Part shown: piece by piece, positions 1-7,424 of the stretch
Layout of the letters: every line of letters starts with the position of its first letter
Position numbering within the stretch: position 1 is the first letter of the stretch
Source: a virus
Lineage: Duplodnaviria; Heunggongvirae; Uroviricota; Caudoviricetes
DNA: 7,424 nucleotides
IMG/VR virus record: IMGVR_UViG_2645728091_000002
Location: 1-7,424 of that record
Direction: 5' to 3' (one strand)
The notes under the pieces: generated by a model
What the model saw: the letters and a program-made list of their open reading frames with translations, nothing else
Databases searched by the model: none
What the model was told of the DNA's origin: nothing
Program-made: the position numbers and the translations under genes

Positions 1-95
1 GTCGTCATGTGGGATGGCTGGTTCAGACTTCAGGATATGGTTGAGGGTTACCTGGTGATGAAGTCTCTTGATCAGGAGATCTGATCAAGAGACAG
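1..95 (+). mobile_element. Right end of an IS50-like (IS4 family) insertion sequence: transposase C-terminal fragment (1..84, continues upstream of the window) plus 19-bp terminal inverted repeat (77..95)
   Basis: Frame 1 of + strand reads VVMWDGWFRLQDMVEGYLVMKSLDQEI-stop (TGA 82-84), which resembles the Tn5 transposase C-terminus as I recall it (…WEGWEALQSKLDGFLAAKDLMAQGIKI). The reverse complement of 77-95 is CTGTCTCTTGATCAGATCT, matching the 19-bp IS50 inside-end sequence. The protein tail differs from IS50, so this is a relative, not IS50 itself. Lambda-O-like sequence begins abruptly at 96. Confidence 0.7.
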
Positions 96-458
96 CTCGT
101 TTTGAGGGATGCACCATTCTGAGATGTTTTTATTTGGTCCAAACATGCCGCCTTGCTGCTTGATAATATTCATTCTGACGAGCTCTAACTTGGCTTCATT
201 GCATCGTTTGACAGGTAACTTTGTAATCTCACTAAGTTGAGAATCGGTGATTCTGTCCATTGGTTTATTCCACCCATAGGTTTTACGCAGAATGGCAAGC
301 AGCACTTTAAACTGTCGCTTGGTCAGATCTGCGCCTGAATAAGCCTCAAGCAGCATATTTGATAGTCTGGCGTAACCATCATCGAGATCTGCCACATTAC
401 GCTCCTGTTCGGCAAAGTTACCTCTGCCGAAGTTGAGTATTTTTGCTGTATTTGTCAT
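72..458 (-). pseudogene. O: Lambda-type replication initiator O, truncated after codon 121 by the IS insertion; fused to 7 IS-derived codons (LSLDQIS) before a stop
   Basis: Translation MTNTAKILNFGRGNF…NISEWCIPQNE matches the lambda O N-terminal domain as I recall it. Likely start is ATG at 456-458 with GGAG 6 nt upstream; the 143-aa ORF in the track is an upstream over-extension. O-derived sequence ends at 96, inside ATCCCTCAAAACGAG (minus strand, 96-110), the left half of a lambda ori iteron (TCCCTC-AAAAC-GAGGGA). Full-length O is about 299 aa. Confidence 0.85.
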
Positions 459-492
459 AATTACTCCTGTGGATTGATCCAGTCTTTCTACA

Positions 493-771
493 TCAGGCCT
501 CAAAACTGTTGCAGCAGTCTTGAGGCTTTTCTTTTGTCAGCACCATGGCTACTTTCTTTGCCAGCTCCGCTAATTCCTCGTCTTCAACACCCCACTCCAG
601 CACAGCCAGAAGCATGGCCATCTTTGGGATAAAGCTGTCTTTCCATCGCGAAATTTGCGATTCATTAATCCCTAATGCATCAGCAACCTTTCGCTGACCA
701 CGTACAGCAATTCGATTTAGGATGTTGCTTGTAATTGCATTCGCTTTCTTGCGAGTACTTGTAAGTTGCAT
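493..771 (-). CDS. c1: cII-family transcriptional activator, P22 C1-type (92 aa)
   Basis: Sequence MQLTSTRKKANAIT…QISRWK…IPKM…LLAVLEWGV… has the cII/C1 family hallmarks (SQISRWK helix-turn-helix region, LLAVLEWGV). It sits between cro and O as in lambdoid phages. I chose the internal ATG (769-771) over the track's ATG at 858 because the longer form would run through nutR boxB and the 92-aa form has the family length. Confidence 0.8.
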   Translation of the reverse strand: MQLTSTRKKANAITSNILNRIAVRGQRKVADALGINESQISRWKDSFIPKMAMLLAVLEWGVEDEELAELAKKVAMVLTKEKPQDCCNSFEA

Positions 772-828
772 ATGTAAGTATTTCCTTAACAAATAAGAAG
801 TTATACGCACCAACTGATGCGCGTTGTA

Positions 829-872
829 TTCCCGCATTTCGGCGGGAATGAGGACCATGACTGTTAAAGAGC
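829..872 (-). promoter_or_regulatory. nutR: boxA (862-872, GCTCTTTAACA on minus strand) and boxB hairpin (829-848, TTCCCGCCGAAATGCGGGAA on minus strand)
   Basis: boxA matches the boxA consensus (CGCTCTT-A type). boxB is a stem CCCGC/GCGGG around a purine-rich loop. The same boxA (11/11) and boxB core recur at nutL (1960-2000) with near-identical spacing. Confidence 0.7.
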
Positions 873-879
873 AATTTGC

Positions 880-1065
880 TTATGCCGCTTTGCGATAAGC
901 ACTTTCTTGATACTTCAGGGCGCCAGCTGTAACGACTTCCAGTCGATAGGCGTCTTTCTCTGGGATGACTTCCTTCCACTGAGAGACTGCTGCATCGCTA
1001 ATGCCTAACGCTTTAGCTACCGCACGCTGGGTTCCGAAGTGGTCGATAACATCTTTCTTGTACAT
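880..1065 (-). CDS. cro: Cro repressor, P22-type (61 aa)
   Basis: MYKKDVIDHFGTQRAVAKALGISDAAVSQWKEVIPEKDAYRLEVVTAGALKYQESAYRKAA matches P22 Cro as I recall it. GGAG lies 7 nt upstream of the ATG on the minus strand. It is divergent from the repressor gene across an operator region. Confidence 0.9.
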   Translation of the reverse strand: MYKKDVIDHFGTQRAVAKALGISDAAVSQWKEVIPEKDAYRLEVVTAGALKYQESAYRKAA

Positions 1066-1145
1066 AGACTCGCTCCGAAATTAAAGAACACTTAAATCAT
1101 CTGTCAAAGGAATCTTAAGTCAAGTTTATTTAAGATATCTTAACT
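1066..1145. promoter_or_regulatory. OR operator region with divergent pR (minus strand, towards cro) and pRM (plus strand, towards c2)
   Basis: Contains ATTTAAG/CTTAAAT-type half-sites: aattaaagaacacttaaat (1079-1097) and the 14-bp palindrome ttaagatatcttaa (1130-1143). Minus-strand -35 TTGACA is the complement of 1102-1107, with an A/T-rich -10 candidate about 17 bp downstream. The c2 ATG at 1146 has essentially no leader or Shine-Dalgarno, as in the lambda cI/pRM arrangement. Confidence 0.7.
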
Positions 1146-1796
1146 ATGAATACACAACTGATGGGTGAGCGTATTCGCGCTCGCAGAAAAGAACTCAAGA
1201 TTAGGCAGGCTGCCCTTGGCAAGATGGTTGGCGTGTCTAATGTTGCTATTTCCCAATGGGAGCGTTCTGAAACTGAGCCCAATGGCGAAAACCTATTGGC
1301 CTTAGCCAAGGCTTTGCAGTGTTCCCCTGATTACTTGTTGAAAGGAGAAGATAGTCTTTCAAACATTGCCTATCACAGCAGGCATGATCCAAGAGGTTCG
1401 TATCCTCTAATTAGTTGGGTAAGCGCAGGATGTTGGATGGAAGCTGTAGAGCCATATCATAAGCGTGCAATAGATAACTGGTACGATACAACCGTAGATT
1501 GTTCAGAAGATTCGTTTTGGCTGGACGTAAAAGGTGATTCGATGACGGCTCCAGCCGGTCTTAGCATCCCTGAAGGGATGATAATACTCGTCGATCCTGA
1601 AGTAGAACCTCGTAATGGGAAGCTGGTAGTGGCAAAGCTCGAAGGAGAAAACGAGGCAACTTTCAAGAAGTTAGTTATTGATGCTGGCAGGAGGTTTCTA
1701 AAACCACTTAACCCACAATATCCGATGATTGAGATCAACGGGAACTGCAAAATCATCGGTGTAGTTGTCGATGCAAAAATAGCAAACCTTCCATAA
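1146..1796 (+). CDS. c2: Prophage repressor, P22 C2-type (216 aa), LexA-like S24 autopeptidase C-terminal domain
   Basis: MNTQLMGERIRARRKELKIRQAALGKMVGVSNVAISQWERSE… is an HTH_3-type N-terminal domain and matches P22 C2 as I recall it. It has an Ala94-Gly95 cleavage site (VSAGCW), a GDSM serine motif (S132) and FKKL lysine (K174/K175), consistent with RecA-stimulated self-cleavage. Confidence 0.92.
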   Translation: MNTQLMGERIRARRKELKIRQAALGKMVGVSNVAISQWERSETEPNGENLLALAKALQCSPDYLLKGEDSLSNIAYHSRHDPRGSYPLISWVSAGCWMEAVEPYHKRAIDNWYDTTVDCSEDSFWLDVKGDSMTAPAGLSIPEGMIILVDPEVEPRNGKLVVAKLEGENEATFKKLVIDAGRRFLKPLNPQYPMIEINGNCKIIGVVVDAKIANLP

Positions 1797-1820
1797 GGGG
1801 CATTCGCCCCTTTTTTCTTT
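1797..1820 (+). terminator. Rho-independent terminator immediately after c2
   Basis: GGGGC(1797-1801)-ATTC-GCCCC(1806-1810) stem-loop followed by TTTTTTCTTT. Confidence 0.75.
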
Positions 1821-1854
1821 CCTTTAAAAATCAAAGCAAAACTTAAGCCCTGCA

Positions 1855-1925
1855 ATAAAATTTAAGTTTTCTTCAAAAACACTCTTGACCACAAATTAAA
1901 GAAATCTTAAATTTAAGTCATCAGC
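1855..1925 (+). promoter_or_regulatory. OL operators and pL promoter (leftward early promoter, + strand in this window)
   Basis: -35 TTGACC (1885-1890), 17-bp spacer, -10 TAAATT (1908-1913). Operator-like repeat aattaaagaaatcttaaat (1894-1912) matches the OR copy at 17/19 positions. Further ATTTAAG half-sites at 1860-1866 and 1911-1917. Confidence 0.7.
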
Positions 1926-1959
1926 AGGACGCTGGTAGCCAAACGGAACAGATTGGCAG

Positions 1960-2000
1960 GCTCTTTAACATTGATGGGATTGTCCCGCCGAAATGCGGGA
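1960..2000 (+). promoter_or_regulatory. nutL: boxA GCTCTTTAACA (1960-1970) and boxB hairpin TCCCGCCGAAATGCGGGA (1983-2000)
   Basis: Same boxA and boxB as nutR on the opposite strand. Located between pL and the N-like gene, as expected for an N-utilisation site. Confidence 0.7.
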
Positions 2001-2114
2001 ACCAAAGAGTAGTTGGCTTTGGGGTGATGTGAAGTGCAGCCGCGCGACAGCATCAGGGAATTAACCTCCCACCCCCCGTCACGTCACCGCTAAAGTCAAT
2101 CATCGGAGGTCAAC

Positions 2115-2414
2115 ATGACAGTAGTCATTACATATCTGGCTGACGATAACGCCAGAAATCGCCGCAGAGCACGCAGACAGGCTCAACGTGAACAGGCAAT
2201 GCAAGAGCAGCGACTGGCGCGAAAGATTGCGCTAAAGCTCTCTGGTTGCGTCAGAGCAGATAAAGCAGCATCACTCGGAAGCCTTCGCTGCCAGAAGGCA
2301 GAAGAAGTCGAGCGTAAACAGAACCGTATTTACTACAGCAAGCCACGCAGTGAAATGGGTGTGACTTGTGTTGGTCGCCAGAAAATGAAATTAGGCAGCA
2401 AACCACTTATTTGA
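2115..2414 (+). CDS. N: N-family transcription antiterminator (99 aa) with an atypical arginine-rich motif
   Basis: C-terminal two-thirds (…LARKIALKLSGCVRADKAASLGSLRC…ERKQNRIYYSKPRSEMGVTCVGRQKMKLGSKPLI) parallels the lambda N C-terminus (ERKNQRTWYSKPGERGITCSGRQKIKGKSIPLI) and the phage 21 N body as I recall them. The N-terminal ARM is DNARNRRRARRQAQREQ. GGAGG lies 5 nt upstream of the ATG. It is the first gene downstream of pL/nutL. Confidence 0.85.
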   Translation: MTVVITYLADDNARNRRRARRQAQREQAMQEQRLARKIALKLSGCVRADKAASLGSLRCQKAEEVERKQNRIYYSKPRSEMGVTCVGRQKMKLGSKPLI

Positions 2415-2422
2415 GGTGATAT

Positions 2423-2872
2423 ATGGAAGAACAGGCAAATAAGATTCTCATAGAACTATTGCAAAAAGCCAGTAATGGAATAGACGCGGCTGTCTCATTT
2501 AGCCAGGCACAGATTCCTGATGTTGTTCATCAGTTGCTGCTATGGAATATGGTTGATAGCCTGATTAAAACATTAATAGCCATTTTAACAATCCCGCTGG
2601 TTTTCTGGTTTATGAAGAAACAGTACCAAAAAGTTGAAATTGGTAAGTTCGATGATGAAGGATGGTCATGGGATAAGGGGAAGACTAAATACAAACCGAC
2701 TATGATTTGGGAAAGTAACGGTGAGATTAGTTTTCTAATCTTACCATTAGCTGCAGTTTTTGTTCTGTGGGTAAGTTTTATTATTGCTGTAGTAACCAAT
2801 ATGACATGGTTAGAAATTTTGCTGGCTCCAAAGCTTTACCTTATCGAATATGCAGCATCATTGGTTAAGTAA
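2423..2872 (+). CDS. Small membrane protein (149 aa, two predicted TM helices), function unknown; occupies the position where lambdoid phages carry sieB-type superinfection-exclusion genes
   Basis: GAGGTGA Shine-Dalgarno overlaps the N stop codon, with the ATG 8 nt after N, so it is translationally coupled. Hydrophobic segments LIKTLIAILTIPLVFWFM and ISFLILPLAAVFVLWVSFIIAVV. Visibly more A+T-rich than the flanking N and Red genes. I do not recognise the sequence as a named protein. Confidence 0.75.
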   Translation: MEEQANKILIELLQKASNGIDAAVSFSQAQIPDVVHQLLLWNMVDSLIKTLIAILTIPLVFWFMKKQYQKVEIGKFDDEGWSWDKGKTKYKPTMIWESNGEISFLILPLAAVFVLWVSFIIAVVTNMTWLEILLAPKLYLIEYAASLVK

Positions 2873-2876
2873 TTTC

Positions 2877-2902
2877 AGGCCGCATAGTCGGCCTTTATTT
2901 TT
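2877..2902 (+). terminator. Rho-independent terminator after the membrane-protein gene (tL1-like position)
   Basis: AGGCCG(2877-2882)-CATAGT-CGGCCT(2889-2894) stem followed by TTATTTTT. Confidence 0.7.
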
Positions 2903-2931
2903 GGCACTAACAACAGAATAAACACTGCACT

Positions 2932-2959
2932 GTGTATTCATTCCAACGAGTGAATACAC
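2932..2959 (+). other. Stable stem-loop (11-bp stem with one G·U, 6-nt loop) in a non-coding segment; not followed by a U-tract
   Basis: GTGTATTCATT (2932-2942) pairs with AGTGAATACAC (2949-2959); loop CCAACG. No convincing ORF or promoter around it. Confidence 0.5.
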
Positions 2960-3021
2960 GGAGCAATGTCGCTCGTAACTAAACAGGAGCCGACTTGTTC
3001 TGATTATTGGAAATCTTCTTT

Positions 3022-3048
3022 GCCCTCCAGTGTGAGGGCGATTTTTTA
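3022..3048 (+). terminator. Rho-independent terminator just upstream of the ea10-like gene
   Basis: GCCCTC(3022-3027)-CAGTGT-GAGGGC(3034-3039) stem followed by GATTTTTTA. Confidence 0.7.
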
Positions 3049-3067
3049 TCTATGAGGATATGAATAG

Positions 3068-3436
3068 ATGTCAAACATCAAAAAATACATCATTGATTAC
3101 GACTGGAAAGCATCAATAGAAATTGAAATCGACCATGACGTAATGACAGAGGAAAAACTTCACCAGATTAATAATTTCTGGTCAGACTCTGAATACCGAC
3201 TCAATAAACACGGCTCTGTATTAAATGCTGTATTAATCATGCTGGCGCAACATGCTCTGCTTATAGCAATTTCAAGCGACTTAAATGCATATGGTGTTGT
3301 GTGTGAGTTCGACTGGAATGATGGAAATGGTCAGGAAGGATGGCCTCCAATGGATGGTAGCGAAGGAATAAGAATTACCGATATCGATACATCAGGAATA
3401 TTTGATTCAGATGATATGACTATCAAGGCCGCCTGA
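3068..3436 (+). CDS. ea10: Acidic 122-aa early-left-operon protein; probable counterpart of lambda Ea10
   Basis: GAGGA lies 9 nt upstream of the ATG. The gene sits immediately upstream of cIII and has the 122-aa length I associate with lambda Ea10. The assignment rests on position and size; I do not reliably recall the Ea10 sequence. The C-terminal third is strongly acidic (DWNDGNGQEGWPPMDGSEG…DSDDM). Confidence 0.6.
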   Translation: MSNIKKYIIDYDWKASIEIEIDHDVMTEEKLHQINNFWSDSEYRLNKHGSVLNAVLIMLAQHALLIAISSDLNAYGVVCEFDWNDGNGQEGWPPMDGSEGIRITDIDTSGIFDSDDMTIKAA

Positions 3437-3460
3437 GTGCGGTTTTACCGCATACCAATA

Positions 3461-3482
3461 ACGCTTCACTCGAGGCGTTTTT
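3461..3482 (+). terminator. Putative terminator or RNA structure upstream of the cIII ribosome-binding site
   Basis: ACGCTTC(3461-3467)-ACTC-GAGGCGT(3472-3478), a 7-bp stem with one G·U, followed by TTTTTCGTT. Could also be part of the cIII leader structures known to modulate cIII translation in lambda. Confidence 0.45.
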
Positions 3483-3508
3483 CGTTATGTATAAATAAGG
3501 AGCACACC

Positions 3509-3673
3509 ATGCAATATGCCATTGCAGGGTGGCCTGTTGCTGGCTGCCCTTCCGAATCTTTACTTGAACGAATCACCCGTAAATTACGTGACGGATGGAA
3601 ACGCCTTATCGACATACTTAATCAGCCAGGAGTCCCAAAGAATGGATCAAACACTTATGGCTATCCAGACTAA
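3509..3673 (+). CDS. cIII: CIII (54 aa), inhibitor of FtsH-mediated CII degradation
   Basis: [54 protein letters not shown] matches lambda CIII as I recall it. AAGGAG lies 6 nt upstream of the ATG at 3509. The 78-aa ORF in the track is an in-frame upstream over-extension. Confidence 0.92.
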   Translation: MQYAIAGWPVAGCPSESLLERITRKLRDGWKRLIDILNQPGVPKNGSNTYGYPD

Positions 3674-3785
3674 ATTCACTATCGCCACTTTTATTGGCGA
3701 TGAAAAGATGTTTCGTGAAGCCGTCGACGCTTATAAAAAATGGATATTAATGCTGAAACTGAGATCAAGCAAAAGCATTCACTAA
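3642..3785 (+). CDS. kil: Kil (47 aa), host cell-division inhibitor
   Basis: [47 protein letters not shown] matches lambda Kil as I recall it. AGGAG lies 9 nt upstream. It overlaps the 3' end of cIII in another frame, as in lambda. The 89-aa track ORF is an over-extension. Confidence 0.85.
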
Positions 3786-4156
3786 CCCCCTTTCCTGTTT
3801 TCCTAATCAGCCTGGCATTTCGCGGGCGATATTTTCACAGCTATTTCAGGAGTTCAGCCATGAACGCTTATTACATTCAGGATCGTCTTGAGGCTCAGAG
3901 CTGGGCGCGTCACTACCAGCAGATCGCCCGTGAAGAGAAAGAGGCAGAACTGGCAGACGACATGGAAAAAGGCCTGCCCCAGCACCTGTTTGAATCGCTA
4001 TGCATCGATCATTTGCAACGCCACGGGGCCAGCAAAAAAGCCATTACCCGTGCGTTTGATGACGATGTTGAGTTTCAGGAGCGCATGGCAGAACACATCC
4101 GGTACATGGTTGAAACCATTGCTCACCACCAGGTTGATATTGATTCAGAGGTATAA
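3740..4156 (+). CDS. gam: Gam (138 aa), RecBCD inhibitor
   Basis: [80 protein letters not shown]… is near-identical to lambda Gam as I recall it. The internal Met (MNAYYIQ…) corresponds to the short Gam form. Confidence 0.93.
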
Positions 4157-4161
4157 AACGG

Positions 4162-4947
4162 ATGAGTACAGCACTCGCAACGCTGGCTGGGAAGCTGGCT
4201 GAACGAGTCGGCATGGATTCTGTCGACCCACAGGAACTGATCACCACTCTTCGCCAGACGGCATTTAAAGGTGATGCCAGCGATGCGCAGTTCATCGCAT
4301 TGCTGATCGTCGCCAACCAGTACGGTCTTAATCCGTGGACGAAAGAAATTTACGCCTTCCCTGATAAGCAGAACGGCATCGTTCCGGTGGTGGGCGTTGA
4401 TGGCTGGTCCCGCATCATCAACGAAAACCAGCAGTTTGACGGCATGGACTTTGAACAGGACAACGAATCCTGCACATGCCGGATTTACCGCAAAGACCGC
4501 AATCATCCGATCTGCGTTACCGAGTGGATGGATGAATGCCGCCGCGAACCATTCAAAACCCGCGAAGGCAGAGAAATCACCGGACCGTGGCAGTCGCATC
4601 CCAAACGGATGTTACGGCATAAAGCCATGATTCAGTGTGCCCGTCTGGCCTTCGGATTTGCTGGTATCTATGACAAGGATGAAGCCGAGCGCATTGTCGA
4701 AAATACTGCATACACTGCAGAACGTCAGCCGGAACGCGACATCACTCCGGTTAACGATGAAACCATGCAGGAGATTAACACTCTGCTGATCGCCCTGGAT
4801 AAAACATGGGATGACGACTTATTGCCGCTCTGTTCCCTGATATTTCGCCGCGACATTCGCGCATCGTCAGAACTGACACAGGCCGAAGCAGTGAAAGCTC
4901 TTGGATTCCTGAAACAGAAAGCCACTGAGCAGAAGGTGGCAGCATGA
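4162..4947 (+). CDS. bet: Bet (261 aa), Red-beta single-strand annealing protein
   Basis: [100 protein letters not shown]… matches lambda Bet in sequence and length. Confidence 0.95.
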
Positions 4948-5624
4948 CACCGGACATTATCCTGCAGCGTACCGGGATCGACGTGAGAGCTGTCGAACAG
5001 GGGGATGATGCATGGCACAAATTACGGCTCGGCGTCATCACCGCTTCAGAAGTTCACAACGTGATAGCAAAGCCCCGATCAGGAAAGAAGTGGCCTGACA
5101 TGAAAATGTCCTACTTCCACACCCTGCTAGCTGAGGTTTGCACCGGTGTGGCTCCGGAAGTTAACGCTAAAGCGCTGGCCTGGGGAAAACAGTACGAGAA
5201 CGACGCCAGAACCCTGTTTGAGTTCACTTCCGGCGTAAATGTTATTGAATCCCCGATCATCTATCGCGACGAAAGTATGCGCACCGCCTGCTCTCCCGAT
5301 GGTTTATGCAGTGACGGCAATGGCCTTGAGCTGAAATGCCCGTTTACCTCCCGGGATTTCATGAAATTCCGGCTCGGTGGTTTCGAGGCCATAAAGTCGG
5401 CTTACATGGCCCAGGTGCAGTACAGCATGTGGGTGACGCGAAAAGATGCCTGGTACTTTGCCAACTATGACCCGCGTATGAAGCGTGAAGGCCTGCATTA
5501 TGTCGTGATTGAGCGGAATGAAAAGTATATAGCGAGTTTTGACGAGATGGTGCCGGAGTTCATCGAAAAAATGGACGAGGCACTGGCTGAAATTGGTTTT
5601 GTATTTGGGGAGCAATGGCGATGA
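4944..5624 (+). CDS. exo: Exo (226 aa), Red-alpha 5'-3' exonuclease
   Basis: [94 protein letters not shown]… matches lambda Exo. The start overlaps the bet stop (ATGA), as in lambda. Confidence 0.95.
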
Positions 5625-5803
5625 AACATCCTCACGATAATATCCGCGTAGGCACGATCACTTTCGTCTACTCCGTTACGAAGCGAGGCTGGGTATTTCC
5701 CGGCCTTTCTGTTATCCGAAATCCACTGAAAGCACAGCGGCTGGCTGAGGAGATAAATAATAAACGGGGAGCTGTATGCACAAAGCATCTCCCGTTGAGT
5801 TAA
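5621..5803 (+). CDS. Small protein corresponding in position and size to lambda orf60a (60 aa)
   Basis: ATG overlaps the exo stop (ATGA at 5621-5624). 60 aa from [19 protein letters not shown]… An alternative start two codons upstream (5615) gives the 62-aa track ORF. Position immediately distal to exo as in lambda. Confidence 0.7.
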
Positions 5804-5967
5804 GAACGAGTATCGAGATGGCACATAGCCTCGCTCAAATTGGAGTCAGGTTTGTGCCAATACCAGTAGAAACAGACGAAGAATTTCATACGTTAGCCGC
5901 ATCCCTTTCACAAAAGCTGGAAATGATGGTGGCGAAAGCAGAAGCAGATGAGAGAGACCAGGTATGA
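5776..5967 (+). CDS. Small protein corresponding in position and size to lambda orf63 (63 aa)
   Basis: 63-aa [66 protein letters not shown], overlapping the end of the preceding gene as in the lambda orf60a/orf63 arrangement. Confidence 0.7.
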   Translation: MHKASPVELRTSIEMAHSLAQIGVRFVPIPVETDEEFHTLAASLSQKLEMMVAKAEADERDQV

Positions 5968-6043
5968 CAACCACTGAATGCATTTTTCTGGCAGCGGGCT
6001 TCATATTCTGTGTGCTTATGCTTGCCGACATGGGACTTGTTCA

Positions 6044-6259
6044 ATGACACCTCAGCAAGAAAACGCCCTTCGCAGTATTGCCCGTCAGGCTAATTCTGAA
6101 ATCAAAAAAGCCAGACAGCAGTTTCCGGATAAAAACGTCGATGACATTTGCCGTAGCGTACTGAAGAAGCACCGCGAAACGGTAACGCTGATGGGATTCA
6201 CACCGACTCATTTAAGCCTGGCGATCGGCATGTTAAACGGCGTCTTTAAGGAACGGTGA
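6044..6259 (+). CDS. Small basic protein (71 aa from this start), orf61-like position; start codon uncertain (alternative ATG at 5978 gives 93 aa)
   Basis: MTPQQENALRSIARQANSEIKKARQQFPDKNVDDICRSVLKKHRETVTLMGFTPTHLSLAIGMLNGVFKER. The ATG at 6044 overlaps the stop of a 27-aa upstream ORF (ATGA). Weak Shine-Dalgarno for either start. Confidence 0.6.
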   Translation: MTPQQENALRSIARQANSEIKKARQQFPDKNVDDICRSVLKKHRETVTLMGFTPTHLSLAIGMLNGVFKER

Positions 6260-6281
6260 GCATGAAAAACAAAATCATCAT

Positions 6282-6302
6282 GGAGCTACAGGCTCCTTTT
6301 TT
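6282..6302 (+). terminator. Rho-independent terminator in the distal pL operon
   Basis: GGAGC(6282-6286)-TACAG-GCTCC(6292-6296) followed by TTTTTTATTATT. Confidence 0.65.
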
Positions 6303-6357
6303 ATTATTCGCATTCACCCTCAAGCGTATTAACCAACAATTCAGGGATTAATGAAAG

Positions 6358-6579
6358 ATGGCAGACATCATTGATTCAGCATCAGAAATTGAAGAATTAC
6401 AGCGCAACACAGCAATAAAAATGCGCCGCCTGAACCACCAGGCTATATCTGCCACTCATTGTTGTGAGTGTGGCGATCCGATAGATGAACGAAGACGCTT
6501 GGCCGTTCAGGGTTGTCGGACTTGTGCAAGTTGCCAGGAGGATCTGGAACTTATCAGTAAACAGAGAGGTTCGAAGTGA
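6358..6579 (+). CDS. DksA/TraR-family C4 zinc-finger protein (73 aa), a probable RNA-polymerase secondary-channel binding regulator
   Basis: C-x2-C … C-x2-C motif (CCECGDPIDERRRLAVQGCRTCASC) and overall similarity to F-plasmid TraR (…CEACGNPIPEARRK…C..C) as I recall it. The 73-aa size is typical of phage TraR-like proteins. Confidence 0.8.
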   Translation: MADIIDSASEIEELQRNTAIKMRRLNHQAISATHCCECGDPIDERRRLAVQGCRTCASCQEDLELISKQRGSK

Positions 6580-6731
6580 GCGAAATTAACTAGAAGCCAA
6601 AGATAAAATCATCGCTGAGCAGGAGAAAATCGCTAACGGAGAAAAGACAGTAAGTCAGTATATGAAAACCGCATGATATCATCAGATAAAAATCGATCGT
6701 AAAGCGAAATATTAATACCAGAATAAACGAG

Positions 6732-6755
6732 TCGAGGTAAATTATATTACCTCGA
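6732..6755. terminator. Inverted repeat (9-bp arms, 6-bp spacer) between convergent genes; probable terminator for the minus-strand membrane-protein gene, possibly bidirectional
   Basis: TCGAGGTAA(6732-6740)-ATTATA-TTACCTCGA(6747-6755). On the minus strand the hairpin is followed by a T-rich run (complement of 6716-6731). It lies about 35 bp beyond the minus-gene stop at 6790-6792. Confidence 0.5.
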
Positions 6756-6789
6756 TAAATTAACTAAAACTTGCCCGCTATATACTATC

Positions 6790-7320
6790 TCATTCAGTAT
6801 CATCACGCGCGGTCTGTGCATATGTTACTACCGCACCTAATGTATTAATTTTCTTTTCAACATAGATAATATTATCGTACTCATAATTGCCATACGGATA
6901 GCAAATGCGAATATTCTCATGTAGATCGGGGTCATCCACCTCAGCTCCAGAACAACTTTTTGAACTACCGGAAGTATACCGATACGGTGCAACATAAGAC
7001 GATGTCTCTCCAGGCAAAAAATAAGTTAGTGTTGTAAGGGGTATAATCAGAAAAAATCCAGCAAATATGCACATCCCTGCATAAACCTTAAGGTATGCTG
7101 ACAGACTCTTCCAGCCGCTTTGTTTTACTATCCCCTTCTTAACCCAAAACAGAGATAACAGAAAAGCTATTCCCATGCTAAACAGAATGTAATAGTGGGA
7201 TATACTCTGATTAAGAAACGTGACCCTGTAAATATCTGCCCGCCACCAGAAGAAAAGGAAAATAAAGATCAGGCCTGAAACTGTCATGCAAATCAAATAA
7301 GGATACGAATCTTTTTTCAT
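6790..7320 (-). CDS. A+T-rich accessory (moron-like) membrane protein, 176 aa, three predicted TM helices plus a Cys-containing C-terminal soluble domain; function unknown
   Basis: Long uninterrupted ORF in strongly A+T-rich DNA, where chance ORFs are disfavoured. Lys-rich N-terminus MKKDSYPY followed by hydrophobic segments LICMTVSGLIFIFLFFWW, YYILFSMGIAFLLSLFWV and VYAGMCIFAGFFLIIPLTTLTYFL. Convergent with the pL operon. Its start codon is 9 bp from the IS10-type end. Confidence 0.7.
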   Translation of the reverse strand: MKKDSYPYLICMTVSGLIFIFLFFWWRADIYRVTFLNQSISHYYILFSMGIAFLLSLFWVKKGIVKQSGWKSLSAYLKVYAGMCIFAGFFLIIPLTTLTYFLPGETSSYVAPYRYTSGSSKSCSGAEVDDPDLHENIRICYPYGNYEYDNIIYVEKKINTLGAVVTYAQTARDDTE

Positions 7321-7328
7321 GTTTAGCG

Positions 7329-7424
7329 CTGATGAATCCCCTAATGATTTTTATCAAAATCATTAAGTTAAGGTAGATACACATCTTGTCATATGATCAA
7401 ATGGTTTCGCCAAAAATCAATAAT
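7329..7424 (+). mobile_element. Outside end of an IS10-type element (Tn10 family); element continues beyond the window, transposase gene expected on the + strand just past 7424
   Basis: CTGATGAATCCCCTAATGATTTTTATCAAAATCATTAAGTTAAGGTAGATACACATCTTGTCATATGATCAAATGGTTTCGCCAAAAATCAATAAT matches the IS10 outside-end sequence as I recall it, including the terminal CTGATGAATCCCC, the near-palindrome around AATGATTTT…AAAATCATT and the TTAAGTTAAGG IHF-site region. Flanking 9 bp TGTTTAGCG (7320-7328) resembles the IS10 target consensus NGCTNAGCN. Confidence 0.85.

Follow-up and report, generated by a model that had tools for sequence, protein, structure and literature searches.

The initiator O of phage lambda has an N-terminal iteron-binding domain and a C-terminal P-binding part, which are needed on one chain; the lambda origin has four iterons. 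IS insertions in the lambda cII-O-P region are classical, and cryptic prophages inactivated by IS elements are known. Among the elements that could be compared, Tn5 duplicates a fixed 9 bp at a target of weak consensus, IS231 targets GGG-N5-CCC, and IS1397 and ISKpn1 target REP loops. Stx-type phages (e.g., 933W and P27) have six-iteron origins inside O (PMC7466680). The two outer iterons of such origins are weakly bound by O in footprints, and plasmids in which iteron 1 or 1′ (the accessory iterons) is mutated failed to transform (PMC7466680).

How does the present locus compare? In the stretch of DNA analysed (the window; 7,424 nucleotides), an ISEc13 insertion in the outermost iteron very probably splits O of a lambdoid prophage, with the other parts of the origin kept beyond the IS. 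Like the classical lambda insertions, it interrupts an early gene, which would leave a defective prophage, and N antitermination can relieve polarity; unlike them, it involves another IS and another site, and lies within an iteron. As in the Stx-type origin of 933W and P27, O is 312 aa and contains six palindromic 19-bp iterons and an AT-rich tract mid-gene, but here the outermost iteron is split by an IS, and the prophage of contig L017 (see below) is without stx genes.

The window, itself a short-read contig, begins and finishes in an IS end; between the two lies a lambdoid prophage early region, reversed relative to the lambda map, with the following features:

72 to 458, minus strand: truncated O (O′), an ORF of 128 aa, consisting of O residues 1-121, IS-encoded LSLDQIS and a stop
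96 to 109, no strand assigned: remnant of the outermost ori iteron, CTCGTTTTGAGGGA, 14 of the 17 bp of TCCCTC-GTTTT-GAGGGA, by comparison with the intact O/ori of L002
433 to 461, plus strand: candidate oop promoter by its place at the start of O, antisense to cII; TTGAGT-17-CATAAT with an upstream TG (extended -10)
493 to 771, minus strand: cII; Pfam Phage_CII on the called gene of contig L003, mapped to the window
880 to 1065, minus strand: cro; PF14549 P22_Cro, E=9e-28
1096 to 1123, minus strand: pR-like promoter, which would drive cro-cII-O′; TTGACT-16-GATGAT, a consensus match only
1146 to 1796, plus strand: intact CI-type repressor (HTH and S24 peptidase); PF01381 and PF00717
4162 to 4947, plus strand: bet
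4944 to 5624, plus strand: exo

An N-like gene (a weak Pfam match), cIII/kil/gam and a TraR-like gene are also found on the plus strand beyond the repressor; an oop RNA is annotated in phage 21 at the place that corresponds to the promoter-like site.

Bases 1-95 are the right end of ISEc13, and homology to the O gene runs from base 96. When 5,426 complete E. coli genomes and 50,697 phage records were searched, the O matches all began at query base 96, which places the break at 95|96; the earlier note, which had put an IS50-like element inside the first (O-proximal) ori iteron of a lambdoid O, was correct to the base. It had also described the product as an O N-terminal domain of 121 aa with a 7-aa IS tail, and this is read directly from the frame: the ATG is at 458, the stop at 74-72, and 121 codons (458 to 96) derive from O. 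O′ retains a complete Phage_rep_O DNA-binding domain (Pfam PF04492, residues 22-115, E=9e-37) and by this N-terminal domain fits a lambdoid initiator; the C-terminal, P-interacting part is not on the same polypeptide. The interrupted iteron is the outermost one, O-proximal and most distant from the AT-rich region, and its 14 bp are all that the window has of the array. The placement of the junction in an ori iteron thus stands, while the idea that only an iteron half is left gives way to the 14 of 17 bp kept. The unbroken arrangement is seen in L002 (strain 2013C-4991), in which an intact O contains an origin with six iterons at 2886-3017, the outermost at 2997-3017.

Which element broke the gene? 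Three features of the IS side bear on this question:

1 to 95, plus strand: right end of ISEc13, comprising the last 27 transposase codons and stop (1-84) and the terminal inverted repeat, by identity to annotated copies
77 to 95, minus strand: right inverted repeat (IRR), 19 bp; CTGTCTCTTGATCAGATCT read from the tip, the window strand AGATCTGATCAAGAGACAG being its reverse complement
63 to 93, no strand assigned: perfect palindrome in the IS end, its 12-bp arms (TCTCTTGATCAG / CTGATCAAGAGA) repeating the terminal sequence inverted

In frame 1, bases 1-84 read VVMWDGWFRLQDMVEGYLVMKSLDQEI followed by a stop codon, which lies (at 82-84) within the inverted repeat. Bases 1-96 are 100% identical to copies annotated by NCBI as 'IS4-like element ISEc13 family transposase'. 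The IS copy of this insertion has 95 bases within the window; for a longer comparison, a contig of the same lineage, L003, was used, which is 100% identical to window 1-7329 and carries the IS on to 713 bases, with 96.6-99.2% identity to full ISEc13 copies. ISfinder treats as isoforms those elements that are at least about 95% identical to reference copies; window 1-96 and the 713 bases of L003 both show at least 95% nucleotide identity. Full copies measure 1549-1564 bp and have the left inverted repeat (IRL) CTGTCTCTTATACACAAAT and the IRR CTGTCTCTTGATCAGATCT. Both terminal repeats are present at this insertion, the IRR at window 77-95 and the IRL on L017 from 11575, in a region identical over 87 bases to a copy in EPEC E2348/69. 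The same ISEc13 end was matched in 2471 of 5426 complete E. coli genomes (~45%), at up to 32 places per genome; E2348/69 alone has 30 copies of it. ISEc13 is a catalogued, common E. coli IS, and nothing was found that sets the inserted element apart from it; the suggestion that the element might be an uncatalogued relative of IS50 falls, as NCBI already names ISEc13 and the match over 1-96 is 100%. The papers examined that name ISEc13 mention it only as the name of an IS, and the main text of a review of the IS4 family does not include it (PMC2266710).

Kinship to Tn5 is nonetheless plain. When compared with PDB chains of Tn5 transposase, the ISEc13 enzyme gives E=6e-84 and about 42% identity over 436 aligned residues. 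It shares with the Tn5 transposase the DDE type and the DNA-binding and dimerisation domains: Pfam Tnp_DNA_bind and DDE_Tnp_1 score above their cut-offs and Dimer_Tnp_Tn5 just under (24.1 bits vs a 26.7-bit cut-off). The right end is identical at 19/19 positions to the IS50 inside end, which we take to be the string CTGTCTCTTGATCAGATCT at window 77-95, just as had been claimed for the 19-bp repeat. At the left end, 17 of 19 positions agree with the outside end, and as many with the mosaic end, with sequences of both taken from PMC3347997, and the IRR string also lies within a Tn5 screening primer (PMC12310338). A single-ORF DDE transposase, homology to Tn5 and 5′-CT ends assign ISEc13 to the IS4 family and to the IS50 subgroup as defined in the review (PMC2266710). 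Does this make the element IS50? Its transposase ends ...KSLDQEI, whereas that of IS50R ends ...AQGIKI, and the two are about 42% identical; by identity and by tail, the element lies outside IS50 proper, and IS50/Tn5 itself is ruled out. The element is thus IS50-like yet not IS50, as first described, and its leftward extension on L003 continues as 713 bases of ISEc13 rather than as an intact IS50.

Two circumstances could suggest an artefact, either a short-read chimera or a lambda::Tn5 construct from the laboratory: about 95 IS bases lie at each window end, which is typical of assembly-graph overlaps, and the 19-bp end does not differ from the inside end of IS50. But the junction has been assembled independently in isolates and metagenomes, a clean 9-bp duplication is present, and both the tail of the transposase and its surroundings over 713 bases in L003 identify ISEc13, not IS50; the chance of an artefact is negligible. 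A chimera is ruled out by the independent assemblies and the clean duplication; a construct is ruled out by the presence of the junction in isolates and gut metagenomes and by the identity of the IS. The junction is natural. The exact 128-aa O′ occurs on 19 contigs. Their sources are an NCBI isolate assembly (GCA_001265845.1), Logan assemblies of sequencing runs and several ENA metagenomes, and all 19 stop inside the IS; short-read assemblies break at multi-copy repeats. A 31-mer across the window-side junction had no match in GTDB species representatives, IMG/VR or JGI metagenomes, and none of the complete E. coli genomes carries the junction. The O::ISEc13 junction can serve as a lineage marker visible in isolates and gut metagenomes.

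If the window ends inside the IS, where is the rest of O? The earlier note held that the prophage had lost its origin and proposed looking elsewhere for the displaced remainder of O, ori and P. An IMG/VR scan for an iteron half joined to the ISEc13 left end led to L017, which ends ...ggggaacctccCTCGTTTTG|CTGTCTCTTATACACAAATCCCC at the ISEc13 left end. Two features tie it to the window:

96 to 104 of the window, no strand assigned: right copy of a 9-bp target-site duplication, CTCGTTTTG; the left copy is at L017 11566-11574, directly before the ISEc13 left end
L017 10990 to 11589, minus strand: ′O, an ORF of 199 aa (VYKRQQNEGG...), with a GTG in the IS left end that is in frame, given the 9-bp duplication

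ISEc13 is thus flanked by a direct target duplication, the two copies of which lie in two different assemblies. When L017 to 11574 is joined to the window from 105, an uninterrupted O of 312 aa results, identical to the O of L002 at 307 of 312 residues; the same 9-bp repeat on both sides and the restored O are the signature of a simple insertion. Besides five iterons, the AT-rich tract and the C-terminal part of O, L017 contains P, ren, NinG, a phosphatase, Q, lysozyme, Rz, Rha and Nu1. The missing pieces were therefore found, on a contig from a different assembly, and the loss of the origin is contradicted by a contig with the same 9-bp duplication that holds five iterons, the AT-rich region and P.

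The junctions were read from different assemblies, the window and L003 on one side and L017 on the other (IMG genome 2645728091), and the contigs all end inside the IS. Might the IS instead mark the end-point of a deletion, with the rest of O, ori and P gone from the window's genome and a remnant without ori left behind? That all 19 junction contigs stop in the IS, so that the left side is never seen in the same assembly, would fit this, as would the multi-copy state of ISEc13 (up to 32 places per genome), since it makes recombination between IS copies easier. Such a deletion is nevertheless improbable: L017 has exactly the complementary junction, its 9-bp duplication is the one in the window, and joining yields an intact O; moreover, ′O and O′, as exact sequences, have their three kinds of source in common. 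A version of ′O of 186 aa, with an internal ATG start, is present as an exact sequence in public protein sets, on 8 contigs (NCBI, Logan and ENA), vs 10 for O′ in these three sources. That the genome of the window later lost DNA through the IS is likewise improbable; an IS-mediated inversion in it would also be compatible with contigs that all end there. The origin was thus probably displaced by 1.55 kb rather than deleted, provided that both junctions share one genome; the string CCCTCGTTTTGCTGTCTCTTATACAC offers a handle here, as its co-presence with the O′ junction in the same samples would tie the two junctions together. The closest cluster representative homologous to ′O is a contig-end fragment of an Stx phage, not an IS junction, and the P-side junction is absent from JGI metagenomes. 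More generally, a short-read contig that breaks off in an IS is no safe basis for calling an origin lost.

A simple insertion is very probable and would have the following course. A 1.55-kb ISEc13 (IS4 family, IS50 subgroup) would have been cut and pasted into the outermost of six iterons inside O, duplicating 9 bp (CTCGTTTTG) and dividing O into O′ and ′O. O′, the iteron-binding domain with seven IS-coded residues, would stay behind pR; ′O, the linker and the P-binding C-terminal part, would lie 1.55 kb further on, accompanied by five intact iterons and the AT-rich region as well as by P, ren, the nin genes, Q and the genes for lysis. Lacking a full-length initiator, the induced prophage would be unable to begin its theta replication, as O in two pieces could not recruit P-DnaB. 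The label of a replication-dead prophage seems well chosen to this extent, as established lambda biology implies that a prophage without complete O should not replicate alone. Precise excision between the 9-bp repeats, which is rare, could restore O. The origin would probably be usable if a matching O were supplied in trans; yet, even with O supplied, a five-iteron origin may be impaired, given that mutated accessory iterons blocked plasmid transformation (PMC7466680).

Transcription across the insertion would be affected as well. Transcripts from pR would enter the IS antisense to the transposase, and P and later genes would depend on N antitermination. On the ISEc13 strand antisense to the transposase (L001 1714-2131, minus), five terminator-like hairpins are found vs 1.3 expected in shuffles; they would stop transcription that enters the IS from that side. 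At the junction, the palindrome at 63-93, which spans the transposase stop codon and three GATC (Dam) sites, is predicted to form, together with the T-run of the iteron, a 14-pair hairpin that scores as an intrinsic terminator on the plus strand. A consensus scan of ISEc13 found no outward sigma-70-like promoter. The event is natural and an ordinary inactivation of a prophage gene by an IS, not new in kind, which matters little beyond bookkeeping; it documents how the lambdoid prophage of one E. coli lineage was disabled by a common IS.

Could the truncated protein have a function of its own? It had been proposed that the O fragment might interfere with superinfecting phages, and in its strongest form this reading makes O(1-121)+7 a functional protein that binds iterons and hampers phages of the same ori, the insertion having been selected as an exclusion device. 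The Phage_rep_O DNA-binding domain is whole, and the allele persists across several hosts and samples, as such a device would; however, clonal descent explains this persistence equally well. O′ is also without a promoter of its own: it sits behind pR/cro/cII beside an intact S24-type repressor gene and should therefore be silent in a lysogen, and a heteroimmune phage would not switch it on. From this arrangement, interference by O(1-121) with a superinfecting phage appears unlikely, and selection of the insertion as an exclusion device very unlikely.

Why did the IS land in an iteron? Each of the six other full ISEc13 copies examined (6/6) lies in a palindrome whose left arm is C-rich and whose right arm is G-rich, such as AGCCCTCTC-GGTT-GAGAGGGCT or TGCCCCCC-TTAT-AGGGGGCA, and their duplications, of 8-10 bp, fall at or near the palindrome centre. 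Taken together, L001, L012, L013, L015, L016, L035 and the window/L017 pair have duplications of 8, 8, 8, 9, 9, 10 and 10 bp. ISEc13 thus differs from Tn5 in the variable length of its duplications (8-10 bp) and in a strong bias to C-run/G-run palindromes where Tn5 has a weak consensus. The bias extends to a wider set of elements that share the 23-nt right end, in E. coli, Salmonella, Serratia, Rahnella, Budvicia, Phytobacter and others: a G-run occurs 5-15 bases from the IS in 40 of 45 distinct right flanks vs a background of 2.9% (p=2e-56), and position 13 of the right flank is G in 42 of 45. When a weight matrix built from 49 other flanks was scored over the reconstructed 18.8-kb prophage segment (37,560 positions), the iterons took 4 of the top 15 places; the actual insertion site ranked 178th of 37,560 in the observed orientation and 2nd in the opposite one.

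The iteron, TCCCTC-N5-GAGGGA, fits the C-run/G-run target, and the choice of site was plausibly due to this preference: the iteron would likely have been taken for its resemblance to the palindromes preferred by ISEc13-type elements. No second ISEc13 insertion beside this O allele was present among the query-matching complete E. coli genomes, and no other ISEc13 insertion in an iteron was present in IMG/VR, where other palindromic sites did turn up; iterons are therefore not a frequent hot spot. In a broader and more tentative reading, which we rate at somewhat under an even chance, a strong and possibly undescribed specificity for about CCCTC-N3-6-GAGGG is common to ISEc13 and close relatives of it in Enterobacterales, and lambdoid iterons mimic this target; O-binding iterons would then be natural landing sites at which prophage replication is knocked out. 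On the same reading, and with the same reserve, many C-run/G-run targets may belong to repeated intergenic hairpins. A palindrome preference of ISEc13-type elements was not found described in the papers examined that name ISEc13, nor in the passages searched of PMC2266710. Mildly new, it would help to predict the landing places of an abundant IS. Insertion at the centre of short GC-rich palindromes is shared with IS231 (GGG-N5-CCC) and IS1397/ISKpn1 (REP loops); these belong to transposase lineages (the IS231 subgroup and the IS3 family) that differ from that of ISEc13, the target arms of which are CCCTC...GAGGG.

Two further observations concern the target palindromes. Among the right flanks L018-L067, many insertions in Serratia, Rahnella, Phytobacter and Escherichia share a palindrome family, ...CCCTCTCCC-NNN-GGGAGAGGGTTAGGGTGAG..., which suggests that ISEc13-type elements ride on an intergenic repeat. 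A phage flank, ...gcccctccgcacag / ctgtgcggaggggc..., adjoins the right end of the IS in L073 and its left end in L075 and L076: either this palindrome is used in both orientations or an inversion occurred.

The far end of the window holds a second insertion. The window closes with 96 bases (7329-7424) of the outside end of an IS10-like element, CTGATGAATCCCCTAATG..., which is missing from the otherwise identical contig L003; the transposase beside an end of this kind carries the annotation 'IS4-like element ISVsa5 family'. IS10 has a hot-spot consensus, NGCTNAGCN, and the putative 9-bp target at 7320-7328, TGTTTAGCG, fits it at 5 of 6 fixed positions. The insertion abuts one ORF:

6790 to 7320, minus strand: predicted membrane ORF of 176 aa between the TraR-like gene and xis/int, no Pfam match

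The call for this ORF in L003 has 200 aa. Either the IS10-like insertion has cost the ORF its first 24 codons, or it lies immediately upstream of the ATG. IS10 has an outward promoter, pOUT, and that of the IS10-like element would point toward the membrane ORF.

Follow-up and report, generated by a model that had tools for sequence, protein, structure and literature searches.

A probable HK620/CUS-3-type N/nut antitermination module in which the arginine-rich motif of N and boxB are inherited together

The N–boxB pairs of phages lambda, P22 and 21 are standard tools and textbook models of peptide–RNA recognition. In phage 21 the boxB hexaloop folds into a GNRA-like turn beside a flanking C-C pair (PMC12550061; NMR structure PDB 1NYB), and the loop of P22 reads GACAA and extrudes one C (PMC12550061). 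For HK620 (GenBank AF335538, 2001), the sequence record carries nutL and nutR as putative N-utilisation sites. When the locus studied here was compared with this record, boxA, spacer and boxB proved identical at both nut sites, and residues 1–56 of N were essentially identical, the whole arginine-rich motif (ARM) included. The same ARM/nut pair is present in CUS-3, HK140, HK630, mEpX2, mEp213, N7 and IME10. At the level of sequence, the combination of ARM, nutL and nutR is already known, its nut sites having been annotated as putative since 2001, and the novelty implied by a preliminary description of this DNA has to be given up, given its occurrence in HK620, CUS-3 and many other sequenced phages. 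Alignment with sequenced lambdoid phages, which that description had proposed, led to a pair known by sequence and annotation; in these two respects the identity with a characterised pair that it had named as refuting does occur, and no functional characterisation was found. Literature searches covering boxB, ARM, lambdoid, P22-like, HK620 and CUS-3 returned no study of binding, antitermination or orthogonality in the HK620-type class, though this class may have been discussed earlier, and string searches with the ARM (NRRRARRQ, RNRRRARR) and with boxB in DNA and RNA spelling returned no paper. The literature matches consisted of general N/Nus papers and of genome reports claiming a 'novel BoxB specificity' for other phages, such as epsilon34. 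The mEpimmI system was considered as a precedent and set aside, being a different, non-lambdoid N-like system.

The window, by which we mean the whole analysed stretch of 7,424 nucleotides, very probably contains a lambdoid prophage's module for early antitermination, of the HK620/CUS-3 type, which was first sequenced in HK620, with the ARM of N and boxB forming a specificity pair. As a genome feature such a module is ordinary, being the N/nut module of a common E. coli prophage family. The gene order is cII-cro-(operators)-cI-pL-nutL-N, then cIII, gam, bet and exo, and N opens the pL operon, lying past nutL and beside the immunity region. The immunity is of the phage 21/P22 type, with P22/21-type cro, c2 and c1 genes, and is unlike that of HK620, which has a lambda/HK97-like cro and a 434/L-like cI. 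A consensus scan placed a pR-like promoter (TTGACT-16-GATGAT) for cro, nutR and cII at 1096–1123 on the minus strand, the position of the annotated operator/pR region of phage 21, where identity is ~95–100%. It also placed a pL-like promoter (TTGACC-17-TAAATT) at 1885–1913 on the plus strand, at a place collinear with the pL start annotated for phage 21 and with a predicted start ~40 nt upstream of nutL. Downstream of N, an intrinsic-terminator-like hairpin with a T run was found at 2877–2894 on the plus strand, and further terminator-like sites at 3020–3041 and 3460–3479; the terminator scan gave 9 such sites against 3.4 ± 1.8 in shuffles. These three hairpins are candidate tL terminators, to be passed by N-modified polymerase, and comparable positions in HK620 carry the annotated tL1 and tL2A–D. 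An Rfam scan at a permissive E-value covered the nut sites and boxB with no family, and its significant matches (E < 1e-9) were Lambda_thermo and RNA-OUT only.

The boxB 16-mer CCCGCCGAAATGCGGG occurs exactly twice in the window, at 831–846 on the minus strand and at 1984–1999 on the plus strand, where ~0.01 matches are expected by chance and none of 200 shuffles gave two. The preliminary description, which had placed the two hairpins correctly to within 1–2 nt, was thus right that boxB is identical at nutL and nutR. At nutR the 16-mer is the core of the hairpin AUUCCCGC-CGAAAU-GCGGGAAU (828–849, minus strand; predicted 8-bp stem, −12.5 kcal/mol), and at nutL it lies within UCCCGC-CGAAAU-GCGGGA (1983–2000, plus strand; predicted 6-bp stem); the predicted folds of both hairpins present the same 6-nt loop, CGAAAU. 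BoxA is likewise identical at the two sites, as had been claimed. The sequence GCTCTTTAACA is matched exactly at 862–872 on the minus strand, directly past the cro stop codon, where it equals the annotated boxA-R of phage 21 and that of HK620 nutR, and again at 1960–1970 on the plus strand, where it equals the annotated boxA-L of phage 21. It also agrees with UGCUCUUUAACA, the rrn-type consensus. In the direction of transcription boxA is upstream of its boxB at both sites, with a spacer of 12 nt at nutL and of 13–15 nt at nutR, depending on the number of outer pairs counted. Each early transcript carries one nut in sense orientation, nutL (plus strand) past pL and nutR (minus strand) past pR and cro.

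The minimum free energies of 55-nt segments around the nut sites gave z-scores of −0.6 and −1.3, which are not significant, as is to be expected of so short a hairpin, and the case for structure rests on covariation instead. Across 12 distinct boxBs of the HK620-type class, both-side changes were found at 5 of the 8 stem pairs, and 89.6% of the cells in the alignment of these variants were paired, as against 37–63% in slid registers; the covariation score was reached by none of 500 shuffles. With the stems compensating, the loop positions G, A, A and U were invariant in all 12 variants, and in divergent lineages (Cronobacter, Pantoea, metagenomes) the loop was kept while the stems and the body of N drifted. 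By analogy with described loops, the hexaloop Y-G-N-A-A-U is most likely a true tetraloop of the GNRA type, GAAA, with a non-canonical C•U pair closing it.

N itself is a 99-residue protein, small and for the most part disordered, encoded at 2115–2414 on the plus strand by an open reading frame with a GGAGG ribosome-binding site, and it matches PHROG 271 ('anti-termination protein N-like') over residues 1–98 with E = 1.6e-36. The match to Pfam N_peptide reached 17.5 bits, under the 27.9-bit gathering score, and NCBIfam gave no match for this protein or for N of phage 21, so membership of the N family rests on PHROGs and on homology to the N proteins of phage 21, CUS-3 (97% identical) and lambda. 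The C-terminal body had been described as phage-21/lambda-type, and the alignments bear this out: residues 31–99 are identical to phage-21-type N at 63 of 69 positions, as against only 6 of 30 in residues 1–30, and residues 62–99 align to the C-terminus of lambda N, chain N of PDB 6GOV (…ERKNQRTWYSKP-GERGITCSGRQKIKGKSIPLI), with E = 3.2e-5. A PDB sequence search with the whole of N matched this lambda segment only, and nothing for the ARM. The protein carries a C-terminal segment homologous to the RNA-polymerase-binding segment of lambda N. In the E. coli genome matches listed, PGAP labels N 'hypothetical protein', and some phage records have a spurious CDS placed over nutL; both are annotations that could be fixed.

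The ARM occupies residues 10–30 (DDNARNRRRARRQAQREQAMQ; 2142–2204, plus strand) and follows the register A-x-x-R-x-x-x-R-R of lambda, P22 and phage 21. Read from N it is ADDNARNRRRARRQAQREQAMQ, in agreement with the spelling given earlier, and NARNRRRARR lies in register with DAQTRRRERR of lambda, NAKTRRHERR of P22 and TAKSRYKARR of phage 21. The motif shares 5–7 of 20 in-register positions with these three, which mutually share 7–8 of 20, and it is none of them, as the preliminary description had supposed. Direct comparison also upheld the view that boxB is unlike those of lambda (GCCCUGAAGAAGGGC and GCCCUGAAAAAGGGC) and P22 (nutL, GCGCUGACAAAGCGC), and the boxBs of phage 21 differ as well. 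Among members of the class conservation is higher in the ARM than in the body, with 26–30 of 30 identities in residues 1–30 where the bodies share only 41–58 of 69. The same ARM is joined to an H-19B/P22-type C-terminus in HK620 (…CLPNVAIYAAGYRKSKQLTAR) and in one sampled locus (L004), to the phage 21/lambda-type C-terminus in the window and in CUS-3, and to other C-termini elsewhere. Together with the sharp break in phage 21 identity at codon 34, this supports the suggestion that N is a chimera assembled from modules.

With the ARM …ADDNARNRRRARRQAQREQ… and CCCGC-CGAAAU-GCGGG at both nut sites, the window falls in the HK620/CUS-3-type class. The specificity class of phage 21 (ARM GTAKSRYKARRAELIAERR, the 1NYB peptide, with a CUAACC-type loop) was rejected, as that peptide matches phage 21 N and not the N of the window, and the loop here is CGAAAU. 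The association of ARM and boxB was then followed through 155 non-redundant loci. The 93 loci with NRRRARR had only YGNAAU loops, at both nut sites, the 60 loci with the RYKARR of phage 21 had only CUAAYN loops, and no mixed ARM and loop classes occurred among the 155; because the loci share phylogenetic history, these counts overstate the number of independent events. ARM class and boxB class are strictly co-inherited at both nut sites, and this holds though the immunity region lies between nutR and the other two elements. Intermediate RYRARR ARMs (Phytobacter, Pantoea) go with the 21-like loops CUGACA, CUAACA and CUAAUC. In a reverse search from boxB alone, each boxA-linked copy upstream of an N gene led to an N with an N-R-R-R-x-(R/K)-R ARM. 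A 14-mer scan of viral contigs gave 140 matches, 82 of them without boxA; most of the 140 were due to chance, and the set had to be filtered by boxA linkage. The co-evolved ARM/boxB pair of the preliminary description is in this way supported by natural loci, in which the classes co-segregate without exception, and the comparison suggests that the two specificities have evolved together.

By analogy with the described systems, we infer the binding, the loop fold and the antitermination activity of this N/nut pair. The pL transcript, rightward in the window, and the pR transcript, leftward, would each present a consensus boxA and then the boxB hairpin. The N-terminal arginine-rich helix of N may bind the boxB loop on the nascent RNA, as homology with lambda N suggests, boxA would recruit host NusB/NusE, and the central and C-terminal parts of N would engage NusA and RNA polymerase, contacts that would in turn permit readthrough of the terminators past N and of tR1 past nutR. 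Specificity would be seated in a compact pair, the ARM core N-R-R-R-A-R-R and a boxB with the hexaloop Y-G-N-A-A-U, whose architecture is probably that of phage 21 (C-UAAC-C with a C•C pair, PDB 1NYB) with GAAA replacing UAAC. We tentatively suggest that the HK620-class pair could be a fourth solution to ARM–boxB recognition, in which an aromatic-free RRRARR helix reads a true GAAA tetraloop with a Y•U mismatch as its closing pair and is orthogonal to the pairs of lambda, P22 and phage 21. The mutational path to the phage 21 class might then be short, a change between Arg and Tyr at position 17 of the ARM being coupled to one between G and U at position 2 of the loop, and natural intermediates (RYRARR with CUGACA or CUAACA) may be extant. 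If true, a fourth orthogonal class would provide a new tag for RNA tethering and a tractable case, taken from nature, of a switch in protein–RNA specificity, and would set a widespread class with a plain GNRA loop beside the lambda, P22 and phage 21 models.

A somewhat unlikely alternative keeps the same N/nut system and denies it a private specificity, supposing cross-recognition with lambda and/or P22 boxBs and distinctness from phage 21 only. It arises because there is a plain GAAA in the loop and because the ARM has the RRRxRR core of lambda, in register with the lambda R-R-R-x-R-R. A 2008 study by Cocozaki and colleagues is said, by its title, to find that P22 and lambda boxB requirements overlap. 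A lambda-like core, NRRRERR, is naturally paired with the very same boxB, and the P22 nutR boxB (ACCGC-CGACAAC-GCGGU) approximates the window hairpin plus the one C that is extruded in P22 (PMC12550061). However, the loop is a hexaloop with an invariant flanking Y and U rather than a pentaloop, the Trp of lambda N is absent from the ARM, and no sampled locus pairs an HK620-type boxB with a lambda- or P22-type N, in a sample that was not designed for such cases.

The boundaries of the exchanged segment bear on a second alternative. A sliding identity profile against phage 21 delimits a specificity cassette of boxB-L, the N leader and N codons 1–34 (1971–2215, plus strand), with identity dropping from ~95% to ~50% directly past boxA-L and returning to ~99% at N codon 34. 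The cassette was found in 509 of 5,426 complete E. coli genomes and in 32 phage records; the latter count comes from a DNA search with the cassette, which replaced a tblastn search of phages with the 40-residue N-terminus that gave no match, probably through low-complexity masking. It is improbable, in our judgement, that the ARM–boxB association reflects only the historical linkage of its elements, together with recent gene conversion, in a lineage that is young and successful, instead of selection for a match. This explanation draws on the 96–99% identity of N at most IMG/VR loci, on the identity of the nutL and nutR boxBs in most E. coli members, and on locus L027, where nutR has taken on the nutL spacer and conversion between the two nut sites is therefore suggested. 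On the other hand, among 172 locus records, which include some contigs twice, the HK620-type trio of boxB-R, boxB-L and ARM occurs in 12 of 15 immunity clusters, and in the largest cluster 51 trios are of the phage-21 type and 47 of the HK620 type, unmixed. In addition, the recombination junctions adjoin the boxBs, at the boxA edges, and the Cronobacter, Pantoea and metagenome lineages retain the loop in spite of their drift elsewhere. The three dispersed elements are an unusually clean case of parts kept matched through heavy mosaic recombination. Finally, that the repeated hairpin is a terminator, an RNase III site or a protein operator flanking the immunity region is highly improbable, for although it is a GC-rich inverted repeat at both sides of that region, neither copy has a T run after it or is called by the terminator scan, both lie a fixed 12–15 nt past boxA on the transcribed strand, the identity of the loop goes with the ARM of the N next to it, and the collinear elements of phage 21 and HK620 are annotated nut sites.

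Read as an N/nut module of the HK620/CUS-3 type, the locus can be placed against the three model systems. With phage 21 it shares boxA, and N residues 34–99, cro, the operators and pL are nearly identical; the phage 21 annotation has boxA-L/R, nutL/R and the pL start at places collinear with the window. The boxB loop of phage 21 is also 6 nt long, its first and last positions being pyrimidines round a 4-nt turn, and the ARM of phage 21 keeps the same register, beginning near residue 12 behind an MTV/MVT leader. In contrast, the ARM core is RYKARR in phage 21 and RRRARR in the window, the loop is C-UAAC-C and not C-GAAA-U, and the nutL and nutR stems of phage 21 differ from each other whereas those of the window are identical. 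Lambda (PDB 1QFQ; complex 6GOV) agrees with the window in ARM register and core and in a loop that contains GAAA, but its ARM begins with residue 1 and contains Trp18, its boxB has a pentaloop, GAAGA or GAAAA, on a closing U-A pair, and its boxA is the non-consensus CGCTCTTA. P22 gp24 (PDB 1A4T) has a similar leader (MTVITY, compared with MTVVITY), and the stem and flanks of its nutR boxB, CCGC-C…C-GCGG, closely resemble those of the window, while its ARM core is TRRHERRRK and its C-terminal body is unrelated to that of the N described here.

The window is the early region of a lambdoid prophage. Its minus strand carries the N-terminal part of an O-type replication gene (72-458), cII/c1 (493-771) and a P22-type cro (880-1065), and its plus strand a P22/21-type cI/c2 repressor gene (1146-1796) and N (2115-2414, 99 aa), followed in order by a membrane ORF of unknown function, a DUF2528 gene, cIII, gam, bet and exo. 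The lambda cIII thermoregulator RNA (Rfam RF01804) is matched over its full length at 3496-3554 (+; 88.5 bits), and the match overlaps the start of a cIII-like ORF at 3509-3673. From this arrangement, pL transcription runs rightward and pR leftward; promoter-like hexamers lie at 1885-1913 (+) and 1123-1096 (-), and three intrinsic-terminator-like elements occur 3' of N at 2877, 3020 and 3460. A 149-aa ORF (2423-2872, +) begins 9 nt after N, matches PHROG 3054 (unknown function) with no Pfam match, and holds the place of ral in phage 21, CUS-3 and N7; a terminator-like hairpin comes next (2877-2894). An Rfam RNA-OUT match (61 bits; 7331-7424, -), clipped by the window end, marks an IS10 terminus adjoined by a 176-aa membrane ORF (6790-7320, -; PHROG 1416), so an IS10/Tn10 copy abuts or interrupts the prophage there.

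The preliminary description, which placed an identical boxA and an identical boxB hairpin at nutL and nutR, proved correct, coordinates included. The boxB 16-mer CCCGCCGAAATGCGGG occurs exactly twice in the window, at 1984-1999 (+) and 831-846 (-), where about 0.01 copies are expected by chance, and the boxA sequence GCTCTTTAACA likewise twice, at 1960-1970 (+) and 862-872 (-). In both transcripts the boxA-like element lies 12-15 nt upstream of the hairpin, and folding gave 6 bp at nutL (1983-2000) and 8 bp at nutR (828-849), each around the 6-nt loop CGAAAU. Twelve distinct hairpins from divergent carriers (Cronobacter, Pantoea piersonii, metagenomes and an E. coli lineage with a lambda-like tail) showed that five of eight stem pairs vary on both sides, as when CCGC/GCGG becomes CCAC/GUGG or CCCGC/GCGGG becomes UCCGC/GCGGA. 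Across this set 89.6% of stem cells were paired, against just 37-63% in slid registers, and the covariation score was reached in none of 500 shuffles. In the loop, G2, A4, A5 and U6 are invariant, while position 1 varies between C and U and position 3 between A and U.

We compared N with database-verified sequences of lambda, P22 and phage 21. The protein matches PHROG 271, 'anti-termination protein N-like' (E = 1.6e-36), over its last 38 residues it aligns with lambda N as present in the solved structure of the antitermination complex (6GOV), and it is 97% identical to CUS-3 N and 71% to phage 21 N. Its arginine-rich motif (ARM), NARNRRRARRQAQREQAMQE, shares in register 7 of 20 positions with lambda, 6 with P22 and 5 with phage 21, whereas the lambda, P22 and phage 21 motifs agree among themselves at 7-8 of 20; its sequence thus makes it a fourth ARM type that keeps the shared A-x-x-R-x-x-x-R-R register. 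Against a phage-21-type N, 63 of 69 residues are identical at 31-99 but just 6 of 30 at 1-30. Identity to the annotated phage 21 genome (OL657228), followed in a sliding profile, was ~90-100% over cro, the operators, cI, pL and boxA-L (850-1970), ~50% over boxB-L, the N leader and N codons 1-34 (1971-2215), and ~99% over the N body (2216 to the stop codon); on the nutR side, similarity stops at ~850, between boxA-R and boxB-R. Two junctions thus coincide with the 3' edges of boxA-L and boxA-R, and a third with N codon 34. Elsewhere this ARM precedes different C-termini, namely an H-19B/P22-type tail in HK620 and locus L004 and further variants in N7 and other proteins. Given these sharp junctions and varied C-termini, the earlier characterization of a chimeric N assembled from modules is a fair one. 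The host-constrained boxA may provide a brief stretch of homology, a 'boundary sequence', at which specificity cassettes are swapped. The repressor gene is also mosaic relative to phage 21 (L002), with a 5' half (to ~1500) 97-100% identical and a 3' half (~1510-1780) ~70-90% identical.

That the ARM and boxB form a matched pair, as had been proposed, gains comparative support from natural loci. Among 155 non-redundant loci that encode N, drawn from IMG/VR, GTDB genomes and assemblies, the NRRRARR ARM occurs in 93, and all of these with detectable nut sites have Y-G-N-A-A-U loops (CGAAAU at both nut sites in 85; UGAAAU plus CGUAAU in one). The phage 21 ARM, RYKARR, occurs in 60, every one with CUAAYN loops, and none of the 155 mixes ARM class and loop class. 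Since the loci are related to one another, we also compared the immunity region that separates the two nut sites; in 172 locus records, where some contigs are represented twice, it fell into 15 clusters. The HK620-type trio (NRRRARR with Y-G-N-A-A-U loops at both nut sites) accompanies 12 of the 15, and the largest cluster, of the phage 21/P22 type found in the window, holds 51 records with the phage 21 trio, 47 with the HK620-type trio and no hybrid. Recombination has therefore repeatedly swapped the intervening and surrounding sequence while boxB-R, boxB-L and the ARM remained matched. The reverse search, begun from the boxB 14-mer alone, agreed: wherever a boxA-linked copy lay upstream of an N gene, that N had an N-R-R-R-x-(R/K)-R ARM. 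The ARMs included NRRRAKR (MTIVMTILASDNARNRRRAKRAAEREQ…) and NRRRERR (MTIVVTYLASDTAKNRRRERRAALRDQ…, with a lambda-like core) in the L185-L304 series of loci, downstream of the identical boxB core CCGCCGAAATGCGG, and ARM positions 19 and 20 thus appear free to vary without boxB change. Two loci (Phytobacter ursingii and a Pantoea species) combine the MTVVIT leader of the HK620 class with an RYRARR core like the RYKARR of phage 21, and their loops (CUGACA, CUAACA and CUAAUC) are phage-21-like, which suggests that the Arg/Tyr position of the ARM and the G/U position of the loop change together. Among divergent carriers the ARM is conserved at 26-30 of 30 residues and the body at 41-58 of 69.

Individual loci departed from this layout. 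In locus L027, nutR (-, locus position ~4535) carries the nutL spacer ATTGATGGGATTGT in place of the usual nutR spacer GTCATGGTCCTCAT, which points to gene conversion across the inverted pair of nut sites; such conversion could be why most E. coli members of the HK620 class, but not phage 21 or P22, have identical boxBs at nutL and nutR. Locus L050 (2700-3003) fuses an HK620-type nutL/N cassette, with a single change in boxA (GCACTTTAACA), to lambda-like OL operators TATCTCTGGCGGTGTTGACA, and no HK620-type nutR was found in its 3-kb flank. Locus L063 (2700-3003) has an HK620-type N gene with unrelated sequence right up to the ribosome-binding site and neither nutL nor boxA, which makes this N an orphan lacking its leftward nut site, possibly in a rearranged or defective prophage.

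According to a recent survey of GNRA-like motifs (PMC12550061), the phage 21 CUAACC hexaloop (PDB 1NYB, whose peptide we confirmed to be the phage 21 ARM) sets a GNRA-like turn, UAAC, between the two bases of a non-canonical C-C pair, and the P22 GACAA pentaloop adopts a GNRA fold in which the C is looped out. By analogy with these loops, C-GAAA-U would probably form a true GNRA tetraloop resting on a C•U platform. The P22 nutR boxB in the P22 record (ACCGC-C GACAA C-GCGGU; L092, P22 section E, -, ~2527) is nearly the hairpin of the window and the HK620 type with an extruded C, and its loop is flanked by C•C as in phage 21 boxB; it differs from the P22 nutL boxB (GCGC-UGACAAA-GCGC). Because of this likeness and the predicted GNRA fold, cross-recognition between the HK620-type pair and lambda or P22 N stays a rival to a separate specificity, though a rather unlikely one.

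The cassette (1971-2215) was found in 32 phage records and 509 of 5,426 complete E. coli genomes (~9%); among the RefSeq chromosome matches listed, PGAP labels N a 'hypothetical protein'. In HK630 (L104, 1665-1862), a 'hypothetical protein' CDS is drawn over pL and nutL, an annotation issue. We found no experimental work on HK620-class specificity in the literature searched, which is weak evidence as several key papers lay outside its coverage. What interest remains lies in this common class as a clean set of natural variants in which to study switches in ARM-RNA specificity. The idea of boxB specificity linked to the N terminus is standard, and genome papers of the Casjens group routinely infer 'novel BoxB specificity' from a divergent N terminus, as for epsilon34. 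Comparison with sequenced lambdoid phages showed that HK620 (AF335538, 2001) has an ARM, nutL and nutR identical to those of the window, its record annotating 'putative N-utilization leftward/rightward' sites and an N 'similar to H19B and 21 N', and that in CUS-3 (2007) the same N also ends in the C-terminus seen in the window. The element was therefore already known and annotated, and with an identical pair in HK620, CUS-3 and ~9% of complete E. coli genomes, its novelty is low.

Follow-up and report, generated by a model that had tools for sequence, protein, structure and literature searches.

Why does a prophage that appears to have lost the ability to replicate still carry a repressor equipped for cleavage in the SOS response? 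The question is raised by a stretch of viral DNA of 7,424 nucleotides (positions 1 to 7,424 of IMG/VR record IMGVR_UViG_2645728091_000002; the whole stretch is hereafter called the window), which corresponds to the early-left and immunity region of an E. coli prophage that is lambda-like and has the immunity of phage 21. An earlier note on this DNA had suggested that the retained repressor marks the element as a damage-inducible module of the host. The account favored here, which we regard as likely, is simpler: a young, IS-crippled imm21 prophage whose ordinary cleavable repressor would allow an abortive induction upon DNA damage.

Homology to prophages and phages spans the window from position 96 to about 7329, the best matches between the two IS ends all being lambdoid, and portions of the window are matched by 5,037 of 5,426 complete E. 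coli genomes. Bases 1–95 are the terminus of an ISEc13 (IS4-like) element inserted in gene O and the replication origin (ori); annotated ISEc13 copies of many E. coli genomes match them at 99% identity, and they include a perfect 13-bp terminal hairpin at 63–93. At the other side, beyond the pL operon, positions 7329–7424 represent the transposase-proximal (outside) end of an IS10/ISVsa5-family element, as indicated by 100% matches adjoining an ISVsa5-family transposase and by the presence on the minus strand, at 7424–7374, of RNA-OUT, the IS10 antisense RNA (Rfam, 61.4 bits), oriented toward the gene for a 176-aa membrane protein. The window is probably a short-read contig broken at these two IS repeats. 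One draft contig (L002, GCA_001265845.1) is 100% identical to the window over positions 1–7329 and shares the ISEc13 junction; it is without IS10 and runs on into xis and the start of int. Both insertions into the prophage appear to be recent events, the word “recent” being based on the identity among the few assemblies that carry the lesion and on its absence from complete genomes.

The repressor gene (1146–1796, plus strand) encodes a 216-aa protein of the phage 21 type (P22 C2-like), composed of an HTH and an S24 autoprotease domain. Its residues 10–64 match HTH_3 (Pfam, 6.4e-17) and residues 87–208 cover the full Peptidase_S24 model (Pfam, 6e-31); furthermore, residues 1–76 correspond to the P22 C2 DNA-binding domain of known structure (1ADR, 1.8e-39), and residues 85–209 align with structures of the lambda cI C-terminal domain (about 1e-32). 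Pairing of the cleavage-site segment (VSAGCW, against VQAGMF in lambda) and of the two catalytic motifs (GDSMT, against GNSMT in lambda, and TFKKL, the same in both) places the key residues at Ala94–Gly95, Ser132, and Lys174, the latter two of which we take to be Ser149 and Lys192 of lambda cI by lambda numbering. A five-way alignment including phages 21, mEp235, P22, and 434 shows no variation at the Ala–Gly, Ser, and Lys positions. The protein thus has the testable features of the LexA/lambda cI-type (HTH plus Peptidase S24) autoproteolytic repressors, and the claim of the earlier note that the c2 repressor retains the Ala–Gly site and the Ser/Lys pair is borne out by the domain matches, the alignments, and the invariance in relatives. 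Overall identity is 98.6% to the repressors of phages 21 and mEp235 and 93% to P22 C2. The repressors of phage 21 and P22 are inducible.

The resemblance to P22 C2 extends to the length of 216 aa, the Ala–Gly bond and Ser/Lys residues, and the N-terminal domain, which matches both 1ADR and 2R1J, whereas 15 positions are substituted, including a change of Gln96 to Cys beside the scissile bond that is common to phage 21. The genetic context also differs from that of P22, being of the E. coli lambda type with no immI/antirepressor region in view. RecA-mediated cleavage requires the Ala–Gly bond in the lambda repressor as well as in the 216-aa P22 C2 (PMC10448788), and this requirement, together with the 93–99% identity to the phage 21 and P22 repressors, leads us to predict that the window repressor would undergo RecA-stimulated self-cleavage. 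From phage 21 cI the protein differs solely by R106K, K183R, and L212I, and it might be argued that these three substitutions, or else host factors, block cleavage and leave a silent remnant with a non-inducible switch. However, all three exchanges are conservative and spare both the cleavage-site and the catalytic motifs, P22 likewise has Lys at position 106, and the identical repressor is present on apparently complete prophages elsewhere; we therefore consider a non-inducible switch barely credible.

The sites on which such a repressor would act are preserved on both sides of its gene. Three OR operators, recognized by a half-site scan and by alignment with phage 21, lie at 1080–1097, 1102–1120, and 1128–1145, together with pR on the minus strand (1123–1096; promoter scan), and only 5 of 91 positions in this region differ from the annotated OR of phage 21. 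Three OL operators on the plus strand (1831–1848, 1860–1877, and 1895–1912) were located by the scan combined with the phage 21 annotation; the half-site scan found all three OR sites and two of the three OL sites, that at 1831–1848 being placed by mapping of the phage 21 annotation. The promoter scan also identified pL on the plus strand (TTGACC-17-TAAATT, with the −35 element at 1885–1890 and the −10 element at 1908–1913). Directly after the repressor gene, a terminator-like hairpin with a T-run (1795–1812, plus strand) occupies the place where phage 21 has an annotated terminator, and the OL/pL region as a whole, including this repressor terminator, the −35 and −10 elements, and boxA, is almost base-for-base that of phage 21. 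The intact 61-aa cro gene (880–1065, minus strand) is of the P22/21 type (Pfam P22_Cro, 8.7e-28) and 96.7% identical to phage 21 cro. Since residues 1–105 of the repressor are identical to those of phage 21 cI, the DNA-binding domain is the same, and a recognition domain with its cognate operators, as expected of imm21, is found at the sequence level in the repressor, OR, OL/pL, and cro.

Downstream of each early promoter lies a nut site consisting of boxA GCTCTTTAACA and a boxB hairpin CCCGCCGAAATGCGGG, each recognized by its motif match to the other: nutL at 1960–1999 on the plus strand and nutR at 872–831 on the minus strand. The boxA and boxB sequences are identical in the two sites, a coincidence that was matched in none of 200 shuffles, and both boxB sites fold as hairpins (−12.5 kcal/mol for that of nutR). 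The antiterminator gene N (2115–2414, plus strand; 99 aa; phrog_271, 1.6e-36) encodes a protein with an arginine-rich N-terminus of the IME10/CUS-3 type and a 21-like C-terminus, so that the window contains the complete lambda-type arrangement of N with its arginine-rich motif and boxA–boxB pairs downstream of both pL and pR. As the protein is merely 71% identical to phage 21 N, a defective N was considered and rejected: its identity to the annotated N of the viable phages IME10, CUS-3, and Gally is 97% from end to end, and boxB is matched at both nut sites. This full-length identity indicates an intact N of alternative specificity rather than a damaged gene. Three terminator-like hairpins (2877–2894, 3020–3041, and 3460–3479, plus strand), together spanning 2877–3479 and enclosing the ea10 gene, lie within the pL operon, and expression of the distal genes should accordingly depend on antitermination by N.

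All of the pL-operon genes described here are on the plus strand. The first gene after N (2423–2872; phrog_3054, 7.3e-59) encodes a 149-aa membrane protein with two to three membrane segments predicted from hydropathy; its closest homologues, 81–88% identical, occur in viable phages and in the prophage of ETEC H10407, and a counterpart is absent from phages 21 and 434. It is followed by ea10 (3068–3436; DUF2528, 122 aa; Pfam 1.8e-47), which is 100% identical to phage 434 ea10, by the cIII thermoregulator RNA element (3496–3554; Rfam Lambda_thermo, 88.5 bits), and by cIII itself (3509–3673, 54 aa; Pfam Lambda_CIII, 1.5e-30). The 47-aa kil gene (3642–3785), by homology an inhibitor of FtsZ ring assembly, matches phrog_3924 over its full length (4.4e-36) and shares 96–98% identity with its counterparts in phages 434 and 21; it has the size and the position, between cIII and gam, that characterize the Kil family, and it overlaps the end of cIII as annotated in both of these phages. 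The gam gene (3860–4156, 98 aa; Pfam Gam, 3.4e-65), by homology encoding a RecBCD inhibitor, shows 98–99% identity to phages 21 and 434, and the Red recombination genes bet (4162–4947) and exo (4944–5624), assigned by homology, are full length and 97–99.6% identical to those of the same phages. The distal part of the operon (5621–6579) comprises small ORFs, namely an orf60a-like ORF, a DUF1382 ORF, a 71-aa ORF, a 29-aa ORF, and, as the last of them, a gene for a TraR/DksA zinc-finger protein (6358–6579). From ea10 onward, the genes are 92–100% identical to their phage 21/434 counterparts, and identities of 93–100% to viable phages apply to the operators, pR, pL, nut sites, N, cIII, kil, gam, bet, and exo, none of which is shortened; the genes for the 149-aa protein and Ea10 and the small distal ORFs likewise have the full length of their viable-phage counterparts. 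This full-length near-identity upholds the earlier view that pL, nutL, N, and the kil/gam/red genes are intact.

The earlier note had further assumed that two membrane proteins would be derepressed together with pL. This holds for the 149-aa protein, which is encoded in the operon, and fails for the second, a protein of 176 aa whose gene occupies 6790–7320 of the minus strand, with 9 bp between its start and the IS10 end. Because that gene is opposite in orientation and flanked by IS10, no sense derepression from pL would reach it, and a transcript from pL would be antisense to it. An identical 176-aa protein has been called in thousands of unrelated assemblies. Searches of Pfam, NCBIfam, and PADLOC assigned neither membrane protein to a family of known function or defense, and the PHROGs matches of both were to families of unknown function.

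Past cro, the 92-aa cII gene (493–771, minus strand; Pfam Phage_CII, 3.8e-44) is intact and 98.9% identical to that of the H10407 prophage, and beyond it lies the replication lesion. The truncated O gene (72–458, minus strand; Pfam Phage_rep_O, 1.2e-36) retains 121 of 299 codons (458–96), followed by seven ISEc13-derived codons and a stop; the residual part shows 99% identity to residues 1–121 of O in phages 434 and 21, where the protein has 299 aa, and a full-length initiator is thus missing. An origin of the lambda type consists of four contiguous O-binding iterons and an adjacent A+T-rich region. The records of phages 434 and 21 have four gpO-binding iterons annotated inside O, and comparison with these identifies a 15-bp remnant of the 18-bp iteron 1 at 96–110 (minus strand). 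Here the ISEc13 terminus directly abuts the sequence (ATCCCTCAAAACGAG|GGA), the insertion point being within the first O-binding iteron, and this 15-bp piece beside the IS is all of the four-iteron ori that is found within the window. The earlier statement that O and ori are destroyed therefore stands in so far as O is truncated and iteron 1 is split; since the window does not extend to iterons 2–4, P, and the late genes, “destroyed” covers O and the first iteron only. With O truncated and the origin split, the prophage would be unable to replicate, and its induction would be abortive.

Taken as a whole, the window resembles phage 21 (lambda imm21) most closely, with a repressor and cro at the identities given above, near-identical operators, pR, pL, repressor terminator, and boxA, and a stretch from ea10 through exo that is 97–100% identical. 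It differs from phage 21 in the arginine-rich N-terminus of N and the boxB sequence, both of the IME10/CUS-3 specificity type, in a cII of another type, in the gene for the 149-aa membrane protein that replaces ral, and in the interruption of O and ori by ISEc13.

From the gene content, motifs, regulatory sites, and lesions observed in the window, the following course of events can be proposed, for which cleavage, antitermination, and the physiological outcome are drawn from homologues and from the literature. Before induction, the HTH domain of the repressor would keep pR and pL silent by binding to the operators, three at OR and three at OL. Upon DNA damage, RecA filaments would stimulate self-cleavage of the repressor at Ala94–Gly95, catalyzed by Ser132 and Lys174, whereupon pL and pR would fire. 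Binding of N to the boxB hairpins of nutL and nutR would then allow RNA polymerase to pass the internal terminators, and antiterminated transcription from pL should yield the 149-aa membrane protein, Ea10, CIII, Kil, Gam, Bet, and Exo. Kil would block the assembly of the FtsZ ring and bring about filamentation and loss of viability, while Gam would inhibit RecBCD and Red would become active; owing to the truncated O and the split ori, replication would be impossible and no phage would be produced. By analogy with lambda biology, Cro would later lower transcription from both promoters, and, because cro is intact, the expression from pL is expected to be turned down in due course. Homology gives good support to this route, which leads from SOS through self-cleavage and an N-antiterminated pL operon to Kil and Gam in the absence of phage; self-cleavage, antitermination by the N/boxB pair, and Kil activity are each assigned by homology and would be expected to operate as in the relatives. 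Should P, Q, and the lysis genes still be present past ISEc13, N-modified transcription that starts at pR might run through the IS and add P toxicity or single-copy lysis to these effects.

That defective lambda prophages have the outcome predicted here is decades-old knowledge (PMC3961180). In those used for kil studies and in recombineering strains, the repressor, pL, N, kil, gam, bet, and exo are present as in the window and replication is likewise lacking; derepression leads to Kil-dependent filamentation and death, with expression of Red (PMC3961180). A derepressed defective prophage reduced to the immunity region and the pL operon suffices, filamenting and dying in a kil-dependent manner, and the Kil product blocks FtsZ ring assembly (PMC3961180). 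Those prophages are, however, laboratory constructs with the heat-labile cI857, usually without cro in the recombineering versions, whereas the window has a natural IS insertion, a wild-type repressor expected to be SOS-responsive, and an intact cro.

Since the only lesions seen are the two IS insertions and the genes are otherwise intact, Red included, one may ask whether the element is held in reserve for a return to phage production, the repressor meanwhile giving mainly ordinary immunity to phage 21-type phages. Such a return could come about by precise loss of ISEc13, by supply of O from a co-resident lambdoid prophage, or by Red-mediated recombination with a superinfecting phage; E. coli often holds several lambdoid prophages with similar modules, as is also reflected in the 5,037 genomes matching parts of the window, and the related contig L002 retains xis and the start of int. 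O might indeed be provided in trans by a co-resident lambdoid prophage, but with the origin split in iteron 1 this O would still be without its normal cis site. Moreover, rescue events would be rare, and the contigs carrying the junction end at the IS. We regard this reading as unlikely, even though the repressor, by analogy with phage 21, would also confer the usual immunity to phages of that type.

Whether the crippled prophage has instead been selected as a damage-inducible host module, causing growth arrest, altered recombination, or phage exclusion, can be judged from its distribution. Every component needed for such a module is intact, and a natural precedent exists in the SOS-linked division inhibitors of the defective prophage e14 (CohE/YmfM; bioRxiv 10.1101/2020.11.19.390815). 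The junction between ISEc13 and O, however, occurs in none of the 5,426 complete E. coli genomes, and an exact-match scan of species-representative genomes likewise found no copy. It was found, by way of the truncated O protein, in 19 draft or metagenome contigs, all of which end at the IS, and the six of these that were retrieved are 99.6–100% identical to the window. The identical repressor protein (WP_001095981.1), on the other hand, is carried by prophages of other strains. In three sampled relatives of this kind O and P are intact and are followed by nin, Q, lysis, and head genes, and one of the relatives with the identical repressor, the SCU-301 prophage, appears complete. A fourth, that of ETEC H10407, has a separate and unrelated frameshift in O. 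This independent O lesion beside an identical and intact repressor could be taken in favor of selection, but as the lesions differ among lineages and O/P and the late genes are intact in the sampled relatives, the O lesions are better seen as sporadic and independent, like ordinary prophage decay. The ETEC-type relatives were also considered as conserved truncated remnants (“TagO” after a ren pseudogene), which would have favored domestication; this was rejected, as nin, Q, lysis, terminase, and portal genes lie beyond. Domestication would be recognized by a defective state conserved across divergent host lineages, and no such conservation was found.

The retention of the repressor has, in addition, a trivial explanation in the toxicity of the operon that it silences: its loss would be lethal as long as N and kil are intact, and the lesion is young, leaving no time for decay. 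Neither membrane protein matches a known defense family, and the 176-aa gene points the opposite way. With the allele confined to near-identical contigs and with relatives that are ordinary prophages, the proposal of a damage-inducible host module finds no support, and we hold it to be decidedly improbable; nothing in the sequences points to recruitment of the element for a host function. It is more doubtful still, and in our estimate highly improbable, that the lineage keeps the crippled prophage because a non-productive induction triggered by SOS benefits the population. If this were true, the element might be an altruistic switch for suicide or arrest under DNA damage or a lysis-free source of Gam and Red that boosts recombination with incoming DNA, to which the 149-aa membrane protein might add phage exclusion.

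The young, IS-crippled imm21 prophage favored here is worth comparing with two cryptic prophages in which division inhibitors are placed under phage-type control. Like the window element, e14 of E. coli K-12 is a non-productive prophage with a cI-like repressor, CohE, which is thought to respond to SOS and then to release YmfM (SfiC), an inhibitor of division acting on the formation of the FtsZ ring (bioRxiv 10.1101/2020.11.19.390815; PMC3961180). However, e14 belongs to an unrelated phage lineage, has an unrelated inhibitor, and is old and widely studied, whereas the window prophage is barely decayed and is known from few assemblies. In the Qin prophage, an immunity-like switch (DicA/dicBF) similarly governs a pL-like operon with a division inhibitor, but DicA is a protein of 135 aa without the Ala–Gly bond and the protease domain and shows no RecA induction (PMC10448788). 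In contrast to DicA, the window repressor retains the full cleavage machinery.

Cleavable cI-type repressors, N antitermination, the killing that Kil of defective prophages causes, and cryptic prophages that respond to SOS, e14 among them, are all already established, so the importance of the present locus is mostly one of annotation; the adaptive reading is unsupported, and no question is made newly testable. What the window offers is a mapped, natural imm21 lambdoid prophage caught soon after the loss of replication, with an IS in the first iteron of its origin. Strains carrying it should be hypersensitive to SOS-inducing agents through Kil and should express Red transiently, which could matter for treating or engineering them.

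A mosaic joint lies within the antitermination system of the prophage (N, 2115-2414, +; nutL, 1960-1999, +; nutR, 831-872, -). By sequence comparison, boxA and N over its C-terminal two-thirds resemble phage 21, and the N-terminal, arginine-rich part of N has been exchanged, together with the boxB hairpin of each nut site (CCCGCCGAAATGCGGG), for the IME10/CUS-3 type. This arrangement is a neat example of the exchange, as one unit, of the N arginine-rich motif and its boxB RNA target. Farther along the early-left region, Rfam recognizes the RNA thermoregulator of lambda cIII at 3496-3554 with a score of 88.5 bits, well over the threshold of 50 bits, so this prophage has probably kept the temperature dependence of cIII translation.

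Two insertion-sequence ends bound the window. In the ISEc13 terminus, an inverted repeat occupies positions 63-93, its two 13-bp arms matching perfectly around a loop of 5 nt (gtctcttgatcag-gagat-ctgatcaagagac). The outer arm stops 2 bp short of the IS end at base 95, and the repeat would be transcribed by read-through from pR/O. At the other boundary (7320-7424), the ATG of the 176-aa membrane protein gene (6790-7320, -) lies 9 bp downstream of the outside end of the IS10/ISVsa5-family element, and RNA-OUT at this end (Rfam, 61.4 bits) is oriented into the gene. The IS10 target in the window, CGCTAAACA, is similar to the IS10 hot-spot consensus. The membrane protein gene is annotated elsewhere with a longer N-terminus, giving 189 or 200 aa, and this extension would be lost through the IS10 insertion. 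Read-through from pOUT, which lies beyond the window, might express the 176-aa protein.

Some related prophages have decayed along other lines. In the reference ETEC strain H10407, the prophage at the lambda attachment site (L001, regions of note 5528-6360 and 8010-8282) encodes a repressor 100% identical to that of the window (216 aa, 1146-1796, +) and an N that departs after residue 64 towards the mEp213/HK620-like type. The frameshift in its O is a replication lesion that arose independently in this sister prophage. One group of relatives, represented by E. coli 120899 (L022, 6975-8776 and 15032-15846), has ren as a pseudogene, and the next gene bears the annotation TagO, a type VI secretion-associated protein. 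In these relatives an IS100 separates the lysis cassette from a gene for a Rha-family regulator located upstream of the packaging genes; they show another decay route of the same prophage type.

The assembly index lists the identical 176-aa membrane protein in 8,937 of its blocks. In all six genomes sampled (L011-L016, at about 10001-10625 in each stretch), its gene belongs to a strongly decayed remnant of a prophage, with dsdC, emrKY, and evgAS close by, and in three of the six (L013, L015, and L016) a partial exo (YqaJ) fragment adjoins it. As a long-retained prophage gene, the 176-aa membrane protein looks like a better candidate than the repressor module.

What the first reader, a model, noticed from the sequence alone, without database searches (positions are those of the whole stretch)
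2423..2872. Unrecognised two-TM membrane protein translationally coupled to N at the sieB position
This 149-aa ORF starts 8 nt after the N stop, with its Shine-Dalgarno overlapping that stop. It is more A+T-rich than N and has two strong hydrophobic helices. In lambda and P22 the region just downstream of N houses superinfection-exclusion and anti-restriction functions (sieB, ral). Here ral is absent and this different membrane protein takes that place. Coupling to N means it would be made at the earliest moment after induction or infection.
Basis: partly seen in the sequence, partly recalled or inferred. Interest (0 to 1): 0.6.

Follow-up and report, generated by a model that had tools for sequence, protein, structure and literature searches.

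The report
Uncharacterised mobile phage membrane-protein gene
The ORF is a real, well-conserved gene for a small two-helix membrane protein that many unrelated phages carry as an optional extra; it is not SieB, nobody has studied it, and its function is still unknown.

Summary
A 149-codon ORF (2423-2872) starts 8 nt after the N stop, and its GAGGTGA ribosome site overlaps that stop. It is 37% G+C against 50% for N and has two hydrophobic helices. The window has no ral or sieB. The gene is real: it is intact in 82 of 83 close relatives, with dN/dS 0.20. It belongs to PHROG 3054 ("Sf6 gene 34"), about 2,400 clusters at 50% identity, all annotated "hypothetical". No Pfam, PADLOC, PDB or fold match was found. 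The soluble tails are the constrained parts (dN/dS 0.05-0.06; invariant Ala-Pro-Lys near the C-terminus). It is not SieB: profile comparison gives nothing, sieB runs antisense to pL, and both genes co-occur in at least 9 relatives. It is a coding-sequence-sized cassette found after N, after Rz, in the nin region, antisense inside structural operons, and in early regions of virulent phages. Here it sits before the first pL terminator, so it should be made with N. In E. coli LF82, published RNA-seq shows the 81%-identical homolog silent in LB lysogens but 8-fold up in macrophages without induction. Membrane-level superinfection exclusion is my best guess (about 0.35), untested.

The parts
1885..1913 (+). 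pL-like promoter (TTGACC, 17 nt spacer, TAAATT) driving the leftward early operon
   Evidence: Promoter scan. The same hexamers sit at the same relative position in LF82 Gally. The position matches the annotated pL/oL region of phage 21.
1959..2000 (+). nutL: boxA-like GGCTCTTTAACA (about 1959-1970) and a boxB hairpin TCCCGC-CGAAAT-GCGGGA (1983-2000)
   Evidence: Read. The boxA string is identical to that in phage 21's annotated boxA-L/nutL region, while the boxB differs from phage 21's. The whole segment is identical in LF82 Gally. This is an inference from sequence, not a test.
2115..2414 (+). N antiterminator gene (99 aa)
   Evidence: PHROG 271, N-like, E = 1.6e-36. 97% identical to LF82 Gally N. 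The C-terminal 66 residues are 97% identical to phage 21 N, but the N-terminal arginine-rich motif differs.
2413..2419 (+). Shine-Dalgarno GAGGTGA of the ORF, overlapping the N stop codon (2412-2414)
   Evidence: Sequence. AGGTGA-type junctions recur in most of the 80 close relatives.
2423..2872 (+). The 149-aa ORF: a member of PHROG 3054 ('Sf6 gene 34' family), a two-helix membrane protein
2423..2557 (+). N-terminal tail, residues 1-45: acidic, helical, highly conserved (motif G-I-D..V.F.Q.Q-I-P-D-V..Q-L-L.W)
   Evidence: Residues L9, F26, P32, V34, Q37, L38, L39 and W41 are at least 90% conserved across 139 diverse members. dN/dS is 0.06. The family-wide net charge is -3.6.
2558..2614 (+). 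Hydrophobic helix 1, residues 46-64
   Evidence: Hydropathy. In the AF2 model it continues the N-tail as a single helix, residues 2-68. The sequence varies across the family.
2615..2731 (+). Inter-helix loop, residues 65-103: variable in length and sequence, rich in Lys/Arg at its start
   Evidence: Loop length runs from about 10 to about 70 residues across the family. The six residues after helix 1 are 31% K/R and 3% D/E. This is the lowest-confidence part of the model.
2732..2800 (+). Hydrophobic helix 2, residues 104-126
   Evidence: Hydropathy and model helix 106-125.
2801..2869 (+). C-terminal tail, residues 127-149: motif W-L-(K/Q)-I-W-.-A-P-K-L-Y-L-I-E-Y-A-A-.-L-.-K
   Evidence: A135, P136 and K137 are invariant in 139 members. 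I132, L140, E142, Y143, A145 and L147 are at least 90% conserved. The protein ends 15 residues after the Ala of APK in 114 of 139 members. dN/dS is 0.05.
2877..2904 (+). Intrinsic terminator straight after the ORF (AGGCCGCATAGTCGGCCT then TTATTTTT): the first terminator of the pL transcript
   Evidence: Conserved after the homolog in LF82 and in phage Oslo.
3020..3051 (+). Second intrinsic terminator, upstream of ea10
   Evidence: It lies in the spacer that is 96% identical to phage 21's post-ral spacer and to LF82. Phages 21 and 434 have terminators annotated at this position.

Best explanation
Shown. The ORF is a functional gene of a large, uncharacterised phage family (PHROG 3054, 'Sf6 gene 34'). 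It encodes a helical-hairpin membrane protein. The hydrophobic helices and the loop between them drift freely, while the N-terminal tail and the extreme C-terminal tail are nearly frozen. Both tails must lie on the same side of the membrane. The gene moves between phages as a unit the size of its coding sequence and turns up in the usual optional-gene slots. In this prophage it lies between N and the first terminator of the pL transcript.

Inferred. Because of that position, it should be made together with N, without needing antitermination, in the first minutes after infection or induction.

Proposed, untested. The two tails form one module that binds a conserved component of the host cell envelope. 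Through that contact the protein closes the inner membrane to DNA from a second phage. That would be superinfection exclusion during lytic growth, comparable in outcome to T4 Imm or P22 SieA, and exclusion in the lysogen where the gene has its own promoter. The confidence given (0.35) is for this proposed function. The gene, family, architecture and transcription-unit statements stand at about 0.9.
For: Real gene: full-length PHROG 3054 match at E = 7e-59; 2,442 cluster representatives at E <= 1e-3; intact in 82 of 83 close relatives with dN/dS 0.20. Architecture: two hydrophobic helices and an AF2 model with mean pLDDT 90.3. The tails carry the constraint: A-P-K is invariant, 14 further positions are at least 90% conserved and all lie in the tails, and dN/dS is 0.06 and 0.05 for the tails against 0.38 for the core. 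Accessory and mobile: low G+C; homology to PhiR46_1 begins at the ATG and ends at the stop codon; only 178 of 50,697 phage records and 267 of 5,426 E. coli genomes carry it. Slots used: after N behind three N types, after ral or sieB, and between Rz and Nu1; directly after Rz in other lineages; after RusA or NinG. It is also a lone opposite-strand gene between terminase and portal and among tail genes. Virulent phages carry it in early or replication regions. Exclusion is the one function that suits both prophage lone genes and early genes of virulent phages. The neighbouring genes in this slot (sieB, ral, a Nun-related protein) all act in phage-phage or phage-host conflict. Immediate-early unit: there is no terminator between N and the ORF and one directly after it. 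In LF82 at 1 h in macrophages, N, LF82_105 and LF82_104 read log2 6.6-7.6 while the next genes read 4.5-5.4.
Against: No experiment exists on any member of the family: every source calls it hypothetical and no paper mentions the PHROG. It shows no similarity to any known exclusion or defence protein. There was no credible match in PADLOC, no informative Pfam match and only generic helical hairpins in the fold search. Known exclusion proteins tend to be variable and specific to a phage group. Near-invariant tails across lambdoid, P22-like, BPP-1-like, N4-like and phi92-like phages suit a universal host target better than a block aimed at particular incoming phages. In several lineages the gene abuts or overlaps Rz, so it would be made late, which is a poor time for exclusion. 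In this window no promoter-like site lies between pL and the ORF, so it probably cannot protect the lysogen. In LF82 the homolog is silent in LB-grown lysogens, reading 18.6 against a background of 15.6. Membrane topology is unresolved.
Confidence: 0.35

Rival explanations
1. Helper of the phage's own lytic cycle. The protein acts early on a conserved host envelope component, for example by neutralising a membrane-acting abortive-infection effector, holding the membrane potential, or damping an envelope stress response. The benefit would go to the phage that encodes it rather than coming from blocking others.
For: It is immediate-early here. In virulent phages it lies in early, middle or replication regions. 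Near-invariant tails across very different phage types suggest one conserved host target. ral and gam in the same operon are counter-defence genes.
Against: A takeover gene is not expected as a lone gene on the opposite strand inside late structural operons of prophages. The gene is sporadic even among close relatives, so no phage depends on it. No target is known.
Confidence: 0.2
2. Host-benefit gene expressed from the prophage (lysogenic conversion). The protein alters the envelope of the lysogen under particular conditions and so helps the bacterium rather than the phage cycle.
For: In LF82 the homolog rises 8-fold in macrophages (log2FC 3.04, q = 4e-14) and in the B6 samples, which I read as DMEM. 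The paper measured Gally induction as about 10-fold lower in macrophages than in vitro, so the rise does not come from induction. In B6 its raw counts are 539 and 466 against 26 and 32 for N, so it is uncoupled from pL there. The lone opposite-strand arrangement in other prophages points the same way.
Against: Virulent phages, which never form lysogens, keep the gene. In this window there is no promoter-like site between pL and the ORF. The promoter-like site seen in LF82 lies inside LF82_105, a gene this window lacks. The authors did not score the gene as a moron in LB.
Confidence: 0.13
3. Modulator of lysis. The protein works with the holin, endolysin and spanin system, for example as an antiholin-like timer or a spanin partner.
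For: The gene lies directly after the Rz spanin gene in at least six lineages. The gap is 8 nt in L117, and the genes overlap by 13 nt in L119 and by 4 nt in L160. It is a small membrane protein.
Against: Most enterobacterial copies lie in the pL operon, far from the lysis genes. In virulent phages the gene is not beside lysis genes. The C-terminus is hydrophobic, unlike the charged tail typical of holins, and no holin family in Pfam matches. The Rz-to-terminase junction is itself a common slot for optional genes. In lambda, bor lies there (my own knowledge).
Confidence: 0.12
4. A diverged SieB, the refutation case named by the first reader.
For: It lies in the same N-to-cIII neighbourhood and is a membrane protein of similar size.
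Against: No Pfam SieB match at E <= 1. The profile comparison with lambda SieB gives probability 0.08%. The PHROG family is different. sieB runs in the opposite direction to N. Both genes are present side by side in phage Oslo and in at least 9 of the 80 related loci.
Confidence: 0.02

Closest known systems
PHROG 3054 / 'gene 34 protein' of Shigella phage Sf6 (uncharacterised family)
   Same: Full-length profile match at E = 7e-59. All 139 diverse relatives match the same PHROG. The family shares the two-helix layout and both tail motifs. A phage record labels a homolog 'gene 34 protein [Shigella phage Sf6]'.
   Different: Nothing differs: the ORF is an ordinary member. The family has no assigned function, no Pfam entry and no solved structure.
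SieB of lambda and P22 (abortive-infection type exclusion; Pfam PF14163)
   Same: It lies in the same neighbourhood between N and cIII and is a membrane-associated accessory protein of a lambdoid phage.
   Different: No sequence or profile similarity. sieB is on the opposite strand to N, whereas this ORF runs with N. The two genes co-occur.
Small inner-membrane exclusion proteins that block DNA entry: T4 Imm, P22 SieA, HK97 gp15
   Same: By analogy only. These are small inner-membrane proteins encoded by optional genes and made early (T4) or from the prophage (P22, HK97). What they do is taken from my own knowledge and from PMC10883804, listed.
   Different: I did not compare sequences directly. 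Indirectly, the only PHROG hits are 3054 and two unannotated or 'membrane protein' families. This family is also far more widespread, and far more conserved in its tails, than those lineage-restricted proteins.
Ral (restriction alleviation), which occupies the same slot in phage 21
   Same: It lies between the same flanks. The spacer after the ORF is 96% identical to the spacer after ral in phage 21.
   Different: The proteins are unrelated (Ral is 66 aa and soluble). In at least 13 relatives ral sits just upstream of this gene.
Morons such as lambda bor (optional genes added between essential phage genes)
   Same: Lower G+C than its neighbours, its own terminator, patchy distribution and several alternative insertion sites, including the Rz-to-terminase junction.
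   Different: In this window it has no promoter of its own that the scan could find, and it depends on pL. The shared unit is only the coding sequence, not a promoter-gene-terminator block.

Membership tests
PHROG 3054 ('Sf6 gene 34' family) | Significant full-length match to the family profile | tested here: met
   E = 7.3e-59, protein residues 1-149 against profile positions 1-137 of 137.
PHROG 3054 ('Sf6 gene 34' family) | Conserved N-tail and C-tail motifs flanking two hydrophobic helices | tested here: met
   The ORF carries all the invariant and at-least-90% conserved residues (A135, P136, K137, L9, F26, P32, V34, Q37-L39, W41, I132, L140, E142, Y143, A145, L147). The helices are at residues 46-64 and 104-126.
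SieB (Pfam PF14163) | Sequence or profile similarity to SieB | tested here: not met
   No Pfam hit at E <= 1. hhalign of the family profile against lambda SieB gives probability 0.08% over 3 aligned columns.
SieB (Pfam PF14163) | Transcribed against the pL operon, so that it can be expressed in the lysogen | tested here: not met
   Lambda sieB (34482-35036, + strand) and Oslo sieB are on the strand opposite to N. This ORF is on the same strand as N.
SieB (Pfam PF14163) | One exclusion gene per slot (expected if this were the SieB equivalent) | tested here: not met
   sieB and the homolog are both present in Oslo and in at least 9 of the 80 related loci.
SieB (Pfam PF14163) | Aborts lytic growth of superinfecting phages | not testable with these tools
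   This needs plating assays.
Moron (autonomous optional gene unit) | Base composition differs from the neighbours; present or absent among close relatives | tested here: met
   37.1% G+C against 49.7% for N. The slot holds different genes in phages 21, 434 and lambda, and the gene occurs at other sites.
Moron (autonomous optional gene unit) | Own terminator | tested here: met
   Hairpin 2877-2894 plus a T run, conserved in LF82 and Oslo.
Moron (autonomous optional gene unit) | Own promoter, with expression in the lysogen | tested here: inconclusive
   The scan finds no promoter-like site between pL and the ORF. The LF82 homolog is silent in LB lysogens, but it rises 8-fold in macrophages and in the B6 samples (read as DMEM) without induction, and it is uncoupled from N in B6. 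The only candidate promoter there lies in a gene that this window lacks.
Holin or antiholin | Encoded in the lysis cassette next to the endolysin; charged C-terminal tail; match to a holin family | tested here: not met
   Here the gene is in the pL operon. The C-tail is hydrophobic with 2 K/R and 2 D/E. No holin family appears in Pfam for any of the 139 members. Some relatives do follow Rz.
Known anti-phage defence proteins (PADLOC) | Match to any defence-system model | tested here: not met
   No hit for the ORF. Across 139 members there are only single weak hits (best E = 7e-4) to unrelated two-helix models.
Membrane-level superinfection exclusion proteins (Imm, SieA, gp15 type) | Blocks entry of superinfecting phage DNA | not testable with these tools
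   This needs plating, adsorption and DNA-entry assays.
Membrane-level superinfection exclusion proteins (Imm, SieA, gp15 type) | Sequence similarity to a characterised member | not tested
   I made no direct comparison with Imm, SieA or gp15. Indirectly, the only PHROG matches are unannotated or labelled just 'membrane protein'.

The most novel reading that the evidence does not exclude
The family is a new class of phage membrane effector. Its frozen N- and C-terminal tails would dock onto a single envelope component that is conserved across Gamma- and Betaproteobacteria. Phages as different as lambdoid, P22-like, BPP-1-like, N4-like and phi92-like ones would then share one way of sealing or reprogramming the inner membrane. 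That would be a general exclusion or takeover mechanism unrelated to SieA, SieB, Imm or Rex.
Probability: 0.25. Interest if true: 0.7.

Novelty: new member of a known kind. Interest (0 to 1): 0.42.

Why it matters
This is one of the larger phage protein families with no known function. It has about 2,400 clusters at 50% identity and is present in about 5% of complete E. coli genomes. It occurs in pathogens' prophages (E. albertii, Shigella, Salmonella, LF82) and in virulent phages of the kinds considered for therapy. The gene is small, acts as a single unit and has sharply defined conserved motifs, so a plasmid clone and a phage panel would test it quickly. If it does exclude other phages, it would affect which phages can infect lysogens or co-infect cells. 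If instead it targets a host envelope machine, that target would be of wider interest. If neither holds, it remains an ordinary optional gene of unknown role.

Tried and rejected
Pfam, NCBIfam and PADLOC scans of the ORF gave nothing usable. The single NCBIfam hit, to PagP, scored 12.7 bits against a cut-off of 155 and is noise.

Pfam and PADLOC scans of 139 diverse members gave only scattered chance hits to membrane families.

PDB sequence searches with two profiles gave nothing at E < 0.1. The weak matches to the two-helix anchor of cytochrome bo3 subunit II (E 0.2-0.4) look driven by hydrophobic composition.

Literature searches on the PHROG number, on Sf6 gene 34 and on exclusion or moron terms found no study of the family. 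The ε34 and phage L genome papers add nothing about this family; the phage L paper states that most early-left-operon genes have no known function.

The profile search with divergent members returned only 'hypothetical protein' names.

I looked for a constant neighbouring gene across contexts and found none. N4 itself has no homolog.

Charge statistics did not settle the topology. Promoter scans of the lone-gene context found no sigma-70-like site, which shows the limits of that scan, since such a gene must have a promoter.

I rejected the 89-aa ORF on the opposite strand (2530-2799), because conservation and dN/dS follow the plus-strand frame.

Full report
**The window.** It is the immunity and early-left region of a lambdoid prophage, read in reverse relative to the lambda map. 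O, cII and cro lie on the minus strand. On the plus strand come cI (1146-1796), a terminator, a pL-like promoter (1885-1913), N (2115-2414) and the ORF in question (2423-2872). These are followed by two terminators, ea10/DUF2528, cIII with its RNA thermosensor, gam, bet and exo. The backbone is closest to phage 21 / imm21. The ORF is 97-99% identical to proteins of Escherichia albertii.

**Checking the observation.** The N stop is at 2412-2414 and the ATG at 2423, with 8 nt between them. GAGGTGA at 2413-2419 overlaps the stop. G+C is 37.1% for the ORF and 49.7% for N. The hydrophobic helices span residues 46-64 and 104-126. Neither ral nor sieB is in the window.

**Is it a real gene?** Yes, beyond doubt.
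- It matches PHROG 3054 over its full length at E = 7e-59.
- An exhaustive profile search finds 2,442 cluster representatives at E <= 1e-3, of which 1,113 are at E <= 1e-10. Those listed are mostly 115-185 residues long.
- Among 83 close relatives, 82 have an intact 149-codon frame, and median dN/dS is 0.20.

**What the protein looks like.** An AlphaFold model built on 139 diverse relatives is confident (mean pLDDT 90.3). It has one long helix (residues 2-68) that runs from the N-terminal tail into the first hydrophobic segment. A poorly defined loop follows, then a second hydrophobic helix (106-125) and two short C-terminal helices.
- The conservation pattern is the most informative feature. 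Ala135-Pro136-Lys137 are invariant across the 139 sequences.
- Fourteen more positions are at least 90% conserved, and all of them lie in the N-tail (L9, F26, P32, V34, Q37-L39, W41) or the C-tail (I132, L140, E142, Y143, A145, L147).
- The protein ends exactly 15 residues after the Ala of A-P-K in 114 of 139 members.
- The hydrophobic helices and the loop vary in sequence, and the loop varies in length from about 10 to about 70 residues.
- dN/dS agrees: 0.06 for the N-tail, 0.05 for the C-tail and 0.38 for the middle.

With two membrane helices, the two tails must lie on the same side. I infer that they form one functional module.

**Topology is open.** The N-tail is acidic (net -3.6, few K/R). 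The six residues after helix 1 are 31% K/R. The loop has the highest K/R density of the three regions. All of this favours a cytoplasmic loop and periplasmic tails. However, the C-tail is slightly positive, so the charge rule is not decisive.

**Comparison with known families.**
- No Pfam, NCBIfam or PADLOC model fits the ORF or any of the 139 relatives.
- No PDB sequence is related.
- Every source name is 'hypothetical protein'. One phage record labels a homolog 'gene 34 protein [Shigella phage Sf6]'.
- Full-text searches found no study of the family.

**It is not SieB.**
- The SieB Pfam model does not match, and a profile comparison with lambda SieB gives probability 0.08%.
- sieB is on the strand opposite to N in lambda and in phage Oslo.
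- The two genes sit side by side in Oslo and in at least 9 of the 80 related viral contigs. ral sits just upstream of the homolog in at least 13.

**Where the gene occurs.** The slot after N is variable: ral in phage 21, a Nun-C-terminal-peptide protein in 434, and sieB plus ral in lambda. The spacer after the ORF is 96% identical to phage 21's spacer after ral, so relative to phage 21 the ORF replaces ral between fixed flanks. The start 8 nt after the N stop also serves unrelated genes in 434, HK633 and LF82, so it belongs to the slot rather than to this gene.

The gene is not tied to N. Its other locations are:
- Between Rz and terminase Nu1, in the closest phage copy (88% identity, PhiR46_1). 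Homology there starts at the ATG and ends at the stop codon. About 8 of the 80 close relatives share that site.
- Directly after Rz in more distant prophages of Pantoea, Yersinia, Buttiauxella and Proteus and in a metagenomic phage. The genes lie 8 nt apart in L117 and overlap in L119 and L160.
- After RusA or NinG.
- As a lone opposite-strand gene between terminase and portal or among tail genes.
- In virulent phages: N4-like Vibrio, Klebsiella and Salmonella phages, roughly 147 kb phi92-like myophages, and a replication module.

It is sporadic everywhere: 178 of 50,697 phage records, 267 of 5,426 complete E. coli genomes, and not in N4 itself. Host range covers Gamma- and Betaproteobacteria. 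No neighbouring gene is constant, so it appears to act alone or with host factors.

**Expression.** In this window no terminator-like site lies between N and the ORF, and a good intrinsic terminator follows it at 2877-2904. That terminator is conserved in LF82 and Oslo. I therefore infer that pL, nutL, N, the ORF and this terminator form the immediate-early transcript. The scan finds no promoter-like site between pL and the ORF.

Published RNA-seq for E. coli LF82 bears on this (PMC9928086, Tables S1 and S4). Prophage Gally carries an N that is 97% identical, with the same nutL. Next comes an 83-codon gene (LF82_105), then LF82_104, then the same two terminators. LF82_104 is 81% identical to this ORF and has identical tails.
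- In LB stationary phase LF82_104 reads 18.6 against a prophage background of 15.6. The authors list Gally as having no lysogen-expressed optional gene.
- At 1 h in macrophages, N, LF82_105 and LF82_104 read log2 6.6-7.6 while the next genes read 4.5-5.4. That is what a pL transcript stopping at the first terminator would give.
- At 6 h in macrophages LF82_104 is up 8-fold over LB (log2FC 3.04, q = 4e-14). Yet the paper measured Gally induction as about 10-fold lower in macrophages than in vitro.
- In the B6 samples LF82_104 has 539 and 466 raw counts against 26 and 32 for N. I take B6 to be the DMEM cultures, because the S1 caption lists LB, DMEM and macrophage conditions.

So in Gally the gene can also be transcribed independently of pL. 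A promoter-like site lies inside LF82_105, but this window lacks that gene. These readings of the tables are mine, from two replicates per condition.

**Function.** Nothing here shows it. I weigh four ideas.
- Membrane-level superinfection exclusion is the only one that suits both lone prophage genes and early genes of virulent phages, and it fits the company the gene keeps. Three things count against it: the near-invariant tails across unrelated phages, late-operon copies next to Rz, and silence in LB lysogens. I put it at about 0.35.
- A helper of the phage's own lytic cycle acting on a host envelope target: about 0.2.
- A host-benefit gene expressed under particular conditions: about 0.13.
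- A lysis modulator: about 0.12.
- A diverged SieB is effectively excluded.

**Verdict.** I file it as a new member of a known kind (an optional phage membrane-protein gene), with moderate interest.

Noticed in passing
window 7374-7424 (-): Rfam RNA-OUT, the antisense RNA of IS10/Tn10, matches at 61.4 bits (E = 1e-10) and is cut off by the end of the window. An IS10-type element probably abuts or interrupts the prophage here.
   Followed up: no
window 6790-7320 (-): A 176-aa multi-helix membrane ORF lies on the strand opposite to the pL operon, in a low-G+C stretch (34-39%). Its C-terminal half matches PHROG 1416 (unknown function, E = 1.6e-50). Phage 434 has a 'putative membrane protein' at the same place. 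It looks like a second optional membrane-protein gene.
   Followed up: partly
window 2115-2213 and 1983-2000: N is a hybrid. Its C-terminal 66 residues are 97% identical to phage 21 N, but the arginine-rich N-terminus (NARNRRRARRQAQREQ) and the boxB hairpin (TCCCGC-CGAAAT-GCGGGA) differ from phage 21. Both are identical in LF82 prophage Gally. This suggests a separate N/nut specificity class.
   Followed up: partly
window 2412-2425; L007 3135-3147; L003 3182-3193; L141 2823-2834: Unrelated genes start 8 nt after the N stop behind the same kind of ribosome site. They include the Nun-C-terminal-peptide protein of 434, HK633 gp43 and LF82_105. The N 3' end seems to be a fixed joint where different cargo genes are swapped in. 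Phage Oslo keeps a relic of that joint in front of its homolog, although sieB now separates it from N.
   Followed up: partly
window 2933-2959: A 9-bp inverted repeat (GTGTATTCA ... TGAATACAC, 9-nt loop) lies between the two terminators. The spacer holding it is 96% identical to phage 21 and LF82. No Rfam family matches it.
   Followed up: no
window 2807-2780 (-): A promoter-like site (ATGTCA, 16 nt spacer, AATAAT) sits on the opposite strand inside the ORF, and the same site is found in PhiR46_1. It may be chance, since the scans found no more sites than shuffled sequence gives.
   Followed up: no
window 3496-3554 (+): The lambda cIII RNA thermosensor (Rfam RF01804) is present and complete at 88.5 bits.
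   Followed up: no
E. coli LF82 chromosome 1178432-1178938, prophage Perceval (PMC9928086 Table 1 and S1): LF82_152, a 'transmembrane protein' listed two locus tags below the CI repressor (LF82_154) and next to kil (LF82_151), is transcribed 81-fold above prophage background in LB lysogens. It is a strongly expressed membrane-protein gene in the equivalent region of another lambdoid prophage. I did not check its relation to SieB or to this family.
   Followed up: no
L003 (phage HK633) 3501-3866: The homolog in HK633 matches as one 121-residue frame, but the record annotates two other CDSs across it (gp43 at 3191-3580 and gp42 at 3690-3866). The family member is probably mis-annotated or disrupted there.
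   Followed up: no
family loop region (window 2615-2731): In 39 of 139 family members the loop contains a D-x-x-G-(D/E/N/Q) element, often as Y-K-P-T-L-x-H-D-x-D-G-D, which resembles calcium-binding loops. Another 14 members have a W-T-R-Y type motif instead. The loop may add lineage-specific functions to a common core.
   Followed up: partly
plasmid records H89-H100 (46-48 kb, non-mobilisable): Most plasmid hits are 46-48 kb non-mobilisable replicons of E. coli and E. albertii, the same size as phage PhiR46_1. They are probably phage-plasmids carrying the gene in the Rz-to-Nu1 slot.
   Followed up: no

Follow-up and report, generated by a model that had tools for sequence, protein, structure and literature searches.

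PreS, first named LPR1, is an Hfq-enriched small RNA of phage lambda encoded between ral and ea10 (Silverman, Nashef, Bruner, Noy, Melamed, bioRxiv 10.1101/2024.10.31.621285). On Northern blots it gives bands of ~88 and ~68 nt, the shorter form (PreS-S) being the more abundant and overlapping the main read peak. It is a lytic-only RNA, appearing no later than 10 min after induction and absent in lysogens, and its 3' end is the intrinsic terminator tL2a. PreS opens the dnaN ribosome-binding site and raises a dnaN reporter ~4-fold, and it lowers an alaS reporter ~2-fold; both effects are backed by compensatory mutations, and deletion of the seed reduces lambda DNA replication. The preprint labels the first PreS base '+1', and its full lpr1 deletion begins directly 3' of the central hairpin described below (primer P969). 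In the accessible portions of this preprint we found no PreS promoter, 5'-end mapping, nuclease or biogenesis mechanism, and the same portions, supplements included, gave no description of a covarying upstream hairpin or of P22-type relatives. Phages of true P22 type do not appear in its conservation list, for which an identity of 92% or more was required.

The DNA analyzed here (the window) is a 7,424-nt stretch of a Caudoviricetes record, IMGVR_UViG_2645728091_000002, and holds the immunity and early-left region of a lambdoid prophage (Table 1). The plus-strand order is N, ORF, spacer, ea10, cIII, kil, gam, bet and exo, and the 195-bp gap behind the membrane ORF is therefore read in the pL direction. 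This ORF had no Pfam and no PADLOC match and its PHROGs family carries no assigned function; its location would suit a superinfection-exclusion or moron-type gene. At the left end of the window (1-95) lies the C-terminal end of a transposase-like ORF, finishing in MKSLDQEI and a stop. The reverse complement of AGATCTGATCAAGAGACAG (77-95) is presumably the IS50 inside end, and a perfect 14-bp inverted repeat at 63-93 encloses part of this region. The IS end cuts the O gene, so the prophage is probably defective. On the minus strand, 7374-7424 match the Rfam model RNA-OUT, the IS10 antisense RNA (61.4 bits, cut off by the end of the window), and a predicted IS10 element borders the right side.

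Table 1. Features of the window around the ral-ea10 spacer (positions are those of the window).
Feature	Position	Strand	Basis or remark
O, truncated	72-503	-	ORF list
cII, cro		-	ORF list
cI	1146-1796	+	
pL-like promoter	1885-1913	+	promoter scan
N	2115-2414	+	
Membrane ORF, 149 aa, phrog_3054	2423-2872	+	ORF list; PHROGs match 7e-59
Non-coding gap, 195 bp	2873-3067		between membrane ORF and ea10
Terminator 1 (candidate)	2877-2902	+	stem 2877-2882/2889-2894, U-tract 2895-2902
A-rich linker with relic GAATAA (2916-2921)	2903-2925	+	alignment against annotations
Central RNA hairpin	2926-2965	+	directly 5' of PreS, overlaps its first 5 nt
PreS (LPR1), full-length 88-nt form	2961-3048	+	88/88 identical to lambda 34011->33924
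PreS SL1, GAGC/GCUC 4-bp hairpin	2961-2974	+	flush with 5' end; 4 invariant pairs
PreS-S, processed ~68-nt form (approximate)	2981-3048	+	band size, arithmetic from 3' end 3048
PreS SL2, ACAGG/CUUGU, loop AGCCGA	2983-2998	+	alignment; RNAalifold
Seed region	2996-3013	+	18 nt deleted in the authors' seed-deletion phage; primer sequences
Terminator 2 = tL2a (candidate), PreS 3' end, Hfq-binding module	3020-3048	+	scan; preprint; HK620 label
ea10 (DUF2528), next pL-operon gene	3068-3436	+	Pfam 1.8e-47; lambda map
cIII with Rfam thermoregulator element	3496-3554	+	followed by kil, gam, bet, exo

A preliminary description of this DNA had the gap replacing the ral region. It is instead homologous to lambda's own ral-ea10 intergenic region (33905-34086 in lambda), with a 140-nt block, 2912-3051, that is 100% identical to the lambda spacer and takes in all 88 nt of PreS, 49 nt upstream and 3 nt downstream. 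BLAST found the segment in 331 phage records, lambda among them. Judged by this similarity, the gap is the conserved lambdoid ral-ea10 spacer; because such a spacer normally lies 3' of ral, it does not replace that gene, and it is the membrane ORF, unrelated to sieB, orf28 and ral, that fills their slot. PreS has here the placement that it has in lambda, on the pL strand of the early-left operon between the ral slot and ea10.

The segment as a whole folds much better than its shuffles (z = -4.8). A covariance-model search, proposed earlier as a check, returned no Rfam family at the gathering threshold in 2873-3067; permissive thresholds gave sub-threshold matches only, among them RyhB (18.3 bits, cut-off 55) and mir-137 (20.3 bits, cut-off 56.7), and no model of Rfam 15 matched this PreS. 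In the literature, we found no earlier sighting of the spacer in the EHEC Hfq CRAC study of Tree et al. (2014) or in a 2026 preprint on the Pas sRNA, and no mention of it in work on lambda mosaicism and lambda CRISPRi. The small RNA of this spacer is already known; what is new concerns the covarying hairpin at its 5' boundary and a diverged P22-type family. We consider it highly probable that the segment is the ral-ea10 spacer encoding PreS, that PreS is promoterless and excised from the pL transcript, and that the hairpin sets its 5' end.

The ends of PreS were read from the authors' cloning and in vitro transcription primers (P810, P1103, P1104 and P1108). Those ends, GAGCAATGTCGCTCG... and ...GGGCGATTTTTTA, map to 2961 and 3048, a span of exactly 88 nt, and an exact-match test followed the lambda sequence from +1 (GAGCAAUGUCGCUCG...) to the tL2a U-tract. 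A small RNA within the N-antiterminated pL transcript, as first suggested for this segment, has thus been shown in lambda for an identical sequence, but the suggestion misplaced its details. The RNA is not at the central hairpin but fills the 88 nt from there to where the second terminator ends; that terminator (3022-3048 as first described) is canonical, yet it is not a separate flank but the sRNA's own 3' end.

SL1 lies inside a 19-nt block, GAGCAAUNUCGCUCGUAAC, that is invariant in 8 independently retrieved phages and was itself the search pattern for viral contigs. The GAGC of SL1 is also wanted by the lower stem of the upstream hairpin, and the two pairings compete. The 5' end of PreS-S, placed from band size only and to within a few nucleotides, falls in the single-stranded GUAACUAAAC linker. 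SL2 covaries (CGAG/CUCG and CAGG/CCUG in other variants), with 99% of its cells paired and 2 pairs changed on both sides, and its 3' arm extends into the seed. Both sites of the published seed mutations, CUG at 3000-3002 (M1, dnaN pairing) and GAA at 3010-3012 (M2, alaS pairing), are intact here, and GUUCUG (2997-3002) does not vary among the 8 phages retrieved independently; of the 22 aligned variants, 21 have it. The duplex predicted with the dnaN leader reaches -33.3 kcal/mol, against -14.4 +/- 3.0 for shuffled seeds and -26.3 for the best shuffle, and by this prediction the present copy of PreS keeps the dnaN pairing.

In a fold of the long transcript, CAGAAUAA (2914-2921), which lies 5' of the hairpin, pairs with the seed stretch UUGUUCUG (2995-3002). 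This pairing could mask the seed before processing in lambda-type spacers; it is not conserved in P22-type variants. The GAATAA of the linker was considered as a conserved anti-seed element and rejected, since in P22 and Sf101 these six bases make up the final sense codon and the stop codon of the orf87-family gene upstream.

By pattern (a GC-rich stem of 5 bp or more, a short loop and 5 or more U residues within 8 nt), 2877-2902 and 3020-3048 both pass as candidate Rho-independent terminators, in agreement with the preliminary description and in a window where terminator-like sites are frequent (16 vs 7.2 +/- 2.7 expected). The tL2a stem (GCCCUC/GAGGGC, 3022-3027 with 3034-3039, extendable to 3020/3041; loop CAGUGU) is followed by a U6 tract (3042-3047) and preceded by the U-rich UCUUCUUU, forming a 3' module of the Hfq type. 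Four different complementary versions of this stem occur among the variants, and the homologous hairpin is labeled 'tL2A' in the HK620 record. Further terminator-like hairpins lie at 3460-3479 after ea10 and at 3810-3827 after kil, consistent with the other members of the tL2 cluster (tL2b, tL2c/d) in the HK620 annotation.

In this prophage, transcription leaving N would meet terminator 1 (AGGCCG/CGGCCU, loop CAUAGU; -9.7 kcal/mol) before any other intrinsic terminator; taken alone, the hairpin has an unremarkable folding energy (z = -1.4). Besides the copy here, mEpX2 and many Stx1a/Stx2a phages have this terminator intact, behind three ORFs that are not related to one another. The lambda equivalent is degenerate and forms no hairpin (z = +0.41), the 3' end of ral overlapping the site, and in 933W the terminator is absent. 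It therefore belongs to the spacer and not to the core module.

Directly 5' of PreS, an 11-bp stem-loop had been described at 2932-2959. The structure is real but longer: 14 contiguous pairs join 2930-2943 with 2948-2961 and, past an A.A mismatch, 3 more join 2926-2928 with 2963-2965. It folds at -24.9 kcal/mol (z = -6.6), and none of 200 shuffles folds as well. The lower stem, (U)GC-A-C / G-A-GC(A) with its A.A mismatch, is invariant; the upper stem is hypervariable, with 9-13 bp and a loop of 4-9 nt. At least six upper-stem alleles, each self-complementary (UGUGUAUUCA, AUAGCAGA, AAUGACCA, AAUGCGGAAU, UAUCGACU and AUAGCUGA), stand between the near-invariant GCAC and GAGCAAU of the lower stem, and every hairpin allele but two forms 13-16 pairs.

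Alignment across related phages, the comparison that had been proposed for this stem, revealed compensatory change. Among 22 sequences, both partners have changed in 9 of the 15 hairpin pairs, and 93% of hairpin cells are paired, compared with 29-48% when the partners are slid (0 of 500 shuffles reach the observed score); these cells are not 96 independent events, as ~5 whole-stem replacements and 1 single-pair flip underlie them. RNAalifold independently recovers the upper stem, SL1 and the covarying SL2. A tie between the hairpin allele and the N type or the upstream gene was also considered and rejected, the same allele occurring with different N and upstream genes.

Could the hairpin region instead be promoter DNA, with PreS an independent gene? 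Many Hfq-associated sRNAs are primary transcripts, and the '+1' of the preprint would suit such a start. However, a pattern scan found no sigma-70-like site on either strand of 2873-3067, as had been noted before, and -35/-10 elements placed for a start at 2961 matched at best 5-6 of 12 positions across 28 distinct upstream contexts, with no conserved -10 and no shared hexamer in any hairpin allele. The would-be -10 bases covary with the opposite stem arm, a pattern that marks a structure rather than a promoter, and in lambda PreS is missing from lysogens and comes up when pL is derepressed. On these grounds a promoter of its own is improbable, and we discarded it. Covariation of Watson-Crick pairs is by itself blind to strand, and the minus strand folds well too (z = -4.36), as would be expected if the hairpin acted as a palindromic protein site or as a minus-strand RNA or terminator. 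That reading is very improbable given the 40 G.U cells found against 1 A.C cell, so that the hairpin belongs to plus-strand RNA, where pairing is better (93.0% vs 81.2%). In addition, loop and arm lengths vary, so the half-site spacing needed by a dimeric protein is not kept, and for the minus strand we found no T-run after the hairpin and no conserved ORF or promoter.

The remaining alternatives concern what the region produces. If it were the first terminator of the tL2 cluster and nothing else, the discrete Hfq-bound RNA, validated targets and phage phenotype reported for lambda would have no place, and a bare terminator would constrain neither the invariant GUUCUG nor the covarying SL2; two pattern-perfect intrinsic terminators and the classical tL2a annotation speak for this reading, which we hold to be extremely unlikely. 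An ATG-initiated 29-codon frame does exist at 2966-3055, but that it encodes a small protein has next to no chance: the ATG is kept in 13 of 79 distinct variants (changing to ATA or ATT), P22-type variants carry a 13-nt frame-shifting insertion, and the peptide is without a Pfam match. The earlier judgment that the gap holds no credible ORF stands, ATG loss and the lack of a family match ruling this frame out. We give more room to a hairpin that plays no part in PreS maturation and serves as a 3' stabilizer of the upstream mRNA or as an insulator against seed pairing, a reading that we nevertheless think unlikely. The hairpin does lie 4 nt after the upstream stop codon in P22, Sf101 and epsilon34, and the minimum free energy fold of the long transcript pairs 2914-2921 with the seed, so insulation could matter; yet it travels with PreS rather than with any given upstream gene, and its invariant lower stem uses the first bases of PreS. 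The stabilizer role overlaps our preferred explanation, because one cut would give both effects.

The explanation that we prefer is that PreS has no promoter of its own and would be cut out of the pL transcript, to which the lack of a placed promoter and the lytic-only expression point. The reported 5' end of PreS lies on the 3' side of the stem beside the conserved A.A mismatch, in a manner that resembles phage RNase III sites, and we infer that the hairpin marks or creates this end through processing of the pL transcript, acting as the cis element that would set the 5' boundary. Most likely, an endonuclease would cut at the 3' base of the hairpin, by the A.A mismatch, with RNase III-like geometry. 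The upstream mRNA would be left with a 3' hairpin cap, and the GAGC thus released could pair with GCUC to form SL1 right at the new 5' end. The 68-nt form would arise from a second cut, close to 2981, where the linker is single-stranded and offers a plausible RNase E site. Until N antitermination sets in, terminator 1 may limit transcription into PreS, and it would be dispensable for the module.

Several points weigh on this proposal. The lambda allele, with 14 + 3 pairs around the A.A mismatch, has a geometry compatible with an RNase III site but not diagnostic of one; the other alleles add a 1x1 mismatch and reach 13-15 pairs overall, and their 9-11 contiguous upper-stem pairs are short for a classical RNase III substrate. 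The +1 context, G/GAGC, is a poor RNase E motif. As the '+1' of the preprint may rest on read coverage and band size instead of mapped 5' ends, its coincidence with the hairpin base may be off by a few nucleotides. N-modified polymerase should read through tL2a, and the formation of the PreS 3' end under antitermination is a weak point.

Comparison with other phages outlines the mobile unit. Phages 933W, Sf101, HK620 and HK106 share only ~2927-3049, that is, the hairpin and PreS, and their flanking genes are unrelated. Upstream stand ral, L0079, hkaP, a P22 orf87-like gene (Sf101 gp33) or the membrane ORF, and downstream ea10, cIII, P22 gene 17 or a 322-aa ORF. From these neighborhoods, hairpin and PreS appear as a module set between unrelated genes. 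A pattern scan of viral contigs with the 19-nt PreS 5' block listed 80 further loci, which together with the other retrieved loci gave the 79 distinct module variants; these combine hairpin alleles, PreS body types and terminator stems in different ways. P22-like Salmonella phages carry a diverged copy of PreS with ~80% identity, starting at PreS +1, and diverged homologues were located in P22 (locus L004, 1201-1302), epsilon34 (locus L005, 1201-1303) and many IMG/VR loci (L010-L129). The P22/epsilon34 homologue keeps the 5' 19 nt and the GUUCUG seed and has a 13-nt insertion before the terminator; its hairpin alleles differ, and so do its terminator stems (GCCGCUC/GGGCGGC and GCCCGGC/GUCGGGC). 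Of 5426 complete E. coli genomes, 2237 carry the hairpin together with PreS as an unannotated module, in at most 6 copies each, and BLAST places the module in most Stx-converting phages.

A separate contig scan with a 16-base pattern gave 120 loci, mostly chance matches, the genuine ones being lambda-type copies. The assemblies of several unrelated taxa (Pseudoxanthomonas, Lacrimispora, Bradyrhizobium, Shewanella, Chromatium, Pseudomonas and Neobacillus; loci include L132, L145, L149, L154, L170, L175, L189, L200, L205 and L208) contained exact lambda copies of this region. Several of these copies sit on tiny, low-coverage contigs, so contamination with lambda control DNA is the most likely source.

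In K-12, the antisense strand across the dnaA-stop/dnaN-start junction (L252 338-369; NC_000913 ~3882337-3882368) runs collinear with the 2996-3022 stretch of PreS, 27 of 31 aligned positions being identical and 4 being gaps. The alignment score is 35 for the lambda type (best shuffle 27) and, over 45 nt, 29 for the epsilon34 type (best shuffle 23). The likeness suggests either capture of host sequence or convergent extension of the pairing. Taken jointly, the propositions that the hairpin is a dedicated maturation element, that the P22/epsilon34 copies belong to a PreS family, and that PreS is a captured antisense copy of dnaA-dnaN are tentative, and we put their chance at somewhat short of even. 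If the capture were true, PreS would be a trans-encoded 'antisense' RNA of host origin.

The main gain of this work is correct filing, in that an unannotated gap is recognized as the PreS gene. With the module in so many E. coli genomes and in most Stx phages, any SOS induction in strains that carry it would be expected to yield an sRNA that increases DnaN, the sliding clamp of the host. The covarying hairpin at the 5' boundary, the missing promoter, the P22-type family and the antisense likeness to dnaA/dnaN offer handles on PreS production, and the hairpin alleles are natural compensatory variants for testing it.

Of the known systems, lambda PreS with tL2a is the closest. The 88-nt sequence, strand, seed, terminator and place directly 5' of ea10 in the pL operon are the same. 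The differences are that ral lies upstream in lambda and the membrane ORF here, and that terminator 1 is degenerate in lambda and intact here; also, the RNA has been detected in lambda, whereas in this prophage it is predicted from the sequence.

DicF of Qin, a P22-like cryptic prophage, is likewise an Hfq-dependent, trans-acting prophage sRNA in an early operon, promoterless and with essential host targets. It lies upstream of a cell-division inhibitor gene and its nucleases are known; in 1990, Faubladier and colleagues reportedly found it to be excised from the polycistronic dicB immunity-region operon through RNase E and RNase III or through termination. DicF and PreS share no sequence similarity, and DicF represses ftsZ whereas PreS activates dnaN. 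RNase III hairpins are also familiar from phage polycistronic transcripts, among them the T7 R1.1-type, lambda N-leader and lambda sib sites. The hairpin described here resembles them in its ~16-18 helix positions, its conserved internal mismatch, an RNA 5' end that falls beside this mismatch in the 3' arm, and its setting in a long early transcript; it differs in that cleavage is putative and in that the upper stems of most alleles are shorter than in classical substrates. StxS of the Shiga-toxin phages is, according to the discussion of the preprint, transcribed from pR' in the late region as a primary RNA, and lysogens produce it (10.1101/2024.10.31.621285). As far as that discussion goes, StxS and PreS are alike as phage sRNAs whose 3' end is a terminator under antitermination and which act on host mRNAs through Hfq; they have no sequence similarity, and StxS belongs to the late region and PreS to the early-left operon.

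Follow-up and report, generated by a model that had tools for sequence, protein, structure and literature searches.

A candidate 27-codon membrane peptide gene between orf63 and orf61 in the early leftward operon of lambdoid phages

The window, that is, the whole stretch of 7,424 nucleotides analyzed here, comes from the early leftward (pL) operon of a lambdoid phage, of which it spans the immunity-to-exo-xis part, and pL transcription runs along the plus strand. The nearest phage records were imm21-type lambda hybrids and phage 21. On this strand we have found gam (3740-4156), bet (4162-4947) and exo (4944-5624), followed by orf60a, which ends at 5803, and by orf63 (5776-5967), a DUF1382 gene of 63 aa annotated as such in lambda, 434 and E. 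coli prophages, the product of which matches PHROG 292 (E=3.6e-36). Further along the same strand are orf61 proper (6044-6259, 71 aa, starting MTPQQENALRS...), an ORF of 31 codons (6256-6351) that in lambda corresponds to complement(30620..30715) and there starts with ATG, and orf73 (6358-6579), a validated TraR homologue (PMC9239242).

Between orf63 and orf61, also on the plus strand, lies an ORF of 27 codons plus stop (5964-6047, hereafter the mini-ORF) that encodes MTTTECIFLAAGFIFCVLMLADMGLVQ. Its ATG (5964-5966) overlaps the TGA of orf63 (5965-5967) as ATGA at 5964-5967. At the other end, its own TGA (6045-6047) overlaps the ATG of orf61 (6044-6046) in the same manner, forming a second ATGA at 6044-6047. 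The coordinates and translation given for this frame in the original prediction were exact, and the overlap with the next gene that it described is indeed present in the sequence. A moderate Shine-Dalgarno-like stretch, GAGAGAG, is found at 5950-5956, 8-14 nt upstream of the mini-ORF ATG. Before the orf61 start the sole element of this kind is a weak GGGA at 6032-6035, and at the equivalent position of phage 434 the annotation of the Center for Phage Technology shows a ribosome-binding site. The pairing predicted with the 3' end of the 16S rRNA was -5.6 kcal/mol for the mini-ORF ATG and -3.9 kcal/mol for the ATG at 6044; a third ATG, located at 5978 in another frame, had the weakest match of the three (-3.8 kcal/mol).

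The encoded peptide has a hydrophobic core from C6 to A21, zero basic residues and a net charge of -2. Its GRAVY is 1.62 and the best window of 17 residues reaches 2.44, which ranks it among the most hydrophobic 0.8% of all the stop-free 27-mers that the window contains in its six frames. The core contains the small-residue motif G12xxxC16. With only 16 residues, it is short for a membrane span. As for the odds of finding such a frame in a single sequence, the 76-nt gap was open in the frame of the mini-ORF in 29% of shuffles, and we estimate ourselves the chance of ATGA at both ends together with a matching frame at about 1.5e-3. The comparative evidence described below carries more weight than these figures.

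We have compared 222 loci of the E. coli type, taken from phage records and from viral contigs of IMG/VR, with the anchor on sequence internal to orf61 and outside the mini-ORF. The frame, its ATG and both overlaps were intact in 216 of the 222. The 25 distinct intact haplotypes differed by 23 allele changes. In the frame of the mini-ORF 14 of these are synonymous and 9 are non-synonymous, with a distribution of 6:3:14 over the first, second and third codon positions. This corresponds to a pN/pS of 0.19 (binomial P=9e-5) against 0.95 for the same changes read in each of the other two sense frames, by a crude measure that counts alleles rather than events, has only 23 changes to work with and ignores mutation bias. 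Codons 9-20, the helix core, had 6 synonymous changes and no replacements in the haplotype set, in which the replacements were confined to codons 3, 5, 8, 21, 22 and 26 at the flanks; deposited proteins add two rare ones, C6S and A11G. When all the genes were measured over the same loci, the pN/pS was 0.16 for the mini-ORF, 0.21 for orf73, 0.27 for orf61, 0.31 for orf60a and 0.57 for orf63, and the neighboring ORF of 31 codons gave a non-significant 0.64. The mini-ORF is thus at least as constrained as its accepted neighbors (0.21-0.57), and it is under purifying selection at the amino-acid level. Little or no amino-acid constraint would be expected of a regulatory leader peptide or upstream ORF, for which translation counts and the peptide sequence does not; here the core is invariant and the pN/pS is 0.16-0.19.

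The overlaps are also kept in a second gene context. In 25 loci, phage PhiR30_1 and some E. coli prophages, a Dam methyltransferase gene replaces orf63 upstream. There, the ATG of the mini-ORF is the exact point at which homology to the window sets in; this ATG follows a strong GGGAGG and forms an ATGA with the stop of the methyltransferase. In this way the stop/start overlap expected of a coupled gene chain is conserved at both ends of the mini-ORF, which together with the in-frame pN/pS of 0.19 favors the idea put forward in the original prediction that this is a real gene. In some haplotypes codon 27 has changed from CAA to CAG, which is synonymous for the mini-ORF, where glutamine is kept, and converts the orf61 start from ATG to GTG (the overlap becoming GTGA), so that both genes stay intact. 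Besides, in 5 E. coli-type loci orf61 is preceded by a different gene with no mini-ORF, and the divergence from the other loci begins a few bases before 6044. Since the sequence breaks fall at the mini-ORF ATG and just before 6044, the mini-ORF acts as a module of its own, delimited on both sides like a gene. It is nevertheless dispensable, because in the prophage of Escherichia sp. E1V33 a 14-nt deletion destroys it and places the coupled ATG in frame with orf61, and the five loci just mentioned carry orf61 without it. No ORF of this type was found in the Klebsiella and Enterobacter clades of orf61, in which there is no gap.

The sequence of the mini-ORF is widespread. Of 5,426 complete E. 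coli genomes, 3,142 (58%) contain it, with up to 5 copies per genome and 4,255 places in all; 3,138 complete E. coli genomes had a place covering at least 80% of it, and all the E. coli copies were at least 90% identical. It was also present in 175 phage records, the reference lambda included. A scan of a genome collection returned mostly lambda DNA within unrelated assemblies.

An antisense ORF of 61 aa (5846-6031) shares wobble positions with the mini-ORF, and the constraint could come from this opposite strand, or from a non-coding RNA or regulatory element. The antisense frame gave 11 synonymous and 12 non-synonymous changes, with a pN/pS of 0.29 (P=0.004). This is weaker than the value of the sense frame, and the sharing of third positions should by itself produce some signal. 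The antisense ATG was lost in 9 loci, and in the Dam-type context the C-terminal two-thirds of this ORF are replaced and interrupted by stops. Crude consensus scans, which make a weak negative, detected no promoter-like site near 5964-6047 on either strand, and the sole promoter-like site of the minus strand, at 6332-6303, was no better than those of shuffled sequences. The region had no match in Rfam, and its RNA is predicted to fold less stably than shuffles (z=+2.1). We consider either of these sources of constraint very improbable.

The start of orf61 requires a separate discussion. The ATG at 5978 is followed by an ORF of 93 aa that is open to the same stop (6259), and the original prediction had offered as its alternative that orf61 starts there, the mini-ORF being a coincidental overlapping frame; in the reference lambda the annotated start is even further upstream. 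Several records follow this option. A 93-aa protein is called from the 5978 ATG in Phi24B (vb_24B_7c), VT2-Sakai (H0081) and 933W (L0070), and the PHROG 303 profile includes the extension of 22 residues. In the E1V33 prophage the ATGA-coupled ATG is now, after the 14-nt deletion, part of the 5978 frame. On the other hand, the curated annotations inspected (PGAP on E. coli prophages, the Center for Phage Technology record of 434, and mEp332) start orf61 at the equivalent of 6044. We have compared distant orf61 loci, located by scans with the single protein, with no block conserved enough for an alignment-based search. The Orf61 homologues of Klebsiella, Yersinia, Enterobacter, Erwinia and Vibrio phages, with 30-48% identity, align from the methionine at 6044, and this M1 was invariant in 7/7 distant sequences (M1, T2 and P3 in 5/5 of the enterobacterial ones). 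In the Klebsiella and Enterobacter phages examined, orf61 begins within an ATGA that also contains the stop of an upstream methyltransferase gene. The same direct overlap appeared in about 190 of another 234 IMG/VR loci of Klebsiella and Enterobacter type, and an N-terminal extension of Orf61 has no space where it occurs.

The substitutions point in the same direction. The comparison of synonymous patterns between the two frames, proposed beforehand as a check, gave 0.19 for the mini-ORF against 0.95 for the 5978 frame, which evolves as neutral sequence, with 14 of the 23 changes at its own first codon position. The 22-codon stretch at 5978-6043 (plus strand) is therefore judged non-coding in that frame, and the conserved coding extension that a longer Orf61 would have is not what we found. 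The 5978 ATG itself is conserved because it spans codons E5-C6 of the mini-ORF, and, as indicated above, its Shine-Dalgarno match is the weakest. In the E. coli-type loci without the mini-ORF the divergence extends to within a few bases of 6044 on its upstream side, and the published AlphaFold and RoseTTAFold models place residues 1-23 of the 93-aa Orf61 differently (PMC8614690). Given the distant starts at 6044 and the abutting upstream genes, the alternative start at 5978 fails, and that it is the true one appears to us hardly credible. We have also considered, and discarded, a programmed -1 frameshift that would join the mini-ORF peptide to Orf61. There is no X_XXY_YYZ slippery site in the frame of the mini-ORF, and the TGA at 5975-5977 in the orf61 frame of this window also opposes such a fusion.

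In the reference lambda the mini-ORF is intact at complement(30925..31008). Its codon 4 is ACG instead of the ACT of the window, a synonymous difference that removes the TGA in the orf61 frame, and this loss led the annotators to begin orf61 at 31024, inside orf63. In addition, lambda has A7 where other phages have A6 (6104-6109 of the window), so orf61 is frameshifted and truncated, and PGAP labels it as frameshifted in a K-12 lambda lysogen. The lambda orf61 annotation (30839..31024) thus looks wrong at its 5' end. A more likely arrangement is a separate gene of 27 codons at complement(30925..31008), followed by orf61 from 30928, the latter being frameshifted in laboratory lambda. The annotated orf61 covers the whole mini-ORF, so that any ribosome footprints there would be credited to orf61.

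We have found a similar situation, with different sequences, in Yersinia-type phages. In Yersinia phage vB_YenM_210.17, the 95-nt gap between the methyltransferase gene and orf61 is filled by an ORF of 31 codons, MKRKISDGAWFWIYLIGYTVAATLYIVSNAG (family A), whose ATG overlaps the methyltransferase stop. In 36 related IMG/VR loci we identified three families of unrelated single-helix peptides upstream of orf61, the other two being family B, MDDLSFVMAYLDWILLIVGVGVALWLLWVKEW, and family C, MNQPKVTEILIGICFALFIICLVVYVVGDAMNGVSM; C and B are found in tandem in several loci. Most variants are 25-36 aa long, and in most loci they end a few bases from the orf61 start. The in-frame pN/pS was 0.40 for family A and 0.35 for family B against 0.55-1.8 out of frame, indicating that the two Yersinia-type families tested have coding signatures. 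A possible homology of the E. coli peptide to family C was discarded (profile comparison probability of 0.6%), and translated searches of the phage collection with families B and C gave no matches. The common junction reads GGAGGCNGC-ATGA in many clades. As the clades without gap have no such ORF, these peptides are accessory cassettes and not obligatory partners of Orf61. By our own reading, all four families have a glycine near the middle of the helix and, no more than about 4 positions further on, another small residue, a pattern that is weak evidence of helix packing as judged from the sequences.

Taken together, the comparisons make it likely that the mini-ORF (5964-6047) truly codes for a protein and counts among the genes of the lambdoid pL operon. 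We infer its translation, its coupling to the neighbors, the insertion of its product in the membrane and its mode of action as follows. Ribosomes that finish orf63 (or the Dam methyltransferase gene) would stop at the UGA and start again at the mini-ORF AUG overlapping it, helped by the moderate Shine-Dalgarno-like stretch. The second ATGA would then hand them from the mini-ORF to orf61, whose ribosome-binding site is weak. This termination-reinitiation chain from orf63 to the mini-ORF and then to orf61 is proposed from what is known of ATGA junctions. The product would be a hydrophobic peptide of 27 residues, uncharged to acidic, with one membrane-type helix from C6 to A21. Its composition makes the inner membrane the most likely place of insertion, and it may act there like known small membrane proteins. 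More speculatively, the peptide could bind a larger membrane protein of the host or the phage, or perturb the envelope early in infection or induction.

It could be argued that only the act of translation matters, the ORF serving to deliver ribosomes to the weak start of orf61 and the peptide being functionless and degraded. The ATGA overlaps at both ends and the weak Shine-Dalgarno match at 6044 would suit such a role, and in the clades that lack the mini-ORF orf61 is coupled directly to the methyltransferase by ATGA, so that keeping the coupling is evidently important. However, a relay needs nothing but an open frame, and we find a pN/pS of 0.16-0.19 and a core that is invariant despite 6 synonymous changes. 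Neither would it require hydrophobic helices, and the unrelated Yersinia-type inserts are all single-helix and hydrophobic. For these reasons we regard a pure relay as unlikely. An even less probable explanation is that the mini-ORF is untranslated, a young insertion of about 80 nt at a recombination-prone junction that has been too recent to decay. The segment is flanked by ATGACA on either side, 80 nt apart, it is missing from most orf61 clades, and the diversity among E. coli copies is low, as seen in their identity. Yet this diversity suffices for 23 changes that are strongly biased to synonymous sites, the frame, the start and both overlaps have persisted in nearly all the loci (216/222), and an unconstrained small frame looks otherwise, as illustrated by the 31-aa ORF with its pN/pS of 0.64.

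Returning to the mini-ORF as a genuine gene, the findings in Yersinia-type phages allow a broader proposal. The junction upstream of orf61 might be a dedicated slot in which E. coli- and Yersinia-type lambdoid phages exchange unrelated cassettes for single-helix micro-proteins, each chained translationally to orf61. At least four families have been seen at this place, sometimes two in tandem. We put this forward as a tentative idea that we would not favor at present. If it were true, the micro-proteins would be a functional class working alongside or with Orf61 on a host membrane target, and they would explain part of the lysis-lysogeny, host-survival and envelope-stress phenotypes at present attributed to orf61 or the exo-xis region.

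Overlapping genes coupled through ATGA junctions are common in phage early operons. The mini-ORF resembles them in having overlaps at both ends, a weak downstream Shine-Dalgarno and an overlap that is kept after the upstream gene is swapped. It differs from the usual chains in that the middle link has only 27 codons; for this reason it has passed for an intergenic gap or been included in an orf61 with the wrong start. Another comparison is with the type I toxins Ibs, ShoB, DinQ, TisB and Hok. The mini-ORF peptide is also very small, hydrophobic and helical, and similar in length. In contrast to them, the mini-ORF has no own promoter, long leader or antisense RNA signal and is embedded in a polycistronic operon, coupled to its neighbors. 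The own promoter and antisense RNA that define a type I toxin-antitoxin system were not detected here, by crude scans that make this a weak negative.

The closest resemblance is to the class of inner-membrane proteins of up to 50 aa with a single helix that Hemm, Storz and colleagues reportedly described in enterobacteria. KdpF, MgtS, AcrZ, CydX, PmrR and YohP are examples of small single-helix membrane proteins. With 27 aa and a hydrophobic stretch, the mini-ORF peptide falls within the size and composition of this class. Like its members, it has one hydrophobic helix, has been missed by standard annotation and can be recognized by conservation and by its ribosome-binding site or coupling; the likely action, binding to a larger membrane protein, would also be common to them. 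It has no sequence similarity to any of the named proteins and, unlike them, it is encoded by a phage within the pL early operon and lacks a basic residue to set its topology. Overall, it is a further member of a familiar class, that of small translationally coupled membrane peptides, and not a new kind of system. The description by Hemm et al. (2008) is cited in PMC4195576. The mini-ORF shares operon and timing of expression with Kil, CIII, Ea8.5, Orf73 and the exo-xis genes, which are non-essential accessories thought to tune lysis-lysogeny and host physiology; unlike its peptide, those proteins are soluble. Work on the exo-xis genes has come from the groups of Wegrzyn and Donaldson (PMC8614690, PMC6213356).

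The expectation that standard annotation would miss this gene has been borne out, as the PGAP and Center for Phage Technology records that we inspected leave 5968-6043 empty and the mini-ORF was unannotated in every complete-genome row inspected. PHROGs and Pfam contained no family for the peptide (the best hit, PHROG 21538 "membrane protein", had E=0.68). An exact look-up retrieved it as "hypothetical protein" from a few older E. coli GenBank records and from one UniRef entry. A full-text literature search with the peptide sequence returned no paper, the supplements on small-gene ribosome profiling of E. coli O157:H7 Sakai do not list it, and the exo-xis literature examined makes no mention of a 27-aa peptide. 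The genes listed for the exo-xis region are orf60a, orf63, orf61, orf73 and ea22, and according to a review the ribosome profiling of lambda added two peptides to the region, with 7 and 31 aa, and none of 27 aa (PMC8614690). The longer of the two agrees with the ORF at 6256-6351.

The sequence described here is found in prophages of more than half of the complete E. coli genomes, Shiga-toxin phages included, and lambda itself serves as the reference among temperate phages. The main value of our results is a corrected annotation and genetics of a much-studied region, the biological gain being modest. In the case of the 93-aa Orf61 used for structure modeling and for PHROG 303, 22 residues are probably never made. 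Deletion of the whole exo-xis region of Phi24B lowers degP (log2 -3.0) and htpX (-2.4) during infection (PMC10789677), which for the peptide is a circumstantial hint of an envelope role, the region holding many genes. Finally, in the delta-orf61 mutants of lambda and Phi24B the annotated ORF was swapped for a scar (PMC6213356). According to our coordinates this removes the whole mini-ORF in lambda and 70 of its 84 bases in Phi24B, so that the effects on lysogenization, host survival and adsorption are not assignable to Orf61 alone.

The lambda reference 'orf61' (30839..31024; 1040-1225 in the lambda locus of our comparison, L004; window 5948-6122 and 6104-6109) looks like a chimera created by annotation. 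Only the ACG that lambda has at codon 4 of the mini-ORF, in place of ACT, leaves its start open, and its end is due to a frameshift, A7 vs A6. The rest of the 3' part of lambda orf61 is still present in a different frame, and in a K-12 lysogen PGAP flags orf61 as a frameshifted pseudogene. The A7-frameshift lambda sequence was also found in assemblies of unrelated organisms such as Shewanella, Bradyrhizobium, Paenibacillus, Kitasatospora and Leeuwenhoekiella, among others (L010-L023, L025-L027), which looks like contamination by laboratory lambda DNA.

In a prophage of Escherichia sp. E1V33 (L009, 1435-1716), the mini-ORF carries an internal 14-nt deletion. This brings orf61 into the frame of the ATG that is ATGA-coupled to an upstream gene of 355 aa, and the resulting fusion is 93 aa long. 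In E. coli, Klebsiella, Enterobacter and Yersinia-type phages, the junction GGAGGCNGC-ATGA was repeatedly located at the 3' end of differing upstream genes, coding for Dam and other methyltransferases and for a 355-aa protein with the C-terminus ...TEAA. Examples are found at ~890-904 in L028, at ~887-904 in L031 and L034, and roughly 100-215 nt before position 1001 in L248, L254 and L263. This junction could double as a ribosome-binding site and a recombination linker.

In Yersinia-type prophages, the stretch upstream of the orf61 homologue holds genes for single-helix peptides that belong to three families, unrelated to one another (802-897 in L030; around 790-1000 in L237-L272). Most variants code for 25-36 aa and in most loci the gene ends within a few bases of the orf61-homologue start. 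Sometimes two of them are found in tandem (for example in L248), and L264 has a copy that is broken by a stop codon.

At the other side of orf61 there is a second mini-ORF (6256-6351; 31 codons long if read from its GTG and 29 if read from the ATG at 6262), which starts within the stop of orf61 in a GTGA overlap. The annotations of phages 434 and mEp332 include it, and its product is probably the peptide of 31 aa that ribosome profiling of lambda is reported to have revealed. Coding constraint on this frame was not significant by our crude measure over E. coli-type loci (pN/pS 0.64). Inside it there is a terminator-like hairpin (6282-6296) followed by a T-run.

Among the accepted genes here, the least constrained was orf63 (5776-5967; pN/pS 0.57, P=0.06), with many replacements close to the C-terminus; the NMR structure of its protein has been solved. 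The PGAP name of Orf61 (6044-6259), 'cell division protein ZapA', derives from a sub-threshold Pfam similarity (PF05164, 16.1 bits vs a cut-off of 23.8, E=0.014), and some records label it 'putative membrane protein'. The same label is given in phages 434 and mEp332 to an ORF of 176 aa that contains several hydrophobic stretches; it is located downstream of orf73 on the minus strand (6790-7320), where it replaces the ea22 gene that lambda has at this position.

What the first reader, a model, noticed from the sequence alone, without database searches (positions are those of the whole stretch)
6580..7320. A+T-rich moron with a three-TM membrane protein at the accessory position of the early-left operon
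After the TraR-like gene the composition shifts abruptly to A+T-rich DNA. This DNA carries a single convergently oriented gene for a 176-aa protein with three predicted transmembrane helices and a roughly 70-residue Cys-containing C-terminal domain. Lambda carries dispensable ea genes at this position, and other lambdoid prophages frequently carry superinfection-exclusion or anti-phage cargo there. Composition, orientation and position all point to horizontally acquired accessory cargo. I do not recognise the protein, so it is a candidate for an uncharacterised exclusion or abortive-infection function, but that is inference only.
Basis: inference. Interest (0 to 1): 0.65.

Follow-up and report, generated by a model that had tools for sequence, protein, structure and literature searches.

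The report
Phage 434 membrane-protein moron, IS10-capped
The A+T-rich segment is a real, mobile single-gene cassette (identical to a gene of phage 434) for an uncharacterised inner-membrane protein that temperate phages carry in their accessory-gene hotspots; its function is untested, and here an IS10-type insertion sequence has cut it off from its own promoter.

Summary
Window 6790-7320 (-) is an intact 176-aa ORF in DNA of 38% G+C, against 52% for bet/exo. It is convergent with the TraR-like gene and has three hydrophobic helices plus a ~70-residue Cys-containing C-terminal domain.

It is 100% identical to phage 434 gene CPT_434_36 ('putative membrane protein'). The segment is present in 908 of 5426 complete E. 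coli genomes.

The family is small (61 representatives among 1.84 billion proteins). It has no Pfam, NCBIfam, PADLOC or PDB relative.

Predicted anatomy is N-in/C-out: three TM helices, then a periplasmic five-stranded OB-like barrel. Its two Cys are the only invariant residues.

The 'moron' reading is strongly supported. The gene travels with about 135 nt of upstream and 105 nt of downstream DNA. It sits next to TraR in 64 lambdoid viral contigs, and between portal and gpA (the P2 old/tin defence hotspot) in 14 P2-like ones. However, more distant orthologues are ordinary syntenic chromosomal genes in Enterobacter and Citrobacter.

It is inserted 8 bp upstream of the ATG, with RNA-OUT/pOUT pointing into the gene.

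An exclusion function is plausible but remains inference.

The parts
6358..6579 (+). TraR/DksA-type zinc-finger gene. It is the last gene of the leftward early operon segment shared with lambda, and is given here as context.
   Evidence: Pfam zf-dskA_traR, E = 7.7e-9. Annotated TraR/DksA in related genomes. Lambda homology runs through it and stops at 6591.
6592..6789 (.). A+T-rich spacer (0.34 G+C) between the two convergent genes. It starts at the breakpoint of homology with lambda and carries no ORF.
   Evidence: It is identical in phage 434. It has the same length in 64 lambdoid viral contigs.
6732..6755 (-). Terminator-like hairpin (9-bp stem, 6-nt loop, then a moderately T-rich tail), 35 nt downstream of the stop codon of the membrane-protein gene.
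   Evidence: Consensus scan. Inverted repeat I4, 100% complementary. The RNA fold contains this hairpin, but the z-score is only -1.8. A stem of similar sequence (two arm positions changed to G-U pairs) lies at the same place in the E. coli P2-like copy.
6790..7320 (-). Gene for the 176-aa inner-membrane protein (stop codon at 6790-6792). It is identical to phage 434 CPT_434_36 from its conserved ATG onward.
7015..7299 (-). Membrane part: TM1 (residues 8-26, 7243-7299), periplasmic loop 1 (27-41), TM2 (42-60, 7141-7197), strongly basic cytoplasmic loop 2 (61-79) and TM3 (80-102, 7015-7083).
   Evidence: Hydropathy. AlphaFold helices, pLDDT 87. Family-wide net charge is N-terminus +1.5, loop 1 +0.8 and loop 2 +3.7.
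6793..7014 (-). C-terminal domain (residues 103-176), predicted periplasmic and folded as a five-stranded OB-like beta-barrel. Cys123 (6952-6954) and Cys140 (6901-6903) are the only invariant residues of the family. Conserved motif: SCSGAxVxDPxL...IRICYPxGxY.
7320..7328 (.). The nine bases flanking the IS end (TGTTTAGCG). This is the presumed 9-bp target of the insertion and fits the IS10 hot-spot consensus NGCTNAGCN at 5 of 6 specified positions. It overlaps the A of the ATG.
   Evidence: Sequence. Phage 434 homology ends at 7328/7329. The consensus is quoted in PMC4574204. The second copy of the duplication lies beyond the window and could not be checked.
7329..7424 (.). Outside end of an IS10-family (ISVsa5-type) insertion sequence, running off the window. 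The transposase gene would start about 12 nt beyond the window end.
   Evidence: It matches thousands of places in E. coli chromosomes and plasmids. Identical ends are followed by an 'IS4-like element ISVsa5 family transposase'.
7374..7424 (-). 3' two-thirds of RNA-OUT, the IS10 antisense RNA made from the outward promoter pOUT. It is transcribed toward the membrane-protein gene, and its 3' end lies 54 nt from the ATG. pOUT itself lies just outside the window.
   Evidence: Rfam RF00240, 61.4 bits (gathering score 41), model positions 20-70, cut off at the 5' end by the window end. No terminator-like site was found between it and the ATG.

Best explanation
Shown:
- The segment is a self-contained accessory cassette (a 'moron') that moves between temperate phages.
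- Its single gene encodes a 176-aa protein under purifying selection.

Predicted from sequence and models:
- The protein is an inner-membrane protein with N-in/C-out topology and three TM helices.
- It presents a small five-stranded OB-like barrel, probably disulfide-stabilised, plus a conserved loop 1 to the periplasm.

Inferred:
- The gene is convergent with the pL operon, so it cannot be expressed from pL. In its native setting it must be read from its own upstream region, which probably means expression in the lysogen.
- The most likely job is superinfection exclusion at the inner membrane or periplasm. The conserved periplasmic face would bind a conserved host envelope component, or the incoming DNA-delivery apparatus, and block genome entry of competing phages. 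Established precedents are P22 SieA and HK97 gp15.

Specific to this window:
- An IS10-family element inserted 8 bp upstream of the ATG.
- This removed the native upstream region, including a weak Shine-Dalgarno sequence.
- It placed the gene directly downstream of the IS's outward promoter pOUT. Any expression here must therefore come from IS read-through.

Confidence by step: moron and membrane anatomy about 0.9; IS10 junction about 0.95; exclusion function about 0.35. The overall figure given (0.4) is weighted toward the functional claim.
For: Identity and prevalence:
- 100% identical to the gene in phages 434 and 2B8, and 99.4% to mEp332.
- Present in 908 of 5426 complete E. coli genomes.

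Mobility:
- 64 lambdoid viral contigs carry it convergent to TraR at one fixed distance. 14 P2-like contigs carry it between portal and gpA.
- The same placement holds in Salmonella, Klebsiella and E. coli P2-like prophages.
- Nucleotide homology between the 434 copy and the P2-like copies starts about 137 nt before the ATG and ends about 107 nt after the stop.
- An ead/Ea22 pseudogene fragment travels with it into a P2-like prophage.
- The gpA-gpQ interval is a documented hotspot of anti-phage systems that holds old and tin (PMC9122126).

Protein:
- Three helices plus a beta domain, pLDDT 87-88.
- Basic loop 2, with a net-neutral family-wide (acidic in this copy) C-terminal domain.
- Only Cys123 and Cys140 are invariant across 33 diverse members, which fits a periplasmic disulfide.
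- dN/dS is about 0.1.

Precedents:
- SieA is a 162-164-aa inner-membrane protein with three TM helices that blocks DNA injection (PMC10883804).
- gp15 is a moron-encoded inner-membrane exclusion protein with chromosomal YebO homologues (PMC3594210).

IS10:
-.
- Outward IS10 promoters are known to activate adjacent genes (PMC4574204).
Against: - No experiment bears on function.
- No similarity to any PADLOC defence model, to SieA (hhalign probability 0.2%), or to any Pfam, NCBIfam or PDB entry. Fold searches returned only generic matches.
- Orthologues at 36-56% identity are ordinary chromosomal genes. They show conserved synteny in at least six Enterobacter species and lie next to rstB-tus-fumC in Citrobacter. 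The ancestral role is therefore probably not anti-phage.
- The P2 hotspot also holds non-defence cargo such as partition systems and toxins.
- The periplasmic domain is the most conserved part and shows no sign of diversifying selection. That is unlike many proteins that contact phage parts directly.
- Promoter and terminator assignments rest on consensus matches only.
- In this window the gene has lost its native 5' region and may simply be silent.
Confidence: 0.4

Rival explanations
1. It is a lysogenic-conversion or host-fitness factor with an envelope function unrelated to phages, for example stress tolerance, envelope homeostasis or signalling. It would have been captured from a chromosomal Enterobacteriaceae gene and would still do what the chromosomal orthologues do.
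For: - Syntenic chromosomal orthologues occur in Enterobacter, Citrobacter, Klebsiella and Pseudescherichia with no phage genes nearby.
- The periplasmic domain is highly conserved between phage-borne and chromosomal members.
- Selection is purifying, not diversifying.
- Phage morons and P2 hotspots are known to carry non-defence cargo.
Against: - The phage-borne copies sit specifically in loci enriched for anti-phage genes.
- The HK97 gp15/YebO precedent shows that chromosomal homologues do not preclude an exclusion role.
- No neighbourhood clue points to any particular housekeeping pathway.
Confidence: 0.3
2. It is a single-gene abortive-infection or toxic membrane effector that depolarises or permeabilises the inner membrane when an infecting phage triggers it.
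For: - Transmembrane proteins in known defence systems are often suicide effectors (quoted in PMC9122126).
- It lies in a defence hotspot.
- One P2-like copy lies next to a YafO-type toxin gene.
Against: - No sensor partner is conserved. The neighbours differ from locus to locus.
- The conserved surface is periplasmic rather than cytoplasmic, where infection is usually sensed.
- It is carried by about 17% of complete E. coli genomes and kept as a stable chromosomal gene in Enterobacter, with no antitoxin-like partner.
Confidence: 0.1
3. It is an immunity-type protein against an envelope-acting toxin, such as a pore-forming colicin/bacteriocin or a contact-dependent or type VI effector, rather than against phages.
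For: - It is a small multi-pass inner-membrane protein on a mobile element. This architecture recalls pore-forming-colicin immunity proteins (own knowledge, not tested).
- The weak top fold match, DUF1093/YxeA, belongs to a Bacillus family that is linked, from my own knowledge, to antimicrobial-peptide response operons.
Against: - No toxin gene is linked in any context examined.
- No sequence similarity to any immunity family in Pfam.
Confidence: 0.07
4. This concerns the state of this particular copy. The IS10 insertion is a neutral hot-spot hit that silences the gene by removing its promoter and ribosome-binding region, rather than activating it. The cassette here would then be on its way to decay.
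For: - The nine flanking bases fit the IS10 hot-spot consensus at 5 of 6 positions.
- The native GGA upstream of the ATG is lost and no Shine-Dalgarno-like sequence replaces it.
- In strain c1-17 the same junction lies in a degraded prophage remnant with frameshifted neighbours.
- 5'-truncated 112-aa and 81-aa remnants of the gene are common in E. coli.
Against: - The ORF is intact and 100% identical to the 434 protein.
- RNA-OUT/pOUT points into the gene with no terminator-like site in between.
- IS10 outward promoters are documented to switch on adjacent genes.
- The same site and orientation is occupied by two different IS10 sequence variants in the window and in c1-17, with 5 differences in 96 nt. 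That suggests recurrence.
Confidence: 0.4

Closest known systems
P22 SieA (inner-membrane superinfection-exclusion protein)
   Same: - Prophage-encoded and a single gene.
- About 160-175 aa with three predicted TM helices and an inner-membrane location.
- Has its own promoter and lies outside the main operons (P22 annotation).
   Different: - No detectable sequence relationship (hhalign probability 0.2%).
- SieA's conserved motif FxRYPxEAxxFNK is predicted to be cytoplasmic, whereas here the conserved domain is periplasmic with two invariant Cys.
- The genome position differs.
HK97 gp15 moron (YebO-related exclusion protein)
   Same: - A moron-encoded inner-membrane protein of a lambdoid phage.
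- The family is restricted to Enterobacteriaceae, with many non-prophage chromosomal homologues. The distribution found here is the same.
   Different: - gp15 sits in the tail operon, whereas this gene sits at the ea22/ea8.5 position.
- gp15 was not compared with this protein by sequence here. PHROGs assigns this protein only to phrog_1416, of unknown function.
- This protein's function is untested.
P2 old/tin locus cargo (gpA-gpQ defence hotspot)
   Same: Homologues at 47-80% identity occupy exactly this interval in P2-like prophages of E. coli, Salmonella and Klebsiella.
   Different: - It is not one of the systems named in the main text of PMC9122126 as tested.
- It has no hit in PADLOC.
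- The window's copy is in a lambdoid prophage, not a P2-like one.
NfeD-like proteins (e.g. E. coli YbbJ): TM helices plus a C-terminal OB-fold barrel
   Same: The overall architecture and size are similar: a few TM helices followed by a small beta-barrel of about 70 residues. The resemblance rests on my own knowledge of NfeD and on the OB-like fold matches.
   Different: - No sequence relationship (no Pfam NfeD hit in 33 members; hhalign probability 1.6% against YbbJ).
- No SPFH/stomatin partner gene nearby.
- The barrel here is predicted to be periplasmic with an invariant Cys pair.
IS10 / Tn10 with pOUT and RNA-OUT
   Same: - The terminal sequence begins CTGATGAATCCCC.
- There is an RNA-OUT match above Rfam's gathering score.
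- An ISVsa5/IS10-type transposase follows in identical ends elsewhere.
- The flanking nonamer is hot-spot-like.
   Different: - Only 96 nt lie in the window. pOUT, the transposase gene and the second copy of the target duplication lie outside it.
- The end is a sequence variant about 95% identical to the canonical IS10R-type end seen in strain c1-17.

Membership tests
Phage moron (independent accessory transcription unit, sensu Hendrix/Juhala; definition quoted in PMC3594210) | Present in some phages but absent from close relatives at the same map position | tested here: met
   Lambda, HK630, DE3 and others share the TraR gene but diverge 12 nt after its stop, and they carry ea22 instead. Phages 434, 2B8 and mEp332 carry this gene.
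Phage moron | Base composition different from the surrounding genes | tested here: met
   0.377 G+C for 6580-7328, against 0.462 for the rest of the window and 0.52 for bet/exo. GC3 is 0.37, against 0.59-0.61. Other low-GC accessory segments also exist in the window.
Phage moron | Own promoter | tested here: inconclusive
   The native upstream DNA is missing from the window because the IS10 element displaced it. In phage 434 and the P2-like copies, about 135 nt upstream is co-conserved. It contains an extended -10-like TGnTAAATT and TTGTGCA direct repeats. These are consensus matches only, with no transcript data.
Phage moron | Own terminator | tested here: inconclusive
   A hairpin at 6732-6755 followed by a T-rich tail was found by the scan. 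A similar stem is present in the E. coli P2-like copy. The folding z-score is only -1.8.
Phage moron | Spread by horizontal transfer among unrelated phages | tested here: met
   Found in both lambdoid and P2-like prophages with homologous flanks, and with an Ea22 fragment carried along.
P22 SieA family | Sequence homology to SieA types A-C, including the conserved FxRYPxEAxxFNK motif | tested here: not met
   hhalign of the family profile against P22 SieA gives probability 0.2%. The motif is absent from the sequence.
P22 SieA family | Blocks DNA injection of specific phages | not testable with these tools
   Needs plating, K+ efflux or DNA-entry assays.
Known anti-phage defence systems (PADLOC-DB 2.0) | Match to a model of a known or candidate defence protein | tested here: not met
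   0 families at E <= 1.
NfeD-like TM + OB-fold proteins | Match to the Pfam NfeD domain or to YbbJ | tested here: not met
   No NfeD hit in any of 33 members at E <= 0.1. hhalign against YbbJ gives probability 1.6%.
IS10-family insertion sequence (IS4 family, ISVsa5/IS10) | Characteristic terminal sequence and RNA-OUT antisense RNA near the outside end | tested here: met
   Rfam RNA-OUT at 61.4 bits against a gathering score of 41. The end is 100% identical to ends in 735 E. coli records, and in the one such record examined it is followed by an ISVsa5-family transposase gene.
IS10-family insertion sequence | 9-bp target duplication flanking the element | not testable with these tools
   The other end of the element lies outside the window. 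Only the left copy (TGTTTAGCG, a 5/6 fit to NGCTNAGCN) is visible.
Holin / lysis protein | Location in the lysis cassette, about 70-110 aa, holin family match | tested here: not met
   It lies between TraR and xis/int, not in the late region. It is 176 aa, has no Pfam or PHROG lysis annotation, and has chromosomal orthologues.

The most novel reading that the evidence does not exclude
The protein is the founding member of a new family of inner-membrane superinfection-exclusion proteins, recruited from a chromosomal Enterobacteriaceae envelope gene. Its disulfide-locked periplasmic OB-like barrel would mask a conserved host component that several phage types need for genome entry. Recurrent capture of the gene by the outward promoter of IS10-family elements, at the same nucleotide in two lineages and with two IS variants, would reflect selection for prophage-independent, constitutive expression.
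Probability: 0.2. Interest if true: 0.6.

Novelty: new member of a known kind. Interest (0 to 1): 0.4.

Why it matters
The gene is carried by a classical laboratory phage (434) and by roughly one in six complete E. coli genomes. Even so, it belongs to a family with no name, no domain entry and no solved relative.

It recurs in the accessory hotspots of two unrelated temperate phage lineages, one of which is an experimentally validated reservoir of anti-phage systems. That makes it a cheap and well-defined candidate for a plating assay.

If it excludes phages, it adds a new membrane-level exclusion family with a confident structural model and a testable periplasmic interface. If it does not, it is an example of non-defence cargo in 'defence' hotspots and of a chromosomal envelope gene that phages domesticated.

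The IS10 junction is a small reminder that prophage cargo can be rewired by insertion sequences.

Tried and rejected
Searches that found nothing useful:
- Pfam, NCBIfam and PADLOC on the protein gave nothing beyond a sub-threshold DUF6057 hit.
- Pfam on 33 family members gave only scattered membrane-protein noise.
- A profile search against PDB sequences gave nothing below E = 0.67.
- Foldseek against viral models had no match at E <= 1e-3.
- The afdb50 library was unavailable.
- Literature searches by accession numbers, locus tag and PHROG id gave no paper. 'mEp332' returned only a qPCR paper.
- The 434 genome announcement used HHpred and still calls the protein a putative membrane protein.
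- Exact IS/gene junction searches in viral and metagenome contigs found nothing. Among complete E. coli genomes only strain c1-17 has the junction.
- The search for related loci with the most diverse alignment failed because no conserved stretch was available.

Ideas rejected:
- Homology to P22 SieA and to NfeD/YbbJ.
- A lipoprotein reading. 'LIC' at residues 9-11 is not a lipobox, and C11 is not conserved.
- The longer 188-aa and 200-aa annotated starts. They are not conserved outside E. coli.
- CII control of the gene. The CPT annotation of a CII site in 434 is an 8-base degenerate pattern. The same repeats are conserved in P2-like copies, and P2-type phages are not known to encode a CII homologue (own knowledge; not checked in these prophages).

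Left unresolved:
- The weak hit of the profile to a 3074-aa repeat protein (P0124) led nowhere.
Full report
**1. The observation**

The window is the immunity and early-left region of a lambdoid prophage.
- On the minus strand lie replication protein O (N-terminal part), CII and a P22-type Cro.
- On the plus strand lie an S24/HTH repressor, an N-like antiterminator, a 149-aa membrane protein, DUF2528/Ea10, the cIII thermoregulator, Gam, Bet, Exo, small ORFs, and a TraR/DksA zinc-finger gene at 6358-6579.

After TraR the G+C content falls from 0.47 to 0.34 in the spacer (6580-6789) and 0.39 in the ORF. Bet/exo is 0.52. The ORF at 6790-7320 (minus strand) encodes 176 aa with three hydrophobic stretches and four Cys. 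The description and coordinates are therefore right. The low G+C is not unique in the window, because 2423-3436 is equally A+T-rich.

**2. What the DNA is**

Window 6560-7328 is 100% identical to phages 434 and 2B8 and 98.8% identical to mEp332. Lambda-type phages share only the first 32 nt, which is the end of TraR, and then carry ea22. In phage 434 the gene is CPT_434_36, 'putative membrane protein'. It lies between the zinc-finger gene and two small ORFs, followed by xis and int.

The TraR-to-ORF segment is present in 908 of 5426 complete E. coli genomes. The exact protein is recorded on at least 1000 contigs, always as 'hypothetical' or 'transmembrane protein'. The 434 genome paper used InterProScan and HHpred and assigned no function. 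It notes that 434's morons differ from lambda's (PMC9119081).

**3. Start codon and reality of the gene**

Public records annotate 188 aa (TTG start) or 200 aa. Homologues from Salmonella, Enterobacter, Cedecea, Klebsiella and others all begin at the MKK... methionine, and the N-terminal extension is confined to E. coli records. The 176-aa product is therefore the conserved protein. dN/dS between the window's copy and the P2-like copies is about 0.1 in both halves of the protein.

**4. Protein anatomy**

AlphaFold with a 22-sequence alignment gives pLDDT 87. It predicts helices at 5-29, 38-61 and 69-101, a short strand at 34-36, and a five-stranded beta domain at 105-171. The domain modelled alone gives pLDDT 88.

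Across 33 diverse members the net charge is +1.5 for the N-terminus, +0.8 for loop 1, +3.7 for loop 2 and about 0 for the C-domain. By the positive-inside rule this gives N-in/C-out topology, with loop 1 and the C-domain in the periplasm.

The only invariant residues in the 33 sequences are Cys123 and Cys140. They lie at or just before the outer ends of the two strands of one beta-hairpin. A conserved periplasmic disulfide is the natural reading, but this is inference. The C-domain is the most conserved part, at 55-86% identity to the window's copy against 32-74% for the membrane part.

**5. The family**

An exhaustive profile search of 1.84 billion representatives finds 61 proteins. Almost all are 166-189 aa with the same architecture. 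There is no Pfam, NCBIfam, PADLOC or PDB relative. PHROG 1416 (unknown function, 90 positions) covers only residues 89-176. This is probably because 5'-truncated 112-aa and 81-aa remnants are common in E. coli.

In one-genome-per-species data the family is confined to Enterobacteriaceae.

**6. Where it lives**

- Lambdoid prophages. 64 of 79 IMG/VR loci carry a copy at >=98% identity. All are convergent with TraR at one fixed spacing, with exo/bet on one side and xis/int on the other.
- P2-like prophages. 14 of 79 loci, plus Salmonella, Klebsiella michiganensis and E. coli assemblies, carry copies at 47-80% identity. These always lie between the portal gene and replication gene A. That interval is the old/tin locus, shown by Rousset et al. 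to be a hotspot of anti-phage systems. It also holds partition systems and toxins (PMC9122126).
- Ordinary chromosome. In Enterobacter species the 36-45%-identical orthologue has conserved neighbours: GGDEF-EAL, with or without LysR, then the gene, then GGDEF, AI-2E transporter, permease and methyltransferase. In Citrobacter it lies next to rstB-tus-fumC. In Klebsiella sp. R390 and Pseudescherichia it has other non-phage neighbours.

**7. It moves as a cassette**

Nucleotide homology between the 434 copy and the E. coli P2-like copy (76% identity) runs from 137 nt upstream of the ATG to 107 nt past the stop. The Salmonella copies share the upstream ~95-135 nt and the coding region only.

The shared upstream DNA contains an extended -10-like TGnTAAATT about 36-44 nt before the ATG. 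It also contains two or three TTGTGCA direct repeats with a 10-nt period. The shared downstream DNA contains the hairpin seen at window 6732-6755.

In E. coli 2011C-4251 the P2-like copy is followed by a truncated ead/Ea22-like pseudogene. This is a scar of a lambdoid origin. Four of the five moron criteria are thus satisfied at least in part, and transfer between phage lineages is shown directly.

**8.

Phage 434 homology stops at 7328. From 7329 the sequence (CTGATGAATCCCCTAATG...) matches thousands of chromosomal and plasmid sites in E. coli. In the two such loci examined it is followed by an 'IS4-like element ISVsa5 family transposase' gene.

Rfam finds RNA-OUT at 7424-7374 on the minus strand, at 61 bits, cut at its 5' end by the window end. 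An IS10-family element is therefore inserted 8 bp upstream of the ATG, outside end first. Its outward promoter pOUT, about 20 nt beyond the window, fires toward the gene. No terminator-like site lies between them.

The nine flanking bases, TGTTTAGCG, fit the IS10 hot-spot consensus NGCTNAGCN at 5 of 6 positions. The insertion removes the whole conserved upstream region and the weak GGA ribosome-binding motif. IS10 outward promoters are known to activate neighbouring genes (PMC4574204).

Among complete E. coli genomes only strain c1-17 has the same junction. Its IS end differs from the window's at 5 of 96 positions, and both variants are common elsewhere. This suggests two independent hits at one hot spot. 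I could not determine whether the gene is switched on or silenced here.

**9. How it most likely works**

Shown:
- a mobile, selectively maintained gene in phage accessory loci.

Predicted from sequence and models (untested):
- an N-in/C-out three-helix membrane protein with a conserved periplasmic barrel;

Inferred:
- The gene is convergent with pL, so it is not part of the early operon. It is probably expressed from its own promoter in the lysogen.
- The best-fitting role is superinfection exclusion at the inner membrane. The conserved periplasmic face would bind a conserved host envelope component or the incoming DNA-delivery apparatus.
- The precedents are P22 SieA, a 162-164-aa inner-membrane protein with three TM helices that blocks injection, and HK97 gp15, a moron-encoded inner-membrane protein with chromosomal YebO relatives.

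I put this at about 0.35. The main rival, at about 0.3, is an envelope function unrelated to phages and inherited from the chromosomal orthologues. Abortive-infection effector and toxin-immunity readings are less likely, because there is no conserved partner, the conserved surface is periplasmic, and no toxin gene is linked.

**10. Comparison and verdict**

The protein is not a member of the SieA family, of any PADLOC system, or of the NfeD-like TM+OB proteins. It resembles them only in architecture. It is best filed as a new, unnamed member of a known kind: a moron-encoded inner-membrane protein of temperate coliphages.

The finding is solid as an observation. Its 'moron' interpretation is confirmed and extended, and its functional guess remains open. 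Interest is moderate. This is an uncharacterised but very common family, carried by a classical phage, with a clear experiment to run, but nothing in hand is surprising to a phage specialist.

Noticed in passing
window 7329-7424: This is the end of an IS10-family (ISVsa5-type) insertion sequence, with RNA-OUT on the minus strand pointing into the membrane-protein gene. The window stops inside the element.
   Followed up: yes
L002 6725-6830 (E. coli c1-17) versus window 7320-7424: The same insertion site and orientation is occupied by a different IS10 sequence variant (5 differences in 96 nt). Both variants are common in E. coli. This suggests two independent insertions at one hot spot rather than shared descent.
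   Followed up: partly
window 2423-2872 (+): A second uncharacterised membrane-protein gene (149 aa) lies just after the N-like gene, in DNA of 0.37 G+C. It matches PHROG 3054 (unknown function) and has no Pfam hit. It is another accessory-looking gene in the early-left operon.
   Followed up: partly
window 3496-3554 (+): The lambda cIII thermoregulator RNA element gives a full-length Rfam match at 88.5 bits. It marks the start of cIII.
   Followed up: no
L001 5845-5875 (phage 434, minus strand); L019, L005 and L004 at about -106 to -80 from the ATG: Two or three direct repeats of TTGTGCA with a 10-nt period lie upstream of the cassette's extended -10-like element. They are conserved between the lambdoid and P2-like copies but absent from chromosomal orthologues. 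The 434 record annotates them as a CII site. The regulator, if any, is unknown.
   Followed up: partly
L033 4835-5205 (E. coli 2011C-4251, P2-like prophage): A truncated ead/Ea22-like pseudogene, which is a lambdoid gene, sits next to the cassette inside the P2 gpQ-gpA hotspot. It is a scar of transfer from a lambdoid phage.
   Followed up: partly
P0131, P0133, P0138; L034 2998-3180: 5'-truncated remnants of the P2-like allele (112 aa, 81 aa or less) are recorded on at least 1000 contigs. They probably explain why PHROG 1416 models only the last 90 residues.
   Followed up: partly
L020 (contig JARKOR010000073.1): A 3.5-kb contig binned as 'Candidatus Nanosynbacter' carries this gene, TraR, exo and bet at 98-100% identity to the E. 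coli prophage. This is almost certainly a binning contaminant.
   Followed up: no
L021 8001-8519 (Citrobacter portucalensis): A chromosomal homologue at 56% identity sits immediately upstream of an rstB-like sensor kinase gene, followed by tus and fumC. No response-regulator gene was detected where rstA would be expected.
   Followed up: no
L016-L018 2281-5623 (Klebsiella michiganensis P2-like prophage): In the same gpQ-gpA hotspot, next to the homologue, lies a pair of genes of 790 aa (weak AAA_16 match) and 279 aa. They look like an uncharacterised defence system.
   Followed up: no

Follow-up and report, generated by a model that had tools for sequence, protein, structure and literature searches.

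When an insertion sequence comes to rest directly upstream of a gene, the gene can be switched on by a promoter that reads out of the element or switched off by the loss of its own expression signals. This question arises at the right-hand end of a 7,424-nt stretch of lambdoid prophage DNA (hereafter the window), where an IS10-type terminus abuts a minus-strand gene for a membrane protein, and where the original prediction had left open whether the gene is now activated by pOUT, the outward promoter of IS10, or silenced. To answer it we identified the IS end and its junction, determined where the gene truly starts, compared the region with intact alleles and with a second insertion at the same site in another strain, and weighed the consequences for expression. 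The coordinates are collected in Table 1.

The window ends in the outside end of an IS10-left element

The last 96 bp of the window were identical, base for base, to bp 1–96 of the outside end of IS10-left from the Tn10 of plasmid R100, starting with the outside-end sequence CTGATGAATCCCC (longer opening stretch, CTGATGAATCCCCTAATG), which bears out the predicted IS10-type terminus at 7329. The matching R100 copy adjoins gltS/jemA in Tn10 and is thus the outer terminus of IS10-left. The same identity was found with many other plasmid and chromosomal sequences, and the differences from IS10-right/ISVsa5 (in Tn10 of R100 and in E. coli c1-17) fell at positions 24, 25, 27, 47 and 83. The inside end of IS10, CTGAGAGATCCCC (from E. 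coli CP148483.1 and c1-17), is distinct from the sequence seen here. Akin to IS10-left of Tn10 (IS4 family; the transposase is named 'ISVsa5 family' by NCBI) in bp 1–96, in its terminal CTGATGAATCCCC and in the 3′ part of the antisense RNA, RNA-OUT, the copy in the window differs from it in extent, as R100 holds the full element whereas only the first 96 bp are read here. By its sequence, such an end may belong either to the left arm of Tn10 or to a solitary copy. In the tetracycline transposon Tn10, IS10L is followed by jemA/gltS, then tetR-tetA and finally IS10R, and an end of the IS10L type is compatible with this layout; solitary IS10L-type copies are, however, also present in E. coli chromosomes (e.g. 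strain SD134209).

The orientation of the outward promoter could be read from RNA-OUT. The Rfam model for this RNA (RF00240) matched the minus strand from 7424 to 7374 over model positions 20–70 of 70 (61.4 bits, gathering score 41), and the match ended on its 5′ side only where the window ends. In c1-17, where RNA-OUT is complete, it runs from a 5′ end at IS bp 115, the pOUT start point, down to a 3′ end at bp 46. Because RNA-OUT lies on the minus strand and has its 5′ end at bp 115 in c1-17, the original placement of pOUT just past the window, in the sense direction of the gene, was right: the outside end faces the gene and RNA-OUT runs toward it. The promoter itself (bp ~115–150), the transposase gene and the second IS end would all lie past the end of the window. 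Between IS10L and IS10R of R100 the pOUT region (bp 108–200) shows no differences. Two other IS10 promoters, OUTIIp and pIII, lie near the inside end (nt 1000–1230; PMC11481808) and were set aside as irrelevant to the present orientation.

The window starts inside the replication gene O and ends within IS10, two sequences that recur in other prophages or in other IS copies. Most likely, then, it represents an entire contig assembled from short reads, with a repeat at either end, which halted inside the repeated IS.

Table 1. Features at the junction between IS10 and the membrane-protein gene
Feature	Position	Strand	Basis
Terminator-like hairpin, 35 nt past the gene's stop codon	6732..6755	-	Consensus scan only: TCGAGGTAATATAATTTACCTCGA, then CTCGTTTATT
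Conserved gene for a 176-aa prophage accessory inner-membrane protein	6790..7320	-	ORF with ATG; homologs, PHROG 1416, AlphaFold, hydropathy
9-bp IS10 target TGTTTAGCG	7320..7328	.	Homology break at 7328/7329; 9 bp duplicated around IS10R in c1-17; 5/6 of GCTNAGC
IS10 outside end, left-hand (IS10L) type, bp 1–96	7329..7424	+	96/96 with IS10L of R100; 5 differences from IS10R
RNA-OUT antisense gene, 3′ two-thirds	7374..7424	-	RF00240, 61.4 bits; transcribed toward the membrane gene
Transposase ATG (expected at IS bp 108) and pOUT +1 (IS bp 115)			Both past the window end

Uninterrupted alleles place the junction to the base pair

Besides phages 434, 2B8 and mEp332, 908 complete E. coli genomes contained an intact copy of the region, which allowed the comparison with uninterrupted prophages that had been proposed as a check. 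The uninterrupted alleles of E. coli 2013C-4465 and phage 434 were 100% identical to the window from 6600 to 7328/7329 and unrelated to it beyond, and they supplied the native upstream region. The IS terminus is separated from the ATG (7320-7318) by 8 nt (CGCTAAAC on the gene strand), a correction of the 9 bp first given, and the 9-bp target therefore includes the A of the ATG.

Judged by this exact break point and by the 9-bp duplication of TGTTTAGCG around a complete IS10 in c1-17 (see below), this is a genuine transposition junction with a genuine IS10 outside end. The original prediction had reached the same conclusion from the fit of the flanking 9 bp to the IS10 target preference, an argument of little weight by itself: TGTTTAGCG agrees with the consensus GCTNAGC (NGCTNAGCN) at five of the six specified bases, and 38 sites in the window are at least as good, with 34.6 expected by chance. 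At consensus position 2 the site has T in place of C, a substitution reported to reduce target use more than 1000-fold in another context (cited by Stoebel 2009, PMC2744996). A perfect consensus site, CGCTGAGCA, lies 700 bp from the insertion (6613–6621), the only one in the window.

An IS10 of the IS10L type, standing alone or forming the left arm of Tn10, would thus have transposed into TGTTTAGCG, and simple transposition would give as the other junction ...CTCAG followed by TGTTTAGCG and CCCATAAAATTTT. Junction scans of genome, metagenome and viral contig collections returned no match to the IS10/gene junction of the window, and look-ups with exact proteins (the 176-aa protein, exo and cI) led to no loci other than common ones, none with this junction.

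The insertion lies upstream of the true start codon

Whether the IS sits in front of the gene or inside it depends on the start codon, which existing annotations place further upstream. In intact prophages the frame is open for 24 more codons, and the product is called as 200 aa by PGAP and, from a TTG, as 188 aa in phage 434; with either start, the IS would fall within the coding sequence. This was ruled out by the homologs, by stop codons in a diverged allele and by the predicted promoter that lies within the 'extension'. All 21 homologs, from Salmonella, Cedecea, Klebsiella and Enterobacter (42–78% identity, 169–180 aa), start MKK.SYP.L and align to residue 1 of the window's protein. In the remnant allele, which is very widespread, TAG and TGA interrupt the frame upstream of the ATG, and the annotated protein is the same 176 aa as in the window. 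The two E. coli alleles differ at seven synonymous and no non-synonymous positions in the 531-nt coding sequence and at about seven positions (counted by eye from the sequences) in the 72 nt upstream of the ATG; as a pattern, this points to purifying selection on the 176-aa coding sequence. Since the stops in the remnant allele, the synonymous-only changes and the shared homolog starts agree, the 176-aa frame is a real gene, its start at 7318-7320 is the real one as predicted, and the IS lies just upstream. The 200-aa and 188-aa annotations appear, from the same alignments, to be over-extended (L002, 5722-5793 and 5797-5967; L003, 5757). The phage 434 counterpart, CPT_434_36 ('putative membrane protein'), is 100% identical to the window in the nucleotides of the gene and is annotated with 188 aa from the TTG, as opposed to the 176 aa supported here by comparison.

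The gene also answers to the A+T-rich, minus-strand membrane gene that had been described, with 38.8% GC in the ORF versus 45.8% in the rest of the window, three hydrophobic segments and clear conservation. It was present in about 900 (908) of 5,426 complete E. coli genomes, and the exact 176-aa protein in 8,937 blocks of the searched collection. The original prediction had named, as a reason to doubt the gene, an ORF without homologs with intact upstream regions; both homologs and intact alleles were found.

No in-frame fusion arises from the IS. A 57-aa ORF crossing the junction (7211..7384, minus strand), with its start inside the IS10 end, is out of frame with the gene and overlaps it, and is most likely a chance ORF. 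Further upstream in phage 434, a 56-aa 'putative membrane protein' ORF is annotated; its counterpart in the remnant allele has a frameshift, and it probably does not represent a gene.

A three-helix membrane protein with a C-terminal beta domain

By hydropathy, the hydrophobic segments span residues 5–28, 40–61 and 74–103. A K/R-rich loop at residues 60–78 contains five basic and no acidic residues, and an acidic C-terminal domain of about 75 aa follows, in which two cysteines are invariant. An AlphaFold model built with 22 homologs (pLDDT 86) showed three long helices and a five-stranded beta domain. The protein is accordingly modelled as three transmembrane helices with a C-terminal beta domain, which the positive-inside rule would place in the periplasm. 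Its C-terminal 88 aa (residues 89–176) matched PHROG 1416 with E = 1.6e-50, and the 21 homologs share with it the start, the three hydrophobic segments and the two invariant cysteines; PHROG 1416 is listed without a function. Searches with the 176-aa protein gave a sub-threshold match only in Pfam and no match in NCBIfam or PADLOC, and Foldseek of the AlphaFold model against BFVD gave E values of 0.01 at best, so that none of the known anti-phage defence or superinfection-exclusion families or solved folds was matched.

The gene is antisense to the pL operon, in a variable slot between a TraR-like gene and xis/int. The position can be called a variable accessory slot because, in prophages whose P22-c2-like repressor is identical, the genes found between the TraR-like gene and xis vary widely (L031-L040, ~15400-18100): variants of the slot hold this membrane gene, an Ead/Ea22 plus DUF2513 set, DUF4222, or a PAPS reductase with a methyltransferase. 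Homologs in Salmonella lie in P2-like prophages, between the portal gene and gpA-side genes (L025/L026, 3001-3531), and those in Cedecea and Enterobacter in non-phage chromosomal contexts (L027-L030); since it turns up in both settings, the family moves as an independent accessory cassette. A 'moron'-type accessory gene would fit the A+T-richness, the antisense position in a variable slot and the recurrence in other contexts, and a role in superinfection exclusion is plausible as a speculation. As IS10 interrupts the transcription path from pL to xis and int, excision of the prophage may be affected, and possibly impaired.

In another part of the window, upstream of a cIII-like ORF, Rfam called a full-length Lambda_thermo element, the cIII thermoregulator RNA (3496-3554, plus strand, 88.5 bits).

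The insertion cuts off a conserved promoter-like element and a putative ribosome-binding element

To define what the gene has lost, we aligned the upstream regions of the two E. coli alleles, of the Salmonella P2-like prophage and of Cedecea. Conserved in Escherichia, Salmonella and Cedecea were TTTTCT, a spacer of exactly 17 nt and TGnTAAATT (TTTCCA and TAAGTT in Cedecea), which as TTTTCT-17-TGgTAAATT lie about 37–70 nt upstream of the ATG. This footprint looks like the native promoter, of the extended −10 kind, and the prediction comes from the conservation, as a simple promoter scan did not call the site. Nearer to the gene, a G-run (GGG/GGGG) at −11..−8, conserved across the three genera, is the only Shine-Dalgarno-like feature, and the IS cuts between it and the ATG. 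Both elements lie beyond the IS, in keeping with the original statement that the native promoter and 5′ UTR have been removed. The start is now preceded by ...AGGGGAUUCAUCAG/CGCUAAAC AUG, in which the nearest G-rich run is the AGGGGA of the IS end, 17 nt from the AUG and too far away for a ribosome site; the predicted lack of a Shine-Dalgarno sequence was thereby upheld.

Two other candidate promoters were discarded. A CII-dependent promoter annotated in phage 434 (TTGT-N6-TTGT) has a spacing to −10-like hexamers that does not fit pRE or pI, and was not relied on. A hybrid promoter at the IS end (TTGATA at 7350-7355 on the minus strand, 17 nt, then CATCAG) matches at 8 of 12 positions, has no T at −7 and was not called by the scan. 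The TTGATA is created by IS10L-specific bases, and a promoter of this kind would start about 2 nt before the AUG.

Expression from pOUT is expected to be low

We infer that the insertion displaced the gene's own promoter by at least 1.3 kb and removed its weak G-run ribosome-binding element at −11..−9. Any remaining transcription would then have to originate inside the IS, where the known source is pOUT at bp 115. On the minus strand from 7424 to 7320, consensus scans found neither a terminator-like nor a promoter-like site, the 53 nt past RNA-OUT included. Most pOUT transcripts would end at bp 46 as the 70-nt RNA-OUT and a minority would read through the terminus, producing an mRNA with a structured leader of about 123 nt that would lack a Shine-Dalgarno sequence and have its AUG partly paired. 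The transcript modelled from bp 115 contained the RNA-OUT stem-loop, an AU-only hairpin (IS bp ~14–37) and a weak helix involving the AUG, of which the U and G had an unpaired probability of 0.17 in the predicted fold. The outcome would be low constitutive expression uncoupled from native control, that is, a knock-down and not an activation.

Transcription from pOUT into adjacent DNA has been described, and an insertion of this kind upstream of otsBA arose under selection (PMC2744996). A review citing Simons 1983 puts read-through at about 10% of placUV5 and also lists acrEF in Salmonella (PMC9330008); expression of adjacent genes from pOUT is credited to Ciampi 1982 and Simons 1983. The otsBA case resembles the present one in that the outside end points toward the gene, pOUT would read in the sense direction, the gene's own promoter has been moved away and the target, having a T at position 2, is sub-optimal. 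At otsBA, however, the IS lies at +12/+13 with translation starting at +56, and the native ribosome site was kept (Stoebel 2009, PMC2744996), whereas here a mere 8 nt separate the IS from the AUG and the Shine-Dalgarno-like G-run is lost.

Because both the promoter and the G-run ribosome site are gone, low pOUT-dependent expression or silencing is to be expected rather than strong activation. Of the two outcomes originally offered, activation appears the less likely on our analysis because the insertion, unlike that at otsBA, separates the sole Shine-Dalgarno-like element from the AUG. We therefore favour, with a probability of roughly 0.6, an insertion of IS10L 8 nt upstream of the true start after which any expression would depend on pOUT and be low and constitutive, in effect a knock-down. 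Initiation without a Shine-Dalgarno sequence might, given the A-rich start (AUGAAAAAAG), work better than assumed here, and the native ribosome site was weak to begin with.

A second, independent insertion at the same base pair

E. coli c1-17 (NZ_CP189959.1) carries a complete 1329-bp IS10-right, an element with a 402-aa DDE transposase, at the identical site and in the same orientation as in the window, with its outside end toward the gene and TGTTTAGCG on both sides. The two insertions share target, orientation and the amino acid sequence of the gene product, and differ otherwise: c1-17 has IS10R in the diverged remnant allele of a degraded prophage beside torI/dsdC, the window IS10L in a 434-type allele of a full lambdoid early region. 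The flanking allele of c1-17 has 15 differences from the window in 729 positions, of which the closest is 22 bp away from the junction, and its upstream flank is that of the remnant allele. As IS type, flanking allele, upstream flank and locus all differ, the two events are independent, and by this comparison IS10 has inserted into TGTTTAGCG on two occasions or more.

Among the 908 complete E. coli genomes with the gene, c1-17 alone has an IS at this site, and it carries about 14 IS10 copies. To judge how much the recurrence means, we set the number of places where IS10 occurs on E. coli chromosomes, roughly 4,300 in 5,426 complete genomes, against an estimated 22,000 or so equally good sites per genome (0.46% of positions), which gave about 0.2 expected insertions at one given site. 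With this expectation, and with a 50% chance that two orientations agree, the recurrence makes no compelling case for a hot spot or for selection.

Weighing the alternatives

Low constitutive pOUT-dependent expression is, as we infer from these comparisons, the most likely outcome for the gene, followed by complete silencing, with selected activation last. Simple insertional silencing, in which the promoter and ribosome site are cut off, read-through from pOUT is negligible or goes untranslated and the gene is off, is possible but doubtful. It would be consistent with the ending of most pOUT transcripts as RNA-OUT (by the Rfam end at IS bp 46), with the distance of AGGGGA from the AUG in the absence of a Shine-Dalgarno sequence, and with the partial pairing of the AUG in the predicted leader; it sits poorly with the read-through from pOUT into flanking genes that has been documented experimentally (PMC2744996, PMC9330008) and with the lack of any terminator-like structure between RNA-OUT and the gene. 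We regard it as unlikely that the insertion was selected for activation, with pOUT providing repressor-independent expression of a useful, for instance phage-excluding, prophage membrane protein. Two independent events at an identical base pair and in the same orientation (IS10L in the window, IS10R in c1-17) would argue for it, the more so as the c1-17 allele is a 2%-diverged remnant at another chromosomal locus and the window holds a 434-type allele in a full prophage; so would the use of a site that is off consensus at a position described as important (Stoebel 2009, PMC2744996) when a perfect one was available 700 bp away, and the presence of the Salmonella homolog in an accessory-gene slot of a P2-like prophage. 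Yet the agreement in orientation is an even chance, c1-17 is rich in IS10, one insertion where about 0.2 are expected is unremarkable, the ribosome site has been destroyed, a single strain of the 908 has the insertion, and the protein matched no defence system. That the repeated same-orientation insertion as such was selected and no accident, pOUT making a silent or regulated moron of the phage-exclusion type constitutive, seems to us quite improbable.

A different objection concerns the element itself, as the window might hold an incomplete IS10, either a single end that remained after a deletion or rearrangement mediated by IS10 or an assembly mis-join where the contig ends. That the sequence breaks off after 96 bp of the IS, in the way contigs from short reads break off at repeats, and that an IS10-mediated rearrangement is seen in the same prophage region of another strain (CP148483.1, below) would be in line with this; the terminus, however, is precise, the break falls at a consensus-like 9-mer, and in c1-17 a complete IS, with its target duplicated, is inserted in just the same way. 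We consider an incomplete element very improbable indeed.

Both the element and the mechanism are already known from the textbook, and the event is of an ordinary kind: one more natural IS10/Tn10 insertion with little reach beyond its strain. If selection did act, the locus would illustrate how, in nature, an IS can rewire an accessory gene of a prophage. The comparison yielded, as by-products, the true start (176 aa) and the likely native promoter of a very widespread uncharacterised prophage membrane protein, and a natural pair of alleles, native and IS10-junction, that can be used to probe the role of the protein.

Other insertion sequences in related prophage regions

In E. coli CP148483.1 (L022, 11670-13113), IS10 lies exactly at CGCTGAGCA and is entered through its inside end. 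Next to its outside end come a 106-bp fragment of IS10 and DNA unrelated to the prophage, and the segment from the membrane gene through int is deleted. Such a layout resembles the outcome of a rearrangement mediated by IS10 in the prophage slot considered here. The very widespread prophage remnant adjacent to torI/dsdC carries a degraded IS4-family element about 290 bp upstream of the membrane gene (L006, 8600-9713; also L004-L013, and L001, 8340-9400), with the ends CTGAGGAATCCCC and GGGGATCCCTCAG, a 277-aa DDE_Tnp_1 fragment and the flanking repeat CGCCGTAGCG.
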